Position numbers and translations under genes: made by a program | The notes under the pieces: model-generated | Databases searched by the model: none | Seen by the model: the letters and a program-made list of their open reading frames with translations, nothing else | What the model was told of the DNA's origin: nothing | In this document: positions 1 to 64,000 of the stretch, piece after piece | Numbering within the stretch: the first letter of the stretch is position 1 | How the letters are laid out: every line of letters starts with the position of its first letter | Assembly: GCF_000315625.1 (NCBI RefSeq) | Contig: NW_005434611.1 | Location: forward strand, 312,045 to 376,044 | Direction: 5' to 3' | Length of the DNA stretch: 64,000 nucleotides | From: Guillardia theta CCMP2712 | Taxonomy: Eukaryota; Protista; Cryptophyta

Positions 1-75
1 GCGAAGCGTGAGGTAAAGAAACAAGATTATGATGAACGAGGGGAAGAGAGAGAAGGACATGAAGAGAGAAGAGAA

Positions 76-4582
<4,507 letters not shown>

Positions 4583-4636
4583 CGGCCCCCGAAAAGTTGT
4601 TTGCGTCCGTTTCAAAACGTTGCAAGGGTGTGAGCG

Positions 4637-4694
4637 ATGGCGATGGCTAGCACGTTGAGGATCCCTGTGATCCGCGCGATGAGCATGGGAAGGA

Positions 4695-4761
<67 letters not shown>

Positions 4762-6034
4762 GAGAGCGTGGATGCACCGGATCTGCTACATGAGGCGATG
4801 GAGTGGAGCATGCAGCTCCTCTGAGGTCTTGAGGAGGGGTAGAGGGATGAGCACCGGATCACTGCCGTCAGGAGCTCAGCAGCACTTGTACGTGCACGAG
4901 AGCTCGAGGGTCAGCGACTCTGCTCGCATCGGCTCCTTCTGCTCGATCCTCGAGAATGTGATCGTAAGAGCTGCTCCTCCCCCCCCCCCCCGCTGCCTCT
5001 CACCGCGACCCGGCAGATTGAGGATGGTGTGGTTATTGGCAGCTCGTCTGTTATAGGACCGCATGTTGGTATTTCCTGCTTGCTGTGAATGAGACGTTCG
5101 CTCAACTATTTGACTCAGTGATTAAGAAGAACTCTACAGTTCACAGCAACGTGAACATCTCCAACTGCACTCTCGGAGAGGAAGTGGTGATCTGGCCTGG
5201 AGTTTGCATCGGCCAGGTTGCTTCTCACACGTTGAGAGGATGGTATGTTCTGAACCATCAAGTAGGATGGGTTTGGCTTCAACATTTCTCAATCAGGGTA
5301 ATGCTGTACTCCGTTCCTTCTAACAACCTGACACCTTGCCAAGTGACCCGACCAAGAAGCCTCAGACGCTGAGGGTAGAAGTTCATGACCATGTTGAGAT
5401 CGGCGCAAACTGTAAAGAGGATGTTGGCTGAGATGAGCTGAGCTCACAAGACGTGCTGCAGGCACAATAGACCGTGGAAGCTGGAGACAAACAGTCATTG
5501 GGTCCAACACCAAGTTAGACAATATGGTGTTCTTTCTTCTCAACAGAGAGCCAACGTGTGTGGAGAATTGATGAAGATCAGGTTCACATAGCTCACAATG
5601 TTCAGATTGGGAAAGGAGTCATGATCGCAGCACAAACAGGCATTGCTGGTAGTTGTTGTTCTCTCCGACAGCACAGAGTGAAGAGCTTTCCTGAAGGAAG
5701 CTGCGATATCGGCGACTATGTTCTTATAGGAGGACAAGTAGGGATCGCTCAACACCTCAAAGTTGGATCCAAAGCCAAGGTTGCGATGGTGAAGAGGTCG
5801 TGGACGGTAGTTGATGAATGATCTACAGATCGCTGCGAGGAGTGCTGTGATGGGAAATGTTGGAGATGGAGAGACTGTTGGAGGTTCGCCTGCCGTTCCG
5901 ATCAGGTGAAGGAGGAAAAAGAGGAGGAGGAAGTGGAGGAGGATGACTGATAGTGTGGAAGGCAATGGCATAAGCAAACTATCTTCCTTGCAAGGGCGAC
6001 CGCGAGACAACCGATGGATTCGAAGACAGATTGA
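4637..6034 (+). CDS. lpxD: UDP-3-O-acylglucosamine N-acyltransferase (LpxD-like, hexapeptide left-handed beta-helix), probably mitochondrial; about 10 exons
   Basis: Spliced product: ..[17 protein letters not shown]|[33 protein letters not shown]|[24 protein letters not shown]|[22 protein letters not shown]|[23 protein letters not shown]|[34 protein letters not shown]. Contains the LpxD signatures GQDGFGF, IGANxTIDRG and DNxVHIAHNV. The N-terminus is Arg-rich and acid-poor. Confidence 0.9.
4695..4760. repeat. (GCAGGA)n hexamer repeat encoding poly(Ala-Gly) in the LpxD presequence
   Basis: About 11 copies visible, in frame with the ATG at 4637. Confidence 0.85.
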
Positions 6035-6096
6035 GATTGAGAATACAAGTTGTAATCGGAACAGTTTGGTCTACTCGCTTCAATTCGGTCTCATGC

Positions 6097-8300
6097 TCAT
6101 CCTTCCAGCACTCGCTCACAGCTGACCTTGATCAAAAATGTGCAGCGACGCAGCAGGTACGTTGGTCAAGTACATCTCCTTCCTCGTCTCTCAACTTGTC
6201 GCTCAGACTAGTGGCTATTGCTATTTCGTTGCCCATCGTGGTCTTTGTTCCAGCCTGACACTGACCTGCCGTCAGTCGTGCCCTCTGTCTCCGCTCTCTC
6301 AAACAACGTACAATGACGTTCATGGCCTCCAAGGGTCGGCTGATGCGACTGCACTTCGTACACTTCGGGCATGCCCTGGAGCTTGTCAGATCGAGTGAGA
6401 GACGATAGATCCCTTACCTCGTGGCTTCGTCGCACGTCCATGCTCTCACGCTCAGCTATGCGCTCTCCATGCAGATACTGAGCAACGAAGGTCAAGACAA
6501 TGGTCAAGGAAGTGTTGAGAGGAGGAGGGAAGAGAAGGGGAGGAGCGAGGGAAACAAGAGAAGGAGCAAAGAGGAGGAAGGAAAGGAGGGAGCGCCGTAG
6601 AAGGAGAGGGAAGGAGAGAAAGGAAGAATCAACATACCTCGCCATGGCAGACGATGTCGAGGCCCATGAGTTCCTCCTCCACGGCCACCCGCAGCCCCCA
6701 GACCGCATCGATGAGCTTGAGAAGCACGAGGGACCCGATGCAGGACCAGCCGATGGCGAACAAGATCCCGTAGAGCTGCAGGTAGAGCTGCTCCGGCTTC
6801 CCATAGAACGCTCCCTTGTGCCCCGATCCCTTCCCTGTGATGTCCTCCGTAGCGAAAAGACCCGTCATGATGCCTCCAACCACCCCCCCTGGCCCATGGA
6901 TCCCGAAGGCATCGAGCGCATCGTCGTACCCCAGGCGGTGTTTGAGCTGGCAGACGAAGTAGCAGACGGGACCCGCGAGAAGTCCGAAAAAGAAGGCTCC
7001 TGTGCAGTCAACATAGCCTGCTCCCGGCGTTATGGCCACTAGACCAGCAACGGCTCCACTGATGATGCCCAGCACACTGCCAGCAGGGCGTTATCCGAGG
7101 AAGAAGAGCAAGGAATGGGGAGAGGCACCTGGGGCGTTTGCGCATGATCCACTCTGTGCACATCCAGGCGAGGGCGGAGACGGCGGTCGAGATCTGAGTC
7201 ACCGCCATTGCCATGGCCGTCTGCAGCTCACCAAGTCAGAAGCTCCGTCAGGTCGACAGCCGCTCCCTCACCATCTTGTGCGCAGAGAGATACGAGCCAG
7301 CGTTGAAACCGAACCATCCGACCCACAGCAGGGATGCTCCAAGGACTGACACGAGGATGTTGTGTGGGCTGAAGTTCTCCTTGCCGTAACCTGTCCTGCT
7401 CCCGATGACAAGGCTGGGGGGGAGAGAGGTCAGTGAACGAGCAGCAAGCTCCTCCTCCCATGCTCACCTTGCCATGAGGCCTGAGCAGCCTGCTGCAACG
7501 TGCACTACGTTGCCTCCGGCGAAATCGAGGATGCCTTCGTCCTTGAGAAACCCGTCTGTCATCCAGTGGGCGTGAGCGATGGGGCAGTAGACGAGCAAGT
7601 GCCATAGCGCCATGAAGAGAAGCATTGGTGAGAAGCGCATCCGGTCCGCAAACGCTCCGCAGATGAGAGCCGGGGTGATGATAGCGAACATCAGCTCGTA
7701 AACCATGAAGAGAGGCTCTGGGATGGTGGGCGCGAGGACATGGCCGGTGTCGTACGACATTCCCAGAAGCCAGAACCTGGTGTGCCCTCCAAATAAAGGA
7801 GAGCCTGTCGTGAAGGAAAGGCTGTAACCAAAGCACATCCAAAGGACTGTGATCAAGCATACGATACTGAAGCTCTGCATCACCGTCGACAGCACGTTGT
7901 TCACTCTGACCATACCTCCGTAAAACAGAGCAAGGCCTGGAATCGTCATCATCAGCACCAGGGCAGAAGACGTGAGGACCCAGGCGCTGTCCCCGGCACT
8001 AAGAGGGTTGGAAAGTTTGACCTGGATATCGCTGACATTCACTGCTAGTTGCCTCACATTGACGCCATCCAAGAGCTTCTCAACAGTTTGCAACCTGGTG
8101 CTCAAGGGGTCGGTGCTCTGCCTGAGACCCGGGGATCTCTCCTTTTCGAGTTGGGATATTCTTGCTTCCAACGATTTGATGACGTTGGCCTGATTCTCCA
8201 CGATCTTCTTGAAGGAATCGTTGCTAGCGTCAATCTGACCTGAAAGGATCTCTCCGACCATTATCATAAACATAATCACATGATAGATAACTCTCGCCAT
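6097..8300 (-). CDS. amt: Ammonium transporter, AmtB/Mep-type, with N-terminal signal peptide and coiled-coil extension; multi-exon
   Basis: [92 protein letters not shown] and EEELMGLD; both pore histidines are present. The 3' exons are approximate. Confidence 0.95.
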
Positions 8301-9590
8301 GCTGTTCAAAGACTTTGTCTTTCTTCAAAGAATGATTTTCTCTAAATGTTTGCCCGATTGTGTGCAGCTGCTCCTACGTCAGTACGGGCGAGCATTCTGC
8401 CGGGGATGCTGATATCGAAGGAGTCTTATGATTAAGAAGTTGGCAAAGAGACGAGACAACAAACATCGCCATGCTCTGAGAAACTGTGCACGTCTGTACC
8501 CGATGAATGTACGTGAAACAATGGGAGAAGCGACGAGGTCGTCAGTGATACCCAAGAGAGCACGCACGGTGTGCCTTACAACGAGAGCATGGCATGTGCT
8601 TGTGGGTACGACAGAGAGGAACAAGAAGGGGACAGGAAGAGGTTAGAGAGGAGGAGGAGAGTCTGTTGCACAACAAGGGAAGAGGGAGAAGTCAGTTAGG
8701 ATGCGACGAGGAGGGATGGGGAGAGGAGGAGAGGTTGATGGAGGGAGAGCTCAGTTCCTTGTGAGCATCGATCGGGAGAGTGAACTGAACGTTGGCGGAA
8801 GCAATTATTGTTTAAAACTCTTTGTACAAAATTGAACTCTGGCATTGAGTACAATTGACATGATTTATTGGTACAGAATATGAACTAAATTCAAAAAGTT
8901 CTGTAAAACATACTTTGGGTCCTATATGGATACTTAGGAAGCCCTATGCTCCATCAATATTTTTTTTAGAGCCGCAAGGTCGTGGCCCTTATGTGTACTG
9001 AGTTTCGACTCAAAAACAATTTTTATGATTAAACCCATACAAACTAAAACATAATTAAAACTTAAAACTACTTATGCAATGCGCCAACCTATTTGGATTT
9101 CCGCCTCCTATAAGATTGGGGATGAGCGGGCCACACAAGGCGCCAGATAGCGACCAATGAAAATCCGGCAATACCTGAAAAAAACTCAGTGCCAGGCCAC
9201 CGGGAATCCACCTTGGACCGGGCCCCGGTGATACCAGCATCTAGTTATGTTTACTCAAAGTTAAGTTAAAAATCAGTAACTAGCCCGGGCCTGTTACTTC
9301 GGCAGTCCGTCCGGTCGCAGTGCCGCCGGGGCCCGCCGGAACTCAAAACCTACAATAGGCTATGAGCCTCTTTGGCGGAGCGAGGGAGGGCGGCACATGG
9401 CAAGGCCCCCCCCCCTTCCCCTCCCTTCAACTCCCTTCAGGTCGAGATGTCCTGCCTGGCGTCTCCTGGAGCCTTGCTGTCTCGTTCGAGAGACATAGGA
9501 CAGACGTGGTTCTTCTCCTTGTTGTCCTCCTTGCTTCCTCCACTGCCCCTTGCCCCTCTCACGTCTCCCTTACAAAGTCTCCCCATCAAC

Positions 9591-10250
9591 ATGTCTGTGT
9601 TGATTGACGACGCCGCCTCCTTGGCCTTCGTCCTGATGGCAACAGTCTTGGTATCCATGTTGATCTATCTCCTACTCCTGGATCAGGATAAGCCGCCACT
9701 TCGCGACCGACTTCTGGCTGTGCTCGTCTCGTGCTACTTGCTCGACACTAACGGATGTCACAGGCCATCAAAGCTTTGGATAGAGACAAGTACGTGAGGG
9801 GAGGCGCGTTGTCATCCAGAATCCATGATGCTCAGCATGCACGAAAAGTTCAGTGAACCGCAACAACATCTGTTTACTCTTGAACATAACAACATTCTAA
9901 TGGTACAGTTCCCGTAGTAGGATCAGACAACGATAACGGACGGCTCTTGCTCTTCTATCTCAGGTTGCAGAAGGCTCAACTATGATCAGTGCGTCAAGAA
10001 AGACAATGTGCGAACAAGCGAGCAAGAAACCGCATGTCTCATTGGACTTGGGATTTCTTCATGAACATCTTGGTTGTCCATCGGAACAAACACAGGGCTT
10101 GGCTAGAGCAACACGTGAGAAAATACGCGAGGATGGTGAAGAGACAAACTTCATCGGTTGTGGGCAATGCTCTGGACTGCAACAGCAGCTGCATACTCCT
10201 CAGTGTTTTGTTCTGCTGCTCGACAAGCGATCGAAGTTCTGCCACCTGAC
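9591..10250 (+). CDS. Hypothetical small multi-exon protein with N-terminal TM segment
   Basis: MSVLIDDAASLAFVLMATVLVSMLIYLLLL followed by plausible short GT-AG introns; no recognisable domain. Confidence 0.3.
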
Positions 10251-13200
10251 CAGGTTCTGTTGAGGTCTCGTTCGCAGAGAGAAGAACGGAGGGAGCGAAG
10301 GCGAGAGGGAGAGAGGAAGCAAGCAAGCTCTCTGGTCAGACCTCGTTGTCCATGTTGGTGCTTCTCTGCTCTATCGATCGAACCTTCGCGTAGAAAGTGT
10401 CGTCCAACTGACCGAAAAGTCTCAGACGTCACGTCACAGTCTGCAATGCAGGCATGCTCGAGAAATCAGCCACCTGCTTCCTGCTCTGCTCGAGCTGGCT
10501 TCCTAGCCTGCGGGCATGTTAGATGACGTTTGTCTTCGAGTCCATCAATCTCCGCATCCTCTGTCTTCACCTCAAAGTCATGCTGTAGAGAATGTTTGCC
10601 TGAGCTTCTATCTGACTCTCTTTGGAGATGAACTTCTTCGATCTTGAGGAGAGACAGAGTCAGCAGCAGGAGAGAAATGAAAGCAACATGCTTCGTCCGT
10701 CGGTAGTCGTGCAGCCTCTCCACCAGACGTGAAAAACTCTCTCTCCTGTATCGATGAGGATTTGCCTGGGCGCTTCCATGGGTTGTCAGGCGGTACAACG
10801 GGGTCTAGAGCCTCTCACCTGTAACAAGCCCCCTTCTTCTTGGCTCGGACGTTGATCACTCCCGGAAGATTCTTCGAGGAGGTTCAGTTTGTACAGGAAC
10901 GTGGAGGAACAGAGCAAGGAGGGCGAGAAGGGCAAGGAATTGAGAGAGAGTTCAGCACCAGGATCTGACTCAAAGTCGATTCTGGCGAGAAATCAGCCTG
11001 TGCAGGAGGTGAGCTCAGGAGAAGGAGCGAAAGAAGACGATAGACTGTTGGGGAGCAGAGCAGGTCGGAGGAAGTCAAGTGAAGCGCTAGAAGAGTGAGT
11101 CCAAAGAATACCATCTTGTAGTCATCAGACGGGATGACAATGAAAGTGCTCGTCTTGTTGGCGACTCCTGTGGCCTTCAAAACTCTCCCTCCGAACCTTC
11201 AACAACAGCATGTCATCGACTACGTCGCAATCTACTTCATCTCCACCTCTGCGCGAGTTGGGATGGCAGAGTTCTGTTCTCCTGCAGAAGGAACGCGTCA
11301 AGGTGGGTCTATACTTTGCCCTCCCTCCCGCCGTTACATCGAGCTCGACGATGAGTCCTGACATGTTCCATAGAATTGGCCTGCCTGCCGTCAAGGCGGA
11401 AAGAGAAGGAGCGAGCAGACCCGTTGCCAAAGTGAGTGTAATACCTCCACCATGCCTGGGAGGAAGTGAACACAATGAAGTAAGGAAGACAGTCAGTCAA
11501 AGACATGGGGAGATGTAAGACGCGGTGAAGTGGTTGGATGCAGGGGCAAGTAGAAGGGTAAGAGCAGTGTTGAGAAAAGGAGACGCAAAGGAGGGATGTT
11601 GAGTAGATGTAGGACGACAAATCCGATTATCAAGACCTGATGGAAGAACACCCAACAACCTCACCTGGATCAATCTCGTAGATGCGATCTTTTTCTGCAG
11701 GAATGATTTTCTTGACTGTTGGCCGTATGAGACTCTTTGCCACGTGAGACGAGACACTTTTAGAGCTGACCTGAACGACGGCTATGAATCGTTCCTCCAC
11801 TTTTGTGGGCGTTGTCCTGACTCCGACAGTCATGTTCGAGCTGACATGACAAACTGACTTTCACCATTGGAGGAAGACGCTGGTGAAGAAGTTTGCGATA
11901 AGCATTCCTCCGAATGCCAGGAGAACGCAAGAGATCCGACCGATGATGGTCAGAGGAAACAGGTCCCCTGCTCGATGACGCATTTCAACACCTCTCACAT
12001 CTCCTTCCCATCTTGCGATGAGCTCCTTTCATCATCACCGTATCCCACGGTAGTCGCCGTCACGATGGAGAGCCAGACACAATTCTCAAAGTGGAGGAGG
12101 ATGGGCTGCGATGGGGCTTCACCGATGCGAACTGACGAAGAAAATTCCATAAGCTCGAGTCCGGTGGTGCCGCGAGCATTGAAGGAATACCAAAGTATGC
12201 ACCGACAGCGAGGAGGAACGATGTGCAGACGAACAGGACGAGGAAGGGCGACCTAATGGAAGTTAGATGGGAGCAAGAAGAAAGCAGAGGAATCGATCAG
12301 CTACTTCCTTGAGAAGTTGCGAGAGAGTGAAAGGAGGAGGATGAGGACGTAGAGGACGAGAGGGTAGGGGGCACGAGGAGGAGGAGGAGAAGGAGAAGGA
12401 GGAGGAGGAGGAGGAGGAGGAGAAGGAGGAGGAGGAGGAGGAGGAGGAGGAGAAGAAGGAGGAGGAGGAGGAGGAGGAGGAGGAGAAGGAGGAGGAGAAG
12501 GAGGAGGAGGAGGAGGAGGAGGAGTAGGGGGAGGAGGAGGCTTGTCAGGAAAGGAAGGGTCGAGGGGATGTAAAGGAGAGATACCGATGAGTGAAAATTC
12601 TGAACCAGAAGAGCTGGGAAGTCCAAGTTGAGCTCAGCAAGGAGAGCTGCTGTTATCCACCTGAGACTTGATGTCGACGCCTGCCAACCGAGCCGCGAGC
12701 AGAGACTGCCAGAGACATTAGGAAGAGGAAGGGGCGAGGAGGGAGAAGGGAGGAGGGAGGATGGAAGAAAGAGGAAGGAGGACAGACGAGGCTGGAGGGA
12801 AGAAAGAGGAGGGGAAGAGGAGAGGACGTGGAGAGGAAAGGAAGTCGTTTGAGAGAAGGAGCTCTCACGTTTAGGTCATGGACGCAGACGATTTCACGGA
12901 GGGTTCTTGTGAGGAGGAACAGCCGGAACCTCCGCATGCCACGTCAGCACTCGAATGCAACGATCCCTCCCTGCCCTCCCTGCCCCCCGCTCCGTCCAAA
13001 CTCACATGGAGAGAAGAGCGCCAATGGAGTCGGAGGAGTAGATGACCTTCTCCTACAGCATGTGAGGAGGAGACGGAAACGAGAAGAGACTGACTCCGAG
13101 CTGACTGTGACTCTCCCACTCAACATCGAGGAAGGGAGGACAGTGAAGCATTGCGATGAAGCACTCGAAGAAGCACTAGAGAAAGTCAAAGAGCTCGTAG

Positions 13201-14200
13201 GATGGAGGAGAAATGGGCAGGGGGAGAGGGGAAAGAGTGAGGAGGGAGGAGAGTAGCAAGGGACTCACGCGAGTATAATCTTTCCTGCTAGCGATCGGTT
13301 CGCCTGGCAGTCTCCGTCGTGAGAACTCCATACTGAGGGAGACAAGTGAGACGAAGCAGGAGAAAGAGCAAACAACCGCAAGATCCTGTCATAATGATAC
13401 TTGACGATCAAGATCACCAGGAAGATTGAGAACAGCAGAACCAACCCCTGCAGGGCTAAGTGTCACATTCATAAAAGCCCTTGCTCGCAACATCGAACGC
13501 AGGGTTGTCACCTTCAAGGTTGTGGATGTCGTACAGAATCCGTGCTTGTAGTAGACCTCGTTCTCTGGATCAAAGGTAAGGGAGGCTGCTGCAGGCCTGA
13601 ACCATCGCACTACCTATCACTGCAAGCACAGATCCACACAGCGCAACTATGCTCATGAGGTATGGCGCCATCCCTCCCTTTGCCTGAGCACGTCGATCGG
13701 TACCTGACGGATGCTCCTCCTCCTCCTCCTTCTGCTCACCTTCAGCAGGTTCACCTTATGGCTCAAGACTAAATCCTTGAGGGCCTGACGAGCAAGAACG
13801 ATTAGTCTTGGAGAGAGCCGAGGAAGAAGATCGACAGTGTGCTCTTTGATCAGCTCCGTCCTCTTCCTGTTCTCCTCCATGTCGAGCATATCCGTGGCTA
13901 TCGATCTGAGCTGCTGTCGGTTGAAGCTGGAGGATTCGCAGGTAACATGCTGACCTGCGTGCGGTGTTCTTGTCTCTCCTTTTTCTCTCGTTCTCGACAA
14001 GAAAGTTTGAGAAGCCGCTGGGTATAATGCAAGAAAGCTCACCAGCAAGGTGATTCTGCAGGGACAACACAAGTAGAGCCTGTCCACAGATCAAAATGTG
14101 CTCTGGTGTTGACGACTGTGGAATATTCCGTCATTGCTCACATGTTTGAATCTGGGTCCTCTGTGGAGATCGTGGCCCGCCATGCGCTCGTTTTCGTGAA
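10150..14200 (-). CDS. SK/KCNN-like 6-TM potassium channel with C-terminal IQ motif and coiled coil; many short exons, termini approximate
   Basis: Manual splicing gives S1 YLMSIVALCGSVLAVIENEV, S2 TLKGLVLLFSIFLVILIV, S3 FFECFIAMLHCPPF, S4 LLSMFRLFLLTRTL, S5 SPFLVLFVCTSFLLAVGAYFVRIGE, pore FENCVWLSIVTATTVGYG|DLFPLTIIGR (intron 11968-12038), S6 ISCVLLAFGGMLIANFFTSVF, then TKVEERF..KKIASTRLIQ|AWWRYY. Confidence 0.88.
12376..12540. repeat. (GAG/GAA)n microsatellite in a K-channel intron
   Basis: Directly visible. Confidence 0.9.
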
Positions 14201-14564
14201 TTCTTGCTTGCACCTGGAGCAAACAAAATCCAAGAGCTGTTCGGTAGACCATCATGCATTCGAACTGGTAAGATCACAACAAGTCACTGACCTTGATCTT
14301 CCGGAAGATATGCGCGTTTTGCTCTTCTGCACCCCAAGAATGAATGTTGGCAACACAAGAACATTTGGAAGTCCTGACCCGCTGTGATGAGAAGTTGCTG
14401 GATAAGACCGAACGATCATCAGTACATGGGCGGACGAACAACGCATGTTATCTCACCGAGACTACGGAGCCGCTCCGAGAAAATATTGACATCTGCACAA
14501 AAAAAAAGCAACCCATTATCGTAATCATTAACATTAGCATTATCATCGTCATGATCATCTACAT

Positions 14565-14605
<41 letters not shown>

Positions 14606-15457
14606 ACTCCTTCTCCATCATCAACTCCATCATCATCTGCATCATCGTCGCTCATCAGTGATGCTCGCATCTGTGCATCTCAGTTGCGCATTTGTCAACC
14701 TAGAGAAAACGAAACGGTCCGTAACGGAAATGAAATGCAGTTCGGCGACCAAGGACGAGGAAGAGGTTGAAGGCAGGAGAGGAGATGAGGAGCAAACATG
14801 AAAGGTGGAAGAGAGGACAGAGAGAAGAGAGAGGAGAGGAGAGGAGGGAGGAGGGAGGAGGGAGGAGGGAGGAGGGAGGAGGAGAGACGGAGGAGGAGAG
14901 GGACAAGGATAGAGCGAGGTAGGAAAGAAGGAAGTGCAGGAAGGAGAAAGAGGAGAGAGCGGAACAGGAGCAGGAGGGATGCTTGAGGATAGAGCAATGA
15001 ACAGAAGTAGGTGGAAAGGAGAGAAGACAAGAGAAGGAGGAGGCAAGGTGGAGGTCACAGCGATTTTGGGAAGCGTGCGTGTTTGGAAGGGTTGAGATCA
15101 AGGCAGGAAGATGTTGGAGATGACAGAGATCGGTTTGATGAGATGAATCTGGTTCCATGCAAGACGTCAGATAGTTTCAGTCGCAGGAGAGGAGGTGGAG
15201 GTGGACGCTAGATGTTGGGATACCGAGGGATAGAGGGGAAGTACGGGGAGGGGTGGAGGAGGGGCCAGAACTCAGAAAAGGATCGATCCTGGTGGCGTTG
15301 ATGAGGAAGAAAGTTGAGTAGGATGACTCCTGCGATTCGATTGAAAGCAAGCAGAGATCGCTTCCCTCCCCTCACGTTGTTGGTTGACATCAAATCTACA
15401 GGCATGTGAAGGATGGGGTATGTGGAGGGATTATAGAGATTGATATACAAGAACATC

Positions 15458-18400
15458 ATGATTCCCCTCGGAAGACTTGCTTTTCTCTTCGCCATCTTGT
15501 TTTCGACGGTGGGAAGAACAACGGAGTCGGGCATACAGCCTATGTATCTTCGCGGGGGTGGCTTGTTCGGAAAGCGAGTAGGCGGGCGATACGGAGGCAC
15601 GGTGTTGCCTTCGGCACAGATCGAAGAGATGAAGGCAAGCGAACAAGCTCAGACTGCCGCTGAACCGGCAGGAAAGGCGGAGGAGGACAAGAGGGGCCTG
15701 ACAGCGAACGATGCGGTAGCGGAGCACGAGAGATCTGAAGGAGATCAGCAGGGAAGCGAGAAGAAGGTAGCAAACGAATCCCCATCGGAATCGTCTGCCA
15801 GCATCCGCTCCGTCGGGGATGCAAAGAACACCAGCGACGTTTCTCCGCAGAAGGTGAATGTGGTTGAGAAGGAGGCGGGGGCGAGGAGGAGGTAGAAGAG
15901 GAGGAGGAGGGGGAGGAGGTGGTGGTGGTGGTGGTCGAGGAGGAGGAGGAGTGAGAAAGTGGGGCAGGAATTCAACATGTCCTCGTCGAATCTTTTCGGC
16001 AGTGATCTCCATGAGAATTTCAAGTACATCTACATTGTATCCGACAGGTCAAAATCTCCTTGCCCAGCTAGCCAGTGACCTTGATTCCTGCAGCACCGGG
16101 TTTACAGCTTCACACGCACTCACCAGCGTCATGGTGGGCTGGTCGGCATTCCAGTCGCTCTTGTAACAAGTTGGTCCTCTAGGCTCAGTTCGACTCGCTC
16201 GCTGTCGACTGGAACGGGCAAGACAACAAGGCGAAGGAGAAGAGCGGGGGAGTGCCGGTCAGCCCTGCCGTCTCCTTCCCCTTGCACTTCCTGAGACTCT
16301 CAGCAGGAGGTCAGGACGCAAATGTTCAGCAACGTCAAGGACCTCGGAAGGCTCGACAGGATCGTTGCGCTGGCAGCGAAGATGGTAAGGGAGGAGGGGG
16401 AGAGAGGAGGAGGGAGATGGGACAAGGAGGATTACAGCACGAGAAGTAGAAGCAGAGAAGAAAGTTCAAGTTAACGATTTGAGTAGAGTGCATTCATTGT
16501 CTTCACGCTGGTAGACCCAGCACTTCATACCAGGCTCTTGAACCAGTGCCGCTTCTTCAAGGTCCTCCTCCTCCTCCCTCGACCTCCTCCTCCTCCTCCT
16601 CCTCCTCCTCCTCCTCCTCCTCCTCCTCCTCCTCCTCCTCCTCCTCCTCCATTGCGGCTTTTGTTGAACCTCAAATCCTGTAGGTCCCTCATCAAGACTT
16701 GCTCGGACCTCTTGTGCGCCACCTCTCTTCCTTCCTCGAGAAGGAGCCAACAGGTGAGGGCTACAGCAAGAAGATGGAGGAGGAGGAGGAGGAGGAGGAG
16801 GAGGAGGAGGAGGAGGAGGAGGAGGAGGAGAAATCTTATCTTCATAATCAGGGCTGCCAAGAGGGTCTGTTGGGACCAAGAGGAAGCCGCTCAGCGACAA
16901 GTACTTCAAGGTAGCGACCTCTAGCAGTCTTGTATGCTGATGGGGTACAACAGCGAGTAGAGGCTGTGGAGTTCACGATCAAGCAGGACGACGGCGCACA
17001 GGTGAGAAGCAGCAGCAGCAGGAGGAGGAGGAGGAAAGATGGAGCTCGGGAGGGGAGAAAGCTGAAGGTCAAGGCAGTGCCGAAACCTCCAAAAGGCGGA
17101 CGTGATTCTTCTCGGAGTGTCGCGCAGGCAAGAAGTAGCTAACGTTCTTCCTCCTCGCTGACTTTCTTTCCCCTTGTGCAGCTCAAAGACTCCTCTGTCT
17201 ATGTACCTCGCCCAGCAGTTCGGATACAAGGTGAGACCATCCGTTTCCTCGACCTCGCGCTCTGCATGCTAAGCGCCCGCCTCTTCTCCTTACATCGCCT
17301 CCTCGAATTCCTGCCATCCTATCTCACTCTCGTTTTCTTCCCTACTCCTGCTCTCCGTCCCTCCCTCTCTCCCTCTCTTCCTCCCTCCCTCCCCTTTCAT
17401 TCACGCAGGTCGCCAACGTGCCTCTGGTTCTCAACATTCAGCCGCCCTCTGAGATCTTCGAGGTCTAGAGCTTCCCTGAGCTCTCAGCTGTCACAACCTG
17501 TCCAGGTGGACCCCAGGAGAGTCTTCGGGCTGATCATCCAGCCGCAGTACCTGAGGCGGATCCGTACTCGACGGCTGGCAGGGACAGGGGTGGACACAGA
17601 GACCATCGGCAAGAGCATGGGGAGCTTCGACTACAGGTGGGGAGCCAGCTGGGGACTGACTCTGAGCTGACTCGATCCTCTGCCAGCAACATCAAGTACA
17701 TCCAGGAGGAGCTCAAGTGGGCTCGTGACTTGTATGCTGCTCACCCCGAGTGGTCCGTGGTGGACGTGACAGGACGAGCGGTGGAGGAGAACGCAGCGAT
17801 CATTGCCGAGCTGATGCCGGGGAAGCCGACGCCAGTAGAAGCTGCTCTGCATGCGCTGGACTGCAACTTCTTCATCCTGGAGCCGAGCAAGAAGTCGGTT
17901 GAGTTTCCAATCGTGTTTGCGAGCGACGGCTTCCTGCAAGCGACCGGCTACTCGAGGGAGGAGATCATTGGCAAGAGCGTCTTCATGCTGCACGGGCCCA
18001 ACACCGAGCGAGAGGTCATCACCAAGGTGCGGGAGCATCTGCGGGAAGGGAAGGAGGGACACTTTGAAATCCTCAACTATCGCAAGGACGGCTCGACCTT
18101 CAACAAGGACGTTCACCTGAGCCCCGTCCGCAACTTCGAAGGGGAAGTAGCCTTCATCTTCTGCACACAGGTAGAGCTAGAGCCCCTCGCTCCTGGCTTC
18201 AACCCCACCAGGAAGCCCGACGGGGCGGCGGCTCAGCCCACGGAGGAGGACGGAGACTTCAGGAGGGACCGGGTGGACAAGGAGAAGACGTCGGAGATCC
18301 TGAGGAGCGTACACCACCGGGGCTGGATCTCAGTGAGTATCTCCGATGCCTCCGTCCCCGGCATGCCCATCGTCTTCGCCTCCGAGGGCTTCTTCAAGAT

Positions 18401-18790
18401 GACCGGATACGAGCCGGCGGAAATCCTGGGGCACTCGCTGGAGAAGCTCTACGGGGCCGACTCTGACCCAACCACCGTCGCCATGATCCGAGAGGCGATG
18501 GAGACCCACCAGGCCGTCAGCACGTGCATCCTCAACTACCGCAAGGACGGGAGGAGCTTCTGGAACCACCTCAGCCTCCAGCCAGTTAGCGACTCGTCGG
18601 GCTCCCTCAGATACTACGTGGCTACCCAGGTGCTTCAAAATTCTCGCTATCATCCTCCCTTCCCGTTCTTGACCCTGTCCGGCAGTACACGGGAACGAGC
18701 GGGGTCGGCAATCTTGTTCGCGACTGCGGAGCAACATTTCCCTCAGGGCTGCAGACACACGCGTCCATCACTCCCTTCCTCCCGACCTGA
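15458..18790 (+). CDS. Pyruvate,phosphate dikinase regulatory protein (PDRP/PSRP, DUF299 kinase-pyrophosphorylase) fused to two C-terminal LOV-like PAS domains; N-terminal signal peptide; about 15 exons
   Basis: Spliced: KYIYIVSD|STGFTA..AFIVFTLVDP..DLLGPLV..LSDKYFK|RVEAVEFTIKQDDG..ADVILLGVSR|SSKTPLSMYLAQQFGYK|VANVPLV..VFGLIIQPQYLRRIRTRRL..Y|SNIKYIQEELKWARDLY..WSVVDVTGRAVEENAAII. The same exon continues into two PAS domains (PIVFASDGFLQATGYSREEIIG..NYRKDG..TQ and PIVFASEGFFKMTGY..NYRKDGRSFWN..TQ). Confidence 0.92.
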
Positions 18791-18799
18791 GCTGCTGCA

Positions 18800-20730
18800 A
18801 AGGAGACCATCGAGACCAAACTCCCTCCCCTCCTCTAGTTCCTGCGCGTGTCTTTTGTTTCTACCGGCATTACACGACTCGACTGCTACTCTCCTGCGCT
18901 CTTCTTCGGAAAGAACTTGGAAATGTCCAGCTGCTTTCCAGGTCACGGGAGCAGGAGACCGCACGCACTGTCACCTGCGAGCTCTTCTTCCCCGGCGTCG
19001 AGGCCTTGGACTTCTTCGTAGGCGGCTCCTCCGGGGGAATGGAGAGCGCGTAATCCTCGCAGAGCAGCTCCTGCGACTCCAGCGAGTCGAAGGCCTCTCG
19101 CTGTCGTCCATGTGAGGGGAGGAGGAGGAGAAATAGGTAGACATGGGGAAGGGGAGGAGGAGAAGCGCGAAGGTGGGAGAGGGGAGAGGAGGACGAGGAG
19201 GAGGAGAGCATTGCAGCTCACCCGGAGAAAGCCGAAGAGCTCAATCGACAATAGCCAGAGGGGATGCCGCTCGTGCTGCGGTCCGACACGCCGAATCCCT
19301 GAGGGAAGGAGGCGAGATGAAAGGATGAGACAAACGAGAAGAATGAGAAGAAGAGACGAAGTCAGTTACGAGAGGCAGACACAGATAGTCAGATCGATAG
19401 AGCGAGGAAGAGCAGCAGGCGACAGATCAAGGAGGAGGATGAGAATGAGAGGAAGTGACGAAGCACAGGCTATGTAATGCATGAGGACGGGGGGGATATG
19501 AAGGATGGAGAGGGAAGGATCGTATCGTACGTATGCTGGAGGTAAACGCTGGGAAATTCTGCACAGAGCAAAGGCAGTCAGGATGAGAAGGGAAGAGGGA
19601 AGAACAATCTCACCCCTAGCTCTGTGTCAATCTTGAAATGATGGAGGGTTTGCCGATTCCCGTCCAGGAGGTGGGAACTTTGCTGGTCAAGCAGCTCCCA
19701 TTCCCCCATCACCTTCTGCTCAATCACCCAATCCTTCAAGTACGTTCCGCAGTCCCTGCGGCCCCAGGCTTATAAGGAGGGTCTCACGAGGCAGGTTCGA
19801 GGAGGAGGAGGAGGAGGAGGAGGAGGAGGAGGAGGAGGAGGAGGATGTAAGTCCAAGGGGAGACAGACCTCGAGCCGTTTCGGAGGGAGTAGCTCTCAAC
19901 CCTCATCTCGAGTCCTCGTTTGAGAGAAAACTCGAAGAAGACATTGTCGTTATTATCCTCACTACCATCATCGTCAGCCCTTCTTTTCATCATCCCACAC
20001 TCTTACTCCGGCACGGCAACACACCCGTCGCCGCTCTTCTTGCCCGCTAGCATGTCCTCTGGCCGTCTGAAAGCAGCATCGTAGCCAGAGCTAGTCACCT
20101 CGATCACTCCGAACTTGACCGCCTTCTTGCCGAGAAAGTTGAAGATGCCTCGCTCCTCCCCTGGCCCTCCATCGAAGTGGCAGAGCGAGTCAGCCTTGGG
20201 GAGTTTCTCGAGAATGTGCGGGAGGTCACTGAAAGGATCGTTCGAGAGTTCGTCGTTACAGGAGGCATCGAGAAGAGATGCTGGCACAGCTGCGTGCTCC
20301 TCTTCCTCCACCTCCTCCACTTTATCCTCTCCCTTGTGCTCCGCGATATCCAGTGGGTCTTTATGCTTCTTTGATTTTCCGCGTTGGACTGTTGCGACGG
20401 TGTCTGGGTCTATCGGTTTGTGCGGGGTCTTGACATCGAGAGAAGAATCGGACAAAAGCTTGCATGCCCCTTCCTCCTTCTGCCTCGGTAGGAACAAGAG
20501 CTTTCCCGTGTAGTTGTTCAGGCTAATGGAAATATTGCCGTCTTGACACTGAAAACGCCCCGATCAGTCTTGTCATCTAGCGACATGTCAAGCAACCTGA
20601 ATCTGTGCGTTCTCGTACGTGGAAAGCTGTAGTTTGACTCCACCGACGAGCAGGTCAGGCATTGCGAACGAGTGCTTGTCGCAGATGAAAGGCTCATCGT
20701 GGTCACTAGACGCTGAATCACTAACATACA
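18800..20730 (-). CDS. Hypothetical protein with galactose-binding-like (F5/8C/discoidin-like) domain; multi-exon
   Basis: RGIFNFLG..IEVTSS..FFEFSLK..MRVESYSLRNG..YLKDWVIE..GEWELLDQQ..LLSIELFG resembles this beta-sandwich pattern. Boundaries are approximate. Confidence 0.5.
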
Positions 20731-20929
20731 TCATCTGCGAGTAGCCCGACATGACAGATAAAACCTTGTAGAAGCAATTCAGAGGTCAGCCTCGACTCAA
20801 GAGAAGGAAAGTTTGAGTGAAGCGAAGGAAAAATGAAGTAGAATTATCTGTTGATGTATCTTTTCTCTCTCCTCTCTAGATTCCCTCAAGTCTCTGCTTC
20901 CTACCAGTCTCGCTTCTGCTGGAGCTCCC

Positions 20930-21317
20930 ATTCTCATCTCATCTCATCTCTTCTCTTCTCTTCTCTTCTCATCTCTTCTCATCTCATCTCATCTCAACTC
21001 ATCTCATCTCATCTCATCTCAACTCATCTCAACTCATCTCAACTCTTCTCTTCTCATCTCAACTCATCTCATCTCATCTCATGTCATGTCATCTCATCTC
21101 ATCTCATCTCATGTCATGTCATCTCTTCTCATCTCATCTCTTCTCATCTCATCTCTTCTCATCTCCTCTCTTCTCATCTCATCTCATCTCATCTCATCTC
21201 ATCTCAATCATCTCATCTCTTCTCTTCTCTTCTCATCTCATCTCATCTCAACTCATCTCATGTCATCTCTTCTCATCTCATCTCTTCTCATCTCATCTCT
21301 TCTCATCTCATCTCATC
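20930..21317. repeat. Degenerate (TCTCA)n pentamer satellite
   Basis: About 75 pentamer units with TCTCT, ACTCA and TGTCA variants. Confidence 0.92.
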
Positions 21318-21559
21318 CTTCAGCACCATTCCTACAAATGGTATTGCCGGGTTGCGAAAGCTCCCGCCATGCGAGTGGCTCGGAAGTGAGTGGTCAGAGA
21401 GGGGATGTGGGAATTTTGCTAGTATCCGATAGGCTTTGAATGTCTACCGTACCGCCGGCCCGGCGGTGACTGAGCCTCGGAGCGGCCGGGCCCGATTCCG
21501 AAGACCGCAAGTGGAGATTCAGTGACGGTGATCGGACGCGTATAGAAATTACTTGCAGT

Positions 21560-23165
21560 CACTCAGGATGTTTTGTTGATGAAATCAGGCAAAGAAAGCC
21601 TGAAGGACAAACAGACCTCACTGCATCGCCTGTCAGGCTGTGACGTCAGAGCAATTCTTGTCAGAGCAGGAGGACTTGAACTGACCCGCCAGGCTCTCAA
21701 TGTCTCGAAGCACTCCTGCTTCAGCTCTGTCCGCAAGGTCACTCATGTGTCGCTCGACCGACTCTCCTGAAGCGTCACTTACCTTTCCTGCTGCTCTCAA
21801 GCGCGAAGAGGCGCATCTCCGTCTCTGACAGCTGCTGCTTCTTCACCTCCAGCTCGGCTCGAAGTCTTTCGCACTCTGCCCTGTAACTCTGCATTTCCTT
21901 TATCGCCTGCTCTTCCCGTCTCCTCGTCCAACTTTCCTCCCTCCTGCTCCTCGTTTCCATCTGCATTACCAGGTCCAAGTTACGTTGGCATTCCTGGAGA
22001 CACGATGAGTCTGAGCGCGCCGAGTCCTTGGCTTACCTCCGCGTTTCGGATGGATACGAGCAGCAGTTCACCGAACGACTCCTTCATCTCGCTGTTCTCC
22101 TCCATTTGACGCAGCCTCGCACGCAGCTCCTGCTCGTCTCTTCGATTCACTTCAGGGAGTGACCTGCACAGGTCTCAAGGAGGCAGGGCAACAGGTCGTT
22201 CGTTCCTCATCTCACATGCCCAGCACTCCTAACGCTAGACATGAAATCAGTTCTGAAGCTTGCTCCCTCCCTCACAACAGCCTCACCTCCCTCGCTCTTC
22301 CTTGACCTCTACCGCTGACAGCATTTTCAATCACTAAACTCTTCTGAGTTTTCCCTCTCCCTTCCACTTAGGTTCTAAAAGCTGCTTCCCCTTCCTTCCC
22401 GCCAGTCCATCATGTAGCAGCACGTTCCTACCTAGCGAGGGCGTTGGACCTTCTCTCTCTCAGCAGCGAGCTCGAGAGGCTTGCGACCCTCTTGGCGTAC
22501 TGCTCTTCCAGTTGTTCAACTTGAGCTTTCATGCTGAACGCCTCCTGGCTGTTGAGGAGCGCAAACTTCCACTCACACGCTTCCTCCACGTTTTCTGCCA
22601 TCAGAGCAACGTCCTCCTCTACTTGCTTGCCCCCGTTGGCGTCCAGTCTCAGGATGCGGAATCGATTCTTCTTCTTGGTGCTAAAGAGCACCTGGCATTT
22701 GCTGAGGTCCCACACGCTCCTGTTGCCCCTCATGCTTGCTCGCTCGGGCTGAATGTGGACAGCATTGTTTTCAAGGAGGCAGTGAACCACTTCCGAGTAT
22801 GACGACCATCCTCTGCCATTCTTCCTTCTCAAGCGCCCCTCCAGCCTGCTCCGCCTCGGCAGAATGGTGCGGGAAGCAAGCAGCATGTCATCCGTTCTCT
22901 CGTTCTCATGATCCTCCTGCTCCTCCCTCATCGAGCTCGACAAGTCAGCCATAGCGAGGGGAGGACTATCCAACGCACTGTCATGCTCCTCCTCCACTCC
23001 CACACCACTGTTGTCCTCCCCGCTCCACCTCCCCCTCTCCTTCCCCTCGTTCTTCCCTTCAGTCCTCTCCTCCTTCTGCATCTCCTTCCTCTCCCTCCAC
23101 TTCTCCTTATCTTCCTTCACATCCTCGTCCTCCTCTTGTGCTTCTCTCGCAACAGCATCTGCCAT
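21560..23165 (-). CDS. PH-domain plus coiled-coil protein; multi-exon
   Basis: RLEGRLRRKNGRGW..HCLLENNAV..WDLSKCQV..RFRIL..VALMAENVEEACEWKFAL follows the PH pattern, including the C-terminal helix Trp. Heptad-rich exons follow. Confidence 0.65.
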
Positions 23166-23445
23166 CAAGTACCATGTAACAGTAGCGACCGTAGCGACTG
23201 AGCTATAAACGATGGACAGCAAACAATTCAAGTCTTTTTTCCTCCTATGTAAATTGCTGCCCTCAAGTAAGGGTGAAGGAGGAATGCTGGAGCGAGGAGG
23301 GAGAGGGGCAGGAGGAGGAGGAGGAGGAAGAAGAGGAGGAGGAAGAGAGTATGCTTCACAAGATAATTAGTTCAAGAGACCGCTAGTAGACTTGGAGTTC
23401 TTGACCTCGGAGTTCTTTGTTCCATCTCCATCTCCTCCTGTCGCA

Positions 23446-24759
23446 ATGAACGGCTGGTGTACAGCAATGAAACGAAATCTCTGTGTAGCAGGGGGAGGAA
23501 GGAGACGCTACACCTCTCTGGTTCCCTCTTTCTACCTTGTTTCTGCTCAGAGAGCCGACACGATGACCCCGCACGTGCCTGTCCCATCAACCATCGAGCA
23601 GGTGGACAGGCACAAGCCCGTGGCTTTCATCCTGCATGGCATCCTCGGGAATGGAAGGAACTGGCTTCCCTTCGCTCGTGCCATGGCGCATCGCCTCCCT
23701 GACTGGCAGTTCCTCCTGCTCGACCTCCGAGGACATGGTGAGTCGCCAGCGCCGACACAGACCCGCCATACCTTAAGATGCTGCGCACGTGACGTGGAGC
23801 ATCTCGGGGAGAGGCTGGGGCGAGCAGCGGACGTGGTGATAGGGCACAGCTTCGGGGGCAAAGTGGCCATGGACTTGCTGGCCTGCGCTAGCCATCCTCC
23901 CAAGACCACGTGGGTGCTTGACAGCTGGATGCGGAGGATGCCCGTGGAGCGCTTGCTGATGCAGGAGGGAAAAGGGAGACCGGAAGAGGTCAACAGCATC
24001 ACGAACAACATGATCCCAGGATCTAGCGTGGAGGTCATGTCTATCATCGAAGACTTCCAGACGCCGATAGCTGAGAGGAAGATCGTCGCTGACAAGCTCT
24101 CTTCCCTCGGCTACTCCAAGGTAGAGATGCTTCGTCCACGCCTCGTGTTGATCGCATGAGCAGGCGACTTGTGCCTGGATGTTGTCGAATCTCAAGCAGG
24201 AGAAGGACAGCAAGGTTGCAAGACTGCCCTCCTCTTCCCCTTCCTCCCCATCTCCTGCCCTCCTACCCCCCGCCAACCCCTTCTCCTTCGCCTCCCATTC
24301 CTCTACGTTCTGCCTTCTATTCTTCCACCCTGCACTATCTTCATCCTTCCTCCTGCTTTTCGTCTTTTCGTCAGGTGATGCGCGTAGCAGGGGAACAAGG
24401 GATACGTCTGGCGCTTCGACCTGCGAGTGGCCAAGGAGCTGATCTTGGACGCGGCATCCGTCGACTCGATGCCTCTACTGCAGGTAAATCGAGCAGGAAG
24501 AGGAGAAGGGAGGGATGTTCCTGCTGGTGTTGGAGCGTGACTAGACCTTTAGGAACCGAGGGGGCATGTCGGCATCATCCGAGCAGGACACGGGCTGCGC
24601 TGGACGGCAGAAGCTGTGAAGGATCTCGAGGCGTGCGCGGAGAGGACGAGCCTGGTCAGAAGCTTCCTGCTACCCAACACAGGTCACTGGATCCACGTGG
24701 ACGCGCCGGAGGAGGTGATGAACATTCTGACTCCCTCCATGGAGAGAGTGCACTCATAA
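23446..24759 (+). CDS. Alpha/beta hydrolase, ABHD11/YbfF-like
   Basis: LHGILGNGRNW, LLDLRGHGES, nucleophile GHSFGG, and TGHWIHVDAPEEV in the last exon. Confidence 0.88.
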
Positions 24760-24775
24760 AGCATGCTCCAACGTT

Positions 24776-27250
24776 TCAATCCGAATCTCCGTCGCTCAGA
24801 TTCTCTTGCCCGTCCCCTGCATGCCGCCGCTCGTCCTCGTCCCCGTTGCCCTTCTCCCCTGCCTCCACGTCCAGCTCCACCTCTGCATTCCCGCGTTACC
24901 CCTCCTTCTCCTTCCCACCCCCTCCTCCTCCTCCTCTTCCTCTGTCACCTTGTCCTGGCGCGATCTCCCAGTGTACTCCATCCCCCACAGGCCCGCTGCC
25001 GTACACCGGCAGAGCCCACAACCTTGCAAGTCAACAGTCAACTTCCTTGCCCTTTCTCCTGTAAACTTTCACAGCTCACTGGTGCGGCTTGCTCTTGCTA
25101 CGATACTCTTCTCTCCCTCCCTCCCTCTCTGCCTCTTCCCCCTCCCCTCCTTCTTCTTATTCTCCTTCCATCCCTTCCTCCTCCCTCCTCCTCCGTCCTC
25201 CTCTTGGTTCGATCCTTTGTCTTCCTCCCTCAATCACCAGGGGTTGCGACCAAAGACGGACTCAAAGTTCTTCCTCCATCCGACATCATATCGTCTGTCG
25301 TCGGCTTCGATAGTCGTCTGCGAGCAATTAAGAGTGCAGAGAGCGGGCAGTAAGGTGGAGGAAAATGGTGGAGAAGGGAGGAGAGTGGATGGAAGAGAAG
25401 AGATAAGGGACTCCAGGAGGAGGGAGGAGGGAGGAGGGGCGAGAAAGAGATGGGAGGAGGGTGGAGGGAATCTCACCTGGTTGTAGTAGACAAAGCGAAG
25501 ATGGAAGAGGAAGAAGAGAGTAACGGCGAACGCGAGGGAGCAATCGACTGTAGGAGACTGAGAGGAACGCACAGGAGGGGAGAGGGAGAAGAGACGTACA
25601 TATAAAGGCCATGAATTTGAGGGGAGAGGGAAATCCATTGGAGTTGATGAGGAGGCCCTGGACCGAAAGAGGCCCGTGAATGAGCATGGCTGCAGGATAG
25701 TCAGAGGAAGCGCAGGGAATGGAAATTGGAGGGAGGGAGGAAAGGGAGGGGCAAGGAAGGAGAGCTGGATAGGTAAGGATAAGCTGAAGTCATCGACCTA
25801 GAACGAAGTCCAAGCAGCTCAAGACCACATAGAAGAGGAAGAGAATGAAAAACTGCAAAGAGATAATCAGCACCCCTCCTCCTCCTTCCTCTGCTTGCTA
25901 CTTTGCGGTTGTAAAATCCGACGCAGTTGACAACCCAAGGGCAAAAGTGATCCATGTTGAGGACGAGGCGCTGTCAGAGGATGAGCCTCGAGCAAGACGT
26001 AGGAGAGGAGAAAGGACGGGGAAGACTGAGGGAGGGGCCGAACGGGCCGGAAAATGAAAGGGCGGAAAGGAGGAGAGTGGCATTGAAGGAGAGGAGGTAC
26101 GAGAGAGCCGCACCCTTGTGATGGAGTCGAAGTGCGATCGAGGAGGTTTGTACATGTGACACTTGCGACAGATGCGATATCTTGACCTCTGTAGTGATGT
26201 CAACACAAGCCCAGCAAGACCGGAGCTGTACCAAGGGCGATCGGATGACAGCGTCATGCCATCGCTTCGGGACAGTTCCTGGATCGATGGCGACACATCT
26301 GACGACCCGTCAGCTCCTTCCTCTGCCTACCCAGCGCGCTCACTGGAAGTAGGAGACAAGCATGAGGAGTATGAGCAAGTGGAAGAGGGCGAGCTCGACT
26401 GTCAGGAAACGAGTGAGCGACAGTGCATGCCGTAAGAGAGAGGGTGTGCGATGGAGGAAAGGTTGAAGATAAGCTAGGGAAAGGGAAACAAGAGGAGGGG
26501 GGGGAGTGAAGGAGAAGGGTCATGAGCGAAAGGAGGAAGGATAAGAGGGAAGGGCGAAAGAAGTTGTGGGACGGGTGGGGAGAAGGGACAGACCAACAGA
26601 GGCGTCGGGAGTCTCGAAGACGTAAGCATAGTAGGTGAGACCCGTCAGACCCACGACGACGCCGATCATCGGAGACATGGACAATCTTTCATTGTTGGTC
26701 AGACAGCGAGAAGAATGTTGATTAAGTGAGGAAGAAGACGCGATGAGACAGGAGAGGTGGCAAGAACGACAAGAGGGGAATGGGGGAAGAAGTACAGTGA
26801 GGAGGTGGTGGAAGAGCAGGAGGAGGAGCAGGAGGAGGAGGAGCAGCAGCAGGAGGAGGAGGAGGCTCGCCTCACCTGTACACGCTGCATCCCGTGCAGT
26901 AGCTTGGAGGTTGGGGACAAGGATCCTGTGGTGTTGTTAGGAAGAAGATGCCTTCCTCGCTCCTCTAACCTCTGGGTCGCCTTTTTCAGGCAGCTGCTGG
27001 TAAGATTAGCAGAGCAGCGATGAGGATCGAGAAGGAGAAAGAAGGAAAGGCACCGGGTCATTGCACCGCAGACGCAGAAGCTCTTCAGCAGGGAGGAGGG
27101 AGGATCTACATATCGCATCAGTGCGGCAGCATCATGCCATGCTCTGATGTACCTCTCTATAGGGACGTCGCCTTCCCATTCCCCGCTGAAATTCCTCCGC
27201 TCGCCATCTGAGGCCCAGGTGAGCCCAGACGACGCATGCTTACGATTCAT
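24776..27250 (-). CDS. DHHC-family protein S-acyltransferase (DHFC variant); multi-exon, start uncertain
   Basis: DPG motif, CRKCHMYKPPRSHFDSITR|RLVLNMDHFCPWVVNCVGFYNRK|FFILFLFY, TTIE, YDVGWRKNFESVFG and GDG motifs. Confidence 0.9.
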
Positions 27251-27829
27251 CAACACAGAGCTCTCCTCCTCCTTTACCTCCCTCCTCCCCGGAGTTCTCT
27301 CTCCTCCTCCTTTACCTCCCTCCTCCCCGGAGTTCTCTCTCCTCCTTCTTCCTCCTAGCTCTTCCTTCTCCTCCCTCCTCCTCTCCTCCTTCCATCCGCA
27401 CCTGGTGCCCTCGCCATGGCTCCTTCCGAGGCCTCATACAGCCCCCCGGTGACGAAGGTAAATAACTACTGAGGCGCGGCGGCCCGATCCGAGTCACTGT
27501 CACGGTCCGATCGGAGAGTCACTGACGGTCACCGGGTGGCACTCAGGCCGCCAGCTCACTGAGACTACAGTAGACAGAAGTATGTAGGCTATCAGTGATA
27601 GGATTGTTGCTATGAAAGTTTGCTTGAGGGCACTTAGGAATACAATGTCTCCCCTCCCAGGAGAGGACTGGGAAACGGTTGCCCAGGTTGAAGTCATCAA
27701 AGCATCTTTTGCCATTCATGAGCATATTTTTGCAATTTAGCCTCATCCCACGCTCCGAAATTTCCGCATCCTCCACTCTCCTCCAACAAAAAACTTATGC
27801 GACAGTGCCAACAATGTTGTTGCCTCCTA

Positions 27830-29068
27830 CATGCACTTGAACGCCATGCTAGCGGAGGAGTCAGAGGAAGGAGGCGAAAGGCAACTGAAAGGAGACCTGA
27901 AGAGGGCTCGTGTATCCGATGGCAGCAATCTGACCGGATGTGCCGCTGAGAGGACGAGTAAGTATCACCACAGAACATCCTCCTCCTCCGTCTTTACCTC
28001 CCTCCGAACTGAGCATATGGCAGGGTCCCCGGGGCATTAGGGTTGAGCAGCCCGTTGTAGACTGACTCTGGCAGAGGACGAGGAGTCAGCAGCTGCTGCC
28101 GCATCACCATCTACAGACCTGCTTGCGTCTTCAACTGGTAGGGGGGCTCTCCGTCTCTTCCAACCCCGAAGGTCAAGTCGACGGGAGTTCCTCCTCCCAT
28201 GGCAAGGGCCTGCTCCACCTCAGCACGTGCGGGAAGGACGCGATTCAGGTGCTCACCTGGGTCTTGGCTGACGTACGTGCGCCGAGTTTCCCCTTGCTCG
28301 TCCCTCTCCTGCTGCTTGTCAAGATCCGGAAGCAGCAAAAACGTTGACCGAGAGACCTGGCAAGCTGCCTCTGCGATTGCACTCTGAGCTGTCGAAGAAT
28401 CGTTTGCTGCGCACGAAGCTCAATCTCGTCAAAGTTGTGAATCTGCACGTTGAGAATGTAAGATGCTCCCCACGTTCACCATCCAAGAGTAGTACCTGCT
28501 TGGTTTCAGCTCCATCTCCATATCTTGCTTGAGTTTGATTCTCCGCAGCCTCTTGCGCTACTTTGGCACCGAAGTAGATGGCAGGGGTGCACTTCAACCA
28601 ATGTCGTCCGCATGACTCCGAATCATGATTGCAGCAAACGTCCGTGTTCTGGCAATCCTTGTTCTCTACACATGACTGACCCATAAATCCATGCTTGATG
28701 ATCGGTTTGCCGCTGAAAGGATCCTTTCCGTCTAGGTAGACGCCATACCCACTGCCAACCCACGACGGACCCTGAGCCTCCTCCCTCTCAGGAGGAGGAT
28801 ACTGCAACACTTCTTTCCGCGACATGCCGGGCCAGTAGGTCGATTCCCGTTGGTCATAGAAAGGGCTCTGATGAGCGAAGTAAGCCAACGGGTGGTAGGG
28901 AGTTGCGGTCCATTCCGGGTCTTCCCTGACAAGAAACGAGGACAGAGACTGAGGAGCCATACGATCGACAAGATAGGTTGGGGAGGAAGCCCTGTAGACG
29001 ACTAAGACTACAACGAGCACTGAAAGCGATGCAGCAACGATGCTGGTCACATCTCTGTTGAACGCCAT
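27830..29068 (-). CDS. Hypothetical signal-anchored or secreted protein with a Cys-rich module
   Basis: MAFNRDVTSIVAASLSVLVVVLVVYRA; CVENKDCQNTDVCCNHDSESCGRHWLKC. The 3' exons are approximate. Confidence 0.5.
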
Positions 29069-29665
29069 CTCGCTGACTACACAACACACTCGAGTTCGTT
29101 GGGTCTGTCATCACAAATTTTCAGAGGTTCAGCATTTTACAGATTCGAATACCTTGCCAGGTTCCTGCTCACCACATCAATGCCTGTAAGAGAGCGCTGT
29201 CAGCGTCGAGACATCGCATGAGCCATCAAGAGGAAACAACAGCTGCCAGAATGGAATCGTTGACTTGGAAGTGTGATAAGCGAGATGAGGCCCATGTTGA
29301 GAGCTTTGGATTATGAAGAAATGAGAACAAACGGTGAGAAGGGCTGGCAGGAAGAGGGTATCTCCAGGAAATAAGCAAGTCCACCAGGGGAGTCAGGAGA
29401 ATGCAGAAAGCGGAAGCATAGACATGAGTGGAAAGGACAAGTCATCAAGTGGGAAAGAGAAAGTTTAGTTGAATTAACGAGGGATGGAGCAGGAAGAGGG
29501 AGAAGAAAAGGGAGGACGAAGGGGAGGTGAAGGTTTAGTTGGAGGTGGAGGTAGAGGTGGAGGTAGAGGTGGAGATGAAGGAAGTGGAGGAGGAGGAGGT
29601 GGTGGTGGTGGTAGAAGAGGAGCGCAGCATGTTAGTACAGACAGCATGAAGAGACACTCATTTCA

Positions 29666-29790
29666 CGGATACCCTCGGATACTCCCGGATACTCCCGGAT
29701 ACCCTCGGATACTCCCGGATACCCTCGGCGGATATCCTTGGATACTCCTGGATACCCTCGGCGGATACTCCCGGATACTCACTTCGGATA
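29666..29790. repeat. 10-bp tandem repeat GGATAC(C/T)C(T/C)C
   Basis: About 12 imperfect copies visible. Confidence 0.85.
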
Positions 29791-30552
29791 CGAGCACGAC
29801 TTGCTTCTATATTTGGAGTCATTTTGCGTCGATTGCTACGAGGGGGTTAAAAAAAGATCAAAGTACCCTACCCCCATGTTTGTTCTAACAATCAGCATGC
29901 CCCCTACCCCCTCTGTGCTATACCACTACTTTTCTTTAAAAAGTACCCCTCCCTAGACTAAGTCACTCCACCCCCCACCCCCTCCACCCCCCTGGTTCTC
30001 CTCCCAAATCGTTTCCAGCCCATATTTCTTCCCTCCAGGTCACTTCCAATGCAGTTTGGAGTCGCTTCGGCTCTCCCGTCCTTCCCTGCCTCCGCCTCCT
30101 TCACAACATCCCTCAGCCTGCTGCCTCTCCTCAGTCACGACGTCCTCCTCTAGACCGGAGTCCTCTAGGCTCCCATCGCTCCGGCTCTCATCGCCCCTCT
30201 TTCGCCATTTTATCTCCGTTACCTTGATAACCCCCCGCCCTCAATGTGATCGTGACGCGAAACTTCAAAACAAAAAGATTTCCTTGCATTGGGGAATGAA
30301 ACAGCGAGATAAGTGGGGTAGGGGGAGAGGGAGGGGGCAAGGTAAAGATAGTTGCATATTGACGTACTAGAAATGAGATGAAGGGCGTCTCATAGAGAGA
30401 GGAGAGAGACGAACAAGAGATCCTGATGTTGCCTTGCAGCTCCTCGGGACTGAGATGAGACGAAAGAAGATCAAGTTATGACAAGCAGAAGCTGAACGGA
30501 AGGTTTCAACTGATTCAACGAGAGTCTACTCGAGACGGACCAAAAATTAGTC

Positions 30553-32241
30553 ATGGGCTCCAACAACATCGTCAAAGTTGCTCTGGTCGTCATGTTAGTG
30601 CTTGCGACTCCAGGTGAGTGCGTTGTTGTGAGCATATATTGCATATCCCCTCACCTGATATCCCTCAACTCCTCTTTGCTCGTGTTGTCGCTCTTGAACA
30701 TGACAGTTTCTTGTTTCACTCTATACTGACAGGCTTCTCCACGGCCATTCCCGATGATCTTCATGGTCTCGCCGATCGCTGGGAGCAGTTCGCGAAGGGT
30801 TCGTCCACTGCGCTGCAGCGAACAAACTTCGGCGTGGTAGAGCATGACGGTCAAATTGCCATCTTTGGAGGCCAGAGACCGACGGGGAATGGTGCGATTT
30901 ACCTCAACGACCTCTGGACGTTGCAGAGTGGTGGAGAGTTCAGTAACGTTGAATGCTGCGGGTGGTTGCCGAGAATGAAATTCGCGTATGCCGTTCACAT
31001 AGTCAACGGAACAAGAACTCTCTTTGTCATCGGCGGCTACAGTTACAACGGAAACGTCCCCTTCTTCTACAGCGACGTCTGGGCGACGTCAGATTTTGCC
31101 AGGTTCTCCTTCGTCCAGTTGAGTCCTACAGGCTTCTTGCCTCCCTGCTCCGGCTGCGTCGCAGTATCCTTCAAGAGCTACCTCTTCCTCATCGGCGGTT
31201 GCTACAGCAGCGACAACAGCTGCGCCACCATGGTCACACAGATCTACTACTCCTCGGATGGTTCGGGCTGGCAGAAGGCAATTTCAGATTTGGACGCCAT
31301 CACGCTTTGGGAAAACTCGAAACCTGACAATGTCATGGCGGCTGTGAACGGAGAGGACCTGGTCCTCGTGCAGTACAACAGCAACGGCAACGAAGTGTGG
31401 AGCTTGTCGTGGGATGAAAGAACGAAGAGGTTGAACATCGGAGCAGGTTCCATAGGAACGATCTCTTCCAGCAATGGGGGTGCTAAATTCTCTGCCGTCT
31501 TTCTGTCCTTGTTCTCAAACCTCTGGCTCCTTACTGGCAACACCTTCTCATCCACCAGCTCCTCCTACATTGTTTACAGCTCCGACAGCGGAGGATCTTG
31601 GGCCACGGACAGCACCCAGGACCAGCAACAGCAGCAGCTGCTCATGAGGGAACGAGCAGCAGGCATCGTGTGGAACAAACGGCTGTGCGTGCTCGGGGGA
31701 AGAACCTATTCGAACAGCGTCCTCTCGAACATGTGGTGTTCAGTACCGCCCAAATTCCCTGCTCCTTCTCTCTCTATCGTAGATCCGCCCTCGCAAGACG
31801 GTTGGTTCTCAAGTCCAGTCAAGGCATCCATCCGGACCGGAACAATCCCATCGGAGTCTTGTGCTGAGGTGCCTCCTCCTTCTCTCCCCCGATCTATCTC
31901 CCTCTACTTTCTCGCACCCCTCCCTCTGCTCGCTTCCTCTCTCCCTCCTCCGCCTTGCTTGTGCTGCATCCCTTGGTGCCTCGACCTGAGATTTGATTCA
32001 GATACGATTTCAAGTCACCACAGCTCAAAGTCCTGCTCCTCCTACTCCTCAAAACATCCTCTACTCCTCCTCCTTCAACATCGACCTTGGGGGGCTTGAC
32101 AGCCAGGCCATGTACGTCTACATGCAGGTGAACTCGGAAGAAGCAGGAGAAAGGAGAAAGGGATGGAAGAGGAAGAGGACGAGGACGAGGACAACGACGG
32201 GGAGGGAGGGAGAAGGGAAGGGGAGGAGCAGGAGTGTGGAT

Positions 32242-32273
<32 letters not shown>

Positions 32274-35200
32274 TCTTCTAAATTGCCTTCAGGTCACCTT
32301 CCCCTGCTCCGAGGGCTTCACGGCCTCGGACGTCTCCTCGACTCCCATCAATGTGATGCAGAAGCTGAGTAGCCCCTCCTGCTCCCCGAAGGGCTCGATC
32401 TCGGTGAAGGGAAGTGCAACAGCGACAGCCGAGCTTCTCTGCCAGACCAACGCAGCTGAAGTGACTGTGAGCTACTCCTACTCTGGAGATGCGAACACAC
32501 TGCGGAACTCCAACTCCCCTGCCAGCCTTGTCCTCGTCGACGGAGCTTCCACTGTCAAGGTCTGCCGTCTGACATGCTTTACAAGCATCTGATGATTTGT
32601 TGCTTCTCTCTCCTACCCACACTCCTCCCTTCCTCACCCCATCCATCCCCTCTGCTTTCTGAACCTTCTCTCCACTACTATCTTCTCCTCCTGGGCTCCT
32701 CCCCCCCATTGACTCCTCCTCCTCCTGGACTCCTGCTGGCCTCCTTCCCAACCTCCTCCCCCCCCTCTCAGGTTTCCTGTAAGGCTCCTCACTGGGTGGA
32801 CAGCGACGAAGTCTCTTTCTCCTTCACCGTCACGAGGGAGGCAGGGGAGGCGCCGAAAGGATCAACTTCCTCCTCCTACACCACCACGAGAGCCTCTAGC
32901 CCCATCGAGTCCACTCCTTCCCCCTCCCCCTCCCTCCCCCCGCAGTCTCCCTCCGTCTCCTTCCACAGCTTCTGCTGCGACCAGACGTGCAGGTCTACCT
33001 GCTTGCTGCAGACAGCGCAAGACGTCGTCCTGCACCTTCAAGGTTCCAACCTCAACAGGGTCGAGGACGTCAGGGTCGGTGGGCGAGCGTGCGGGAGGGT
33101 AGGGGAGGCAGCAGCCATCAGTCTTGTTTGCATCTTCGCCCCTGGGCTGGGAGAGGAGCAGGTGACGGTGGGATGGACCGACAGCGGCGAGACCCGGACC
33201 CTGCAAGTCGCCCGCATCGTCTACCCTGCTCCTGTCGCTGCCCTCCTCGCCTTCTCCTCCGCCCCCCCCTGCACAGGCGCCACCGTCACCATCTCAGGCT
33301 CCAACTTCGGTTCGCTCCTAGCTGGCCACGTCTTCGAGGGCGTCGCCTCCACCTTCCTCGGTCATGAAGTTCGCGGGATGGTGGGAGCCAGCTGGGCTAG
33401 GCAGGTCATGTGGGTCGCCGACTCGTCTGTTCTCGTCATGGCACCACCTGGAGCAGGAGCCCAGCTGCGAGTCCAGCTGTTCTTAGGTGAGGATGCCGAG
33501 TTACAAGAAATAGGACGAGGGGCAAAGATAGAGAGGAGCAGAAGGGAGGCGAAGAGGAAAGGGGAGGAGCAGGAGGAGCAGGAGGAGCAGAAGGAGCAGG
33601 AGGAGCAGGAGGAGCAGGAGGAGCAGGAGGAGCAGGAGGAGCAGGAAGACTGAGTGTATGCAGATGGAGTGGGCGTGGTGCAGCAAGCTTCCAGCTCGCA
33701 TCAGTTCAGCTACTCTCCTCCTCGCATCTCGTCTGTCAGGCCCTCGATAGGAGGAGCAGAAGGCGCCATGCTGGTCACTTTGACGGGAGTCAACTTCGGT
33801 TGCACCGCCCCTGACCCTCCTGCTGTTCTCCTCGGCCCTCAGGCTTGCAAGGTTGCCTCCTCCCTTCCTGACCACCAGCACTTCTCTTGGCCCTCCTCAT
33901 CATCATGATCATCATAAGCAGCAGCAGCAGCAGCAACACCAACACCAACACAACCTCCTCCTAAACCACCACCACCACCACCACCACCAACATTCTCCTC
34001 CTCCTCCTCCTCCTCCTCCTCCTCCTCCTCCTCCTCCTCCTCCTCCTCCTCCTCCTCCTCCTCCTCCTCCTCCTCTTCTCCTCTCATCTCTGCTCTCCCT
34101 CATCGTCTCCTGCTTCCCTCACCTCCGATTCACCATATCCTATCCTTGAAGCACATTTCTCACCCTCCTTCGTCTTCTTGATCCTCTTCCCCTCTCCTTG
34201 TTTGACATGATGTCAGTCCGTCACTCGTATCAGCGACAATCAGATCATTTGCCTGTCGCCTCCCAGGAATCAAAGTATTCAATCAACAAGCGTGAATGTC
34301 GAGGTGAAGATTGTTTGACCTGCAATATTCTCATCTCATATTCTCCCTCCCTCCCTCTCTCCCTCCCTCCGTTCAGGTACAAGTAGCGGGTCAGTCAGCT
34401 GTCTCCCCGAGCTCCTACCTCTATGTAGCAGCTTCGCAACCTGTCACCATCTTCTTCTCATCCCTTACAGAGGTGAGCAAAGTTCGGACTTCTCCTCCTC
34501 CTTTACCTCCTCCGTTACCTCCTCCTTTACCTCCTCTCTTACCTCCTCCTCCTCCTTTACCTCCTCCTCCTCCTCCTTTACCTCCTCCTTTACCTCCTAC
34601 TCCTCCTCCTCCTCCTCCTCCTCCTTCACCTTCTCCTCCTCCTCCTCCTTTACCTCCTCCTTTAACTTCTCCTCCTCCTCCTCCTCCTCCTCCTTTACCT
34701 TCTCCTGCATCTGCTCCTCCTCCTCCTTTACCTCCTCCATCTCCTTTACCTCCTCCTTTACCTCCTTTACCTCTTTTACCTCCTCCTTGATTTGGTCCTC
34801 CTCATATTGCCAATCTACCTCCTCTCCTGGTCCTTTAACGCACAGACTCTAGGAGCAAGTCAAGAAGTTTATCCTGTTCCTATCGTCAAGGTTGAACGCA
34901 TTGTCTGTCGATCAAGTACGAGAGAGATGGAGCGAGCAAAAAGATTGATNNNNNNNNNNNNNNNNNNNNNNNNNNNNNNNNNNNNNNNNNNNNNNNNNNN
35001 NNNNNNNNNNNNNNNNNNNNNNNNNNNNNNNNNNNNNNNNNNNNNNNNNNNNNNNNNNNNNNNNNNNNNNNNNNNNNNNNNNNNNNNNNNNNNNNNNNNN
35101 NNNNNNNNNNNNNNNNNNNNNNNNNNNNNNNNNNNNNNNNNNNNNNNNNNNNNNNNNNNNNNNNNNNNNNNNNNNNNCCCTCCTCCTCCTCCTCCTCCTC

Positions 35201-36288
35201 CTCCTCCTCCTCCTCCTCCTCCTCCTCCTCCTCCTCCTCCTTCGCCTGCTCCTCTGATGTCCCGCAGGGAACGTTCAGTGACTCAGGGCTTCAAGTTACG
35301 GTGATTTTTCCTCCCTTTCCTCCTCTTCCTCCTCGCACTCTCCTCGTCTCATCAAATTTTCCTCGCTCTATCTCACCTTCGCCTCTTTCCCCTTACTTCC
35401 TTCACCTGCTCATCCCAGGAGCTCCTCCTTCCTTCCGGTGAGCGCATCGTCATCAATTCCTCGGCCAACACCCTGCCCTCGACCCCAGCAGGTACTCCAG
35501 CTCTCCCCTACCAGCAGGTGGGTGACGCACGTCCCACCAGGGGCTCCAGGAGGCAGTTCGAAGCTCCCGAGCTCGCAGATCGCCGTCATAGTCTGCGCTG
35601 TCATCGTCATCGTCTGCAGCTTCTGCTACCTCGCTCCCCGCCTTCGCAGCCGCCTCTTCCCCCCCCGCCAGTCTCACCCCAACTTCTCCCCCAACGTCGT
35701 CTTTGCCCAGTCTGAGCTCGCAGACGGACTGCCTTCCATCCGAGTCGTCAGCGCCGACTCGGTCAGCTGGATGTACAGCAGGGAGGAGGAGGTGGGAAGG
35801 TGCGAGCACTGCCAGCGCTCAGGCTTCCGCGTCTGCATCCACCGGACCATGAAGTCCATGTGGGAGGAAGTCGATGTTCAGCTTCCTCCTTCCGACGACA
35901 TTGACGAAGAACTCTGCGTCGTCTGCCTCGACCGCCCTCGGTACGCCTTCCTTCCCCCCCCCCCCCCCCCCTCCGTTCTCCTAGCTCCATTCCTCCTCGT
36001 CGTTGTCCTCTTCATTGTCCTCCTTGTTCTGCGAGGATCTTCCTCCTGCTCCTCCTCCTGCTCCTCCTGCCGCTGCATCTCACTCCTAGCAAGGAACGTC
36101 ATCATCGTGCACGGAAACGAGGAGAAGACCCTGCACAAGGTGAGAACTCAGTGCTGGCTGCCTGCTGGGTATGGTCGGAGCTGACTAGAGGAGCCCAGGT
36201 CACTTGCTCTCAGTGCACTCAGAGGATCCGGGAGGCCGGCGGGCCCTGCCCGATGTGCCGGCAGCCCATCTTCGACGTCCTCGAGTGA
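30553..36288 (+). CDS. Receptor-like type I membrane protein: signal peptide, Kelch repeats, beta-sandwich/IPT-TIG domains, S/P stalk, TM, cytoplasmic MDM2-type RING
   Basis: MGSNNIVKVALVVMLVLATP|GFSTA; Kelch-like repeats (IAIFGG..LNDLW, LFVIGG..YSDVW, LFLIGG, LCVLGG..LSNMW); TIG-like motifs (LQGSNL..VRVGGRAC, VTISGSNFG, FSYSPPRISSVRP..VTLTGVNFG); TM IAVIVCAVIVIVCSFCYLA; RING CVVCLDRPR|NVIIVHG..LHK|VTCSQC..CPMCRQPI. The N gap at 34950-35177 lies inside the model. Confidence 0.75.
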
Positions 36289-37209
36289 CCCCTCCTGTAC
36301 ACTACCAGCCCATGTATATAAACTTGATGCCCTCATCTTTACTCAAAGTTAAGTCAAAAATCAGTACGAGGCCAATTAGGAGAGTACTAGGCTGCCACGG
36401 TCGCACAGGCCATACGGCGAGAAGCCTGAGAAAAGATCGGTACGGTCAGTGAGAACCAACCCCGTGATCCTGCCCTGGTGAACCGTTCAGTTCTGTCCCC
36501 CAAACTTACTATGTGACTGATACCTCGCGCACGTCCCGAGTTCGTTTCCCCGCGGCCATGCCAGCGATGTCGCTGCGGCCGGTCAGTACCGTGACGCCTC
36601 CCCCGTAGCCCCCGGCCTCTAGACCGGAATCCTGCTGCTGTACTTTAGTCAAAGTGAGGTTAAAAATCAGTACGAGCAGGAGCCGCCCACATGCTCGGAA
36701 ACTTCCGAAGTTCGGCACTGGCTTGATCCGCACGGGCCGTTATCGCTGTGACTGTGACCCCCGGGGGATCGGGACAGAGACGGTCTGACTGACAGCTGGG
36801 GGAGTGACAGCGACTGAAGACTCTCCGAGTCAGCAGCCCAGTGACGTGACCTGTGGTAAAGTCCTCGACAGTTTTCGTACCTCAGGTACCCCTACCTCAC
36901 AAAGATGTCCTTACCCTTACCCCTCTATATACACATTTTCTCTAGTAAGTGGCTAAGTAATTAAGGATACCCTAACACCCTCTGGATCATGACAAGGCAC
37001 CCCCTACCCTCCCCAGGCCACAAACCGCCCCCTTCTAACCCTTACATGAAGGAGGATCTTTTTAAAGTTCCGTGTTTCTCTCTTTTCATAGAGCTTCTCC
37101 TTCTTCTCTACCTCCCTCCCCTTGTACTCCCGCAGTTGTCCCATCTCCACCTCCGAGAAACCTTCGACTATGTGTCGTCAAACAGTCTGTGTCGACTGCA
37201 GTGTTTTGC

Positions 37210-37763
37210 ATGAGAGCGCTCAGGCCTCGACAGCGATTGAACATTGCTTTCCCTCCCTTGCAGGCAGCGAGGAAGCACAAGACCAGGACGATACGTCATC
37301 CAGCCCGCAGCAGCAGGAGACGGGCACCACCGCAGACATGGAAGCCAAGAGCAGCAACCTTGGCTGGACCTTGAGGAAGCAGGTGGAAGCACTGCTGCAC
37401 GCGATGGCATATATCAAGATGCTACAGACTCAGAAAGGAGGCAGCGTGGACGGGACGAGGCTGCCCTGCCTGACTAGAATGAGAAAGAGGTAATGCTCAA
37501 CCTTGTTGAAATGCAGTATACCAGATGAATCTACTTGAATGGAATGAGCATGTGTTCCCTTCTCCTGTGCACTTTTCCCCCATCGCTCCCCGGCCCCTCT
37601 CCTCCTCCATCAAGTTGCGAAACTCGTTACCTCAAAACATTCTGCACCTGCCACAACCAGCAAACCCGTTCTGATGAACATCATTGACGCATCTGAGAGC
37701 ATCAAGTTTCATCACGCTGGTAGCAGCGTATCAGAGCAGAACCTGAAGACAAATCTGACATAA
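37210..37763 (+). CDS. Small hypothetical protein (weak bHLH helix-2-like segment)
   Basis: KQVEALLHAMAYIKMLQ, with plausible introns on either side. Confidence 0.25.
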
Positions 37764-38375
37764 CACGGTTGATCATGTGGAAGACAGGGTGGACTTGAAA
37801 CTCCTCCCAGGGTCAATCACCTCAGGATTGGGTCCGACTTTCAAGACAAAAATCTGATTTGCAAAGTCTTGCATCCGATATTTTCCTTACCTCCGAGTCG
37901 GACCGTGACTATTCCAACACTGTGATCCGAGGCTTCAGTGACGCCGCACACTCTCAGACATCGGGGTGACTGCCGAGTCAAGAGGATGGAACTTAGTCGG
38001 ATCTCAAGTTGCAGCCGCGCCGCAGCCTCCGCAGACTCCTGTGACTCTTGGATGCCATGATGAGGAGTCCGGCCGCATCCGGGGCCGGACTCCGGGACTG
38101 AGCCCGGCGGGCTGGGGCACGATACTATGATTCGTTTGAAGTTAAATGAATGCTCAGGTATCGACTCCGATCTCTCAGAGTTACCCAAAGCAGCAGCGAC
38201 GGTACTACAGTGCCGCCCGCCGACGGCCCGGGACCGGCCCGGCCGCGACCGGCGCCGGGCGGGCGCCGCCGTGACGGGCGGCCGTGTGAGCGGATCGGGC
38301 CGCCGGGCCCGGCAGAGCCTGTGAGTGACTGGTTGCAACCCGCCTCATCGTCCCGCGTCCCGCTTCAGGCCCGCC

Positions 38376-39161
38376 ATGGGTGCGGAACAGAGCGCAGAGG
38401 GCGGCGGAGGCGGCGGAGGCGGCGGACTCGCAGCTGGTGAGTGCGAGGAGGATGAAGAAACTCTTTGCTAGAGCTGCAACAATCCTGAGAGAGTAAGGAG
38501 AGCGAACGAGGTTCACTTGCTGGTAGTGGAAACAATAAATGCTTCGAGTCAGATAGTAGACAAGTTTAGTTGGGAGTTGGAGTTAGGTGGTGAAGTTGAA
38601 ATGAAGTCTAGGATGTATTAGGTCCCATTTCATCTTGTATGTGCTCGTGATGCGCTTCTTTCAGAAATCTTGAGGTTGCAAGCAGCGAAGAGAGGCGGAT
38701 GGCTAAGCGAGGAGGAGTTCGACGAAGAGGTAAAACGCGTCATCAGGGATTTCAATGGCGAGAGTAGAGAACCTGCCTACGACTTTGACCGAGTCATGGA
38801 GGTGATGGAAGACGAAGCGCAAATGGCTGAATGGGAGGCTCGTTATGGTAGCGGGGCACATGAACAAGCAGAAACTCAAGGAGGTCAACCTTTGCAGGAC
38901 GAAACGCAACAGAAGCACGACGGGCTTGTGGAGCTAGATCTAACGGGAGGAGAAGCGCTGCAAAGCGACATGAATCAAGCTCATGAGAACGAGAGCTCGC
39001 AAAAGCCTGCCGAAATATCCGTGGACACCCCTGATGAAGACAGAACATCTCCCACCCACGACGAGTCGCTCAGCAAATCTCCAAGCACCCCGATAGCCAA
39101 GAATGTTCCACCTTCAGATGAGATCGCAACTTTCCTCTCGCCAGATCCAAATGAGTCATAG
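38376..39161 (+). CDS. Hypothetical acidic protein with N-myristoylation motif; 2 exons
   Basis: MGAEQS.. exon with a phase-1 GTGAG donor splices in frame to TTCAG|AA ATC TTG AGG (EILRLQAAKRGG..). Confidence 0.6.
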
Positions 39162-39354
39162 GGGCTGTATGTTAACTCTTCCTCGCTCCAACAAGTGAAC
39201 CGTCTTATCTCCGAGTTTTATTAAGAAGCTTCTTCGTGCGACTCTACTTGCTGTTTGACGGCTATGCAGGCCTCTGACACTTCTCGGTTCACAAGTTAGG
39301 AATAGGAGGGAGGAGAAGGATGACTCTTCTCCTTTGCTTCACACTTTAGAGGTC

Positions 39355-40901
39355 TCACTTCACTTCACGTCCGCGGGGATCCATGGGCCACCTGTACCAG
39401 AATGTCACCTCCCTTATTTCCTCATCGGCAAGTGCGCTACCTTTGGCCGCTGCTGCTCTCAGCCGTCGCTCACGGCGCTGTCAAAGAGGACGCACGGTCA
39501 CAGACGCAACAAGCACAAGGAAGTACTGGCACCTGTCTCTCCTCAATCCGCACCTTCTCGACTTGCGCTCTCTCAACCTCACCGTTGACCAGCGCATTTC
39601 TGTCCTCCCTGTCCAACACGTCAGAGCAGTCCATGGGTGCAGTCCCGGAGTCCTGACCTGAATCGGGAGTCTGAAGGCAGACACTTCTCAAGAGGATCGA
39701 ACACAGGGTCTCGTCCTGTGTTCGAGGAGATGTCCCAATACCTATGCCCGTTGAAGTCCAAAAAGCCCAGGAAAGAGCCCTCAACGTTACAGATGGAATT
39801 TATGATCTCGCCTTGTGCATCAAGTCGGTTGATAGACCCAATGAAAGTATCTGAAGGCAGCCCCTTGCACGGGTTCAGCTCGATAGTGCAGCTGATAGAG
39901 TTCTTCGTGTCCAAGAACGTGTATCCCCCCAGCACCTCTTGAATGACATCACCCCAGTAAACGTTGTTGTATCTGTCCATCGTGAAGCCAACCTCGATGG
40001 TGGTCCCGTCAGGAAACTGACACATTCGGATGCCCGACTGCTTCACATACAGCTTGTTGTAGCCGAATGAGGCCTCGTAGGTTGACCATCCGATATACTG
40101 GAAACTGTTGTTGGGTCCAACGACTTGCCATGAGGTTACTGGGGGGTGATGACTGGTCTGCTCCAAGTAGAGTCTTACTCCACCATCAAAACTTGCTTGC
40201 AGAGTCTCTCCCAGCGTCGGATTGAAGGGCTTGACAAACTGGGAAGTCGTATGGATACAAGCAATGAAGCAAGCAGTCACATGCTTTAGACGCTCGACAG
40301 GATCTGTTTCCATTGCAGCTCGAGACAGGTAATGCGGACAGAAGCAAAACTGATATGCCGCACACTCAAGAATCGTCCTGGGCTGACAGCAGCGTACGGG
40401 GAAGGTGACTGACAGCAGGTTCTGACCGGAAAGGAGCTTCCTTCCCATCTGCTTCACAACTTCGGCAACGACGCTCCTGCTGACTTTGATCCCCTCATAG
40501 TCTGTGTTGATCAGTCCTCCATTGGGATGAGCCAGCTTGTGTCGACACTTCATCACTTTTTCTAGCAGGCGCTCCACATCCGAATCCTTCATGCGATCTT
40601 TGGAACGACCCGCAAGCTTCTTGGCGCTGTTCCAGAGCCCTCTCAAAGACTTTCCCGCCATCTTCCGAAAACCGGATCTCTCAGCCGAGAGCTTCTCATG
40701 ATGCTTGTCTTCAATGCCAATGTCATCAGATATGTCGACGTAATCATTCGAGTTTTCTTCTTCTTCTGGGTTTGCCTCCACGCACATTCCTCGAAGTGCT
40801 TCCTCCACTTCGTCTTCATTTTCTTCACCATTAAATACACCGTCAAGAACGATCTCGTCATCCTTGACCTGGTTGCGCTGTGGCATCACGGTTGTGGCCA
40901 T
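39355..40901 (-). CDS. Oxysterol-binding protein-related protein (ORD only, acidic N-terminus)
   Basis: LLSVTFPV, DPVERLK, KPFNPTLGET, LEQTSHHPP, LPSDSRFR|ED, EKVRIEERQ|RRERR. Confidence 0.93.
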
Positions 40902-42989
40902 GTCCTGTAGAAAACAGTCAGTCCTGTCACCAACTCGTCGAAAACCATAGGCGTGGTTCGACGCCTCCTCCTCTTGTAATCTCCGCTTTCTCATCACGGA
41001 CTATTCTAATCGCCAAAGCCTCTGCTCCTTGAACCTACAACATTCCCACTCTTTTGTTCCAATCCAAATCCATTTCATTCACAGGTAGTCCAAAGGTCAC
41101 TTTCCATCCAAACTCATCTCGCTTCCAGAATTCTTTCTCGAATCCCTCTCATTTTCGATTCTATCACTTTGGACATACTTGACTTCACTTCATCTATGCA
41201 TGGTTCACAGCTGATCCCTCGTCCCGGTTCACTCCGATTCCTCCGCTCTCTCGGTTTCTTTCACCTCTCGTCCATTCGCTGCACTCAAATCATTCCTGGT
41301 TTTTGGTCTCTTGCTCTTTTCTCTCCTCACTCTTTCCCGTTTCCTCCTCCTCCTTCAGTCTTCCCGCTCCTCCTTCCCCTTGTGTCAGGCTCTTTCTCCT
41401 CCTGCCATCTTCGCACACATCAGCCTTTACCACTCTACCCCCCATTGACTACCCCCACATGTGCCACACCCACCCACCTTTCTCACTACCCACCCATCAA
41501 TTTTTGTAATTTTTGATTACAAAGCAGGGGTAATCGATTGCTCCGATTTGAACCCTTACCTACACAGATTTCATTTTTGGAAGTACCCCACCTACATTTG
41601 GAGAGACCCACCCCTCCATTCCTGATAAAGTACCTACCCACCCATAGGGCAAAAGAAAGGAGAATGGATTTACGAGGGGTACCCATGCACCCCCCAAGTG
41701 TGGTACCCCATCGGAGCACACATTGTACCCCACCACCCTCACAGACTTGCTTTTAGCAACTCGAATGCCACATGTTGTACCCCTCACCCTTTTAAATGAC
41801 TGCTCGGTACCCACCCTTGATTAAACATTTCTGACCCACCCCACCCCCGAGAGTTGTTTTACCACCCACCCTTCTCCCATACGAGTCACTTGTACCCCTC
41901 TATTGTTTACTACTCCAGCTTCGTGACCCCCTGGTGGATACCTCTTCTCTTTTTATTACCCCATGAGGGGTGGGGGTACTACAGGTGGATAGAGGGATAC
42001 AACGTAATTGAGGGCTGGGGGACGGACAGGGTAGTCAATGGAGGGGGTAGGGTATCTGTTGTAGTGGAGTGGAAGTGAGGTCATTGAGTGGGGTACTCTT
42101 GGGGTATTGAGTGGGGTAGGGTAGTCTTGATGGGGAGGTATTTGTTAATTTCATGGTGGGGTAGTCAAGCTGTCAGCTGAGTCATGATCAGGAGTGGGGG
42201 CAATAACACACCAGGGGTAGTAAATCCACTCAATCGGAGGGTAGGGGTAGTAAAAGGTCTTGGTTGCTCGGGGGTTGCATGGGGTGATGCTGCTGGTCAA
42301 TTTTGATAGGTGGGGGTGGAAGTGAATTATGGTCAATAGTAGGGTGGGTAGTGGTTGTTTCCAGGAGGTACCCCTTTTTTCCTCATAAAGTACCCCCTGT
42401 CGATTCCCAGTCCCACCACCCACCCCGCTGGTTCGATAATGAAACTTTGCGTATAACTTGGCGACTGGTAGGCATCTCCGACGGACACGTTCACTGCCCG
42501 GTGCTCCGAGGTTCAAGGTACGGTCGGTCACTGAGCTACTATGCCGGGGCCGGCCCCCGGGACCCCGGCCGCGCCGCAGCAGTGCCCGGCCGGGCCCACG
42601 CCGCCTCCGCTGCCCGGCGGGACCTCCGAGCTCGGGCCTGGCCGCAGTTGCCGGGGACCTCCGAGGCTCGGCCCGACTGCGGCCCGAGTCCCGGGTCGGG
42701 CCCGCGGAAACGGTCTTCAGATGACTGAGTCAACCGTCGACGAGTTGAAATCTATGATTTCAAGTTTAACTAACAACAAGTTGTACAACTGTGACCGTGA
42801 CTGTTCCGAGTGACGGTGGCCCCGCTGCCGCGCCGGGAGTGACTGATGACTGCAGTGACTCAGGCCCACCTGAGACGGTCCCCGCCCGGGATTGAGATTC
42901 GGAGTCCGGCCCCGGGCCGGTTCACTCTCTGACCAGCCAGCACGAGAAACGTCACGACTAAAGACGGCAAGTCAATCAAATTCTGCTCA

Positions 42990-45781
42990 CCGTGACTTGA
43001 GGTAGCGAGCTCTGCTCTCCTTCATGCTTCTTCCCTCCGATCCTTCACGTCGGGCAGGCGACGAGCTGGGTGAAGAGTCTGGGTAGGGCTGAGGCAAGGG
43101 GTAGAGAGGAGGAGGAAGCGTTTCTAGAGGAGCCCAGGCGCCATCCTCGTCATCCCTGAGACCTGCGATGAGGGCGAAGGCAGGAGACTTGACGACCTTA
43201 GGGGTCGAAGACTTCCTGCTGTCAGGAGCAACAAGCCCCGGCCCTGCCTCCGGCCTATGACGAGGCGTCGCCACCGCCTCCACAAGAGCTCGCCTGCTAT
43301 CCTGCAACACTCAGTGAGCGCCCGCGGCCCCTGAGGAGAGGAAGGCATGCCCGGGTGGGAGGAAGCTTGGACCGGAGCTCTGTCGCGCTAGTCCTGGGTC
43401 TTTTCTCCATCTCGTAGCGCTTGAGGTCGTCGTGTGCGGAGGTCAGATGAGTCGATGAGGAGGAGGTGGTGGTGGCCACTCTCAGCCCGCTCCTCGTCCA
43501 CTTCTTGTGCTCCAACTGAGCGACTCTCATTGCCTGGCGGCATCGGGTGAGGGAGGAGAGGAGGGAGGGAGAGGAGGGACCAGAGCTGCGATGGCCTCGT
43601 TGCACTTGAGGTGGTTCGAACTCTGAGAGCGAGCAAGAGGGTAGAGAGAGGGTAAGATAAATTGAGGTGTGAAAGGGAGGGAGAGACAATGAGGAGATAG
43701 ACTTTAGTCGATCTCGACAAACGTACCTGCGCCTCCTTCTCCTCTTGCTTCTCCTCCTCCTCCTTCTCCTCCGGCTCAGTCTGCTCTGCCGCATCCTGCC
43801 ATCTCGTACTGGTGGAGGCGTCTGCAAGGGGCTTGCTAGCCGTCTCGTGCTGTACGGAAGTGCCTGAGAGAGCGAAACCGAAGAGATGCTTTCGAATCTG
43901 GTCGAGCTCCCCTCGCACTGCCTTCACCTCCTCCTGCCCTGCTTTCGCTGCCAAACTGTCAAAGTGGAACCGCTGAGATCGAGAAAAACCGTTCAAGAGG
44001 AGGAGCAACTCGTTGTAACGGTCCGACAGCGCCTGTTGCTGCAATGGTGACTGCTCCATGACCATCCTGCACGTTCGATTCACTCCATGACTCAAAGTTG
44101 AGAGGCACTTGCATTGTTCCAGTGAGCGCTGCCCCTTCAAGCTCCTGTACCCTCAGCACGAGTCTCGATAAGGACGTGGAGGTGTTCTCCAGCTCGTTGG
44201 TGATCTACCCAATCATGAGCGGAGGAGCTGACGGGGAGGAGAATGACGAGGAAGAGGAAGGAGAAGAGGGGAGGGGTCAGGAGACAATGAAAGTCAAAGA
44301 AAGGGAGGGGAGTCAGCATACTCTGGATATGTCATCGTCTTGCGGGAGCTTCTGCTGGTCCCCGAGTGCCGCCAGCATTTTCTGTGATTTTCAGTCTCAC
44401 CAGGGGCCCTCAGCATCACCTGCGAGCACGCGCTCACCTGCGACCCCGCTCGTTCACTCCTCCTCAGCTGCTTCACGAACAGGTCGAGCTCCTGTACCTT
44501 GCCGCACAAGGTGTCGAACTCTGCCTTGTCTGCTTTCCTCTTCGTCAGCGACCCGTGGGCTTCGATGATCTGCCGGAACACAGCTCCTGTCTTAGCTGGC
44601 ATGCTCTGCTCTATCCTCCTCGTCTCCTCCTGACTCTCTAGGTCGATCCTCTCCTCCTGCTTCTCCGCAGGCTGCTGCCCCCGGCTCTCCTCATACTCCC
44701 CCGGCTCCCTCCCCTCGATGTTCTGAACTTTCACCATCATGTCGATCCCTTCCACCTTGTCATGCAAGGCCGTCAGCCGCTGCTCTGACACCTGCCAATG
44801 ATGACCTTTACAGGCTGAAAAATGAGGGTCACAACATCCTGACACCTGCCATGCCGACACCATGCTCGCCATCGCCTGCTGCAGGTTCCCAGCCCAGTCA
44901 TCGTGCCCTTGGGAGGAGAGACCGGCTGCCGTCTCCTCCGTGAGGCTGCTGGCGGTATCCAACCTCTCGATGATCTTCTCTCGCTCTATTTGATGCACGT
45001 AGCTCAACTTGTTCGCCTCCTCTATTTGCTGTGCCACTGCCGCTGCCTGCGCTGCCGCTGCCGCTGCCGCTTCCTGAGCCAGCTTGACCCCAGCTGCTGC
45101 ATCCTCTGACATCTTCTCGGCCTTCTCAGCTCGTTCGGACGTCAACCGCAGCTGCTCCTCAAGGATGGAGAGCTGAGTATCGAACGTCTCCTTCATCGAA
45201 GCAAACTGTCTTGCTGTCTCCTCCTTCTCCCGCTCGTTCTCCTCCTCCATCTCCTTCATCTTGATCTTCATGCTGGAGGTCTCTTTCCTCAGCAGGCTGA
45301 AGGACTCCTCTTGCTCCTCCCTCATTTTCGTCATCTCATCTGCCAACTTCTCTACTTGCGCCTCGAGCTTCGCGTTCAGCTCCGAGAGGCTGCGAGTCGT
45401 GTCCGACCTGAGGGCCTCGAGGTCAACGGCGAAGTCATTGAGCAAGTGACTGTGTGTGACTGCCGTCTTCTCCAGCTCAGCGATGCGGGCATCGTCCCTT
45501 TGCTGCAGACCTTGGAGCTCCTTGACCTCCGTCTCTAAGACATCTGCGCGGCCTGACAGCGACTCTTCCTTTCGCTCCAGCACATGGAGGAAAGAGCTGT
45601 GGTCCTCTGAAGACTGTATAAGGAACGAGATGCATCGTTGCAGGTAGCTCAAGTCGATCTGCACAAGATGAGCAGCTTGAAACGACTCCGTGGAGATGGG
45701 GATGCTGCAGAATGGATGTCAAGAACATCTGATGACCGCACAACAATACAAAGCAGGCCACCTCTCATTCTTTGCCGACAT
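42990..45781 (-). CDS. Long coiled-coil protein; multi-exon
   Basis: Extended E/K/L heptad-rich 456-aa ORF plus downstream GT-AG exons. Confidence 0.55.
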
Positions 45782-45929
45782 CCTTTACGGTAACATCGTA
45801 TCATGTCGCAATCTTGCTCATCGTCTGTCGAAACAGCAACTCCAAGAAATGCAAGTTAGCACAAACAACAAGGCAGGCTGAGTTCACTTGCTGCTTTCCC
45901 GGTCCTCTAATTTTCTTCACTCCTCCTGA

Positions 45930-46072
<143 letters not shown>

Positions 46073-46248
46073 TTCCTCGTTCTGGCCCACGCACTACCGC
46101 CATTGCTTTCCCTGCATTTTTACTGGTCAAAGTAGACACAACGGTTGACTGCTCTGACTGTGTTCCTTGGACAGAACTTCAATTATTCCGTGCACGGAAC
46201 ATTTACCAAAACGTAACAGCCATCAAGCTTGTCAACGGTTTGCTGGCG

Positions 46249-49200
46249 ATGGCGAAGGAGGGGGGAGGGAGGAGGAGGGAGGAGGAGGAGGAGGAGGGAG
46301 GAGAAGAGGAGAAGAGGCAGTACCAGGGGGAGAAGGGAAGAGGGGCAGACGAAGAAGGCGCATCAAGACCCCCCGAGCATGAGGCCCTTGAGACGAGGCG
46401 GCATGACGACGGTGACCGTCGAGCTCGGGTGACGCCATCTGGGTCGGAGCGAAGCCTCTACGAGGAGTCCATGTGCATTCAAATCGGATCTCACTCCATC
46501 CGGCTCCCGAGCTCCAACGACCTCACCAGGCAGCCAGCTGACGACGATGAGTATGGACCAGCCAACGCTGCCTCCCCAGCAGAGCCATGCGAACTAGTCG
46601 AGCATGGGCGAACCGGACTGCAAGAGCGTCAGCAGGAAGATAAAGAAGAAGCAAGGCAAGGAAGAGACGACGGCATGTGCCTGCGAGGGGAAGCTAAGGA
46701 GCCTCCAGAAGCGGAGGCGGATAGTCTCGTCAACACCGTAGAGGCGCTGGTGAACGAAGGGCTTGAACTCGCCAAGAAGCTTCCTCCGAGGATATTCCAC
46801 CAGGTCTCAGCGGTGAGCGACTAGCATGCTGCTGCTCTTCCTCTCACCCTCCCTCATGCTCACTGCAGGACATCTCTAGCTCCGGGCTGATTCACCAGGC
46901 GCTCAGGTTCTTCCACCAGCATACATCTCTCCCTCGCAAGGTCAGCCCTCCGCTCCCATCCAGCGCTTGACATGCTGCAGGACAAGGTCAGTAGCGTCTC
47001 CTTCCTCTCCTCCTCCTCTTCCCATCCCGTTCGCCGTCAAGTTCCGAAACCCAAGGCGAGGAAGAAGTCTCAAGCTCGTCTGGAGCAGGAGGAGAAGTCC
47101 ATCAGGCAGATCAAGTCGGAGATGATGCGAGAGCGAGCGGAGAAAGCTCGTCCTCCGCGAGTATCTCGCCAGTCTGCTCGACCGCTCGTCTCTATCGAGA
47201 GTGAAGAGGCGATGGAGGGGACGAGGATGATCACCAGCCCGAGATCGGTAGAAGCCTGTCTGCGATGCGGGCTATCACCCCAGCAACTGCTGAGCAGAAG
47301 CATGGAGAGCTTCGCTGAGGTAGGGCTGTCGAAGTTGCGACAGAGGATGAGGTACGAGCACGAGAAGGAGCAGAGGGATGATCGGGTGAGGAGAGTCCTG
47401 CGAACGAGGAAGAGGATCCTCCGGGTAGACTTGGCCGAAAGCCACGATGCTCAAGTGTCAGGAGCTGATACCACGGATGCCGGGGGAGAAAGTGAAGCTG
47501 CTGGACAAGGGAGGGCGCAGAGTTGCGACTCTTTGAGCAGTCGGAGGGATGGTGCCTCCACTGAGTCCAGCTCCATCAAGTTCATCGACGTTGAGAATCG
47601 ATCCTCCTCCTCACCTTACGTCAACAAGTTCCGCTCCACCCTCAGCCGCTCCAAAGTCTCGGCTGACTTCTCTGTCGAAGTATCGCTCGAAGTCACGAGG
47701 AGGAGGACGCGGACGGCGAAGGAGCTGCGAGCTGCCATGGCGGCTGAGAAGACGAGGGCGCAGCTAGAGGAACACATCCGATCCAAGATCAGGGCCAAGG
47801 AGGAGACGTTGAGGAAGAAGCAGCAGGAGCAGCGGATGTACCGCTTTGAGGTCATTCAGCAACGAGATGCTCGACTGAATGCTCGGAGGGCAGCGATCCT
47901 CGAGGAGCAGAGGAAGTGGAGGGAGCAACTAGCTGAGGAGGAGGCTGAAAGGAAGAGAATGTCGTCGAAGAAGCTGCAGGAGGAGAAAGAAATGAAGCTG
48001 GCGCAGAACAGAATCAAGCAGGAGATGGAGAGAGCAAAGGCAAGGGAACAGGAGAGGAAGAGGCTGCTGAAGGAGGAGGCGCGCAAGAAGCAGCAGCAGC
48101 AGCGGAGAGAAGAATTGGAGCAGAAATCTAGAGCGAGGGAGGAGGTTAGAAGGAGGCAGTTGCAGGAGGAGCGAGAAAAGAGGCAAGAGGAAGAGAGAGT
48201 CAAGCAGCTAAGGATGCAGACTGCTCAGGAAACAAGATGCGAGGAGGAGGAAAGAAGGAAAAGAGCTCTAGAGGAGAGGCGGTTGGAAGAGGAGAGAAAG
48301 TTGGAGAGGTTGGAGGAAGAGAGGAGGGCAGCCTTGTTGAAGCGAAAGGAGGAGAAGAAGGTAAGGGAGGAATGGCACGAAGAGGTTCGCCGGAGCAGGC
48401 AGGAGGAGTACAACGAGTGGCTCCATGTGGTTCAAAAGTCGCTGGAGGAGGAGAGGAGCACGCGAAGATTTGACGAGGTGAGGGAGGAGGGAGGAAGGTG
48501 GTGCATGACGTTGCTGTTGCGCAGGCGATGAAAGAAAAGATGAGGAGGATGGAGGATAGGAAAGAGAGGCTCGAGTTGAAGAGGATGGAGGCGATCGGGC
48601 TGCAGGAGAGGCGGTGTAACTACCTTGTCCGTGTGAGGGAGGACAAGGAGAGAAGCCTGAAGGACCTGAAAGAAGGAAGGAGGGCGAGGAAGGAGATCGA
48701 GGACGAGAGGAGGCGGTTGGAGCGACTCACCAAGATCGAGAGAGTGAGGGAGATGAGGAGGGCACAAGAATATCAGAGGCTGTTGCAAGCGAGAGCCAAC
48801 GACCAGGAAGCGCTGCAAGCGAGGTGAGCAGAGGAGAGATGGGGAGAGAGGGAGACGGGGGGAGGGAGGGAGAGGGAGAGGGCTGCGCTCAAGCTAGTGC
48901 AGGCAGAGGTTGGAGAGCAAGAAGAAGGCAAACCACGAGAAGCTGAAGGTGTTGTCGGAGATCGAGAAGGAGAAGGAGGAGGCCAAGCACATGCTGAGCT
49001 TGTTCAACCGCCGACCGCAACAAGTCCTGGGCAAACTTGAGAAGCTCCTGCACAATATGGAAGACAAAGTCAACGAGTCCATACAAGCACCCGACCCCCA
49101 GCCTTCTCCTACTCAACTTTACAGCAAGTTCGGTCCTGTCCCTCCCTCCCGCAAGGCTCTGGTCGCGTCCTCCGGCTCCTCCTTTACCTCGCCGCTCTCG

Positions 49201-50770
49201 AAGCGAGTGAGACGAGGGTCGATGACGCCAACTCGACCCTCTTTGACGGAGACCCTCGACGATCAGCACGTCTCGAGCATTGATGTTGATGGGGTTGAAG
49301 GCAGCTTGGGAGCTGGCGGTGACGGAGGCGATGGACATGCGAAGCAGCAAGAAGTCGTTGAAAGGCAAGAGGAGGAGCAGAGCGAACCTGGTTGCGTCGT
49401 CTCTCCCAGATCCGACGAAGAGAGTCAGTACGGCTATGACGACAATGATTATGACATGGAAGACTCCGCGAGCGACCGCGAGTCCTCCGTCTCTAAACAC
49501 CTTCCGTCCGAACACGAGGAGGACGAGCCTGGCGGTGTTGGAAGAAACGACACGTTTGAAGAGGACGAGGACGAGGACGAGGATAGACGAGGGAAGGGGT
49601 ATCATCGAAACATGTGCAAGGAGGAGGAGGAGGAGGAGGAGGAGGAGGAGGAGGAGGAGGAGGAGGAGGAGGAGGAGGAGGAGGGTGTGGATTCTCACAA
49701 CTCGTCGTTTAGCTCTCTGCATGATGATCATTCGCCAGCACTCGAGGACTTTGAAGTGGATGAAGAAGAAGAAGGCAGAGGTCGCAAGAAAGCAGCATCA
49801 TCAGCTGGAGGAGGAGGAGGAGGAGGAGATCCAATGACAGGAAGTCTCGCGCAGGTGTCGGGGTTAAGCGGATGGGAGGCGAAGTCCTTGGAGCAGGAGA
49901 GTTTCGGGATTGAACGAGGGAGGGGGGAGGAAGGGAAGGAGCTGCTCATGGAGCTCAGGGAGCTTCTCCTGCTCCTTCCTCCTGCCTCTGCCCGACCCAT
50001 AGTTTCCTCTCTTCTCCTCAAGGATACTCCTCTCACCGCGTCCCTGCGGCTTCAGCTGTTGCAAGGGGAGGAGACGGCAGAGGCTGCTGACGCCTCTCCG
50101 AGGAAGAAGCGACTCCACCAGACGCCCAGCAGCATTAAGACCTTCCGACGCTCTCCCTCCTCTCAGACTTTGCGGTCAAGGCCTTCTCAACCTCCTCCTA
50201 CCGCAACAACTGCAACAACAGCAGCAACAGTCGAACGACTGGTCGCCTCCTCTCCCTACGTCGTCAGGTTCAAGTCGCCCAAACGACGAGGAGGAGGAGA
50301 AGCGCTCGAGGACGGGGAGCCTTTCTCCCTCCAGGCCCTCTCTCCCTCTAGGCCTGACCCTCATACCGTCCTCTCTCACAGCAGCTTCAAGCTCAGCCGA
50401 CGGGATCGCCAGCTCCCCCGTGGCCTCGCGAGCTTCCTCGAGCCTGAGGCCTCAAGTCCCACCAGACTTCGAGTGATTCAGGTAGGCCTACTGCTGTTGC
50501 TCTCCCTCTCCCTCTCCCTCTCCCTCTCCCTCCCCTTCTTCTCTTCAACTCTGACTTCTTCCCTCCCCTTTCTCCTCACCTCTCTTCCTCTCGCTCCCAT
50601 CCTGACGAGCGGCAGGTGCGAGGCAGCAAGTGGCTGCAGGCCAAGGAGGAGGCGCAGCTCGTGGATCCCTGGATGAGCCTGTGAGTCCTTGATGACTTCA
50701 TTCTCCTCCTCTCACTCCTCGCAGTCTCAGACAGGTCACGTCCCCTTCCCTCGAGTGTCGCAGCCCCTAG
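46249..50770 (+). CDS. Large charged coiled-coil/single-alpha-helix protein with CCDC177-like TSPRSxEAC motif
   Basis: MITSPRSVEACLRCGLSPQQLL..MRYEHEKEQR, then more than 400 aa of E/R/K-rich helix and an acidic/Ser-rich tail. Joined by short GT-AG introns. Confidence 0.6.
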
Positions 50771-50805
50771 AAGGCTCTGACGCTGAGCAGGCGGACTGAT
50801 GCAGT

Positions 50806-51263
50806 CCATGCAGTCTCGCTTATCTTTCAGCTCCATGTAGTCTCGCTTATCTTTCAGCTCCATGCAGTCTCGCTTATCTTTCAGCTCCATGCAGTCTCGC
50901 TTATCTTTCAGCTCCATGTAGTCTCGCTTATCTTTCAGCTCCATGTTCTTTCAGCTCCATGCACCATGTAGTCTCGCTTATCTTTCAGCTCCATGCAGTC
51001 TCGCTTATCTTCCAGCTCCATGCAGTCTCGCTTATCTTTCAGCTCCATGCAGTCTCGCTTATCTTCCAGCTCCATGCAGTCTCGCTTATCTTTCAGCTCC
51101 ATGCAGTCTCGCTTATCTTTCAGCTCCATGCAGTCTCGCTTATCTTTCAGCTCCATGCAGTCTCGCTTATCTTTCAGCTCCATGCAGTCTCGCTTATCTT
51201 TCAGCTCCATGCAGTCTCGCTTATCTTCCAGCTCCATGCAGTCTCGCTTATCTTTCAGCTCCA
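50806..51263. repeat. 27-bp minisatellite CCATGCAGTCTCGCTTATCTTTCAGCT
   Basis: About 16 near-identical head-to-tail copies with one internal disruption at ~50944-50963. Confidence 0.95.
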
Positions 51264-51569
51264 TCTAGTATTTCCTCTACCAAGTCCCAGATAGCAGTTG
51301 CTACGACCACAGGGAGCAGTTGCTTCTGATACTGGTTGACTGAGTCTATTATAGAATGAGCAGACTATAGAGAGTGAAGAGAGTTCTGGTCGCTACTAGT
51401 CTCAGACTGACTACTAGCGACCACATTGACATCCGTGAGGTTTTGCTCAACATAGACAAGAGGGAGAGTGAGCGAGACGGTGAGCGGCAGGGGCTTGTTT
51501 GACGTTTACAGTCGAAAGACCAGAAGCAAGTCAAACAAGATTGAAGGTTGATGAACGCGATGGCAGCAG

Positions 51570-52821
51570 CTGCTTCATGTCAGTCTGATGGCCGACAAAC
51601 TCAGAGCACGACCTGCTTCACTTGTTGCACCTGCTTCGCCTCCTCATCAGCGAGCGTCGAGCTCATCTCAGGCGTCTGCATAGGCTCGCGGTGCCTTGCG
51701 AGGTAGTCGCGAGGCCTAAGGGCGGGGTCAGGCTGGGAGGGAGAGGCAGGTCGACCTGAGCGAATGAGGCATGCTCTGACGCCCTCGGAAGCCTCCCTCC
51801 CGCTCCTTCACCTCCTGGAACATGCTCCAGATCTCCTGCCTGACACCAGCCTCACCCTCCTCACTCCTTCCTCTCTCCTCAGCTCAACCTCTTCTCGACG
51901 TCCTCAGCCATGTCTTCATGGCGATACCAGAACCCAGCTGCATGCCAGCTGTTGTTGCCTTCCAAGTTTCGTATCTCCCAGTCAGCTCCCGCCATCAGCA
52001 GCTGTCTCGCGGCTTCCGCGTGCCTGTCGGGTCTCGTGAGGCGACTGGCAGCATGGGAGGGAGGGTGAGCAAGTACCCATGAGCGACCGCGAGGTGCAGA
52101 GGCGTCTCAAGCCTCCAGTCCTGCACGTCCACCGCCGCAGAGGCCTCAAGCAAGCTCGCGACGATGATCGGCATCCCCGACAAACAGGCTGCATGCAGAG
52201 GAGTTCGGAGCTGAGAGTCGCTGACGTTGACATGGGCGCTGGCTTCAACAAGAGCCTTGACGGCTGACGAGTTTCCCGCAAGAGCAGCGACATGCAAGCA
52301 GGTCCTGCTGCCTGAGTCTCTTGCGTTGGTTGACGCCCCCAGCTGCAGCAAGCACTTGAGTGCTCCGGTTTTTCTGCTCTTGGCTGCAAGATGTGTCGGC
52401 AGCGTGTCGTTGGAGAAGGTCTGCAAGTAGTGACAGCATGAGGGATGGGCTCGACAGATCTCCACTAGCTTCTGTCTGTCGTCGTTGAGGATCGCCTCCT
52501 CCAGGGCAGAGCTCGTTTCTCTGCTCTCCTTGTCAGGCCTCGAGCTCGACGCGATCCAACCCTAGCGGCATCAGCAGAGTCACTTCCTCCCGCCCTCCCT
52601 CCCTCCTTCACCTCGTTTCGCTGCAGCTCGCCTGTCAGCTCGTTCAGAGGCTGCCTACCCGAGTGTTGCTGCTGCGTCAGCCAATGCTGGCGGCACGTCA
52701 GGTCAAGCAGAGGCACAGGCGGGTGACCTGGTCGAGGAGGAGGACCGTACAGGTCGGGGAGTGAGCGACGAGGGTCTCGACGGGAGGAGCAGCTCCAGAG
52801 CCCTGGCTCGATCCGGTCATC
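51570..52821 (-). CDS. Ankyrin-repeat protein; multi-exon, termini uncertain
   Basis: PTHLAAKS..GASTNARD..TCLHVAALAG..VNVSD..TPLHAACLSG..VDVQD..TPLHLAVAHG. Confidence 0.8.
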
Positions 52822-53373
52822 ATGCGACGAGGAGAGGCAGAGGGGAGGAGGCGAACCTGACCGGCAGACCAGTGCAAGTGACTGGGTTCCGCTCGTATGG
52901 TGCCTCTCAGCACAAAGAAAAGCTTGGGCTCTGACTTGTCAGCTACGACCTGCTACTTGTCAAGGATCAGAGATCAGAGCTCGATGCTGTCACTTGGCCC
53001 TGACGAAAGTGATGAGCGTGGATTTCATTCTCTATCTTCTTTCGGGCGTGACAATTCAGCGAATGAAACAAGTCGGTGTGTTGCAGGAAGCGATGAAAGT
53101 TCCTCCGTGCCAGCGATCCAAGTTGAGCCACCTGAAGTTGTGTGACCTCTCAGCTATAAAGCACACGAGCCTTACTCTCCTCTCGGCGCTCCTCGTGTCA
53201 AACTGCTCCTCCCACCCCTTCGGCGAACTTTCTGAGACGTTTCCAAAGGAACCATAAGTGTAAGATTGGACTTGCACGGGACGAGACTGTATCATCAAGG
53301 TCCTGATATCGCAATGACAGTCAGTCTGTTTGTGAAGCGCTATCTGCTAGCAGTCTTTGCACTTCTCCAAGGT

Positions 53374-53790
<417 letters not shown>

Positions 53791-53929
53791 TCCTCTTCCC
53801 CTTCACCGGAAATAAAGTCAGCAGGCAAAGGTCTGTCTAGTAGGTCCTGAGGCGCAATCACGGACAAGCTTCAACCTGCTATGCCGCGCTTGCACCCTGC
53901 TGCCCATAGCTAGCTATCCTACTGTGTCT

Positions 53930-55074
53930 GACATGTACTCTTACACCTCCTACTGTATCTCTCATGTATACTCTTACACCTCCTACTCTATCTGTCATGT
54001 ACTCTTACACCTCCTACTGTATCTCTCATGTATACTCTTACACCTCCTACTCTATCTGTCATGTACTCTTACACCTCCTACTCTATCTCTCATGTATACT
54101 CTTACACCTCCTACTCTATCTGTCATGTACTCTTACACCTCCTACTGTATCTCTCATGTATACTCTTACACCTCCTACTGTATCTCTCATGTACTCTTAC
54201 ACCTCCTACTGTATCTCTCATGTATACTCTTACACCTCCTACTGTATCTGTCATGTACTCTTACACCTCCTACTGTATCTCTCATGTATACTCTTACACC
54301 TCCTACTGTATCTGTCATGTATACTCTTACACCTCCTACTGTATCTCTCATGTACTCTTACACCTCCTACTCTACCTGTCATGTATACTCTTACACCTCC
54401 TACTGTATCTCTCATGTACTCTTACACCTCCTACTGTATCTCTCATGTATACTCTTACACCTCCTACTCTATCTGTCATGTACTCTTACACCTCCTACTG
54501 TATCTGTCATGTACTCTTACACCTCCTACTCTATCTGTCATGTATACTCTTACACCTCCTACTCTATCTCTCATGTACTCTTACACCTCCTACTCTATCT
54601 GTCATGTATACTCTTACACCTCCTACTCTATCTCTCATGTACTCTTACACCTCCTACTCTATCTGTCATGTATACTCTTACACCTCCTACTGTATCTGTC
54701 ATGTACTCTTACACCTCCTACTCTATCTGTCATGTATACTCTTACACCTCCTACTGTATCTGTCATGTACTCTTACACCTCCTACTGTATCTCTCATGTA
54801 TACTTTTACACCTCCTACTGTATCTGTCATGTACTCTTACACCTCCTACTCTATCTGTCATGTATACTCTTACACCTCCTACTGTATCTGTCATGTACTC
54901 TTACACCTCCTACTCTATCTGTCATGTACTCTTACACCTCCTACTGTATCTGTCATGTACTCTTACACCTCCTACTGTATCTGTCATGTACTCTTACACC
55001 TCCTACTCTATCTGTCATGTACTCTTACACCTCCTACTCTATCTGTCATGTACACTCTTACACCTCCTACTCTA
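53930..55074. repeat. 31/33-bp minisatellite CATGTA(TA)CTCTTACACCTCCTACT(G/C)TATCT(C/G)T
   Basis: About 36 head-to-tail copies. Confidence 0.95.
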
Positions 55075-55145
55075 TTAGCAGTCAATTCAGGTGAGAGATA
55101 GGAGCAAGCATAAGTGCTAACGTGTAACGTGTAACCAGTAACTGT

Positions 55146-55263
55146 ATACGTACATGTTCTATACATACATGTTCTATACGTACATGTTCTACACATACAT
55201 GTTCTATACGTACATGTTCTATACGTACATGTTCTATACGTACATGTTCTATACGACATGTTC
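55146..55263. repeat. 15-bp tandem repeat TACGTACATGTTCTA
   Basis: About 7-8 copies; contains the palindromes TACGTA and ACATGT. Confidence 0.9.
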
Positions 55264-55311
55264 TCATCGTCGTGTTGCTAGTAAACCGCTGGAGTTCTCT
55301 CGCTCATTTAT

Positions 55312-57114
55312 TTAGACCATGTGATGCCTCCCCAGCCTCCTCCGCTTCAAGAACGACCGTATCCTCTGAACCAGCGCCCTCTTGAGCCAGGCAAGACTGA
55401 CACATCGGCAACGATGCAGACAAGTCAGCAGCAGCAACAAGAGCATCAAGTTTTCGGGTGACAGGAGGAACAAGTCGATTGAAGAGCTCACGCACTCGCT
55501 GTGATATCTGCTGACTCCTTGTCGGTCGCAACGGTTGTACCTTGCTAGGGGGTGTGCTTCCGTCGTGAAGACAAAGTCATCCAAAGACACAGCAGCATCG
55601 TCGAAGATCAGATACAAGTACTTGAGAGTCTCTGCAATGAAGTAGGAAGGCATATTGTCATTCTTGGACCCATTCACGTCGTTGACGTTCACAAGGCCCG
55701 AGTAGCCTCCGGACTCAACTTTGCAGTATTTCTCGATGCTGCGAAAGATTTCCCAGGCGATCTCGCGGTATCTCCCGTCCTTGGTGACTCGGAAGAGGAT
55801 GAACAGACTCTCGACGGTCTCAGGGCGGAGGAGGTACTCGGGTGAGTTCGCCGTGAACTGATCACCGCACACGCTCCCAGTGTCAGGCGCGAGGCCAGTA
55901 GGAGAAGCTTGATAGAGGTAGATACAGGACTCCATGAGCCGCCTCGCCAGGCTCAGCTGAGAGCTCCTGTTGCCCTTGAGTTGAGAGGCTCCCAGCGCGA
56001 GCATTCCAGGAACAAAGCAAGTGAGGTGCTCATAGTCGCAGCGGCGGTTGACGAGGAAGTCAACGCCATGCACGCGGCGGATCAGCTGGTTGGCATGTCC
56101 GTCAAGGAGGCGAGAGGTGAGCCACTCGTACATGTCGACCAGCTGAGAGCGCGACGAGCTCTGCAGCAGCTGCTCTTTCAGCAAGTACTCGAAGAAGGAA
56201 TCCCCTCCGCTCCCGAGCGTCGCCTCGCTGCCTTCCAGCTGATTGAACAAGGGGCGGTAGGAGCGGGAGAGTCGGGGAGGAGTATCCCACCATAGCGGCA
56301 GAGGCTTCGAGCTGTTCCTGCCCCCCAACTTCTTCCATGCCGCATGAATCTCGGCGAGCACTCGGTCGGCAGCCTCCTCGTACCGCCGCGCTCCCGTCTC
56401 TCTGGTCAAGTAGCGGAGCTCCGGGCCCATGGACCCGATGCCCACCAAGGAGTTTCTCCATATGGCCGAGTCGTAGGAGGCCCGGATGAAGTCCATCGTC
56501 CTGCTCACCAGCCACGTCACCGGCCGTCGCTTCCGATCGACGAAGCGGAAGTGCATGTACGGCAGGCCCGATGGGTTCTGCATCGCCTCCAGGACGTTGT
56601 CTGCTGCTCGGCTCGCCAAGTCTAGGAATCGAGCATCGCCGGTGAGGGAGTGAACGCTGAGAAGACCTCCCACGATCCTGATGTGATACTCGAACACCTT
56701 GCTCGGAAAGATGGCGTCCCCAGGCACTCCCCCTGCGAGCACTTGCTGCGCCGCCTCGTGAAACAGGTCCTGGCAGCCCGAGAGGTACAAGGTGTCGAGA
56801 GAGTCGAAGAGCGTCAGCCTCGCGTTCATCCAGTTGTCCACCCCCCGAGACACAGGCTTCAGGTCATCCCCCAGCCTCCCATACTTCATGTACCCGCTCC
56901 ATGCATGCCGGATCGCTTCCCGTACCTGAGCCCGTCTGGACGCGAGGGTCAGGGTCAGGGGGGCGGGAAGGGCAAGGGAGCGCTGTGGTGGAAGGGGAGG
57001 AGGGAGAGAGGGAGCATCAGGAAGATGAGGCGAGCATCGGGTGAGTGAGAGGAGGAGGAGGAGGAGGAGGAGGAGGAGTCGCTCCGTACGCTTGCTGCCA
57101 TATCGCCATGCCAT
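55312..57114 (-). CDS. Glycoside hydrolase family 47 alpha-1,2-mannosidase, single exon
   Basis: HAWSGY..DDLKPVS, TLFDSLDTLY, VFEYHIRIVGGLLS, GDSFFEYLLK, HLTCFVPGMLALG, YLLRPETVESLF, SYFIAETLKYLYL, FTTEAHP. Confidence 0.95.
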   Translation of the reverse strand: MAWRYGSKRTERLLLLLLLLLLSLTRCSPHLPDAPSLPPPLPPQRSLALPAPLTLTLASRRAQVREAIRHAWSGYMKYGRLGDDLKPVSRGVDNWMNARLTLFDSLDTLYLSGCQDLFHEAAQQVLAGGVPGDAIFPSKVFEYHIRIVGGLLSVHSLTGDARFLDLASRAADNVLEAMQNPSGLPYMHFRFVDRKRRPVTWLVSRTMDFIRASYDSAIWRNSLVGIGSMGPELRYLTRETGARRYEEAADRVLAEIHAAWKKLGGRNSSKPLPLWWDTPPRLSRSYRPLFNQLEGSEATLGSGGDSFFEYLLKEQLLQSSSRSQLVDMYEWLTSRLLDGHANQLIRRVHGVDFLVNRRCDYEHLTCFVPGMLALGASQLKGNRSSQLSLARRLMESCIYLYQASPTGLAPDTGSVCGDQFTANSPEYLLRPETVESLFILFRVTKDGRYREIAWEIFRSIEKYCKVESGGYSGLVNVNDVNGSKNDNMPSYFIAETLKYLYLIFDDAAVSLDDFVFTTEAHPLARYNRCDRQGVSRYHSECVSSSIDLFLLSPENLMLLLLLLTCLHRCRCVSLAWLKRALVQRIRSFLKRRRLGRHHMV

Positions 57115-57218
57115 GCACCACTCATTAAAATTGATGAATAGTTTTACTCAACAACACCATGAAGCAGCTGTGGAGCTGCGATGCTGGCCCGGAAAGGAGA
57201 AGGGGAGAGAGGGAGGGA

Positions 57219-57500
57219 AGATGAGAAGATAACAAGATGAGGAGATGAGAAGATGAGAAGATGAGAAGATGAGAAGATGAGAAGATGAGGAGATGAGGAG
57301 ATGAGAAGATGAGAAGATGAGAAGATGAGAAGATGAGAAGATGAGAAGATGAGAAGATGAGAAGATGAGAAGATGAGGAGATGAGAAGATGAGAAGATGA
57401 GAAGATGAGAAGATGAGAAGAAAAGAAGATGAGGAGATGAGGAGATGAGAAGAAAAGAAGATGAGGAGATAAGAAGATGAGGAGATAAGAAGATGAGAAG
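57219..57500. repeat. (GAGAAGAT)n octamer repeat between the divergent GH47 and KIN17 starts
   Basis: About 35 copies visible. Confidence 0.92.
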
Positions 57501-57571
57501 ACAGGGAAATGCAACTGATGCATAGATCTGTTTTTATTGTAGATTGCTCTCTCACAACTTGTAGCAGGAAA

Positions 57572-59000
57572 ATGGGAAAGAGCGATGGCTTCTTGACGCC
57601 CAAGGCGATCAGCAATCGCATCAAAGCCAAGGGCTTGACGAAGTTGCGATGGTACTGCCAGCTCTGTCAGAAAGCTTGTCGAGATGAGAATGGCTACAAA
57701 TGCCATACCATGTCCGAGTCGCATCTTCGACAAGTGCGGGTGTTCTCGGAGTCTCCAGGCTCGTTCATTGAATACTACAGTAGAGAGTTCGAAGATGCTT
57801 TCATGGAGGTCCTCCGAAGGAAAGGCGAACATGTCCGCACAAAAGCAAATTCCATCTGGATGGAAGTGATCGCCGATCGCCATCACGTGCATCTTAACGC
57901 GACAAGATGGGTCAGTCTCACTGAGTTTGTCAAGTACCTCGGGCGAGAGGGGAAGGCTGAAGTCGACGAGGACGAGGAGGGCAAGTGGTACGTGCGCTAC
58001 GTCAACAGAGACCCCGAGAAGATACGGCGGCAGGAGGCGCTCGCAAAGAAGGAGAAGATGGACCTCGACGACCACGAGCGAGCGCAGAAGATGGTGGAGA
58101 GACAGATCAAGGAGGCTCAGAAGGCTCTGCAGAAGAAAGGCATCGACTCCGGCGCCAAGGCGGTGACGGAAGCAGACTGTGAGCTGAAGCGAGAGGAAGG
58201 AGACGTTATCTCGCTCGGTAGCCTGATGGGAGCAGCTAGCAGCAAAAGTAGCATCACAACGCAAAAGGCCTTCGACGAGGACGAGGACAAGGACACCAGA
58301 GCGTCGACGACCAAGGACGTGGGTGGTGGTGCGTCATCGAGCTCAGCGGGACAGAAACGGAAGCTGACAGCTGTGGAGGAGATCATGTTGAAGGAGAAGC
58401 GGCAGAAAGAGGAGGAAGCCCTGAAGAAGGCGAAGCAACAGGTGCGTGCAATAACAAGCTACATGGATGTGACAAGGCGTCGCAGGAGGAAGAGAGCCAA
58501 CGATGCGAGCATGAGGACTGGCTGCATCGGGGGATCGTTGTGAAGGTCTTGAACAAGAAGCTCGCGGATGGCAAGTACTACAAGCAGAAGGGTGTAGTCC
58601 AGGTGCTTCCCAGCTGAAACCTCAGCTGAGACCTTTGGATGACAGTGACGGGTGCGCAGATGGTTCATGGCAAGTTCGTTGGAGAAGTGAAGATGAATGA
58701 GTCGGGGCACGTGCTCAAGCTCGACCAGGAGCACCTCGAGACCGTGTTGCCAAACTTCGGGGGCGAGGTAGGATGGCAGGGAATAGGGAGAGGCCGCTGA
58801 CAAGGTGCCAGGTCCTTGTGGTCAACGGCAAGTTCCGAGGTCAAGTTGGAGTGCTCAAGGCGCTGGAGGAGGACAAGTTCAGTGCTGTGTGAGTGAAGGG
58901 ACGCAAAGAGGGGGCGTGACTGATAGTTTCTCTCAGGGTGAGACTGGAAGATGGCAGTACCCGCAACATTCCATACGAACATGTGAGCAAGTTGGCGTGA
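57572..59000 (+). CDS. KIN17: KIN17 DNA/RNA-binding protein (C2H2 Zn finger, winged helix, KOW); 5 exons
   Basis: MGKSDGFLTPKAISNRIKAKGLTKLRWYCQLCQKACRDENGYKCHTMSESHLRQ; HVHLNATRWVSLTEFVKYLGREG; WLHRGIVVKV..GKYYKQKG; KLDQEHLETVLP; PYEHVSKLA*. Confidence 0.96.
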
Positions 59001-59109
59001 GGGCGAAGGCAAGGATGGAGTAGATGTACACACATAGACATTTAGAATCTTTGTCTCTTCCCTCCCCGTCTCCTGCTTCACCTCTGCTTCACCCCTGTGC
59101 ACCTGCTCG

Positions 59110-60526
59110 TCATTTCCCTTTCTTGGGCGACGTGACAGACAACGGCCTGCACGCCTGAGCATCAGAGACATCCTTCTTCACTGTTCCCTCCTGCCTCTCC
59201 CATTTCCCTGAGCGCTCTCCCCCGCTCCTCCTTGCGCTACTCCTGCTTCTACCTGCACCCTCGATCCTCACCTGCCATGGTTGTAATGCTTCTCTCCTTC
59301 GTTTCGCCGATGCCGACGGTCCTTCGGTGTTATGATGGTGCTGGAGGTCGACGGTCAATCCGGTTGAGCGAGCAGGACCAGGCAAGGGGGAAAGCAGGAA
59401 AGGCAGGAAGGGAGAGGGGGTGGAGGAGGAGGAGGAGAAGGAAGACGAGGAGGAGGAGGTTAAGACTCACTCGTAGTGAGCCCAAGACTCGTGCCAAACG
59501 CCAACGCGTTGGATCGAAACTTCCCCAGCGCCAAGGTGACGATTATGCCGCGAACCAGCGGGAGCCTGTCACCCCTGTGACTCTGTAGTCCTCCTCCTCC
59601 TCCTCCTCTTCCTCCCCCTCCTCCTCCTCCTCCGACCTGCGGAATGTTTCGCCCTCCCCAAACTCCAACTCTTTCTGCGCAGACATCGTCGTCGTCCTCT
59701 TGCTGGCGCCATCACTCAGCCATTACGCCCTACATGCCTCTGCTACCGTTTGCGAGAAGTTTCTCAGTATCGCGATGGCCTGGGCGTTGTTGAAGTGCAC
59801 AGCAAGCTCGAGGGGCGTCATGCCGTCCTGCCATGTCAGTCAGATGCGACTCGCTCCCTGGGTGACTTTCCTTGTTTCGAATCCTCGGGTCTCCCTTATG
59901 AGACAGGAGCAGCTCACAAGCAGCTGCCGTCCCGTTCGCTGCCGCCCTATGACAGCGTCTCACCTCCTTCCCGCTGCCGTCACCTCTCTCACCAGTGCAG
60001 AGCTGTTCTGCCGTCGTCGTTGCGAGCATTGGGATCAGCCTTAAGCCGCAGCAGCGACTGCATGGCTGCTCGCCGAGTCAAGACCGTCTCAAGCACTTGC
60101 TCGCTCACTCACCTCGCACATGCCCGAATCTCGCTGCGTAGTGAAGCGCTGTGTGTCCATGCGACCCCCCCGTCTGCGAGAGTCTTGTGACAGGGCGATG
60201 CTTCTCCGACATCGTACCTCGTTGATGTCTCCCTTGGAGGCCAGGGCCTCAATCCTCGCGTGGTCTCCTGCCTTGGCTGCGATTCTGATCTCCCTGCCCA
60301 CGTCTGGCTTGTGGGGCTGCCTGCTGGCATCCAACGTCACTGAAGGACGGGGCAGAGAATAGAGGAGGGAGACAGCAAGGGAGGAGAGACAGCAAGGCGG
60401 GAAGAGGGGGGAGGGCAGCCTGTTGAGGAGCTTGAGCTTGTCGTGACCGAAGGCTTCTGTCCTCCACTCTCTGATGTTGTTGTGCCCTCTATGCCCATCC
60501 AGCGATGCCTCATGCCCGCTGAACAT
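59110..60526 (-). CDS. Ankyrin-repeat protein; multi-exon
   Basis: Spliced motifs GHTALHYAARFGH, ADPNARNDDGRTALHW|AAANG, GDPRIRNK..GMTPLELA. Termini are approximate. Confidence 0.75.
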
Positions 60527-61112
60527 GCCGCGCACTACTTGGCAGCTACTTGGCCGTTGAGATGGAAACGAGCGGGGATGAGGGCTTAGAACGCCTTATT
60601 ATTAGTGAGGGCCGGTCATTAGTCCGGTCATTGTATTTCGTTTTCTCTTTGTAGTCTAGCTAGTCTAGCGAAACCATGTTAGAGAGCAGGCAGTCGCTAC
60701 ACTTTTTCATTACCATCGTTTCAGTGCATTACCGAACCACAAACTTTGTAATGGCGGGAACTTGGCAGAGGCGCAAACCACAACCCGTGACTGCGACCAC
60801 AAACTTCTCAGTTTTTTTTAAGACCCTCAGACAGCCCCATTGGAAGGGTGAAACCTATCAAAGTATGGGTGGGTACCAATGACCCGAGTCCTTTGTCGAT
60901 TAAAGGTTAAAGAAGTTCACGGTTGTGTAGAAGACTTAGCAGGACTCCCAGCGAGCAGGAGGAGGAGAGGAGAGGAGAGGAGATGCCAGCCTTTCACTCG
61001 CTGTCAAGTCTAATTATTGGAGGGTTCTCTCTTCGACATTCAGCTGGTCCAGATCCGCGAGGAGCTGAGAGCATCTGCAGGCGCGTGAGGGACGCGAGGA
61101 GTAGCAAGCGAC

Positions 61113-64000
61113 TCACATGCTCGGGGCAGGAGCTTGGATGATGCTTTCAGGATCGGAGAAGCTGATGCAACGAGGAGGAGGAAGGAGCCAGGTAACCACA
61201 GAAGGCAAGGATGAGAGCGCTTGTTCGACTTGGTTGTGTCTGCTTGTTCCCACAAGCTTCGCCCTCATCTCCTGCAGCCGGTCCAACCTCTGACGCTCCT
61301 TCCCCACCTCCTTCCTCCCCGTCCCGTTGCAAGCCATATAAACTTCACCGAACCAGCGGAAAGCTTGCAGGACTTGAAGAACTTTGCCCTCCCGTCCCTC
61401 TCTTTCCCTCATCGGTTTCGCGTCGCCTTCCTCTTCCTCTCCTCCCATGCGCTCGAGACCACCACAGTCGTCGGGCAGCAGCGCGACTGCGAGCTCGGCG
61501 GCAGCCATGTAGTCCTTGAGAGCGAACAGCTGCGAGAGGGCGACGGCGAGCTCTTGCCCAGCCTTCTCCCTCTTCCCGCAGAACCCCAGCAGGACGGCGA
61601 GCAGGAAGCTTCTGGCTGCGCGGGCCTGCTGCCTGCGCGTCAAAATTTCCTCCATACCCCCCCTGAGGCTGCGAACCCACTCGCCTCGCTGCACGTCCTC
61701 CAGCAGCCTCTCAGCTCGTTCTCTCCTGTTTCGCCCCTCCTCCCCTTCTCCCCCGTCCAAGCTCGTCGCAGCCTCCAGTAGGATCCCAGCAAGCACCCCG
61801 TTGTTCTCTTCCTCGCATCCGCTTCCCCCCCAACCGCCCTCAGCCAGCCGCACGAGCTGGTCTGAGGGGTGGGGGAGGAGAAGGCGAAGGCGGTGGAGGA
61901 CGGAGAGCTCTGCGAGAGGCTGCGGCATAACTCGCAACTCGAGCGCGACGAGAAGTCGAAGGGATGAGCAGCCGGCAAGAGAGCATGACACCTCGCCCGC
62001 CTCCTCCAGCATCCCGACTGCCACCCACGTCATGCCGAGCAAGGAAGCCATGCGAGCATCACCTTCCCACAGCAGCCCCGCACATCGCAGCGTCCGAGCC
62101 TTCCCAGCCACGTCATCGTCGCTCGAGGGCAAGCAGCGACTCACCTCGCTCCTCGCCCCGAACTTCTCCGACAGCTTGTGAGCAGCCAGGAGCATGCTGG
62201 GCTCAGACCCGCGCGGTCCCCCCCCTTGCTCGAGCACAGCGATCGCCTCCGATGCCCTCCCGGCCCGTAGAAAGCACTGCAAGCAGCTCAACACAGACTC
62301 TCCTTCCCCTTCTCCTCCTCACCTGCGCCGCGTAGATTGGCCTATGAGCAGCTTGCAAGGCTTGAGCCCAGTCGGACCAGAGCTGCTGGAGAACAAGCTG
62401 GGAGGAGGAGAAGCGACAGCGAGCAAGAGCGATCGCATCTCGGTACATGCCAGCTCGGCGGTAAACAGCGACCGCATCCTCCACCTGCTCGTCTCGTCAC
62501 AGCCTCCACTCTCCACCGCTCCTCTACCCTGCCCTCCCGCCCTCCTCCCTCCTCCCCTTCAACCCTCCCGGTGCTTTGCTGCTCCAAGCAGCGCATCGCC
62601 CTCCCTCCCGAGCGACCTGATTGCACGCGAGCAGATGGGCGACAGCCTGGTGGGGCAGCTGCTGGGCCTCGAGCTGCTGAGAGTCAGGGAGGAGGAGGAG
62701 GAAGGGAAAGGCTGCCTGCTTGGCGAGCAGTCGGGAGGCAGCAGACCAGACGTCATGCCCAGCCAGGGGAGCGAGAGACACAAGCTCGCTTGTGAGTGCG
62801 CCGCGCTCTGCCGCCGTCGCCTGCCACTTGGTGAGCAGCTCTGAGACGAGCAGCAGCCGCAGATCCTCACCAGCGCTTCTGCTATGTCTCCGCGGAAGAG
62901 ACCCAAGCACGCGCTCTTGTTGTGCTCGCCAGCCGCCGCATGCTGCGAGGCTTGAGAACGAGTGTGGAGGAGGCAAGAGGACGAGAGGACCTGACGAGCC
63001 GTCGAGATGAGCAGGCGGGTCAGCTCGTGCTCTGTCTGGGAGGCGTCGAACTTGAAGGGCCGGGGAGGAGAGGGAGGAGGGGGAAGAAGATTTTCTTCTC
63101 CGGGACATGGGATGGCGAGCAGGTCATCGACGAGTTGAGTGGTTGCTGCTCTCCTGTCAGTTTCTCTCCTGCCTTATCCTTCCACTTCTTCCTTACCTCC
63201 CACCCATCGCTGCTCAGCCGCTAAGTTCGCAGCCTTCGCTTGAGTGCTGAGCAGAGACTCGATCTTCTTGCTCCGAGATCCCTTTGAAATGATACCCTCC
63301 CTATCCATGGAAGCGGACCTCGCATCCCCTTCCCCATCCTCCTTCGTCGATCGTTTCTCCTCCTCCTTCTTTTTCTTCGTTGTCTTCTCCTCCTTCTCCC
63401 CCCCCGTCTCGCCTGAGGTCGTTTGAGGAGCTTCAGCACCCTTGGCCTTGAGCTTCTTCTCGTTCTTCCACGTCTGCTTCCTCTGCTTCATCACTATCGC
63501 CATCTTCGTCTCGCTTGTCTCGCTCTTAGACGGTGGTCCTCCTTCCCAGCACTTCTCCACCTGATTCACGTCAGTCCTGTCGTTCCTTTCCCAGTGCCGG
63601 CTTGTCACTTGCAAAAACCCTGCTATCCCTTCCCTCCCTCCCTGCTCCTCTCCCTGCTCTCCTTCGCTTCTTCCCTTCCTTTCCTTTCCTTCCTTCTCTT
63701 CTCTTCTCTTCTCCTGTATTCTCTTCTTTCCCTGCTCTTTTCTTACCTCCCATATCCTTGCTGACTGATCGTCAGAACCGGTCACTAAGAGAGGATCTCC
63801 CCAGCTGTCTTCCAGCTGGGCTCGATCCCAGCTGTCTCCGAGCTTCCCCGCGGGGATCCAGCAGGCGGAGAAGACTCGCCCGTCGTGACCCCTCAAGCTG
63901 AAGAGCGGCGTGCGAGCGAGCACATCCCACACCTGCCCTAAGTGAGCCAAGCTCAAGGGGAGGAGGCGCCATGGAGGGAGAGAGGTTGGAGGGAGGGGGG
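61113..64000 (-). CDS. GEMIN5: Gemin5-like WD40 plus TPR-like protein (5' part beyond the window)
   Basis: WD40 LRGHDGRVFSACW..LVTGSDDQSARIW. Gemin5 dimerisation-region matches: GDIAEAL..AERGALTSELVSLAPLAGHDVW..LAKQ, HQAVAHLLACNQ, AVAVYRRAGMYRDAIALARCR..LWSDWA..AAQCFL. Confidence 0.8.

Follow-up and report, generated by a model that had tools for sequence, protein, structure and literature searches.

The window, i.e. the whole 64,000-nucleotide stretch of Guillardia theta CCMP2712 DNA analysed here, contains a gene in which a PPDK regulatory protein (PDRP) is joined to two PAS domains that, by sequence, are of LOV descent. This is a real fusion, and it is transcribed. The encoded protein begins with an ER-type signal peptide, continues with a complete PDRP and two LOV-type PAS domains, and closes with a conserved tail of 34 aa (Table 1). 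The explanation that we favour, and that we hold to be probable though far from certain, is an intact PDRP-type regulator that acts on PPDK and carries a non-photochemical, LOV-derived PAS module.

Table 1. Features of the PDRP-LOVlike-LOVlike gene. Positions are those of the window; aa numbers refer to the 750-aa product.
Feature	Position	Strand	Basis
Whole coding region, ATG to TGA	15458..18790	+	exact spliced mapping of P0001
Exons 1-5	15458-15853, 15968-16047, 16094-16133, 16183-16257, 16307-16384	+	
Exons 6-10	16487-16561, 16684-16753, 16852-16910, 16954-17001, 17078-17127	+	
Exons 11-15	17182-17230, 17409-17462, 17506-17636, 17687-18629, 18686-18790	+	
Signal-peptide-like N-terminus, aa 1-19, MIPLGRLAFLFAILFSTVG	15458..15514	+	Kyte-Doolittle hydropathy
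'LRGG' motif in presequence, aa 31-34, followed by the conserved GLFGKRVGGRYGG	15548..15559	+	sequence comparison
PDRP / Kinase-PPPase domain, aa 153-441, exons 2-14	16028..17804	+	PF03618
P-loop GVSRSSKT, aa 320-327, interrupted by GC-AG intron 17128-17181	17114..17191	+	alignment to GVSRTGKT of maize PDRP; joint in transcripts
PDRP to LOV-A linker, AIIAELMPGKPTPVEAALHALDC, includes A'alpha helix of LOV-A	17805..17873	+	sequences; AF2 helix 451-460
LOV-A, LOV-derived PAS, aa 465-570; GKSVFMLHG replaces GRNCRFLQG	17874..18191	+	PAS_9, flavin-site table, AF2 PAS fold
Inter-LOV linker, aa 571-612, partly disordered, long terminal helix into LOV-B	18192..18317	+	AF2 model
LOV-B, LOV-derived PAS, aa 613-716; GHSLEKLYG replaces GRNCRFLQG	18318..18629	+	Chlamydomonas phototropin LOV1 alignment, flavin-site table
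Tail exon, aa 717-750, YTGTSGVGNLVRDCGATFPSGLQTHASITPFLPT, and stop codon	18686..18790	+	conservation, transcripts

Exact spliced mapping showed that the product of the 15 exons is 100% identical to P0001, a 750-aa protein from an MMETSP transcript; GT-AG borders are found in 13 of the introns and GC-AG in the remaining one. Spliced transcript contigs (2.4-3.0 kb), coming from three separate studies, have identical joints, including 18629/18686; instead of ending before position 17850 they cover both PAS domains and reach the tail exon. Run X22, with only 4 raw RNA reads, has too few to add support, and the NCBI gene models at this locus are fragments. A single open frame (17637-19115) encodes, according to Pfam, the C-terminal end of Kinase-PPPase (profile 215-255/256) and then two PAS_9 domains. 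Exon 14 (aa 403-716) contains the segment 'NIKYIQEEL...DVTGRAVEENA' as well as LOV-A and LOV-B, and since the end of the PDRP and both PAS domains lie on this one exon, the fusion is genuine. The original prediction was thus right that the fusion is not an artefact of splicing or assembly. It had also stated that the PDRP core runs into the PAS domains within one exon, which is correct for the last ~40 residues of the PDRP, the remaining core being spread over exons 2-13. The motifs that it quoted (IVSDSTG, EAVEFTIKQDDG, GVSRSSKT, KVANVPLV and DVTGRAVEENA) are all present in P0001, and the approximate PAS limits that it gave (~17850-18180 and ~18325-18629) agree with the domain limits in Table 1.

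The PDRP core is complete, as had been proposed. The full protein matches PF03618 with 261.9 bits (cut-off 23.5) over positions 1-255 of the 256 in the profile, and the match to maize PDRP (5d0n) has an E value of 1.8e-64. Near-invariant positions were defined as alignment columns at least 90% conserved among 75 stand-alone PDRPs. The protein keeps 49 of these 52 columns, and the remaining three changes are conservative (L>M, L>I and R>K). The G, V, S, R, K and T of the P-loop are invariant across the same 75 proteins, and the P-loop of P0001 reads GVSRSSKTP. Judged from these residues, the core looks catalytically intact. The AF2 model (aa 145-750) gives confident folds for the PDRP and for the PAS domains (pLDDT 80-90 in the latter), with a relative arrangement of the domains that is uncertain (pTM 0.58).

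The plant chloroplast PDRPs (maize PDRP1, 5D0N/5D1F; Arabidopsis RP1) have the same full-length Kinase-PPPase domain, with the N-terminal SDxTG, the C-terminal P-loop GVSRxxKT, KVANVP and DVTG..EE, and the T-S-H loop of PPDK is found in the G. theta genome as well. However, the plant protein is stand-alone and has about 400-430 aa including the transit peptide, whereas in the G. theta protein an ER-type signal peptide and an acidic extension precede the PDRP, and the two PAS domains and the tail follow it. The bacterial PSRP/PpsR proteins (E. coli YdiA, DUF299) belong to the same enzyme family and presumably share its chemistry, i.e. that of an ADP-dependent kinase and Pi-dependent pyrophosphorylase working on a dikinase (PMC2817694). 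They differ in being single-domain proteins of about 270 aa that act on PEP synthase and have neither a targeting signal nor PAS domains. The earlier statement that known PDRPs stand alone is not quite true, because rare bacterial ones are joined to other domains. These fusions (P0198, P0210 and P0207; HTH_11 + PDRP + CBS, or PDRP + PPDK/PEPS domains) suggest that fusion of a PDRP to ligand-sensing domains, or to its own target, is possible. Their partner domains nevertheless differ, and the cryptophyte clades are not related to them; note that they are prokaryotic metagenome predictions, possibly mis-joined models.

All three PDRP loci of the G. theta genome share this tandem PAS architecture. 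The PDRP-PAS fusions that an architecture search detected are all from cryptophytes, in five genera (Guillardia, Rhodomonas, Hemiselmis, Teleaulax and Baffinella) and three paralogue clades. Between Guillardia and Rhodomonas the identity is 71% over aa 399-720, i.e. the C-terminal end of the PDRP, both PAS domains and the start of the tail, as compared to 76% for the PDRP domain. This identity, together with the retention of the module in three clades and five genera, counts for functional constraint on the PAS module. In a quick tree clades A+B and clade C fall within an unresolved polytomy with stramenopile PDRPs, and a single origin of the fusion is neither shown nor rejected; two rows of this tree were wrongly labelled 'solo', namely a P0155 duplicate and P0225, the latter clustering with the G. 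theta row C87. A literature search, whose coverage did not extend to the main LOV catalogue (Glantz et al. 2016), found no description of a PDRP-PAS/LOV architecture. As far as the literature found goes, the combination of a PDRP with tandem LOV-derived PAS domains in cryptophytes is undescribed, in agreement with the original prediction.

PAS_9 is matched twice in P0001. The closest PDB matches of the PAS domains are phototropin LOV1 and LOV2 (E about 1e-25), which bears out their earlier assignment to the LOV family; LOV-B matches Chlamydomonas phototropin LOV1 (8qi8, 1n9l) with an E value of 5e-25. The two domains are 37-44% identical to 68 canonical tandem LOVs. LOV-A and LOV-B are 38% identical, no closer to each other than to the canonical LOVs, and a recent internal duplication is therefore rejected as the origin of the tandem. 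In phototropin LOV1-LOV2 and in plant TWIN LOV 1 (LLP/PLP) there are likewise two consecutive LOV-type PAS domains, and the motifs FASDGF/FASEGF, NYRKDG..F and the terminal Q are common to them and to the G. theta module. Unlike these proteins, the G. theta module has no adduct Cys. Its position also differs from that in phototropin, i.e. it is C-terminal to an enzyme and not N-terminal to a Ser/Thr kinase. Past LOV-B there is no J-alpha-like helix as in phototropin LOV2 but a Gly/Pro-rich tail.

The variability of the pocket was followed at the eight canonical flavin sites (Cys, N, R and Q of NCRFLQ, the Arg of IRDAI-R, the Asn of LNY-N and of FWN-N, and the Gln of GVQ-Q), all of which are invariant in eight canonical LOV controls. 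In the G. theta protein four of the eight sites, Cys included, are replaced in each domain, and several sites differ among the orthologues. The adduct Cys is absent from LOV-A, LOV-B and every family member in all clades examined, and the family alignment has V or P at this site in LOV-A and L or I in LOV-B. At the site of the Arg that contacts the FMN phosphate, most LOV-A domains have F, T or W (only P0010 has R) and the LOV-B domains E, D or L; at the site of the FLQ Gln, LOV-A has H and LOV-B has Y, M or R. A canonical GRNCRFLQG LOV is kept elsewhere in the G. theta genome. With the adduct Cys missing and half of the flavin sites replaced, canonical light sensing by LOV photochemistry is unlikely, and this applies to the direct coupling of PPDK phosphorylation to light that had been suggested as one possibility. 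On these residues the protein is probably a regulator and not a light sensor.

It is true that cysteine-less LOV proteins are able to bind flavin, and that signalling by such proteins has been reported. A true blue-light-gated PPDK regulator, in which at least one LOV-like domain still binds flavin and signals in spite of the missing adduct Cys, e.g. by flavin photoreduction, would fit the clear LOV descent of the PAS domains and the retention of the IRDAI Arg, both Asn and the GVQ Gln in G. theta LOV-B, as well as a photosynthetic organism and the fact that PDRP action in plants tracks light and dark (PMC6019023). We nevertheless regard it as quite unlikely. Besides the replacements at the Cys, FMN-phosphate Arg and FLQ Gln sites, the IRDAI Arg in both domains and the LNY Asn in LOV-B vary among orthologues, evidence against a flavin pocket under selection; the existence of the canonical LOV in the same genome also counts against a blue-light-gated regulator.

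A non-photochemical module, as we favour, might still be without a signal of its own. PAS domains often dimerise, and the tandem could be a structural appendage left over from an ancient fusion and serving dimerisation, scaffolding or PPDK docking, with regulation by ADP and Pi levels only, as in plants. The PDRP itself is a homodimer (PMC9138534). In favour of a passive role, conservation of the LOV-B pocket residues is poor, and the first PAS domain of clade B is degenerate to the point of being barely detected by Pfam. On the other hand, the LOV-A pocket has a new set of residues (His, Asn, Lys and Gln) that is invariant in nine of nine clade-A sequences, the linker between the PDRP and LOV-A is almost unchanged throughout clade A, and the module is kept at about 70% identity across the three paralogue clades. 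These features suggest that the PAS domains are more than passive, and we consider the appendage an unlikely explanation.

Guillardia, Rhodomonas and P0007 share the conserved tail, whereas the Baffinella-like orthologue P0010 and the members of clades B and C lack it, and none was seen downstream of the C20 paralogue. In the AF2 model it is disordered (pLDDT about 28), as is part of the inter-LOV linker (pLDDT 35-57 at model residues 425-449, followed by a helix at model residues 447-468), and the model therefore gives no structural support for tail docking. When the tail (aa 717-750) was modelled in complex with the PDRP domain (aa 145-450), the score was 0.00, which counts neither for nor against docking. 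The tail is a conserved motif and probably disordered. Its sequence (…FPSGLQTHA[S/A][I/V]…) resembles the phospho-carrier loop of PPDK, GGMTSHAAVV, and the tail might sit in the active site of the PDRP, as a pseudo-substrate or a site of autophosphorylation, for as long as the PAS domains do not release it. The motif G[ML]xxHA[AS][VI] is common to the tail and the loop and was found, among the 392 proteins (218,000 residues) examined, only in the tails of the tail-bearing clade; moreover, the tail is positioned exactly as the J-alpha helix in LOV2, so that its release would be analogous to that of J-alpha in phototropins. However, this is a short match that was noticed post hoc, the regulatory Thr of the PPDK loop corresponds to Gln in the tail, and both the patchy occurrence of the tail and its disorder speak against such a role, which we think very unlikely.

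As to the target, G. theta has a single PPDK locus (G000:C236, with PPDK_N, PEP-utilizers and PEP-utilizers_C) and its target loop is canonical (GGMTSHAAV; RGGMTSHAAVVARGWGK). There are three PDRP-PAS paralogues against this one detectable PPDK, so some of the paralogues may have other targets or be located in other compartments. The N-terminal presequence that had been predicted for the regulator is borne out as one of signal-peptide type: the hydropathy maximum in an 11-aa Kyte-Doolittle scan is 2.44 at aa 8-18, the hydrophobic core spans aa 7-18, and the 21 aa after it are basic (four K/R versus one D/E). An LRGG following the signal peptide also occurs in G. theta PPDK, in both G. theta paralogues and in orthologues. 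In PPDK the signal peptide and 'LHLRGG' stand directly ahead of the mature start, and the counterpart in the regulator is 'MYLRGGG'. Cryptophyte stromal proteins typically have an aromatic residue after the signal-peptide cleavage site; residue +1 of the likely site in the regulator is non-aromatic. The candidate partner is the only PPDK found, and its presequence is of the same type. This common presequence type suggests that the pyruvate/PEP node may be controlled in a compartment of the complex plastid, which could be the stroma or the periplastidial compartment.

In the regulator with a non-photochemical module that we prefer, the 750-aa product of this nuclear gene would enter the secretory/complex-plastid route by means of its signal peptide. 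The PDRP domain would phosphorylate, with ADP as the donor, the regulatory Thr beside the catalytic His of PPDK (loop RGGMTSHAAVVARG) and would remove this phosphate with Pi, thereby turning the conversion of pyruvate to PEP off and on. The PAS module, apparently descended from a flavin-binding LOV that lost its photoreactive Cys and half of its flavin-contact residues, would most likely bias the balance between kinase and pyrophosphorylase, either by binding a small ligand or a partner protein or by controlling the dimerisation of the dimeric enzyme. A bolder version, to which we give little credence, is that a tandem LOV cassette was turned into a non-photochemical sensor and wired to every copy of the cryptophyte PPDK regulator, the His/Lys pocket of LOV-A binding a metabolite that gates the switch. 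Candidate ligands would be a phosphorylated C3 compound, a nucleotide or PPi, and the tail would possibly mimic the phospho-carrier loop. If true, this would be a signal-to-PPDK module on one polypeptide without counterpart in plants or bacteria.

To our knowledge, the cue by which PDRP inactivates and reactivates PPDK is mainly the level of its substrates (ADP, Pi), and we know of no dedicated sensor in either plants or bacteria. With a tandem sensor-type module on every PDRP copy, G. theta is a natural system in which to ask whether PDRP can be gated allosterically, and by what signal. The G. theta reference annotation breaks this architecture up into fragments and so conceals it. The family also documents how LOV domains evolve after their photoreceptor role ends, and the presequence common to the regulator and the sole PPDK bears on carbon handling in algae with secondary plastids.

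On the + strand, window positions 15458-18790 hold a eukaryotic algal gene that encodes a protein. A database search with the reading frame at 17637-19115 returned P0001, a 750-aa transcript protein (MMETSP) that is 100% identical to this frame, as well as several relatives of 700-770 aa that also have the three Pfam families. Exact spliced mapping places P0001 on the window in 15 exons with zero mismatches, and the introns are of the GT-AG type (13) or the GC-AG type (1). The same joints are found in transcript contigs of 2420, 2848 and 3029 nt from three separate studies, which span from 5' of the ATG across both PAS domains to the tail exon. The fusion of a PPDK regulatory protein (PDRP) to PAS domains is therefore not an artefact of assembly or gene modelling. 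The original prediction, i.e. that the fusion is real and that the spliced transcripts do not stop before the PAS domains, is confirmed both by the single exon 14 and by these contigs.

Coordinates of the PDRP-PAS gene and of related features
Feature	Position	Strand	Remark
Reading frame	window 17637-19115		Kinase-PPPase (PF03618), final 40 profile positions, then two PAS_9 (Pfam)
Exon 14	window 17687-18629	+	aa 403-716: PDRP end, linker, both PAS domains
Exon 15, stop codon	window 18788-18790	+	preceded by the 34-aa tail
GC-AG intron	window 17128-17181	+	GC donor; joint present in the contigs of three studies
Triplet repeats (CCT/GAG/GGA runs)	window 16561-16660, 16763-16839, 15866-15961		long; inside introns 1, 6, 7
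NCBI fragment models	window 16852-17800 and 18340-18629
Joint with CT..AC ends	window 18930-18975	-	44 nt; GT-AG intron
Convergent gene (apparent)	window 18870-19250	-
LRGG, PDRP-PAS gene	window 15548-15559
LRGG, PPDK	L016 (C236), 3796-4010
LRGG, close paralogue	L014 (C20), ~1430-1520
LRGG, distant paralogue	L015 (C87), ~1560-1660
Canonical LOV domain	C36 (L021), 509885-510034

We note that the intronic triplet repeats give long poly-P/E/R frames in six-frame translation, which are non-coding. One transcript contig (run X4) extends past the 3' limit of the gene, where it contains the minus-strand joint; a convergent gene seems to lie next to the 3' UTR of the PDRP-PAS gene or to overlap it. 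The 90%-identity cluster of P0001 also holds EKX40984.1/XP_005827964.1 ('hypothetical protein GUITHDRAFT_43527, partial', Guillardia theta CCMP2712). This NCBI model comprises only 161 aa of the PDRP domain, and its P-loop is mis-spliced at the GC-AG intron ('GVSRRQETP' versus 'GVSRSSKTP' in the transcript). A second, separate model of 98 aa covers only the second PAS domain. In other words, the NCBI models are fragmentary, and the reference annotation therefore conceals the architecture.

The PDRP core is complete, as had been predicted: P0001 matches profile positions 1-255 of 256 (PF03618, 261.9 bits), and 49 of the 52 conserved columns (at least 90% identical among 75 stand-alone PDRPs) are unchanged, the other three changes being conservative. 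The sole solved relative found by sequence is the maize chloroplast PDRP (5d0n/5d1f, E 1.8e-64), whose P-loop GVSRTGKTP aligns to GVSRSSKTP. The maize enzyme forms a homodimer and has a single active site, located in the C-terminal domain that carries the P-loop; its target in PPDK is the Thr that precedes the catalytic His by two residues, which is phosphorylated only in the His-P form, and it uses Pi to take the phosphate off this Thr (PMC9138534, PMC6019023). No sequence feature speaks against the same chemistry in P0001; its activity is inferred.

The best solved matches of both PAS domains, LOV-A (aa 465-570) and LOV-B (aa 613-716), are LOV1 and LOV2 of Chlamydomonas and plant phototropins and the aureochrome LOV (E 5e-25 to 1e-20), and in the database search this part comes closest, beyond its own family, to phototropins and plant TWIN LOV proteins. 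Average identity to 68 canonical tandem LOV domains is 37-44%. By sequence, both domains are of LOV lineage. The variability of the LOV signature was followed at eight sites that are invariant in eight canonical LOV domains (N-C-R..Q / R / N / N / Q). LOV-A (motif GKSVFMLHG) has S-V-F..H / R / N / K / Q, and across orthologues its Cys site is V/P, its NCR-Arg site F/T/W/R and its IRDAI-Arg site R/W/Q/S. LOV-B (motif GHSLEKLYG) has S-L-E..Y / R / N / N / Q, with E/D/L at the NCR-Arg site, Y/M/R at the FLQ-Gln site and the next two sites free to vary. Such drift between orthologues would not be expected of a flavin pocket under selection. Because several signature sites are replaced or drifting, canonical LOV photochemistry is unlikely in the PDRP-fused domains, and flavin binding is likewise unlikely. 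Of the predicted LOV-like sensor module for light, redox or a ligand, the LOV descent is thus upheld by the phototropin matches, whereas LOV photochemistry is not, the Cys and other sites being replaced. Elsewhere in the same genome, GRNCRFLQG is intact in at least one canonical LOV domain ('YTREEILGRNCRFLQGPDTDRDD...FFVASQVD'), therefore true LOV photoreceptors coexist with the degenerate ones.

Despite the loss of the LOV signature, the PAS module is constrained at the sequence level. Guillardia and Rhodomonas lens are 71% identical over aa 399-720 (from the final ~40 residues of PDRP through the linker and the two PAS domains into the beginning of the tail) and 76% identical in the PDRP domain. 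The linker AELMPGKPTPVEAALHALDCNFF is nearly invariant, and LOV-A has a new invariant pocket set (His, Asn, Lys, Gln). An AF2 model of aa 145-750 (mean pLDDT 78) gives confident PDRP, LOV-A and LOV-B folds and a disordered inter-LOV linker that ends in a long helix; the domain arrangement is not defined by the model (pTM only 0.58).

The predicted link to PPDK (pyruvate phosphate dikinase) is likely to be right. In the 87.1-Mb, 669-contig G. theta assembly, in which the window lies on contig C63, a single locus (C236) has PPDK_N, the PEP-utilizers mobile domain and PEP-utilizers_C, with 'RGGMTSHAAVVARGWGK'; three more loci have PPDK_N alone. At the N-terminus of this PPDK, a signal peptide is followed by a basic segment rich in Ser and Thr, whose end, 'AVLHLRGG', directly adjoins the conserved mature start 'RVFHFGKEG'. 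In the PDRP-PAS protein, 'MYLRGGGLFGKRVGGRYGG' comes after an N-terminus that resembles a signal peptide (KD maximum 2.44), and LRGG also follows the signal peptide in both paralogues and in orthologues of all three clades of the family (other cryptophytes). This suggests a common targeting and processing route of regulator and PPDK into the complex plastid. LRGG is identical to the C terminus of ubiquitin and to the deubiquitinase cleavage motif; it might thus label a processing step common to both proteins in complex-plastid import. Six-frame translations of GC-rich sequence also contain LRGG frequently by chance.

The genome has three PF03618 loci (the window gene, the close paralogue on C20 and the more distant one on C87), each of which encodes PDRP plus tandem LOV-like PAS domains, and no stand-alone PDRP was seen. 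The database relatives fall into three clades: A (window gene, Rhodomonas lens, a Baffinella-like sequence, marine metagenome sequences), B (including Teleaulax amphioxeia, with very degenerate PAS domains) and C (Hemiselmis andersenii A0A6U2FPY2, 'PAS domain-containing protein'; Rhodomonas salina; the C87 paralogue). A quick PDRP-domain tree joins A and B (SH-aLRT 87) and sets C apart (100), both lying in a polytomy with stramenopile PDRPs. One ancient fusion is the simplest reading, from the shared linker and tandem layout; the tree does not resolve a single origin. Fragment P0380 (MGB1596237.1), deposited as part of a 'Promethearchaeia archaeon' MAG, falls in the 90%-identity cluster of the clade-B PDRP P0124 and is probably eukaryotic contamination of an archaeal bin.

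Guillardia, Rhodomonas and a further transcriptome have a conserved tail exon ('...FPSGLQTHA[S/A][I/V]...'). It shares with the PPDK loop 'GGMTSHAAVV' the pattern G[ML]xxHA[AS][VI], seen nowhere else among the 392 proteins compared, and might be a pseudo-substrate mimicking this loop; however, the Baffinella-like orthologue P0010 and clades B and C lack the tail, and it is disordered in the AF2 model, so we regard this as improbable.

Among the best 150 matches of an exhaustive HMMER search (1.84 billion representatives) no further PDRP+PAS proteins were found, and the long multi-PAS proteins there are without PF03618. The giant proteins P0213 (4197 aa) and P0214 (3055 aa) match the LOV part strongly with about ten LOV-like PAS_9 each; RhoGEF and RGS domains are present in addition in P0214, the one of the two that was scanned. 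The view that other PDRPs stand alone holds for PAS partners outside clades A-C among these matches, but not in general. Some green algae (Cymbomonas tetramitiformis P0129, P0140) have tandem PDRP-PDRP proteins of ~700-770 aa, each of which matches PF03618 in full twice, and rare prokaryotic predictions from metagenomes (P0198, P0210, P0207, P0208) join PDRP to HTH_11 and CBS, to CNNM and CBS, or to a complete PPDK/PEPS; the latter could be genuine fusions, or else models that read through neighbouring genes. A literature search, with the main LOV catalogue outside its reach, uncovered no paper that describes PDRP fused to PAS or LOV domains, in agreement with the suggestion that the module may be undescribed. 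The proteins of the three clades are a cryptophyte-wide PDRP family with a conserved tandem sensor-type module.

Follow-up and report, generated by a model that had tools for sequence, protein, structure and literature searches.

LOV-type domains without the adduct cysteine in a cryptophyte PDRP: probably regulatory modules rather than photoreceptors

Introduction

What becomes of a LOV domain that has lost the cysteine at the heart of its photochemistry? In ordinary LOV domains that residue forms the flavin adduct, and the Asn, Arg, and Gln of the same motif contact FMN. A gene within the 64,000-nt stretch of the Guillardia theta genome analysed here (the window) encodes two LOV-like domains, D1 and D2, neither possessing this cysteine, at the C-terminal side of a PDRP, the regulatory kinase/pyrophosphorylase of pyruvate phosphate dikinase (PPDK). 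In plants, PDRP inactivates PPDK in darkness and reactivates it in the light, and the route by which the light/dark signal arrives at plant PDRP is still argued to be indirect. The question, then, is whether D1 and D2 respond to light by some other means, no longer do anything at all, or serve a different purpose.

The gene and its product

The gene occupies positions 15458-18790 on the + strand, as do all features given below. P0001, a 750-residue protein from the MMETSP transcriptome, independently assembled, threads through it exactly when spliced, with 750 of 750 residues (100%) the same as the genomic translation. The 15 exons lie at 15458-15853, 15968-16047, 16094-16133, 16183-16257, 16307-16384, 16487-16561, 16684-16753, 16852-16910, 16954-17001, 17078-17127, 17182-17230, 17409-17462, 17506-17636, 17687-18629, and 18686-18787, and the stop codon, TGA (18788-18790), directly follows the last of them. 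Introns in this threading are GT-AG throughout, with the single exception of a GC-AG intron after 17127. The gene is thus expressed. P0001 served as the query for database searches, and the exons were joined for counting dN/dS.

The region that first drew attention, 17850-18629, falls within exon 14 of the 15, the long exon that ends at 18629. One might suppose that the missing cysteines are an artefact, whether of sequencing or assembly errors in the codons of the motifs or of a gene model joined wrongly. The chance of this is close to nil: against it stand the identity of P0001 over its entire length, which contradicts a sequencing error, the consistency of the introns, the occurrence of the same motifs in a 96%-identical relative, and the related Cys-less motifs of orthologs in other genera.

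From its N-terminus, P0001 has a signal-peptide-like start, a complete PDRP (PF03618), a pair of LOV-type PAS domains, and then a tail that is conserved. The N-terminal targeting region (15458-15562) has a hydrophobic start resembling a signal peptide (amino acids 1 to about 22, judged by eye and not by a predictor), followed by Y-L-R-G-G-G at amino acids 30-35. The sequence [LMI]RGG follows the leader in 10 of 16 fusion proteins, with LAGG in its place in one more, and in 0 of 84 other PDRPs. A literature search on LRGG together with Guillardia found nothing.

The catalytic domain (kinase/pyrophosphorylase, amino acids 153-441; 16028-17804) is spread across 13 exons. It matches PF03618 from position 1 to position 255 of the 256 in the profile, at 261.9 bits (cut-off 23.5), and NF003742 at 247.7 bits (cut-off 225), and so by these profiles is complete. 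In common with the PPDK regulatory protein of plant chloroplasts and E. coli PpsR, it is full-length and has a P-loop, GVSRSSKTP, and an N-terminal motif, SDSTGFTA. Ordinary PDRPs differ in having only about 270-430 amino acids and no sensor domain, while the fusion adds about 300 amino acids of LOV-derived sequence plus the conserved tail.

A likely substrate is at hand. A PPDK gene in the same genome (G000:C236) encodes PPDK_N and PEP-utilizers_C domains and carries GGMTSHAAVVARGWGK, the regulatory Thr-Ser-His site. Its leader is of the same kind as that of the fusion and ends in LRGG, a resemblance compatible with co-localisation of the two proteins. P0001 would act on PPDK as an ADP-dependent kinase and Pi-dependent phosphotransferase.

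Two LOV folds joined to the catalytic domain

A junction of 13 residues, PGKPTPVEAALHA (amino acids 446-458; 17817-17855), connects the C-terminus of the PDRP domain to D1 at its A'alpha helix and first strand; it is invariant in 8 of 8 aligned orthologs and predicted by the structure model to be helical. D1 (amino acids 459-564; 17856-18173) is recognized by PAS_9 and by matches to LOV domains in PDB, with a PAS fold modeled at pLDDT 74-87. An inter-domain linker (amino acids 565-614; 18174-18323) is disordered (pLDDT below 50 at model residues 123-169) and then forms a helix (148-167) that leads into D2 (amino acids 615-716; 18324-18629), which matches PDB entry 1n9l by Foldseek. The last exon, with the stop (18686-18790), encodes a 34-residue C-terminal tail (YTGTSGVGNLVRD...; P0001 716-750, 100% by tblastn) that is disordered in the model but conserved in orthologs. 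No J-alpha helix is predicted in the model after D2. A homodimer prediction with two copies of D1-D2-tail, run without controls, gave a score of 0.00 and speaks neither for nor against dimerisation.

PAS_9 scores are 119-123 bits for the two domains (cut-off 27), and HMMER aligns them to Chlamydomonas Phot-LOV1 (1n9l) with E values of 8e-25 for D2 and about 1e-21 for D1. The AF2 model of D2 superimposes on 1n9l with an rmsd of 0.7 A and a TM score of 0.91 at 44% identity. By these models the LOV fold is intact.

Loss of the adduct cysteine and flavin contacts

What has changed is the motif. The preliminary description held that GRNCRFLQ had been replaced by GKSVFMLH in D1 (17970-17993; Cys to Val) and by GHSLEKLY in D2 (18429-18452; Cys to Leu), and this is borne out: the codons are in the frame of exon 14, and the HMMER alignment places the replacements exactly opposite GHNCRFLQ of Phot-LOV1. 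Set against canonical GxNCRFLQG, the two motifs read GKSVFMLHG and GHSLEKLYG. The same description was also right that PIVFAS.GF..TGY, NYRKDG, and the final TQ are kept in both domains and FWN in D2 only, and right to suspect the loss of several flavin contacts, as the Asn, Arg, and Gln of the motif are replaced in both. Its caution against assuming a classical adduct photocycle was well placed, and the orthologs in related algae, where it suggested looking for the cysteine, do not retain it; neither do the paralogs. Its further suggestion was that the domains might bind another ligand or serve in redox sensing or dimerisation. By comparison, the cysteine is present in 180 of the 218 other LOV domains that were aligned with them. 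With the adduct cysteine lost along with the Asn, Arg, and Gln of E-alpha that hold the ribityl-phosphate chain, a 450-to-390 nm photocycle in D1 and D2 is therefore excluded on sequence grounds.

Two substitutes for the missing cysteine were considered and rejected. A Cys at the position of G511 in the D1 pocket is not conserved (C/A/C/A/A in orthologs), and the conserved Cys of STC(I/V)L in D2 probably faces outward from its strand.

It is still conceivable that one or both domains keep a flavin (FMN, riboflavin, or FAD) and signal without Cys, either as redox sensors or by being photoreduced to the neutral semiquinone, which would make the protein a light- or redox-controlled regulator of PPDK. 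Signaling by photoreduction is known for Cys-less LOV proteins (PMC4682037), the LOV fold is intact, both domains conserve the signaling Gln (Baffinella D2 being the exception), and Guillardia D2 retains the equivalents of R74, N89, N99, and Q120. Most D1 orthologs have Pro at the position of the Cys, as do the Cys-less BAT-LOV* proteins of haloarchaea, which can be reconstituted with flavin (PMC4682037).

BAT-LOV* differs, however, in what else it retains. The published filter for natural Cys-less LOV* domains, which bind flavin, asks that nine or more of "the other 10" be kept, and nine of these conserved residues are named (PMC4682037): G59, N61, R63, F64, L65, Q66, N94, N104, and Q123 of YtvA (Yee et al. 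2015). D1 keeps 4 of the 9 (G, L, N94, Q123) and D2 keeps 5 (G, L, N94, N104, Q123), so both fall short of that filter; the D1 of Baffinella, with the motif GRNPRFLHG, keeps 7.

A second comparison used seven polar flavin contacts of AsLOV2: N449, R451, Q454, R467, N482, N492, and Q513. Of these, I take the Arg residues and N449 to be flavin-contact positions. Three are kept in D1 (R467, N482, Q513) and four in D2 (R467, N482, N492, Q513); N449, R451, and Q454 are gone from both, and N492 is Lys throughout the D1 orthologs. Hydrogen bonds to flavin are contributed in AsLOV2 by Q454, N482, N492, and Q513 (10.64898/2026.10.27.762334).

From one ortholog to another, the residues at the phosphate and ribityl contacts differ radically. 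At the R58 position, orthologs have F/T/W/R in D1 and E/D/L in D2; at the R74 position they have R/W/Q/S and R/S/E/H/N/K/Q, respectively. N89 varies among D2 orthologs (N/C/A/M), whereas the phosphate and ribityl contact positions are 83-99% invariant in 218 ordinary LOV domains (R74 in 182, N89 in 216). Since N482 is not conserved in D2 orthologs, contact with flavin is not what selection keeps in D2. Taken with the residue counts, this makes flavin binding by D1 and D2 unlikely, and the idea of Cys-free flavin signaling doubtful.

A separate observation, which counts against loss of flavin, comes from the titles of PDB entries for miniSOG R57Q and miniSOG-riboflavin: mutants in the phosphate-binding Arg can still hold riboflavin.

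A pocket rebuilt and a pocket relaxed

The pockets of the two domains have had different fates. Over five full orthologs, with lining positions taken from the AsLOV2 and CrLOV1 structures, the D1 pocket has a within-family identity of 0.65, versus 0.59 in the rest of the domain, and the D2 pocket one of 0.46, versus 0.62. In D1, His stands at the position of Q454 and Lys at that of N492, Asn and Gln are retained, and the set is invariant in clade A; the same rebuilt pocket occurs in the C20 paralog. By sequence, then, the D1 pocket appears rebuilt yet conserved and the D2 pocket relaxed.

Selection and distribution

Might D1 and D2 be nothing but the decaying remains of a former photoreceptor fusion, without function today? 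The photochemical residues are indeed gone, and the middle domains of clades B and C are still more degenerate. But dN/dS values relative to L023, the 96%-identical relative, contradict decay: 0.02 for D1 and 0.04 for D2, close to the 0.013 of the PDRP domain. Of the parts that follow the PDRP domain, the linker has the largest value, 0.09; the junction (7 synonymous and 0 non-synonymous differences) and the tail (16 and 0) both have a value of 0. Identity is 66-73% across cryptophyte genera with the fold intact, and domains of the D1/D2 type are kept at every PDRP locus of this genome (3 of 3 with LOV-like tails, the two paralogs being also Cys-less). Decay is thus highly improbable. Because purifying selection on D1 and D2 comes close in strength to that on the catalytic domain, they are best regarded as working parts.

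A word search together with an exhaustive HMMER search of 1.84 billion proteins found 17 fusions of PDRP with LOV-like domains. The cysteine is absent from all 17, and every named carrier is a cryptophyte. Within this genome, a canonical LOV1 query found a single match with GRNCRFLQG, against at least eight LOV-like sequences without Cys; its best match was D2. Searches of the literature found no paper joining LOV with a dikinase regulatory protein or PDRP, and a review of algal photoreceptors does not mention such a fusion. The design of the fusion is new; the principle of a Cys-less LOV domain was already known.

Comparison with known systems

The nearest matches that are not themselves fusions are phototropins of green algae, all of which have PF00069 or PF07714. 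Phototropin LOV1 and LOV2 (1n9l; Avena LOV2) also come as a tandem pair and share the fold and topology of D1 and D2; D2 has 43-45% identity to them, and its model fits them with an rmsd of 0.7-1.0 A. Besides the altered pocket, the fusion differs from phototropins in lacking a Ser/Thr kinase domain and in that the effector is N-terminal to the sensor. Neither PF00069 nor PF07714 matches P0001, and the idea that it is a phototropin fragment was rejected for want of a kinase domain.

Tandem LOV-type domains, the first without Cys (Gly in 30 sequences), are found also in the plant PAS/LOV protein (TWIN LOV 1, or PLP), but that protein is not joined to an enzyme and has a canonical second LOV domain. 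A tree places D1 beside the LOV1 of TWIN LOV 1; the program warns that this placement may reflect long-branch attraction, so nothing is concluded from it about the origin of D1. LOV variants from marine protist plankton resemble D2 in the change of Cys to Leu (Coesel et al. 2021; PMC8017926) but have homeobox, bZIP, or EF-hand partners, with no mention in that paper of a PDRP, dikinase, or pyrophosphorylase partner. Aureochromes, stramenopile proteins, differ in having a single canonical FMN-binding LOV domain with Cys and a bZIP effector. They share with the fusion, however, an effector N-terminal to LOV, an arrangement in which the signal would therefore pass through A'alpha.

A model for D1 and D2

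The adduct cysteine and most of the residues that hold flavin are gone, and conservation is nonetheless strong; D1 and D2 are therefore most likely regulatory modules that are not photochemical. I propose that they descend from true flavin-binding LOV domains and are now probably light-blind PAS modules, regulatory or for assembly, of a PDRP peculiar to cryptophytes. Through the invariant junction into A'alpha of D1 they may tune the balance between the two modes of PDRP in its action on PPDK, the ADP-dependent kinase and the Pi-dependent phosphotransferase. D1, with its rebuilt and conserved pocket of His, Asn, Lys, and Gln, is the candidate for the unit that senses or transmits, while D2, with its drifting pocket, is more likely to be a structural unit or one that contacts other proteins. 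The anatomy, the lost residues, the selection, the distribution, and the occurrence of a PPDK with its regulatory Thr-Ser-His are observed; I infer that flavin is absent, that the domains are coupled allosterically to PDRP, and that D1 is the sensor.

A bolder proposal, and a rather unlikely one, is that the D1 pocket binds a metabolite or flavin derivative and by way of the A'alpha junction flips PDRP between its kinase and phosphotransferase modes, giving the PPDK switch a direct input. The D1 of Baffinella might on this account have stayed a sensor by flavin photoreduction or redox. If true, a fusion of the Baffinella type would be a natural light- or redox-gated PDRP.

Implications

For annotation, the lesson is that a match to "LOV domain" in a cryptophyte protein does not make it a photoreceptor. 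The family offers a natural test case for the reuse of the LOV fold after loss of photochemistry and for the range of ligands that a rebuilt LOV pocket accepts. It is equally one for the control of a bifunctional kinase/phosphotransferase by a PAS module. That every PDRP of this organism has LOV-derived domains suggests an ancestor in which the PPDK switch was coupled directly to a blue-light sensor, a connection that was later rewired.

The gene and its protein

The gene lies on the + strand (window 15458-18790) in 15 exons, and all 750 of the 750 residues of its protein from the MMETSP transcriptome (P0001) fit when threaded on the window. By this threading the intron at 17128-17181 is the only GC-AG intron of the gene, the remaining 13 being GT-AG. 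Tri- and tetranucleotide repeats in the introns, (GAG)23 at 15883-15951, (TCC)29 at 16563-16650, (GGA)18 at 16776-16830 and (CTCC)10 at 17353-17393, give rise to long poly-Pro, poly-Glu, poly-Arg and poly-Gly pseudo-ORFs.

P0001 begins with a hydrophobic, signal-peptide-like leader. Its PPDK regulatory kinase/pyrophosphorylase domain (PDRP, PF03618) is complete, covering 255 of 256 profile positions, and the match to NF003742 exceeds that profile's cut-off. The P-loop is interrupted between GVSR and SSKTP by the intron between 17127 and 17182 (window 17406-17462 and 17182-17230), so family scans run exon by exon detect only fragments: the locus scores 26.7 bits in a whole-genome scan, the spliced protein 261.9. 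There follow an invariant 13-residue junction, the first LOV-like PAS domain (D1, aa 459-564), a linker, the second (D2, aa 615-716) and a C-terminal tail of 34 residues, encoded by the last exon. Every named relative is a cryptophyte, from Rhodomonas, Teleaulax or Baffinella.

Neither error nor decay

The motif stretches of both domains lie within a single long exon (17687-18629), and their codons read exactly as first described, GKSVFMLH in D1 (17970-17993) and GHSLEKLY in D2 (18429-18452). Sequencing error at these codons is rejected by the complete fit of the transcript protein and by a relative (P0002), 96% identical to it, that has the same motifs. Comparison with the cDNA-like contig of that relative (Nei-Gojobori, own script) gives a dN/dS of 0.013 for PDRP, 0.02 for D1, 0.09 for the inter-domain linker and 0.04 for D2. 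It is 0 both for the junction (7 synonymous changes, 0 non-synonymous) and for the tail (window 18686-18787; 16 and 0). Decay is rejected by the values for D1 and D2; the two domains are working parts of the protein. Between genera their region is 61-73% identical, falling to 47% with Baffinella.

Flavin contacts and fold

The preliminary description held that several flavin contacts are lost and that no classical blue-light photocycle should be assumed. Both statements stand. In CrLOV1 numbering (AsLOV2 in brackets), the adduct cysteine C57 (450) is V in D1 and L in D2, N56 (449) is S in both, R58 (451) is F and E, F59 is M and K, and Q61 (454) is H and Y. R74 (467), N89 (482) and Q120 (513) are kept in both, and N99 (492) is K in D1 and N in D2. 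These columns were read from an alignment of 241 LOV-type domains taken from search matches. In its 218 ordinary LOV domains, N56, R58, N89 and Q120 are invariant at 96-99% and Q61, R74 and N99 at 83-84%; 180 have the cysteine. Judged by these residues, an adduct photocycle is excluded for D1 and D2.

Yee et al. 2015 (PMC4682037) define the natural Cys-less LOV* sensors by the lack of the cysteine together with the retention of 9 or more of 10 further conserved residues. Of the 9 that are listed, 4 remain in D1 and 5 in D2, and thus both fall outside LOV and LOV* alike. They nonetheless retain the LOV fold. An AlphaFold2 model of residues 446-750 has two PAS folds (pLDDT 74-88), with linker and tail disordered and no J-alpha helix. 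Foldseek places one model domain, D2 as judged by identity (43-44%), on Chlamydomonas Phot-LOV1 with an rmsd of 0.7-1.0 A and a TM of 0.91-0.96. By sequence, D2 matches 1n9l (E 8e-25) and D1 matches LOV structures (~1e-21), and D2 is the top match of a canonical LOV1 query in the whole 87-Mb genome.

The two pockets were compared at 21 lining positions of LOV structures in five full orthologs. Pocket identity in D1 is slightly higher than in the rest of the domain (0.65 vs 0.59), the same direction as in ordinary LOV domains (0.64 vs 0.53); in D2 it is lower (0.46 vs 0.62). D1 has a new invariant set, His at Q454 and Lys at N492 with the retained Asn482 and Gln513; D1 of the paralog on contig C20 shares these four residues. 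In D2 orthologs the equivalent of N482 is N, C, A or M and that of R467 is R, S, E, K or Q. This small sample is suggestive only, of a D1 pocket rebuilt but still selected and a D2 pocket relaxed.

Orthologs, paralogs and origin

No ortholog keeps the cysteine. At the position of GxNCRFLQG, D1 has GKSVFMLHG, GQSPTILHG, GKSPTVLHG, GRSPWMLHG, GKPPWVLHG or, in Baffinella, GRNPRFLHG, with 7 of 9 LOV* residues. D2 has GHSLEKLYG, GHSLEMLYG, GHSLD(L/M)LYG, GHNLLMLRG or GKTIDFLMG. An exhaustive HMMER search with the full protein against 1.84 billion representative proteins, followed by a local domain scan, found 17 proteins combining PDRP with LOV-like parts, none containing NCRF.

The G. theta genome has three PDRP loci, on contigs C63 (the gene studied here), C87 and C20. 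All carry LOV-derived tails without the cysteine, and no stand-alone PDRP was seen. When the domains are placed on a tree, those LOV-like domains of the three paralog clades that are C-terminal cluster, and a 100/100 branch sets them apart from ordinary LOV domains. This pattern fits a single old PDRP-LOV fusion with gene duplication afterwards. In Baffinella the motif is near-canonical, which suggests that the fused domain descended from a true LOV domain.

PPDK, leader and tail

PDRP phosphorylates, ADP-dependently, the Thr adjoining the catalytic His of pyruvate phosphate dikinase (PPDK), and dephosphorylates it Pi-dependently. The G. theta genome encodes a PPDK with GGMTSHAAVVARGWGK, whose N-terminus (locus L010, ~1264-1480) is a hydrophobic leader ending in ...VLHLRGG directly before the mature enzyme. 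This leader resembles that of P0001, which is compatible with a shared compartment. In 10 of 16 PDRP-LOV fusion proteins, spanning all paralog clades, the hydrophobic leader is succeeded by the motif [L/M/I]-R-G-G, which in P0001 lies at aa 30-35 (window 15545-15562); one further fusion protein has LAGG there, and 0 of 84 other PDRPs have the motif. PPDK and its regulator may share it as a signal for presequence processing or sorting. The ubiquitin C-terminus is an identical LRGG; a literature search found no paper on LRGG in Guillardia.

The start of the tail (YTGTSGVGNLVRD...) bears a loose resemblance to GGMTSHAAVVARG, the regulatory loop of PPDK, matching at Thr, Ser (which varies in orthologs), Arg and the following Gly. 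The tail could conceivably act as a pseudosubstrate, though the match is very short.

A probable light-blind regulator

The PDRP C-terminus joins the A'alpha helix of D1 without a variable spacer. This is the helix through which LOV proteins that have their effector at the N-terminus transmit the signal. For this reason I favour, as the probable reading of the sequence, that D1 and D2 are light-blind regulatory or assembly modules that would set PDRP activity, with D1 as the unit passing the signal on. The main rival, that residual flavin binding lets the domains signal by photoreduction or redox, is unlikely given the contacts replaced in both. Three points favour it: Guillardia D2 has kept some of the residues, D1 orthologs have Pro in place of the Cys, as does the haloarchaeal BAT-LOV* (PMC4682037), and a miniSOG with mutated Arg still holds riboflavin (PDB entry titles).

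Natural Cys-less LOV-like domains (PMC4682037), and LOV variants of marine protists with Leu in place of Cys (PMC8017926), have been described. The plant TWIN LOV 1 is another known Cys-less case. What is new is the design, a lineage-specific combination of sensor and enzyme with a retired photosensor; a literature search found no paper joining LOV with PDRP.

Only one match of the canonical LOV1 query in the genome has the full GRNCRFLQG, intron-split, at ~1369-1735 of locus L017 (G000:C36:508388-511534), probably a genuine blue-light receptor gene. At least six more Cys-less LOV-like PAS domains occur in other genes (L015, L016, L018, L019, L021 and L022, on contigs C38, C139, C42, C16, C66 and C53), with motifs including GKSLSILQG, SSRWDFFAG, GQPWTILCG, GKTLSIIQG and GRSLDVFCG. 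LOV-derived modules that lack the cysteine seem to form a toolkit general to cryptophytes.

Follow-up and report, generated by a model that had tools for sequence, protein, structure and literature searches.

The locus on the forward strand of the analyzed window (the whole 64,000-nucleotide stretch of Guillardia theta DNA) probably represents one gene, encoding a RING E3 ubiquitin ligase of ~1170 residues that crosses the membrane once, in type I orientation. Along the chain, the predicted modules run in the order signal peptide, Kelch, beta-rich modules, Ser/Thr/Pro-rich linker, IPT/TIG, juxtamembrane domain, transmembrane (TM) helix, a zinc-knuckle-like C-x2-C-x7-C-x-H element and RING. In the sister species Hanusia phi, this whole domain order is carried on one mRNA.

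Gene structure and membrane topology

The gene occupies positions 30553–36288 (+ strand) and consists of 14 sequenced exons, all in phase and bounded by GT-AG introns (Table 1). It corresponds to the annotated G. theta gene GUITHDRAFT_142384, whose product is listed as a hypothetical protein (XP_005827971.1), and the spliced model is identical to this protein except for exon 9. The latter is flanked by an acceptor (ctctag/GAG) and a donor (CAA/gtacga) and has phase 0 on both sides. The TGA stop codon lies at 36286–36288.

Table 1. Exons of the G. theta gene and the assembly gap within it, in window coordinates (slash, exon border).
Feature	Position	Strand	Content	Supporting observations
Exon 1	30553..30613	+	Start codon and signal peptide	In-frame stop upstream of the ATG; hydrophobic N-terminus; donor CAG/gtgagt
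Exon 2	30733..31868	+	Kelch beta-propeller	Pfam; partial AF2 model; metagenome homologue
Exon 3	32002..32127	+	Beta-rich module past the propeller	GT-AG, in phase; equals annotated protein; colinear with Hanusia orthologue
Exon 4	32293..32559	+	Probable Ig-like beta-sandwich	Weak Big_3_5 match (E 0.034); kept in Hanusia orthologue
Exon 5	32772..33486	+	Rest of the beta-sandwich, linker rich in Ser/Thr/Pro, small cluster of Cys, first TIG repeats	Pfam TIG 1.5e-6
Exon 6	33664..33851	+	TIG repeat	Pfam TIG 7e-4 for the exon alone
Exon 7	34217..34303	+	Last TIG, continued	GT-AG, phase 0; agrees with annotated protein and orthologue
Exon 8	34377..34472	+	Last TIG, end	59% identity to Hanusia segment (tblastn); ends in phase 0
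Exon 9	34853..34915	+	Conserved juxtamembrane domain, residues 1-21	Absent from the public model
Assembly gap	34950..35177	.	N run; must hold ~42 predicted juxtamembrane-domain codons plus intron sequence	
Exon 10	35268..35300	+	Juxtamembrane GTFSDSGLQVT	Kept in Hanusia orthologue and metagenome homologue; phase 0 at both ends
Exon 11	35419..35491	+	Juxtamembrane segment ELLLPSGERIVIN...	LLLPSGERI identical in Hanusia orthologue
Exon 12	35541..35940	+	TM helix, linker on the cytoplasmic side, zinc-knuckle-like C-x2-C-x7-C-x-H element, acidic stretch, first RING CxxC	
Exon 13	36094..36139	+	Middle of the RING with both His ligands	Spliced sequence equals annotated protein
Exon 14	36199..36288	+	Final four RING Cys, the Arg following them (equivalent to MDM2 Arg479), short C-terminal tail, stop	

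Two hydrophobic segments were found in the whole protein: the N-terminal one, directly following the ATG at 30553, and the single TM segment IAVIVCAVIVIVCSFCYL, with four K/R among the 15 residues that follow and one before. From this combination of signal peptide, single TM helix and positive-inside bias, the protein is predicted to be of type I, its receptor chain continuing directly into a RING in the cytosol. The zinc-binding residues of the C-x2-C-x7-C-x-H element are invariant in the three homologues. The initial annotation had described the signal peptide, the single TM, the small cysteine-histidine element, a Kelch-type propeller and a Pro/Ser stalk; each of these features was recovered here, at the place given.

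Ectodomain

Within exon 2, Pfam matches were obtained for PF24681 (8.6e-13) and PF24981 (7.8e-11), while Kelch_4 and Kelch_1 scored over their cut-offs. The PF24981 match, to the ATRN-type propeller model, reached 42.2 bits and thus falls under its cut-off of 50. A partial AF2 model resembles the six-bladed Kelch propellers of Keap1, KLHL12 and LZTR1 (Foldseek E about 1e-9 to 1e-10), and the Kelch block aligns to the metagenome homologue with 28% identity (E 1e-8).

The TIG family PF01833 matched two stretches of the annotated protein (1.8e-16; 60.3 bits vs a cut-off of 20.9), the match falling at residues 788-874 of the spliced protein; the Hanusia orthologue scores 65.5 bits. A tblastn alignment to the metagenome homologue covers model residues 538-908 (E 5e-30). 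Exon 3 gave zero matches in the Pfam scan, and exon 4 none besides Big_3_5. Of the several beta-sandwich and IPT/TIG domains proposed initially, the TIG part is thus borne out for two stretches, whereas a third TIG can only be presumed, as can the beta-sandwich modules that would separate Kelch from TIG. The scan of the whole protein returned Kelch, TIG and RING families only.

Assembly gap and continuity of the chain

The N run in the assembly had raised the concern that ectodomain and TM-RING part are not joined. To this the Hanusia phi orthologue is directly relevant: this protein from the MMETSP transcriptome (P0006; 1166 aa, 57% identity) extends from the signal peptide through the last RING residue, with Kelch, TIG, TM and RING within one ORF and with Kelch, TIG and PF13920 among its precomputed Pfam domains. 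On a metagenome contig free of N (L019), from an uncultured marine eukaryote, the Kelch, TIG and TM-RING blocks follow one another in this order, all on a single strand.

Compared with the G. theta model, the Hanusia orthologue has 63 additional residues at the gap junction. Exon 9 accounts for 21 of these, matching Hanusia at 15 positions (71% identity) right after the last TIG; the remaining 42 could not be matched to any part of the window. By this alignment, ~42 codons of the predicted juxtamembrane domain must lie within the N run. Neither run X1 nor run X2 yielded a DNA contig spanning the interval. The concern was therefore justified insofar as the gap hides coding sequence, but the locus is neither split nor mis-joined, and the single chain proposed initially stands.

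MDM2-like RING domain

The RING, spliced from exons 12–14 as first described, has junctions confirmed by the unbroken orthologous transcript sequence. The exon 13 sequence NVIIVHGNEEKTLHK recurs in the Hanusia transcript with one N to D replacement. The spliced domain matches PF13920 (zf-C3HC4_3) at 1.9e-12 (47.2 bits vs a cut-off of 27), as do the annotated protein and both homologues, and the RING-H2 profile zf-RING_2 reached only 16 bits against its cut-off of 27.3. Its ligands follow the pattern C-x2-C-x10-H-x7-H-x3-C-x2-C-x10-C-x2-C, all eight being invariant in the three homologues.

The assignment of this domain to the C2H2C4 type of MDM2, made in the initial annotation, holds; through a 3-residue insertion, its two His ligands lie further apart than those of MDM2. 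Against solved structures, the best matches were MDM2 (1.3e-10) and MDM4 (7.6e-9), with other RINGs at 0.013 or worse; L007, a RING of the same genome used as a control, displayed no MDM2 preference. By these comparisons, the RING is specifically MDM2-like and not a generic RING. The tail past the last RING Cys comprises 9 residues vs 13 in MDM2. Given this shorter tail and the insertion, MDM2-like dimerization is not assured. Three further residues do not vary among the three homologues: a Val within the first CxxC, the Pro of the final CPxC and the Arg that follows the last Cys, equivalent to MDM2 Arg479. In RING-E2 complexes, these positions contact E2~Ub, and here they serve as sequence proxies for a likely ligase competence.

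Homologue family and paralogues

The homologue family comprises sequences from G. theta, Hanusia phi and a single uncultured marine eukaryote. For exon 12, a HMMER search of 1.8 billion proteins recovered only the protein itself and one homologue cluster. As the family is tiny, the conservation arguments above rest on three sequences. In at least two further G. theta genes (L007 and L010), an ectodomain is likewise joined through one TM to a PF13920 RING at the C-terminus. A paralogous MDM2-type RING is encoded by G. theta (L004), for which MUL1 is the next solved match after MDM2/MDM4, and the genome also encodes a separate MGRN1.

Alternative interpretations

Since the N gap sits on the junction, the locus could in principle comprise two genes or a scaffolding mis-join, i.e., a secreted Kelch/TIG protein and a small TM-RING protein, e.g., from ATG 35257. 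We regard this as extremely improbable. That ATG can splice in frame to the TM exon via the other frame of 35419-35540, and essentially no exon coverage by G. theta RNA was obtained in the data sampled (one raw-read run, 6% sampled, and an earlier contig set that is probably RNA-derived). However, the Hanusia transcript is unbroken across the junction, the exons on either side of the gap match its consecutive parts in the same order and orientation, and the metagenome homologue has the identical order gap-free. The frame required would also destroy the conserved GTFSDSGLQVT/LLLPSGERI segment, and no protein of 78-247 aa with this particular tail was present in the databases searched. As a candidate gene, the frame starting at ATG 35257 was rejected, being ruled out by the identity of LLLPSGERI in the Hanusia orthologue. 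A second alternative, which we consider improbable, accepts the single chain and holds that its RING is catalytically silent, serving dimerization or docking only, in which case the protein would act in adhesion or recognition and a partner would supply any ubiquitination. MDM4 provides the precedent, as it has the same C2H2C4 RING without intrinsic ligase activity (PMC5543598; PMC6372010). The position of MDM2 Cys449, one of two residues separating active MDM2 from inactive MDM4 (PMC6372010), is occupied by Ile in the G. theta alignment, and the longer inter-His loop points the same way. Against a silent RING stands the Arg at the MDM2 Arg479 position, which is Lys in MDM4 and is kept in all three homologues, together with the Val and the Pro, equally invariant, where RINGs usually contact the E2.

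The subcellular location allows for another reading, possible though rather unlikely in our view: residence in an endomembrane (ER, chloroplast ER, Golgi or vacuole), where a lumenal Kelch/TIG region would read cargo or glycans, the RING in the cytosol would tag membrane proteins to be sorted or degraded, and the protein would serve as a quality-control or sorting E3 like plant RMR or PA-TM-RING proteins. Surface receptors such as plexin and Met, by contrast, are typically built with a large multi-domain ectodomain of this kind, in which a propeller is followed by a Ser/Thr/Pro-rich linker, a stalk of IPT/TIG repeats and a juxtamembrane domain. On the other hand, endosomes and the ER house many membrane RING E3s. 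A signal peptide and a TM give topology only, so that the sequence does not tell the plasma membrane from an endomembrane, and Kong et al. leave 'extracellular or luminal' open for the receptor-like E3 class.

Comparison with known systems

In their ectodomain logic, plexin/Met-type receptors are similar to the G. theta protein, having a beta-propeller head, an IPT/TIG stalk and one TM. Their propeller is of the Sema type and their output is a GAP or kinase, in contrast to Kelch and RING here.

MUL1 and plant SP1 are likewise membrane-anchored with a terminal PF13920 RING but have two TM helices, reside in organelle outer membranes and are without a large ectodomain. With the MDM2/MDM4 RING, the G. 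theta domain shares the C2H2C4 type, the C-terminal location, the RPxN..IVHG and PCPxCRQPI motifs and the Arg at MDM2 position 479; it differs from that of MDM2 in the three extra inter-His residues and the shorter tail. The protein as a whole is membrane-anchored and non-metazoan, unlike MDM2/MDM4, and the Pfam scan detected none of their SWIB/p53-binding domain, acidic domain or RanBP2-type zinc finger. With Kelch, TIG and RING families only, it falls outside the MDM family, with which it shares the RING subtype alone. In reviews, this RING type is called unique to Mdm proteins.

The receptor-like ubiquitin ligases RNF43/ZNRF3 and other PA-TM-RING proteins are the textbook directly fused kind (Kong et al.). 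Like the G. theta protein, PA-TM-RING members (RNF43/ZNRF3, GRAIL/RNF128, RNF13, plant RMR) are single-pass type I ectodomain-RING fusions. They combine a ligand-binding PA ectodomain with a RING-H2 in the cytosol, whereas the cryptophyte protein combines Kelch and IPT/TIG with a PF13920/C2H2C4 RING; no PA domain was found in it by the Pfam scan, and no sequence relationship to these animal and plant proteins was detected.

The initial annotation had drawn a parallel to Attractin and MEGF8, which are also single-pass Kelch receptors coupled to a PF13920-family RING, that of MGRN1, with ubiquitination of membrane proteins as the output, a putative one in the case of G. theta. There, the receptor recruits MGRN1, a separate protein, through its cytoplasmic MASRPF(A) motif (Kong et al.), whereas in G. 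theta receptor and RING form one chain. The parallel holds for a generic Kelch propeller and goes little further: the ATRN-type model remains sub-cut-off, the Pfam scan found no CUB, EGF/laminin-EGF, PSI or C-type lectin domains, and a MASRP or MA[SG] motif is absent from the G. theta, Hanusia and metagenome proteins. The G. theta RING is also much nearer to MDM2 (1e-10) than to MGRN1 (E 0.15).

Proposed function

We infer a putative cell-surface receptor with a ligand and with ligase activity. Its ectodomain would face the cell exterior or an endomembrane lumen and bind a protein or glycan partner, while the cytosolic RING would recruit a ubiquitin-charged E2 and ubiquitinate its own chain or neighboring membrane proteins, which may set the endocytosis or degradation of the targets. 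Because MDM2-type C-terminal RINGs work as dimers (PMC6465955), the likeliest switch would be that two receptor chains pair, driven by ligand or by density, and thereby join two RINGs. The logic of such a switch would be that of a receptor kinase, except that the output would be ubiquitin.

Together, the domain organization suggests a receptor-like E3 ligase, a rare arrangement but not an unprecedented one, directly fused receptor-E3s being already known (RNF43/ZNRF3). A more far-reaching scenario, which we consider unlikely, is that the C2H2C4 RING is older than the animal p53-MDM2 axis and represents a dimer-active module wired to the cytoplasmic side of a cryptophyte surface receptor, in which ligand-induced pairing of ectodomains would switch ubiquitination on directly. 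If true, this would be a receptor ubiquitin ligase proper, acting like a receptor tyrosine kinase.

Gene structure and flanking sequence

The window is nuclear eukaryotic DNA whose GT-AG introns are short and often rich in CCT/CT; an exact-sequence match assigns it to Guillardia theta CCMP2712. The locus is publicly annotated as the hypothetical protein GUITHDRAFT_142384 (XP_005827971.1; UniProt L1IXN1, 'IPT/TIG domain-containing protein'). Its exons were rebuilt by hand using three-frame translation, and the resulting model has GT-AG at every splice site, phases that are all compatible and introns of 49–380 nt. XP_005827971.1 splices exon 8 straight to exon 10 over the assembly gap and leaves out the 63-nt exon 9; the complete protein is expected to have about 1170 aa, against 1105 in the public model. 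RNA coverage of the exons was essentially zero in one raw-read run (6% sampled) and one older probable RNA contig set, a result that is uninformative on expression.

Rebuilt exon structure of GUITHDRAFT_142384 (coordinates in the window)
Feature	Position	Strand	Remark
Exon 1	30553-30613	+	
Exon 2	30733-31868	+	Kelch
Exon 3	32002-32127	+	
Exon 4	32293-32559	+	
Exon 5	32772-33486	+	
Exon 6	33664-33851	+	
Exon 7	34217-34303	+	
Exon 8	34377-34472	+	
Exon 9	34853-34915	+	Hanusia transcript match; absent from public model
N gap	34950-35177		between exons 9 and 10
Exon 10	35268-35300	+	
Exon 11	35419-35491	+	orthologue-supported junction to 35541
Exon 12	35541-35940	+	
Exon 13	36094-36139	+	
Exon 14	36199-36288	+	

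The flanking minus-strand ORFs look unrelated: one at 28319–29089, the other a downstream 458-aa frame at 39621–40997 with the oxysterol-binding-protein signature EQTSHHPP. A short repeat that is dispersed through the genome has one copy about 50 nt past the stop codon (36338–36371, plus strand; core GTCAAAAATCAGTACGAG, the commonest variant starting GTT), and a second copy follows 306 nt further on (36662–36676, plus strand). Allowing one mismatch, 580 genomic occurrences were counted, and none for a reversed control; in the DNA contig sets, depth over the repeat rises about 1000-fold. Since RNA reads over it terminate in runs of A immediately behind, the repeat appears either to be located at, or close to, the 3' ends of numerous polyadenylated RNAs or to represent a SINE/MITE-like element that is transcribed. 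Rfam gave no match in the 3' flank, the repeat included.

Continuity across the assembly gap

The initial annotation cautioned that the N gap separates the ectodomain from the TM–RING part. Two DNA contig sets from 2011 end at 34941 and resume at about 35256, leaving it unbridged. Residues 860–1105 of the annotated protein, searched against proteins of similar length, identified a 1166-aa orthologue from the MMETSP transcriptome of Hanusia phi (P0006; UniRef A0A7S0HJB5), which is 57% identical to the Guillardia theta protein from the signal peptide through the final RING residue and carries Kelch, TIG and PF13920 domains. As P0006 derives from mRNA, the whole architecture is therefore one transcript in the sister species. 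Homologues from marine metagenomes (P0003/P0005) share 39% identity in the tail–RING region and preserve both the C-x2-C-x7-C-x-H element and the His-x7-His spacing. On their 24.6-kb, N-free contig L019 (JGI metagenome 3300052690, contig Ga0504710_0002012, locus 6235–10798), which has few introns, the stretch ahead of the RING ORF, on the same strand, comprises a start resembling a signal peptide, then Kelch (PF24681, 2.3e-9; 28% identity to the G. theta Kelch, E = 1e-8) and TIG (8e-17) blocks. The '73-aa ORF' placed by prokaryotic gene finders between its TIG and RING blocks is really an exon of the juxtamembrane domain, the conserved stretch between the last TIG and the TM segment.

Between the last TIG and GGFADSGLQVT, the Hanusia protein carries 63 residues that are absent from the public G. 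theta model. The first 21 align with exon 9 (71% identity), whose splice sites are good and whose phase is 0; the remaining ~42, running from FYVVPS to ANSP in Hanusia, have no match in the window, and so must sit in the N run. The Hanusia segment also retrieved no unplaced contig from the genome, its exons being too short as queries for the tool. Other exon choices were also weighed. An exon 9 at 34846–34890 (TLGASQEVYPVPIVK), aligned to the tail of the metagenome ORF, gave way to the placement in another frame supported by the Hanusia transcript, and a 19-nt version of exon 11, together with two direct acceptors from exon 10 to the TM segment, was discarded in favour of the junction preferred by the orthologue.

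Two genes, or an assembly mis-join, would be the alternatives to a single chain. A separate gene starting at the ATG at 35257 would need another frame of 35268–35491, destroying a segment conserved in both homologues, and a mis-join is contradicted by the right order and orientation shared by the exons on both sides. The N run conceals part of the conserved juxtamembrane domain, with no gene boundary inside it. Comparative evidence settles the question of the gap, and the single chain is shown by orthology. The early caution about the gap was justified: it does conceal coding sequence (~42 codons), but neither divides the gene nor joins unrelated pieces.

The C-terminal RING

Spliced from three exons exactly as first proposed, the RING matches PF13920 at 1.9e-12 (47 bits against a cut-off of 27). 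Among all solved structures it is closest to MDM2 (E = 1.3e-10) and MDM4 (7.6e-9), whereas the next best, XIAP and others, reach 0.013 and MGRN1 0.15. Its zinc ligands are C2H2C4 as in MDM2, with three residues extra between the two His, and the motifs RPxN..IVHG and PCPxCRQPI are common to both. An Arg at the position of MDM2 Arg479, which is Lys in inactive MDM4 (PMC6372010), is invariant in all three homologues (3/3). As a control, the classical PF13920 RING of the G. theta membrane protein L007 was compared in the same way: MGRN1 was best and MDM2 was among many comparable matches. Because this control shows no preference for MDM2, that of the RING under study is specific, which bears out its initial designation as MDM2-type. 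Judged by its residues, the domain shows all the features of an E2-binding, MDM2-type RING.

In two reviews the C2H2C4 RING is called unique to Mdm proteins and serves as a criterion of MDM membership within Metazoa (PMC5543598; PMC6372010). The G. theta protein is not a member of that family, since the SWIB/p53-binding domain, the acidic domain and the RanBP2 finger are absent. A second G. theta RING, L004 (also L026; G000:C24:82225-82404, minus strand), has the exact MDM2 C2H2C4 spacing and matches MDM2 at 3e-15 among solved structures (next best MUL1, 5e-6), more strongly than the RING of GUITHDRAFT_142384. It ends a 240-aa open frame, in which no TM segment is evident, after two Cys-rich repeat copies (YYCGRRMNQCRCGSCDGVCGPNNGCPCNSC).

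Ectodomain and topology

Pfam, hydropathy and homologues recovered every element listed in the initial annotation: signal peptide, Kelch, IPT/TIG, one TM segment, C-x2-C-x7-C-x-H element and RING. Exon 2 matches PF24681 (8.6e-13) and PF24981 (7.8e-11), and Kelch_4 and Kelch_1 exceed their cut-offs. Its AF2 model, built on a three-sequence alignment and confident over about four blades only, resembles the six-bladed propellers of Keap1, KLHL12, LZTR1 and the designed SAKe (Foldseek E ~1e-9 to 1e-10). The modelled propeller is of generic Kelch type, not specifically Attractin-like. PF01833 (IPT/TIG) was found in two stretches of the spliced protein (1.8e-16), in keeping with part of the several β-sandwich/IPT-TIG domains first described; a third TIG, and β-sandwich modules in the stretch from the propeller to the TIGs, seem plausible on weak support (Big_3_5, E = 0.034). 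In its layout, with a propeller as head and IPT/TIG repeats as stalk, the ectodomain recalls plexin and Met.

Only two hydrophobic segments are present, the N-terminal signal peptide and one TM helix, and K/R residues number four in the 15 positions after the helix against one in the 15 before; for these reasons the C-terminus is predicted to be cytosolic, in agreement with the proposed receptor-like topology. The C-x2-C-x7-C-x-H element is invariant across all homologues. The AF2 model of the cytoplasmic tail (3-sequence alignment) has a mean pLDDT of 41, too low to be of use. The juxtamembrane domain matched no Pfam family; in the Protein Atlas, the RING part resembled generic PF13920 clusters, and no usable match was found for the whole protein or the juxtamembrane domain.

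Distribution of the family and of its layout

For the tail exon, a word-index search limited to 78–247 aa found nothing; exhaustive HMMER retrieved the protein itself, the P0003/P0005 cluster and two spurious repeat proteins. In current databases the family is very small, comprising G. theta, Hanusia phi and one uncultured marine eukaryote. The latter provides the only distant homologue found, on a contig that recurs in several marine metagenomes (L013–L018; ENA SOLA samples, Logan runs).

The initial annotation suggested looking for paralogues with the same RING and swapped ectodomains. The own-genome search found none for the Kelch exon or the tail exon, and by this search both the Kelch domain and the tail are single-copy. 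What does recur, in at least two other G. theta genes with unrelated ectodomains, is an ectodomain followed by one TM segment and a RING at the C-terminus, the RINGs being classical PF13920. In L007 (G000:C14, ORF at locus 481–1686; near-duplicate L008 on C484), the RING comes after an EGF-like ectodomain rich in Cys and a Ser/Pro stalk; its best solved match is MGRN1 (7e-8), for which reason L007 is read as a direct fusion of a receptor chain with an MGRN1-like RING. L010 (G000:C34, locus 1207–2967, minus strand) is likewise a single-pass membrane protein.

Discussion

Receptor-like ubiquitin ligases are an established concept, with RNF43 and ZNRF3 as direct receptor–ligase fusions and MEGF8/Attractin binding MGRN1 non-covalently via a MASRPF motif; MEGF8/ATRN-like proteins are reported in animal-like eukaryotes only (Kong et al., bioRxiv 10.1101/2020.05.25.113944). 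The G. theta protein would be functionally similar and a member of none of these families. Unlike RNF43/ZNRF3, it has neither a PA domain nor a RING-H2; unlike MEGF8/Attractin, it is without MASRPF and without CUB, EGF, PSI and lectin domains. With its generic Kelch and its poor match to MGRN1, the Attractin/MEGF8 parallel drawn initially proves loose.

We hypothesize that the Kelch/TIG ectodomain binds a putative partner outside the cell or in the lumen, and that the cytosolic RING would then ubiquitinate the receptor or nearby membrane proteins. For MDM2-type RINGs, dimerisation is described as required for activity (PMC6465955), and the G. theta RING closes the chain, ending in the short hydrophobic tail IFDVL. 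On these two grounds, ligand- or density-driven pairing of two chains may be the most economical switch.

In practical terms, the public gene model is corrected by one missing exon and ~42 codons in the assembly gap. The chief interest lies in an MDM2-type RING outside animals and a putative natural receptor–E3 fusion in an alga. Reviews place the C2H2C4 RING in Mdm2/Mdm4 only; here, with specific similarity, it is found in two G. theta genes, Hanusia and one uncultured marine protist, which raises the question of whether the MDM RING predates the Metazoa or evolved more than once. Receptor-like ubiquitin ligases are few and mostly studied in animals, and the cryptophyte adds a natural fusion with an altogether different putative sensor, a Kelch propeller on IPT/TIG repeats. 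Considering that at least two other G. theta genes have this layout, the signalling logic of ectodomain, TM and RING may be common in the cryptophyte lineage.
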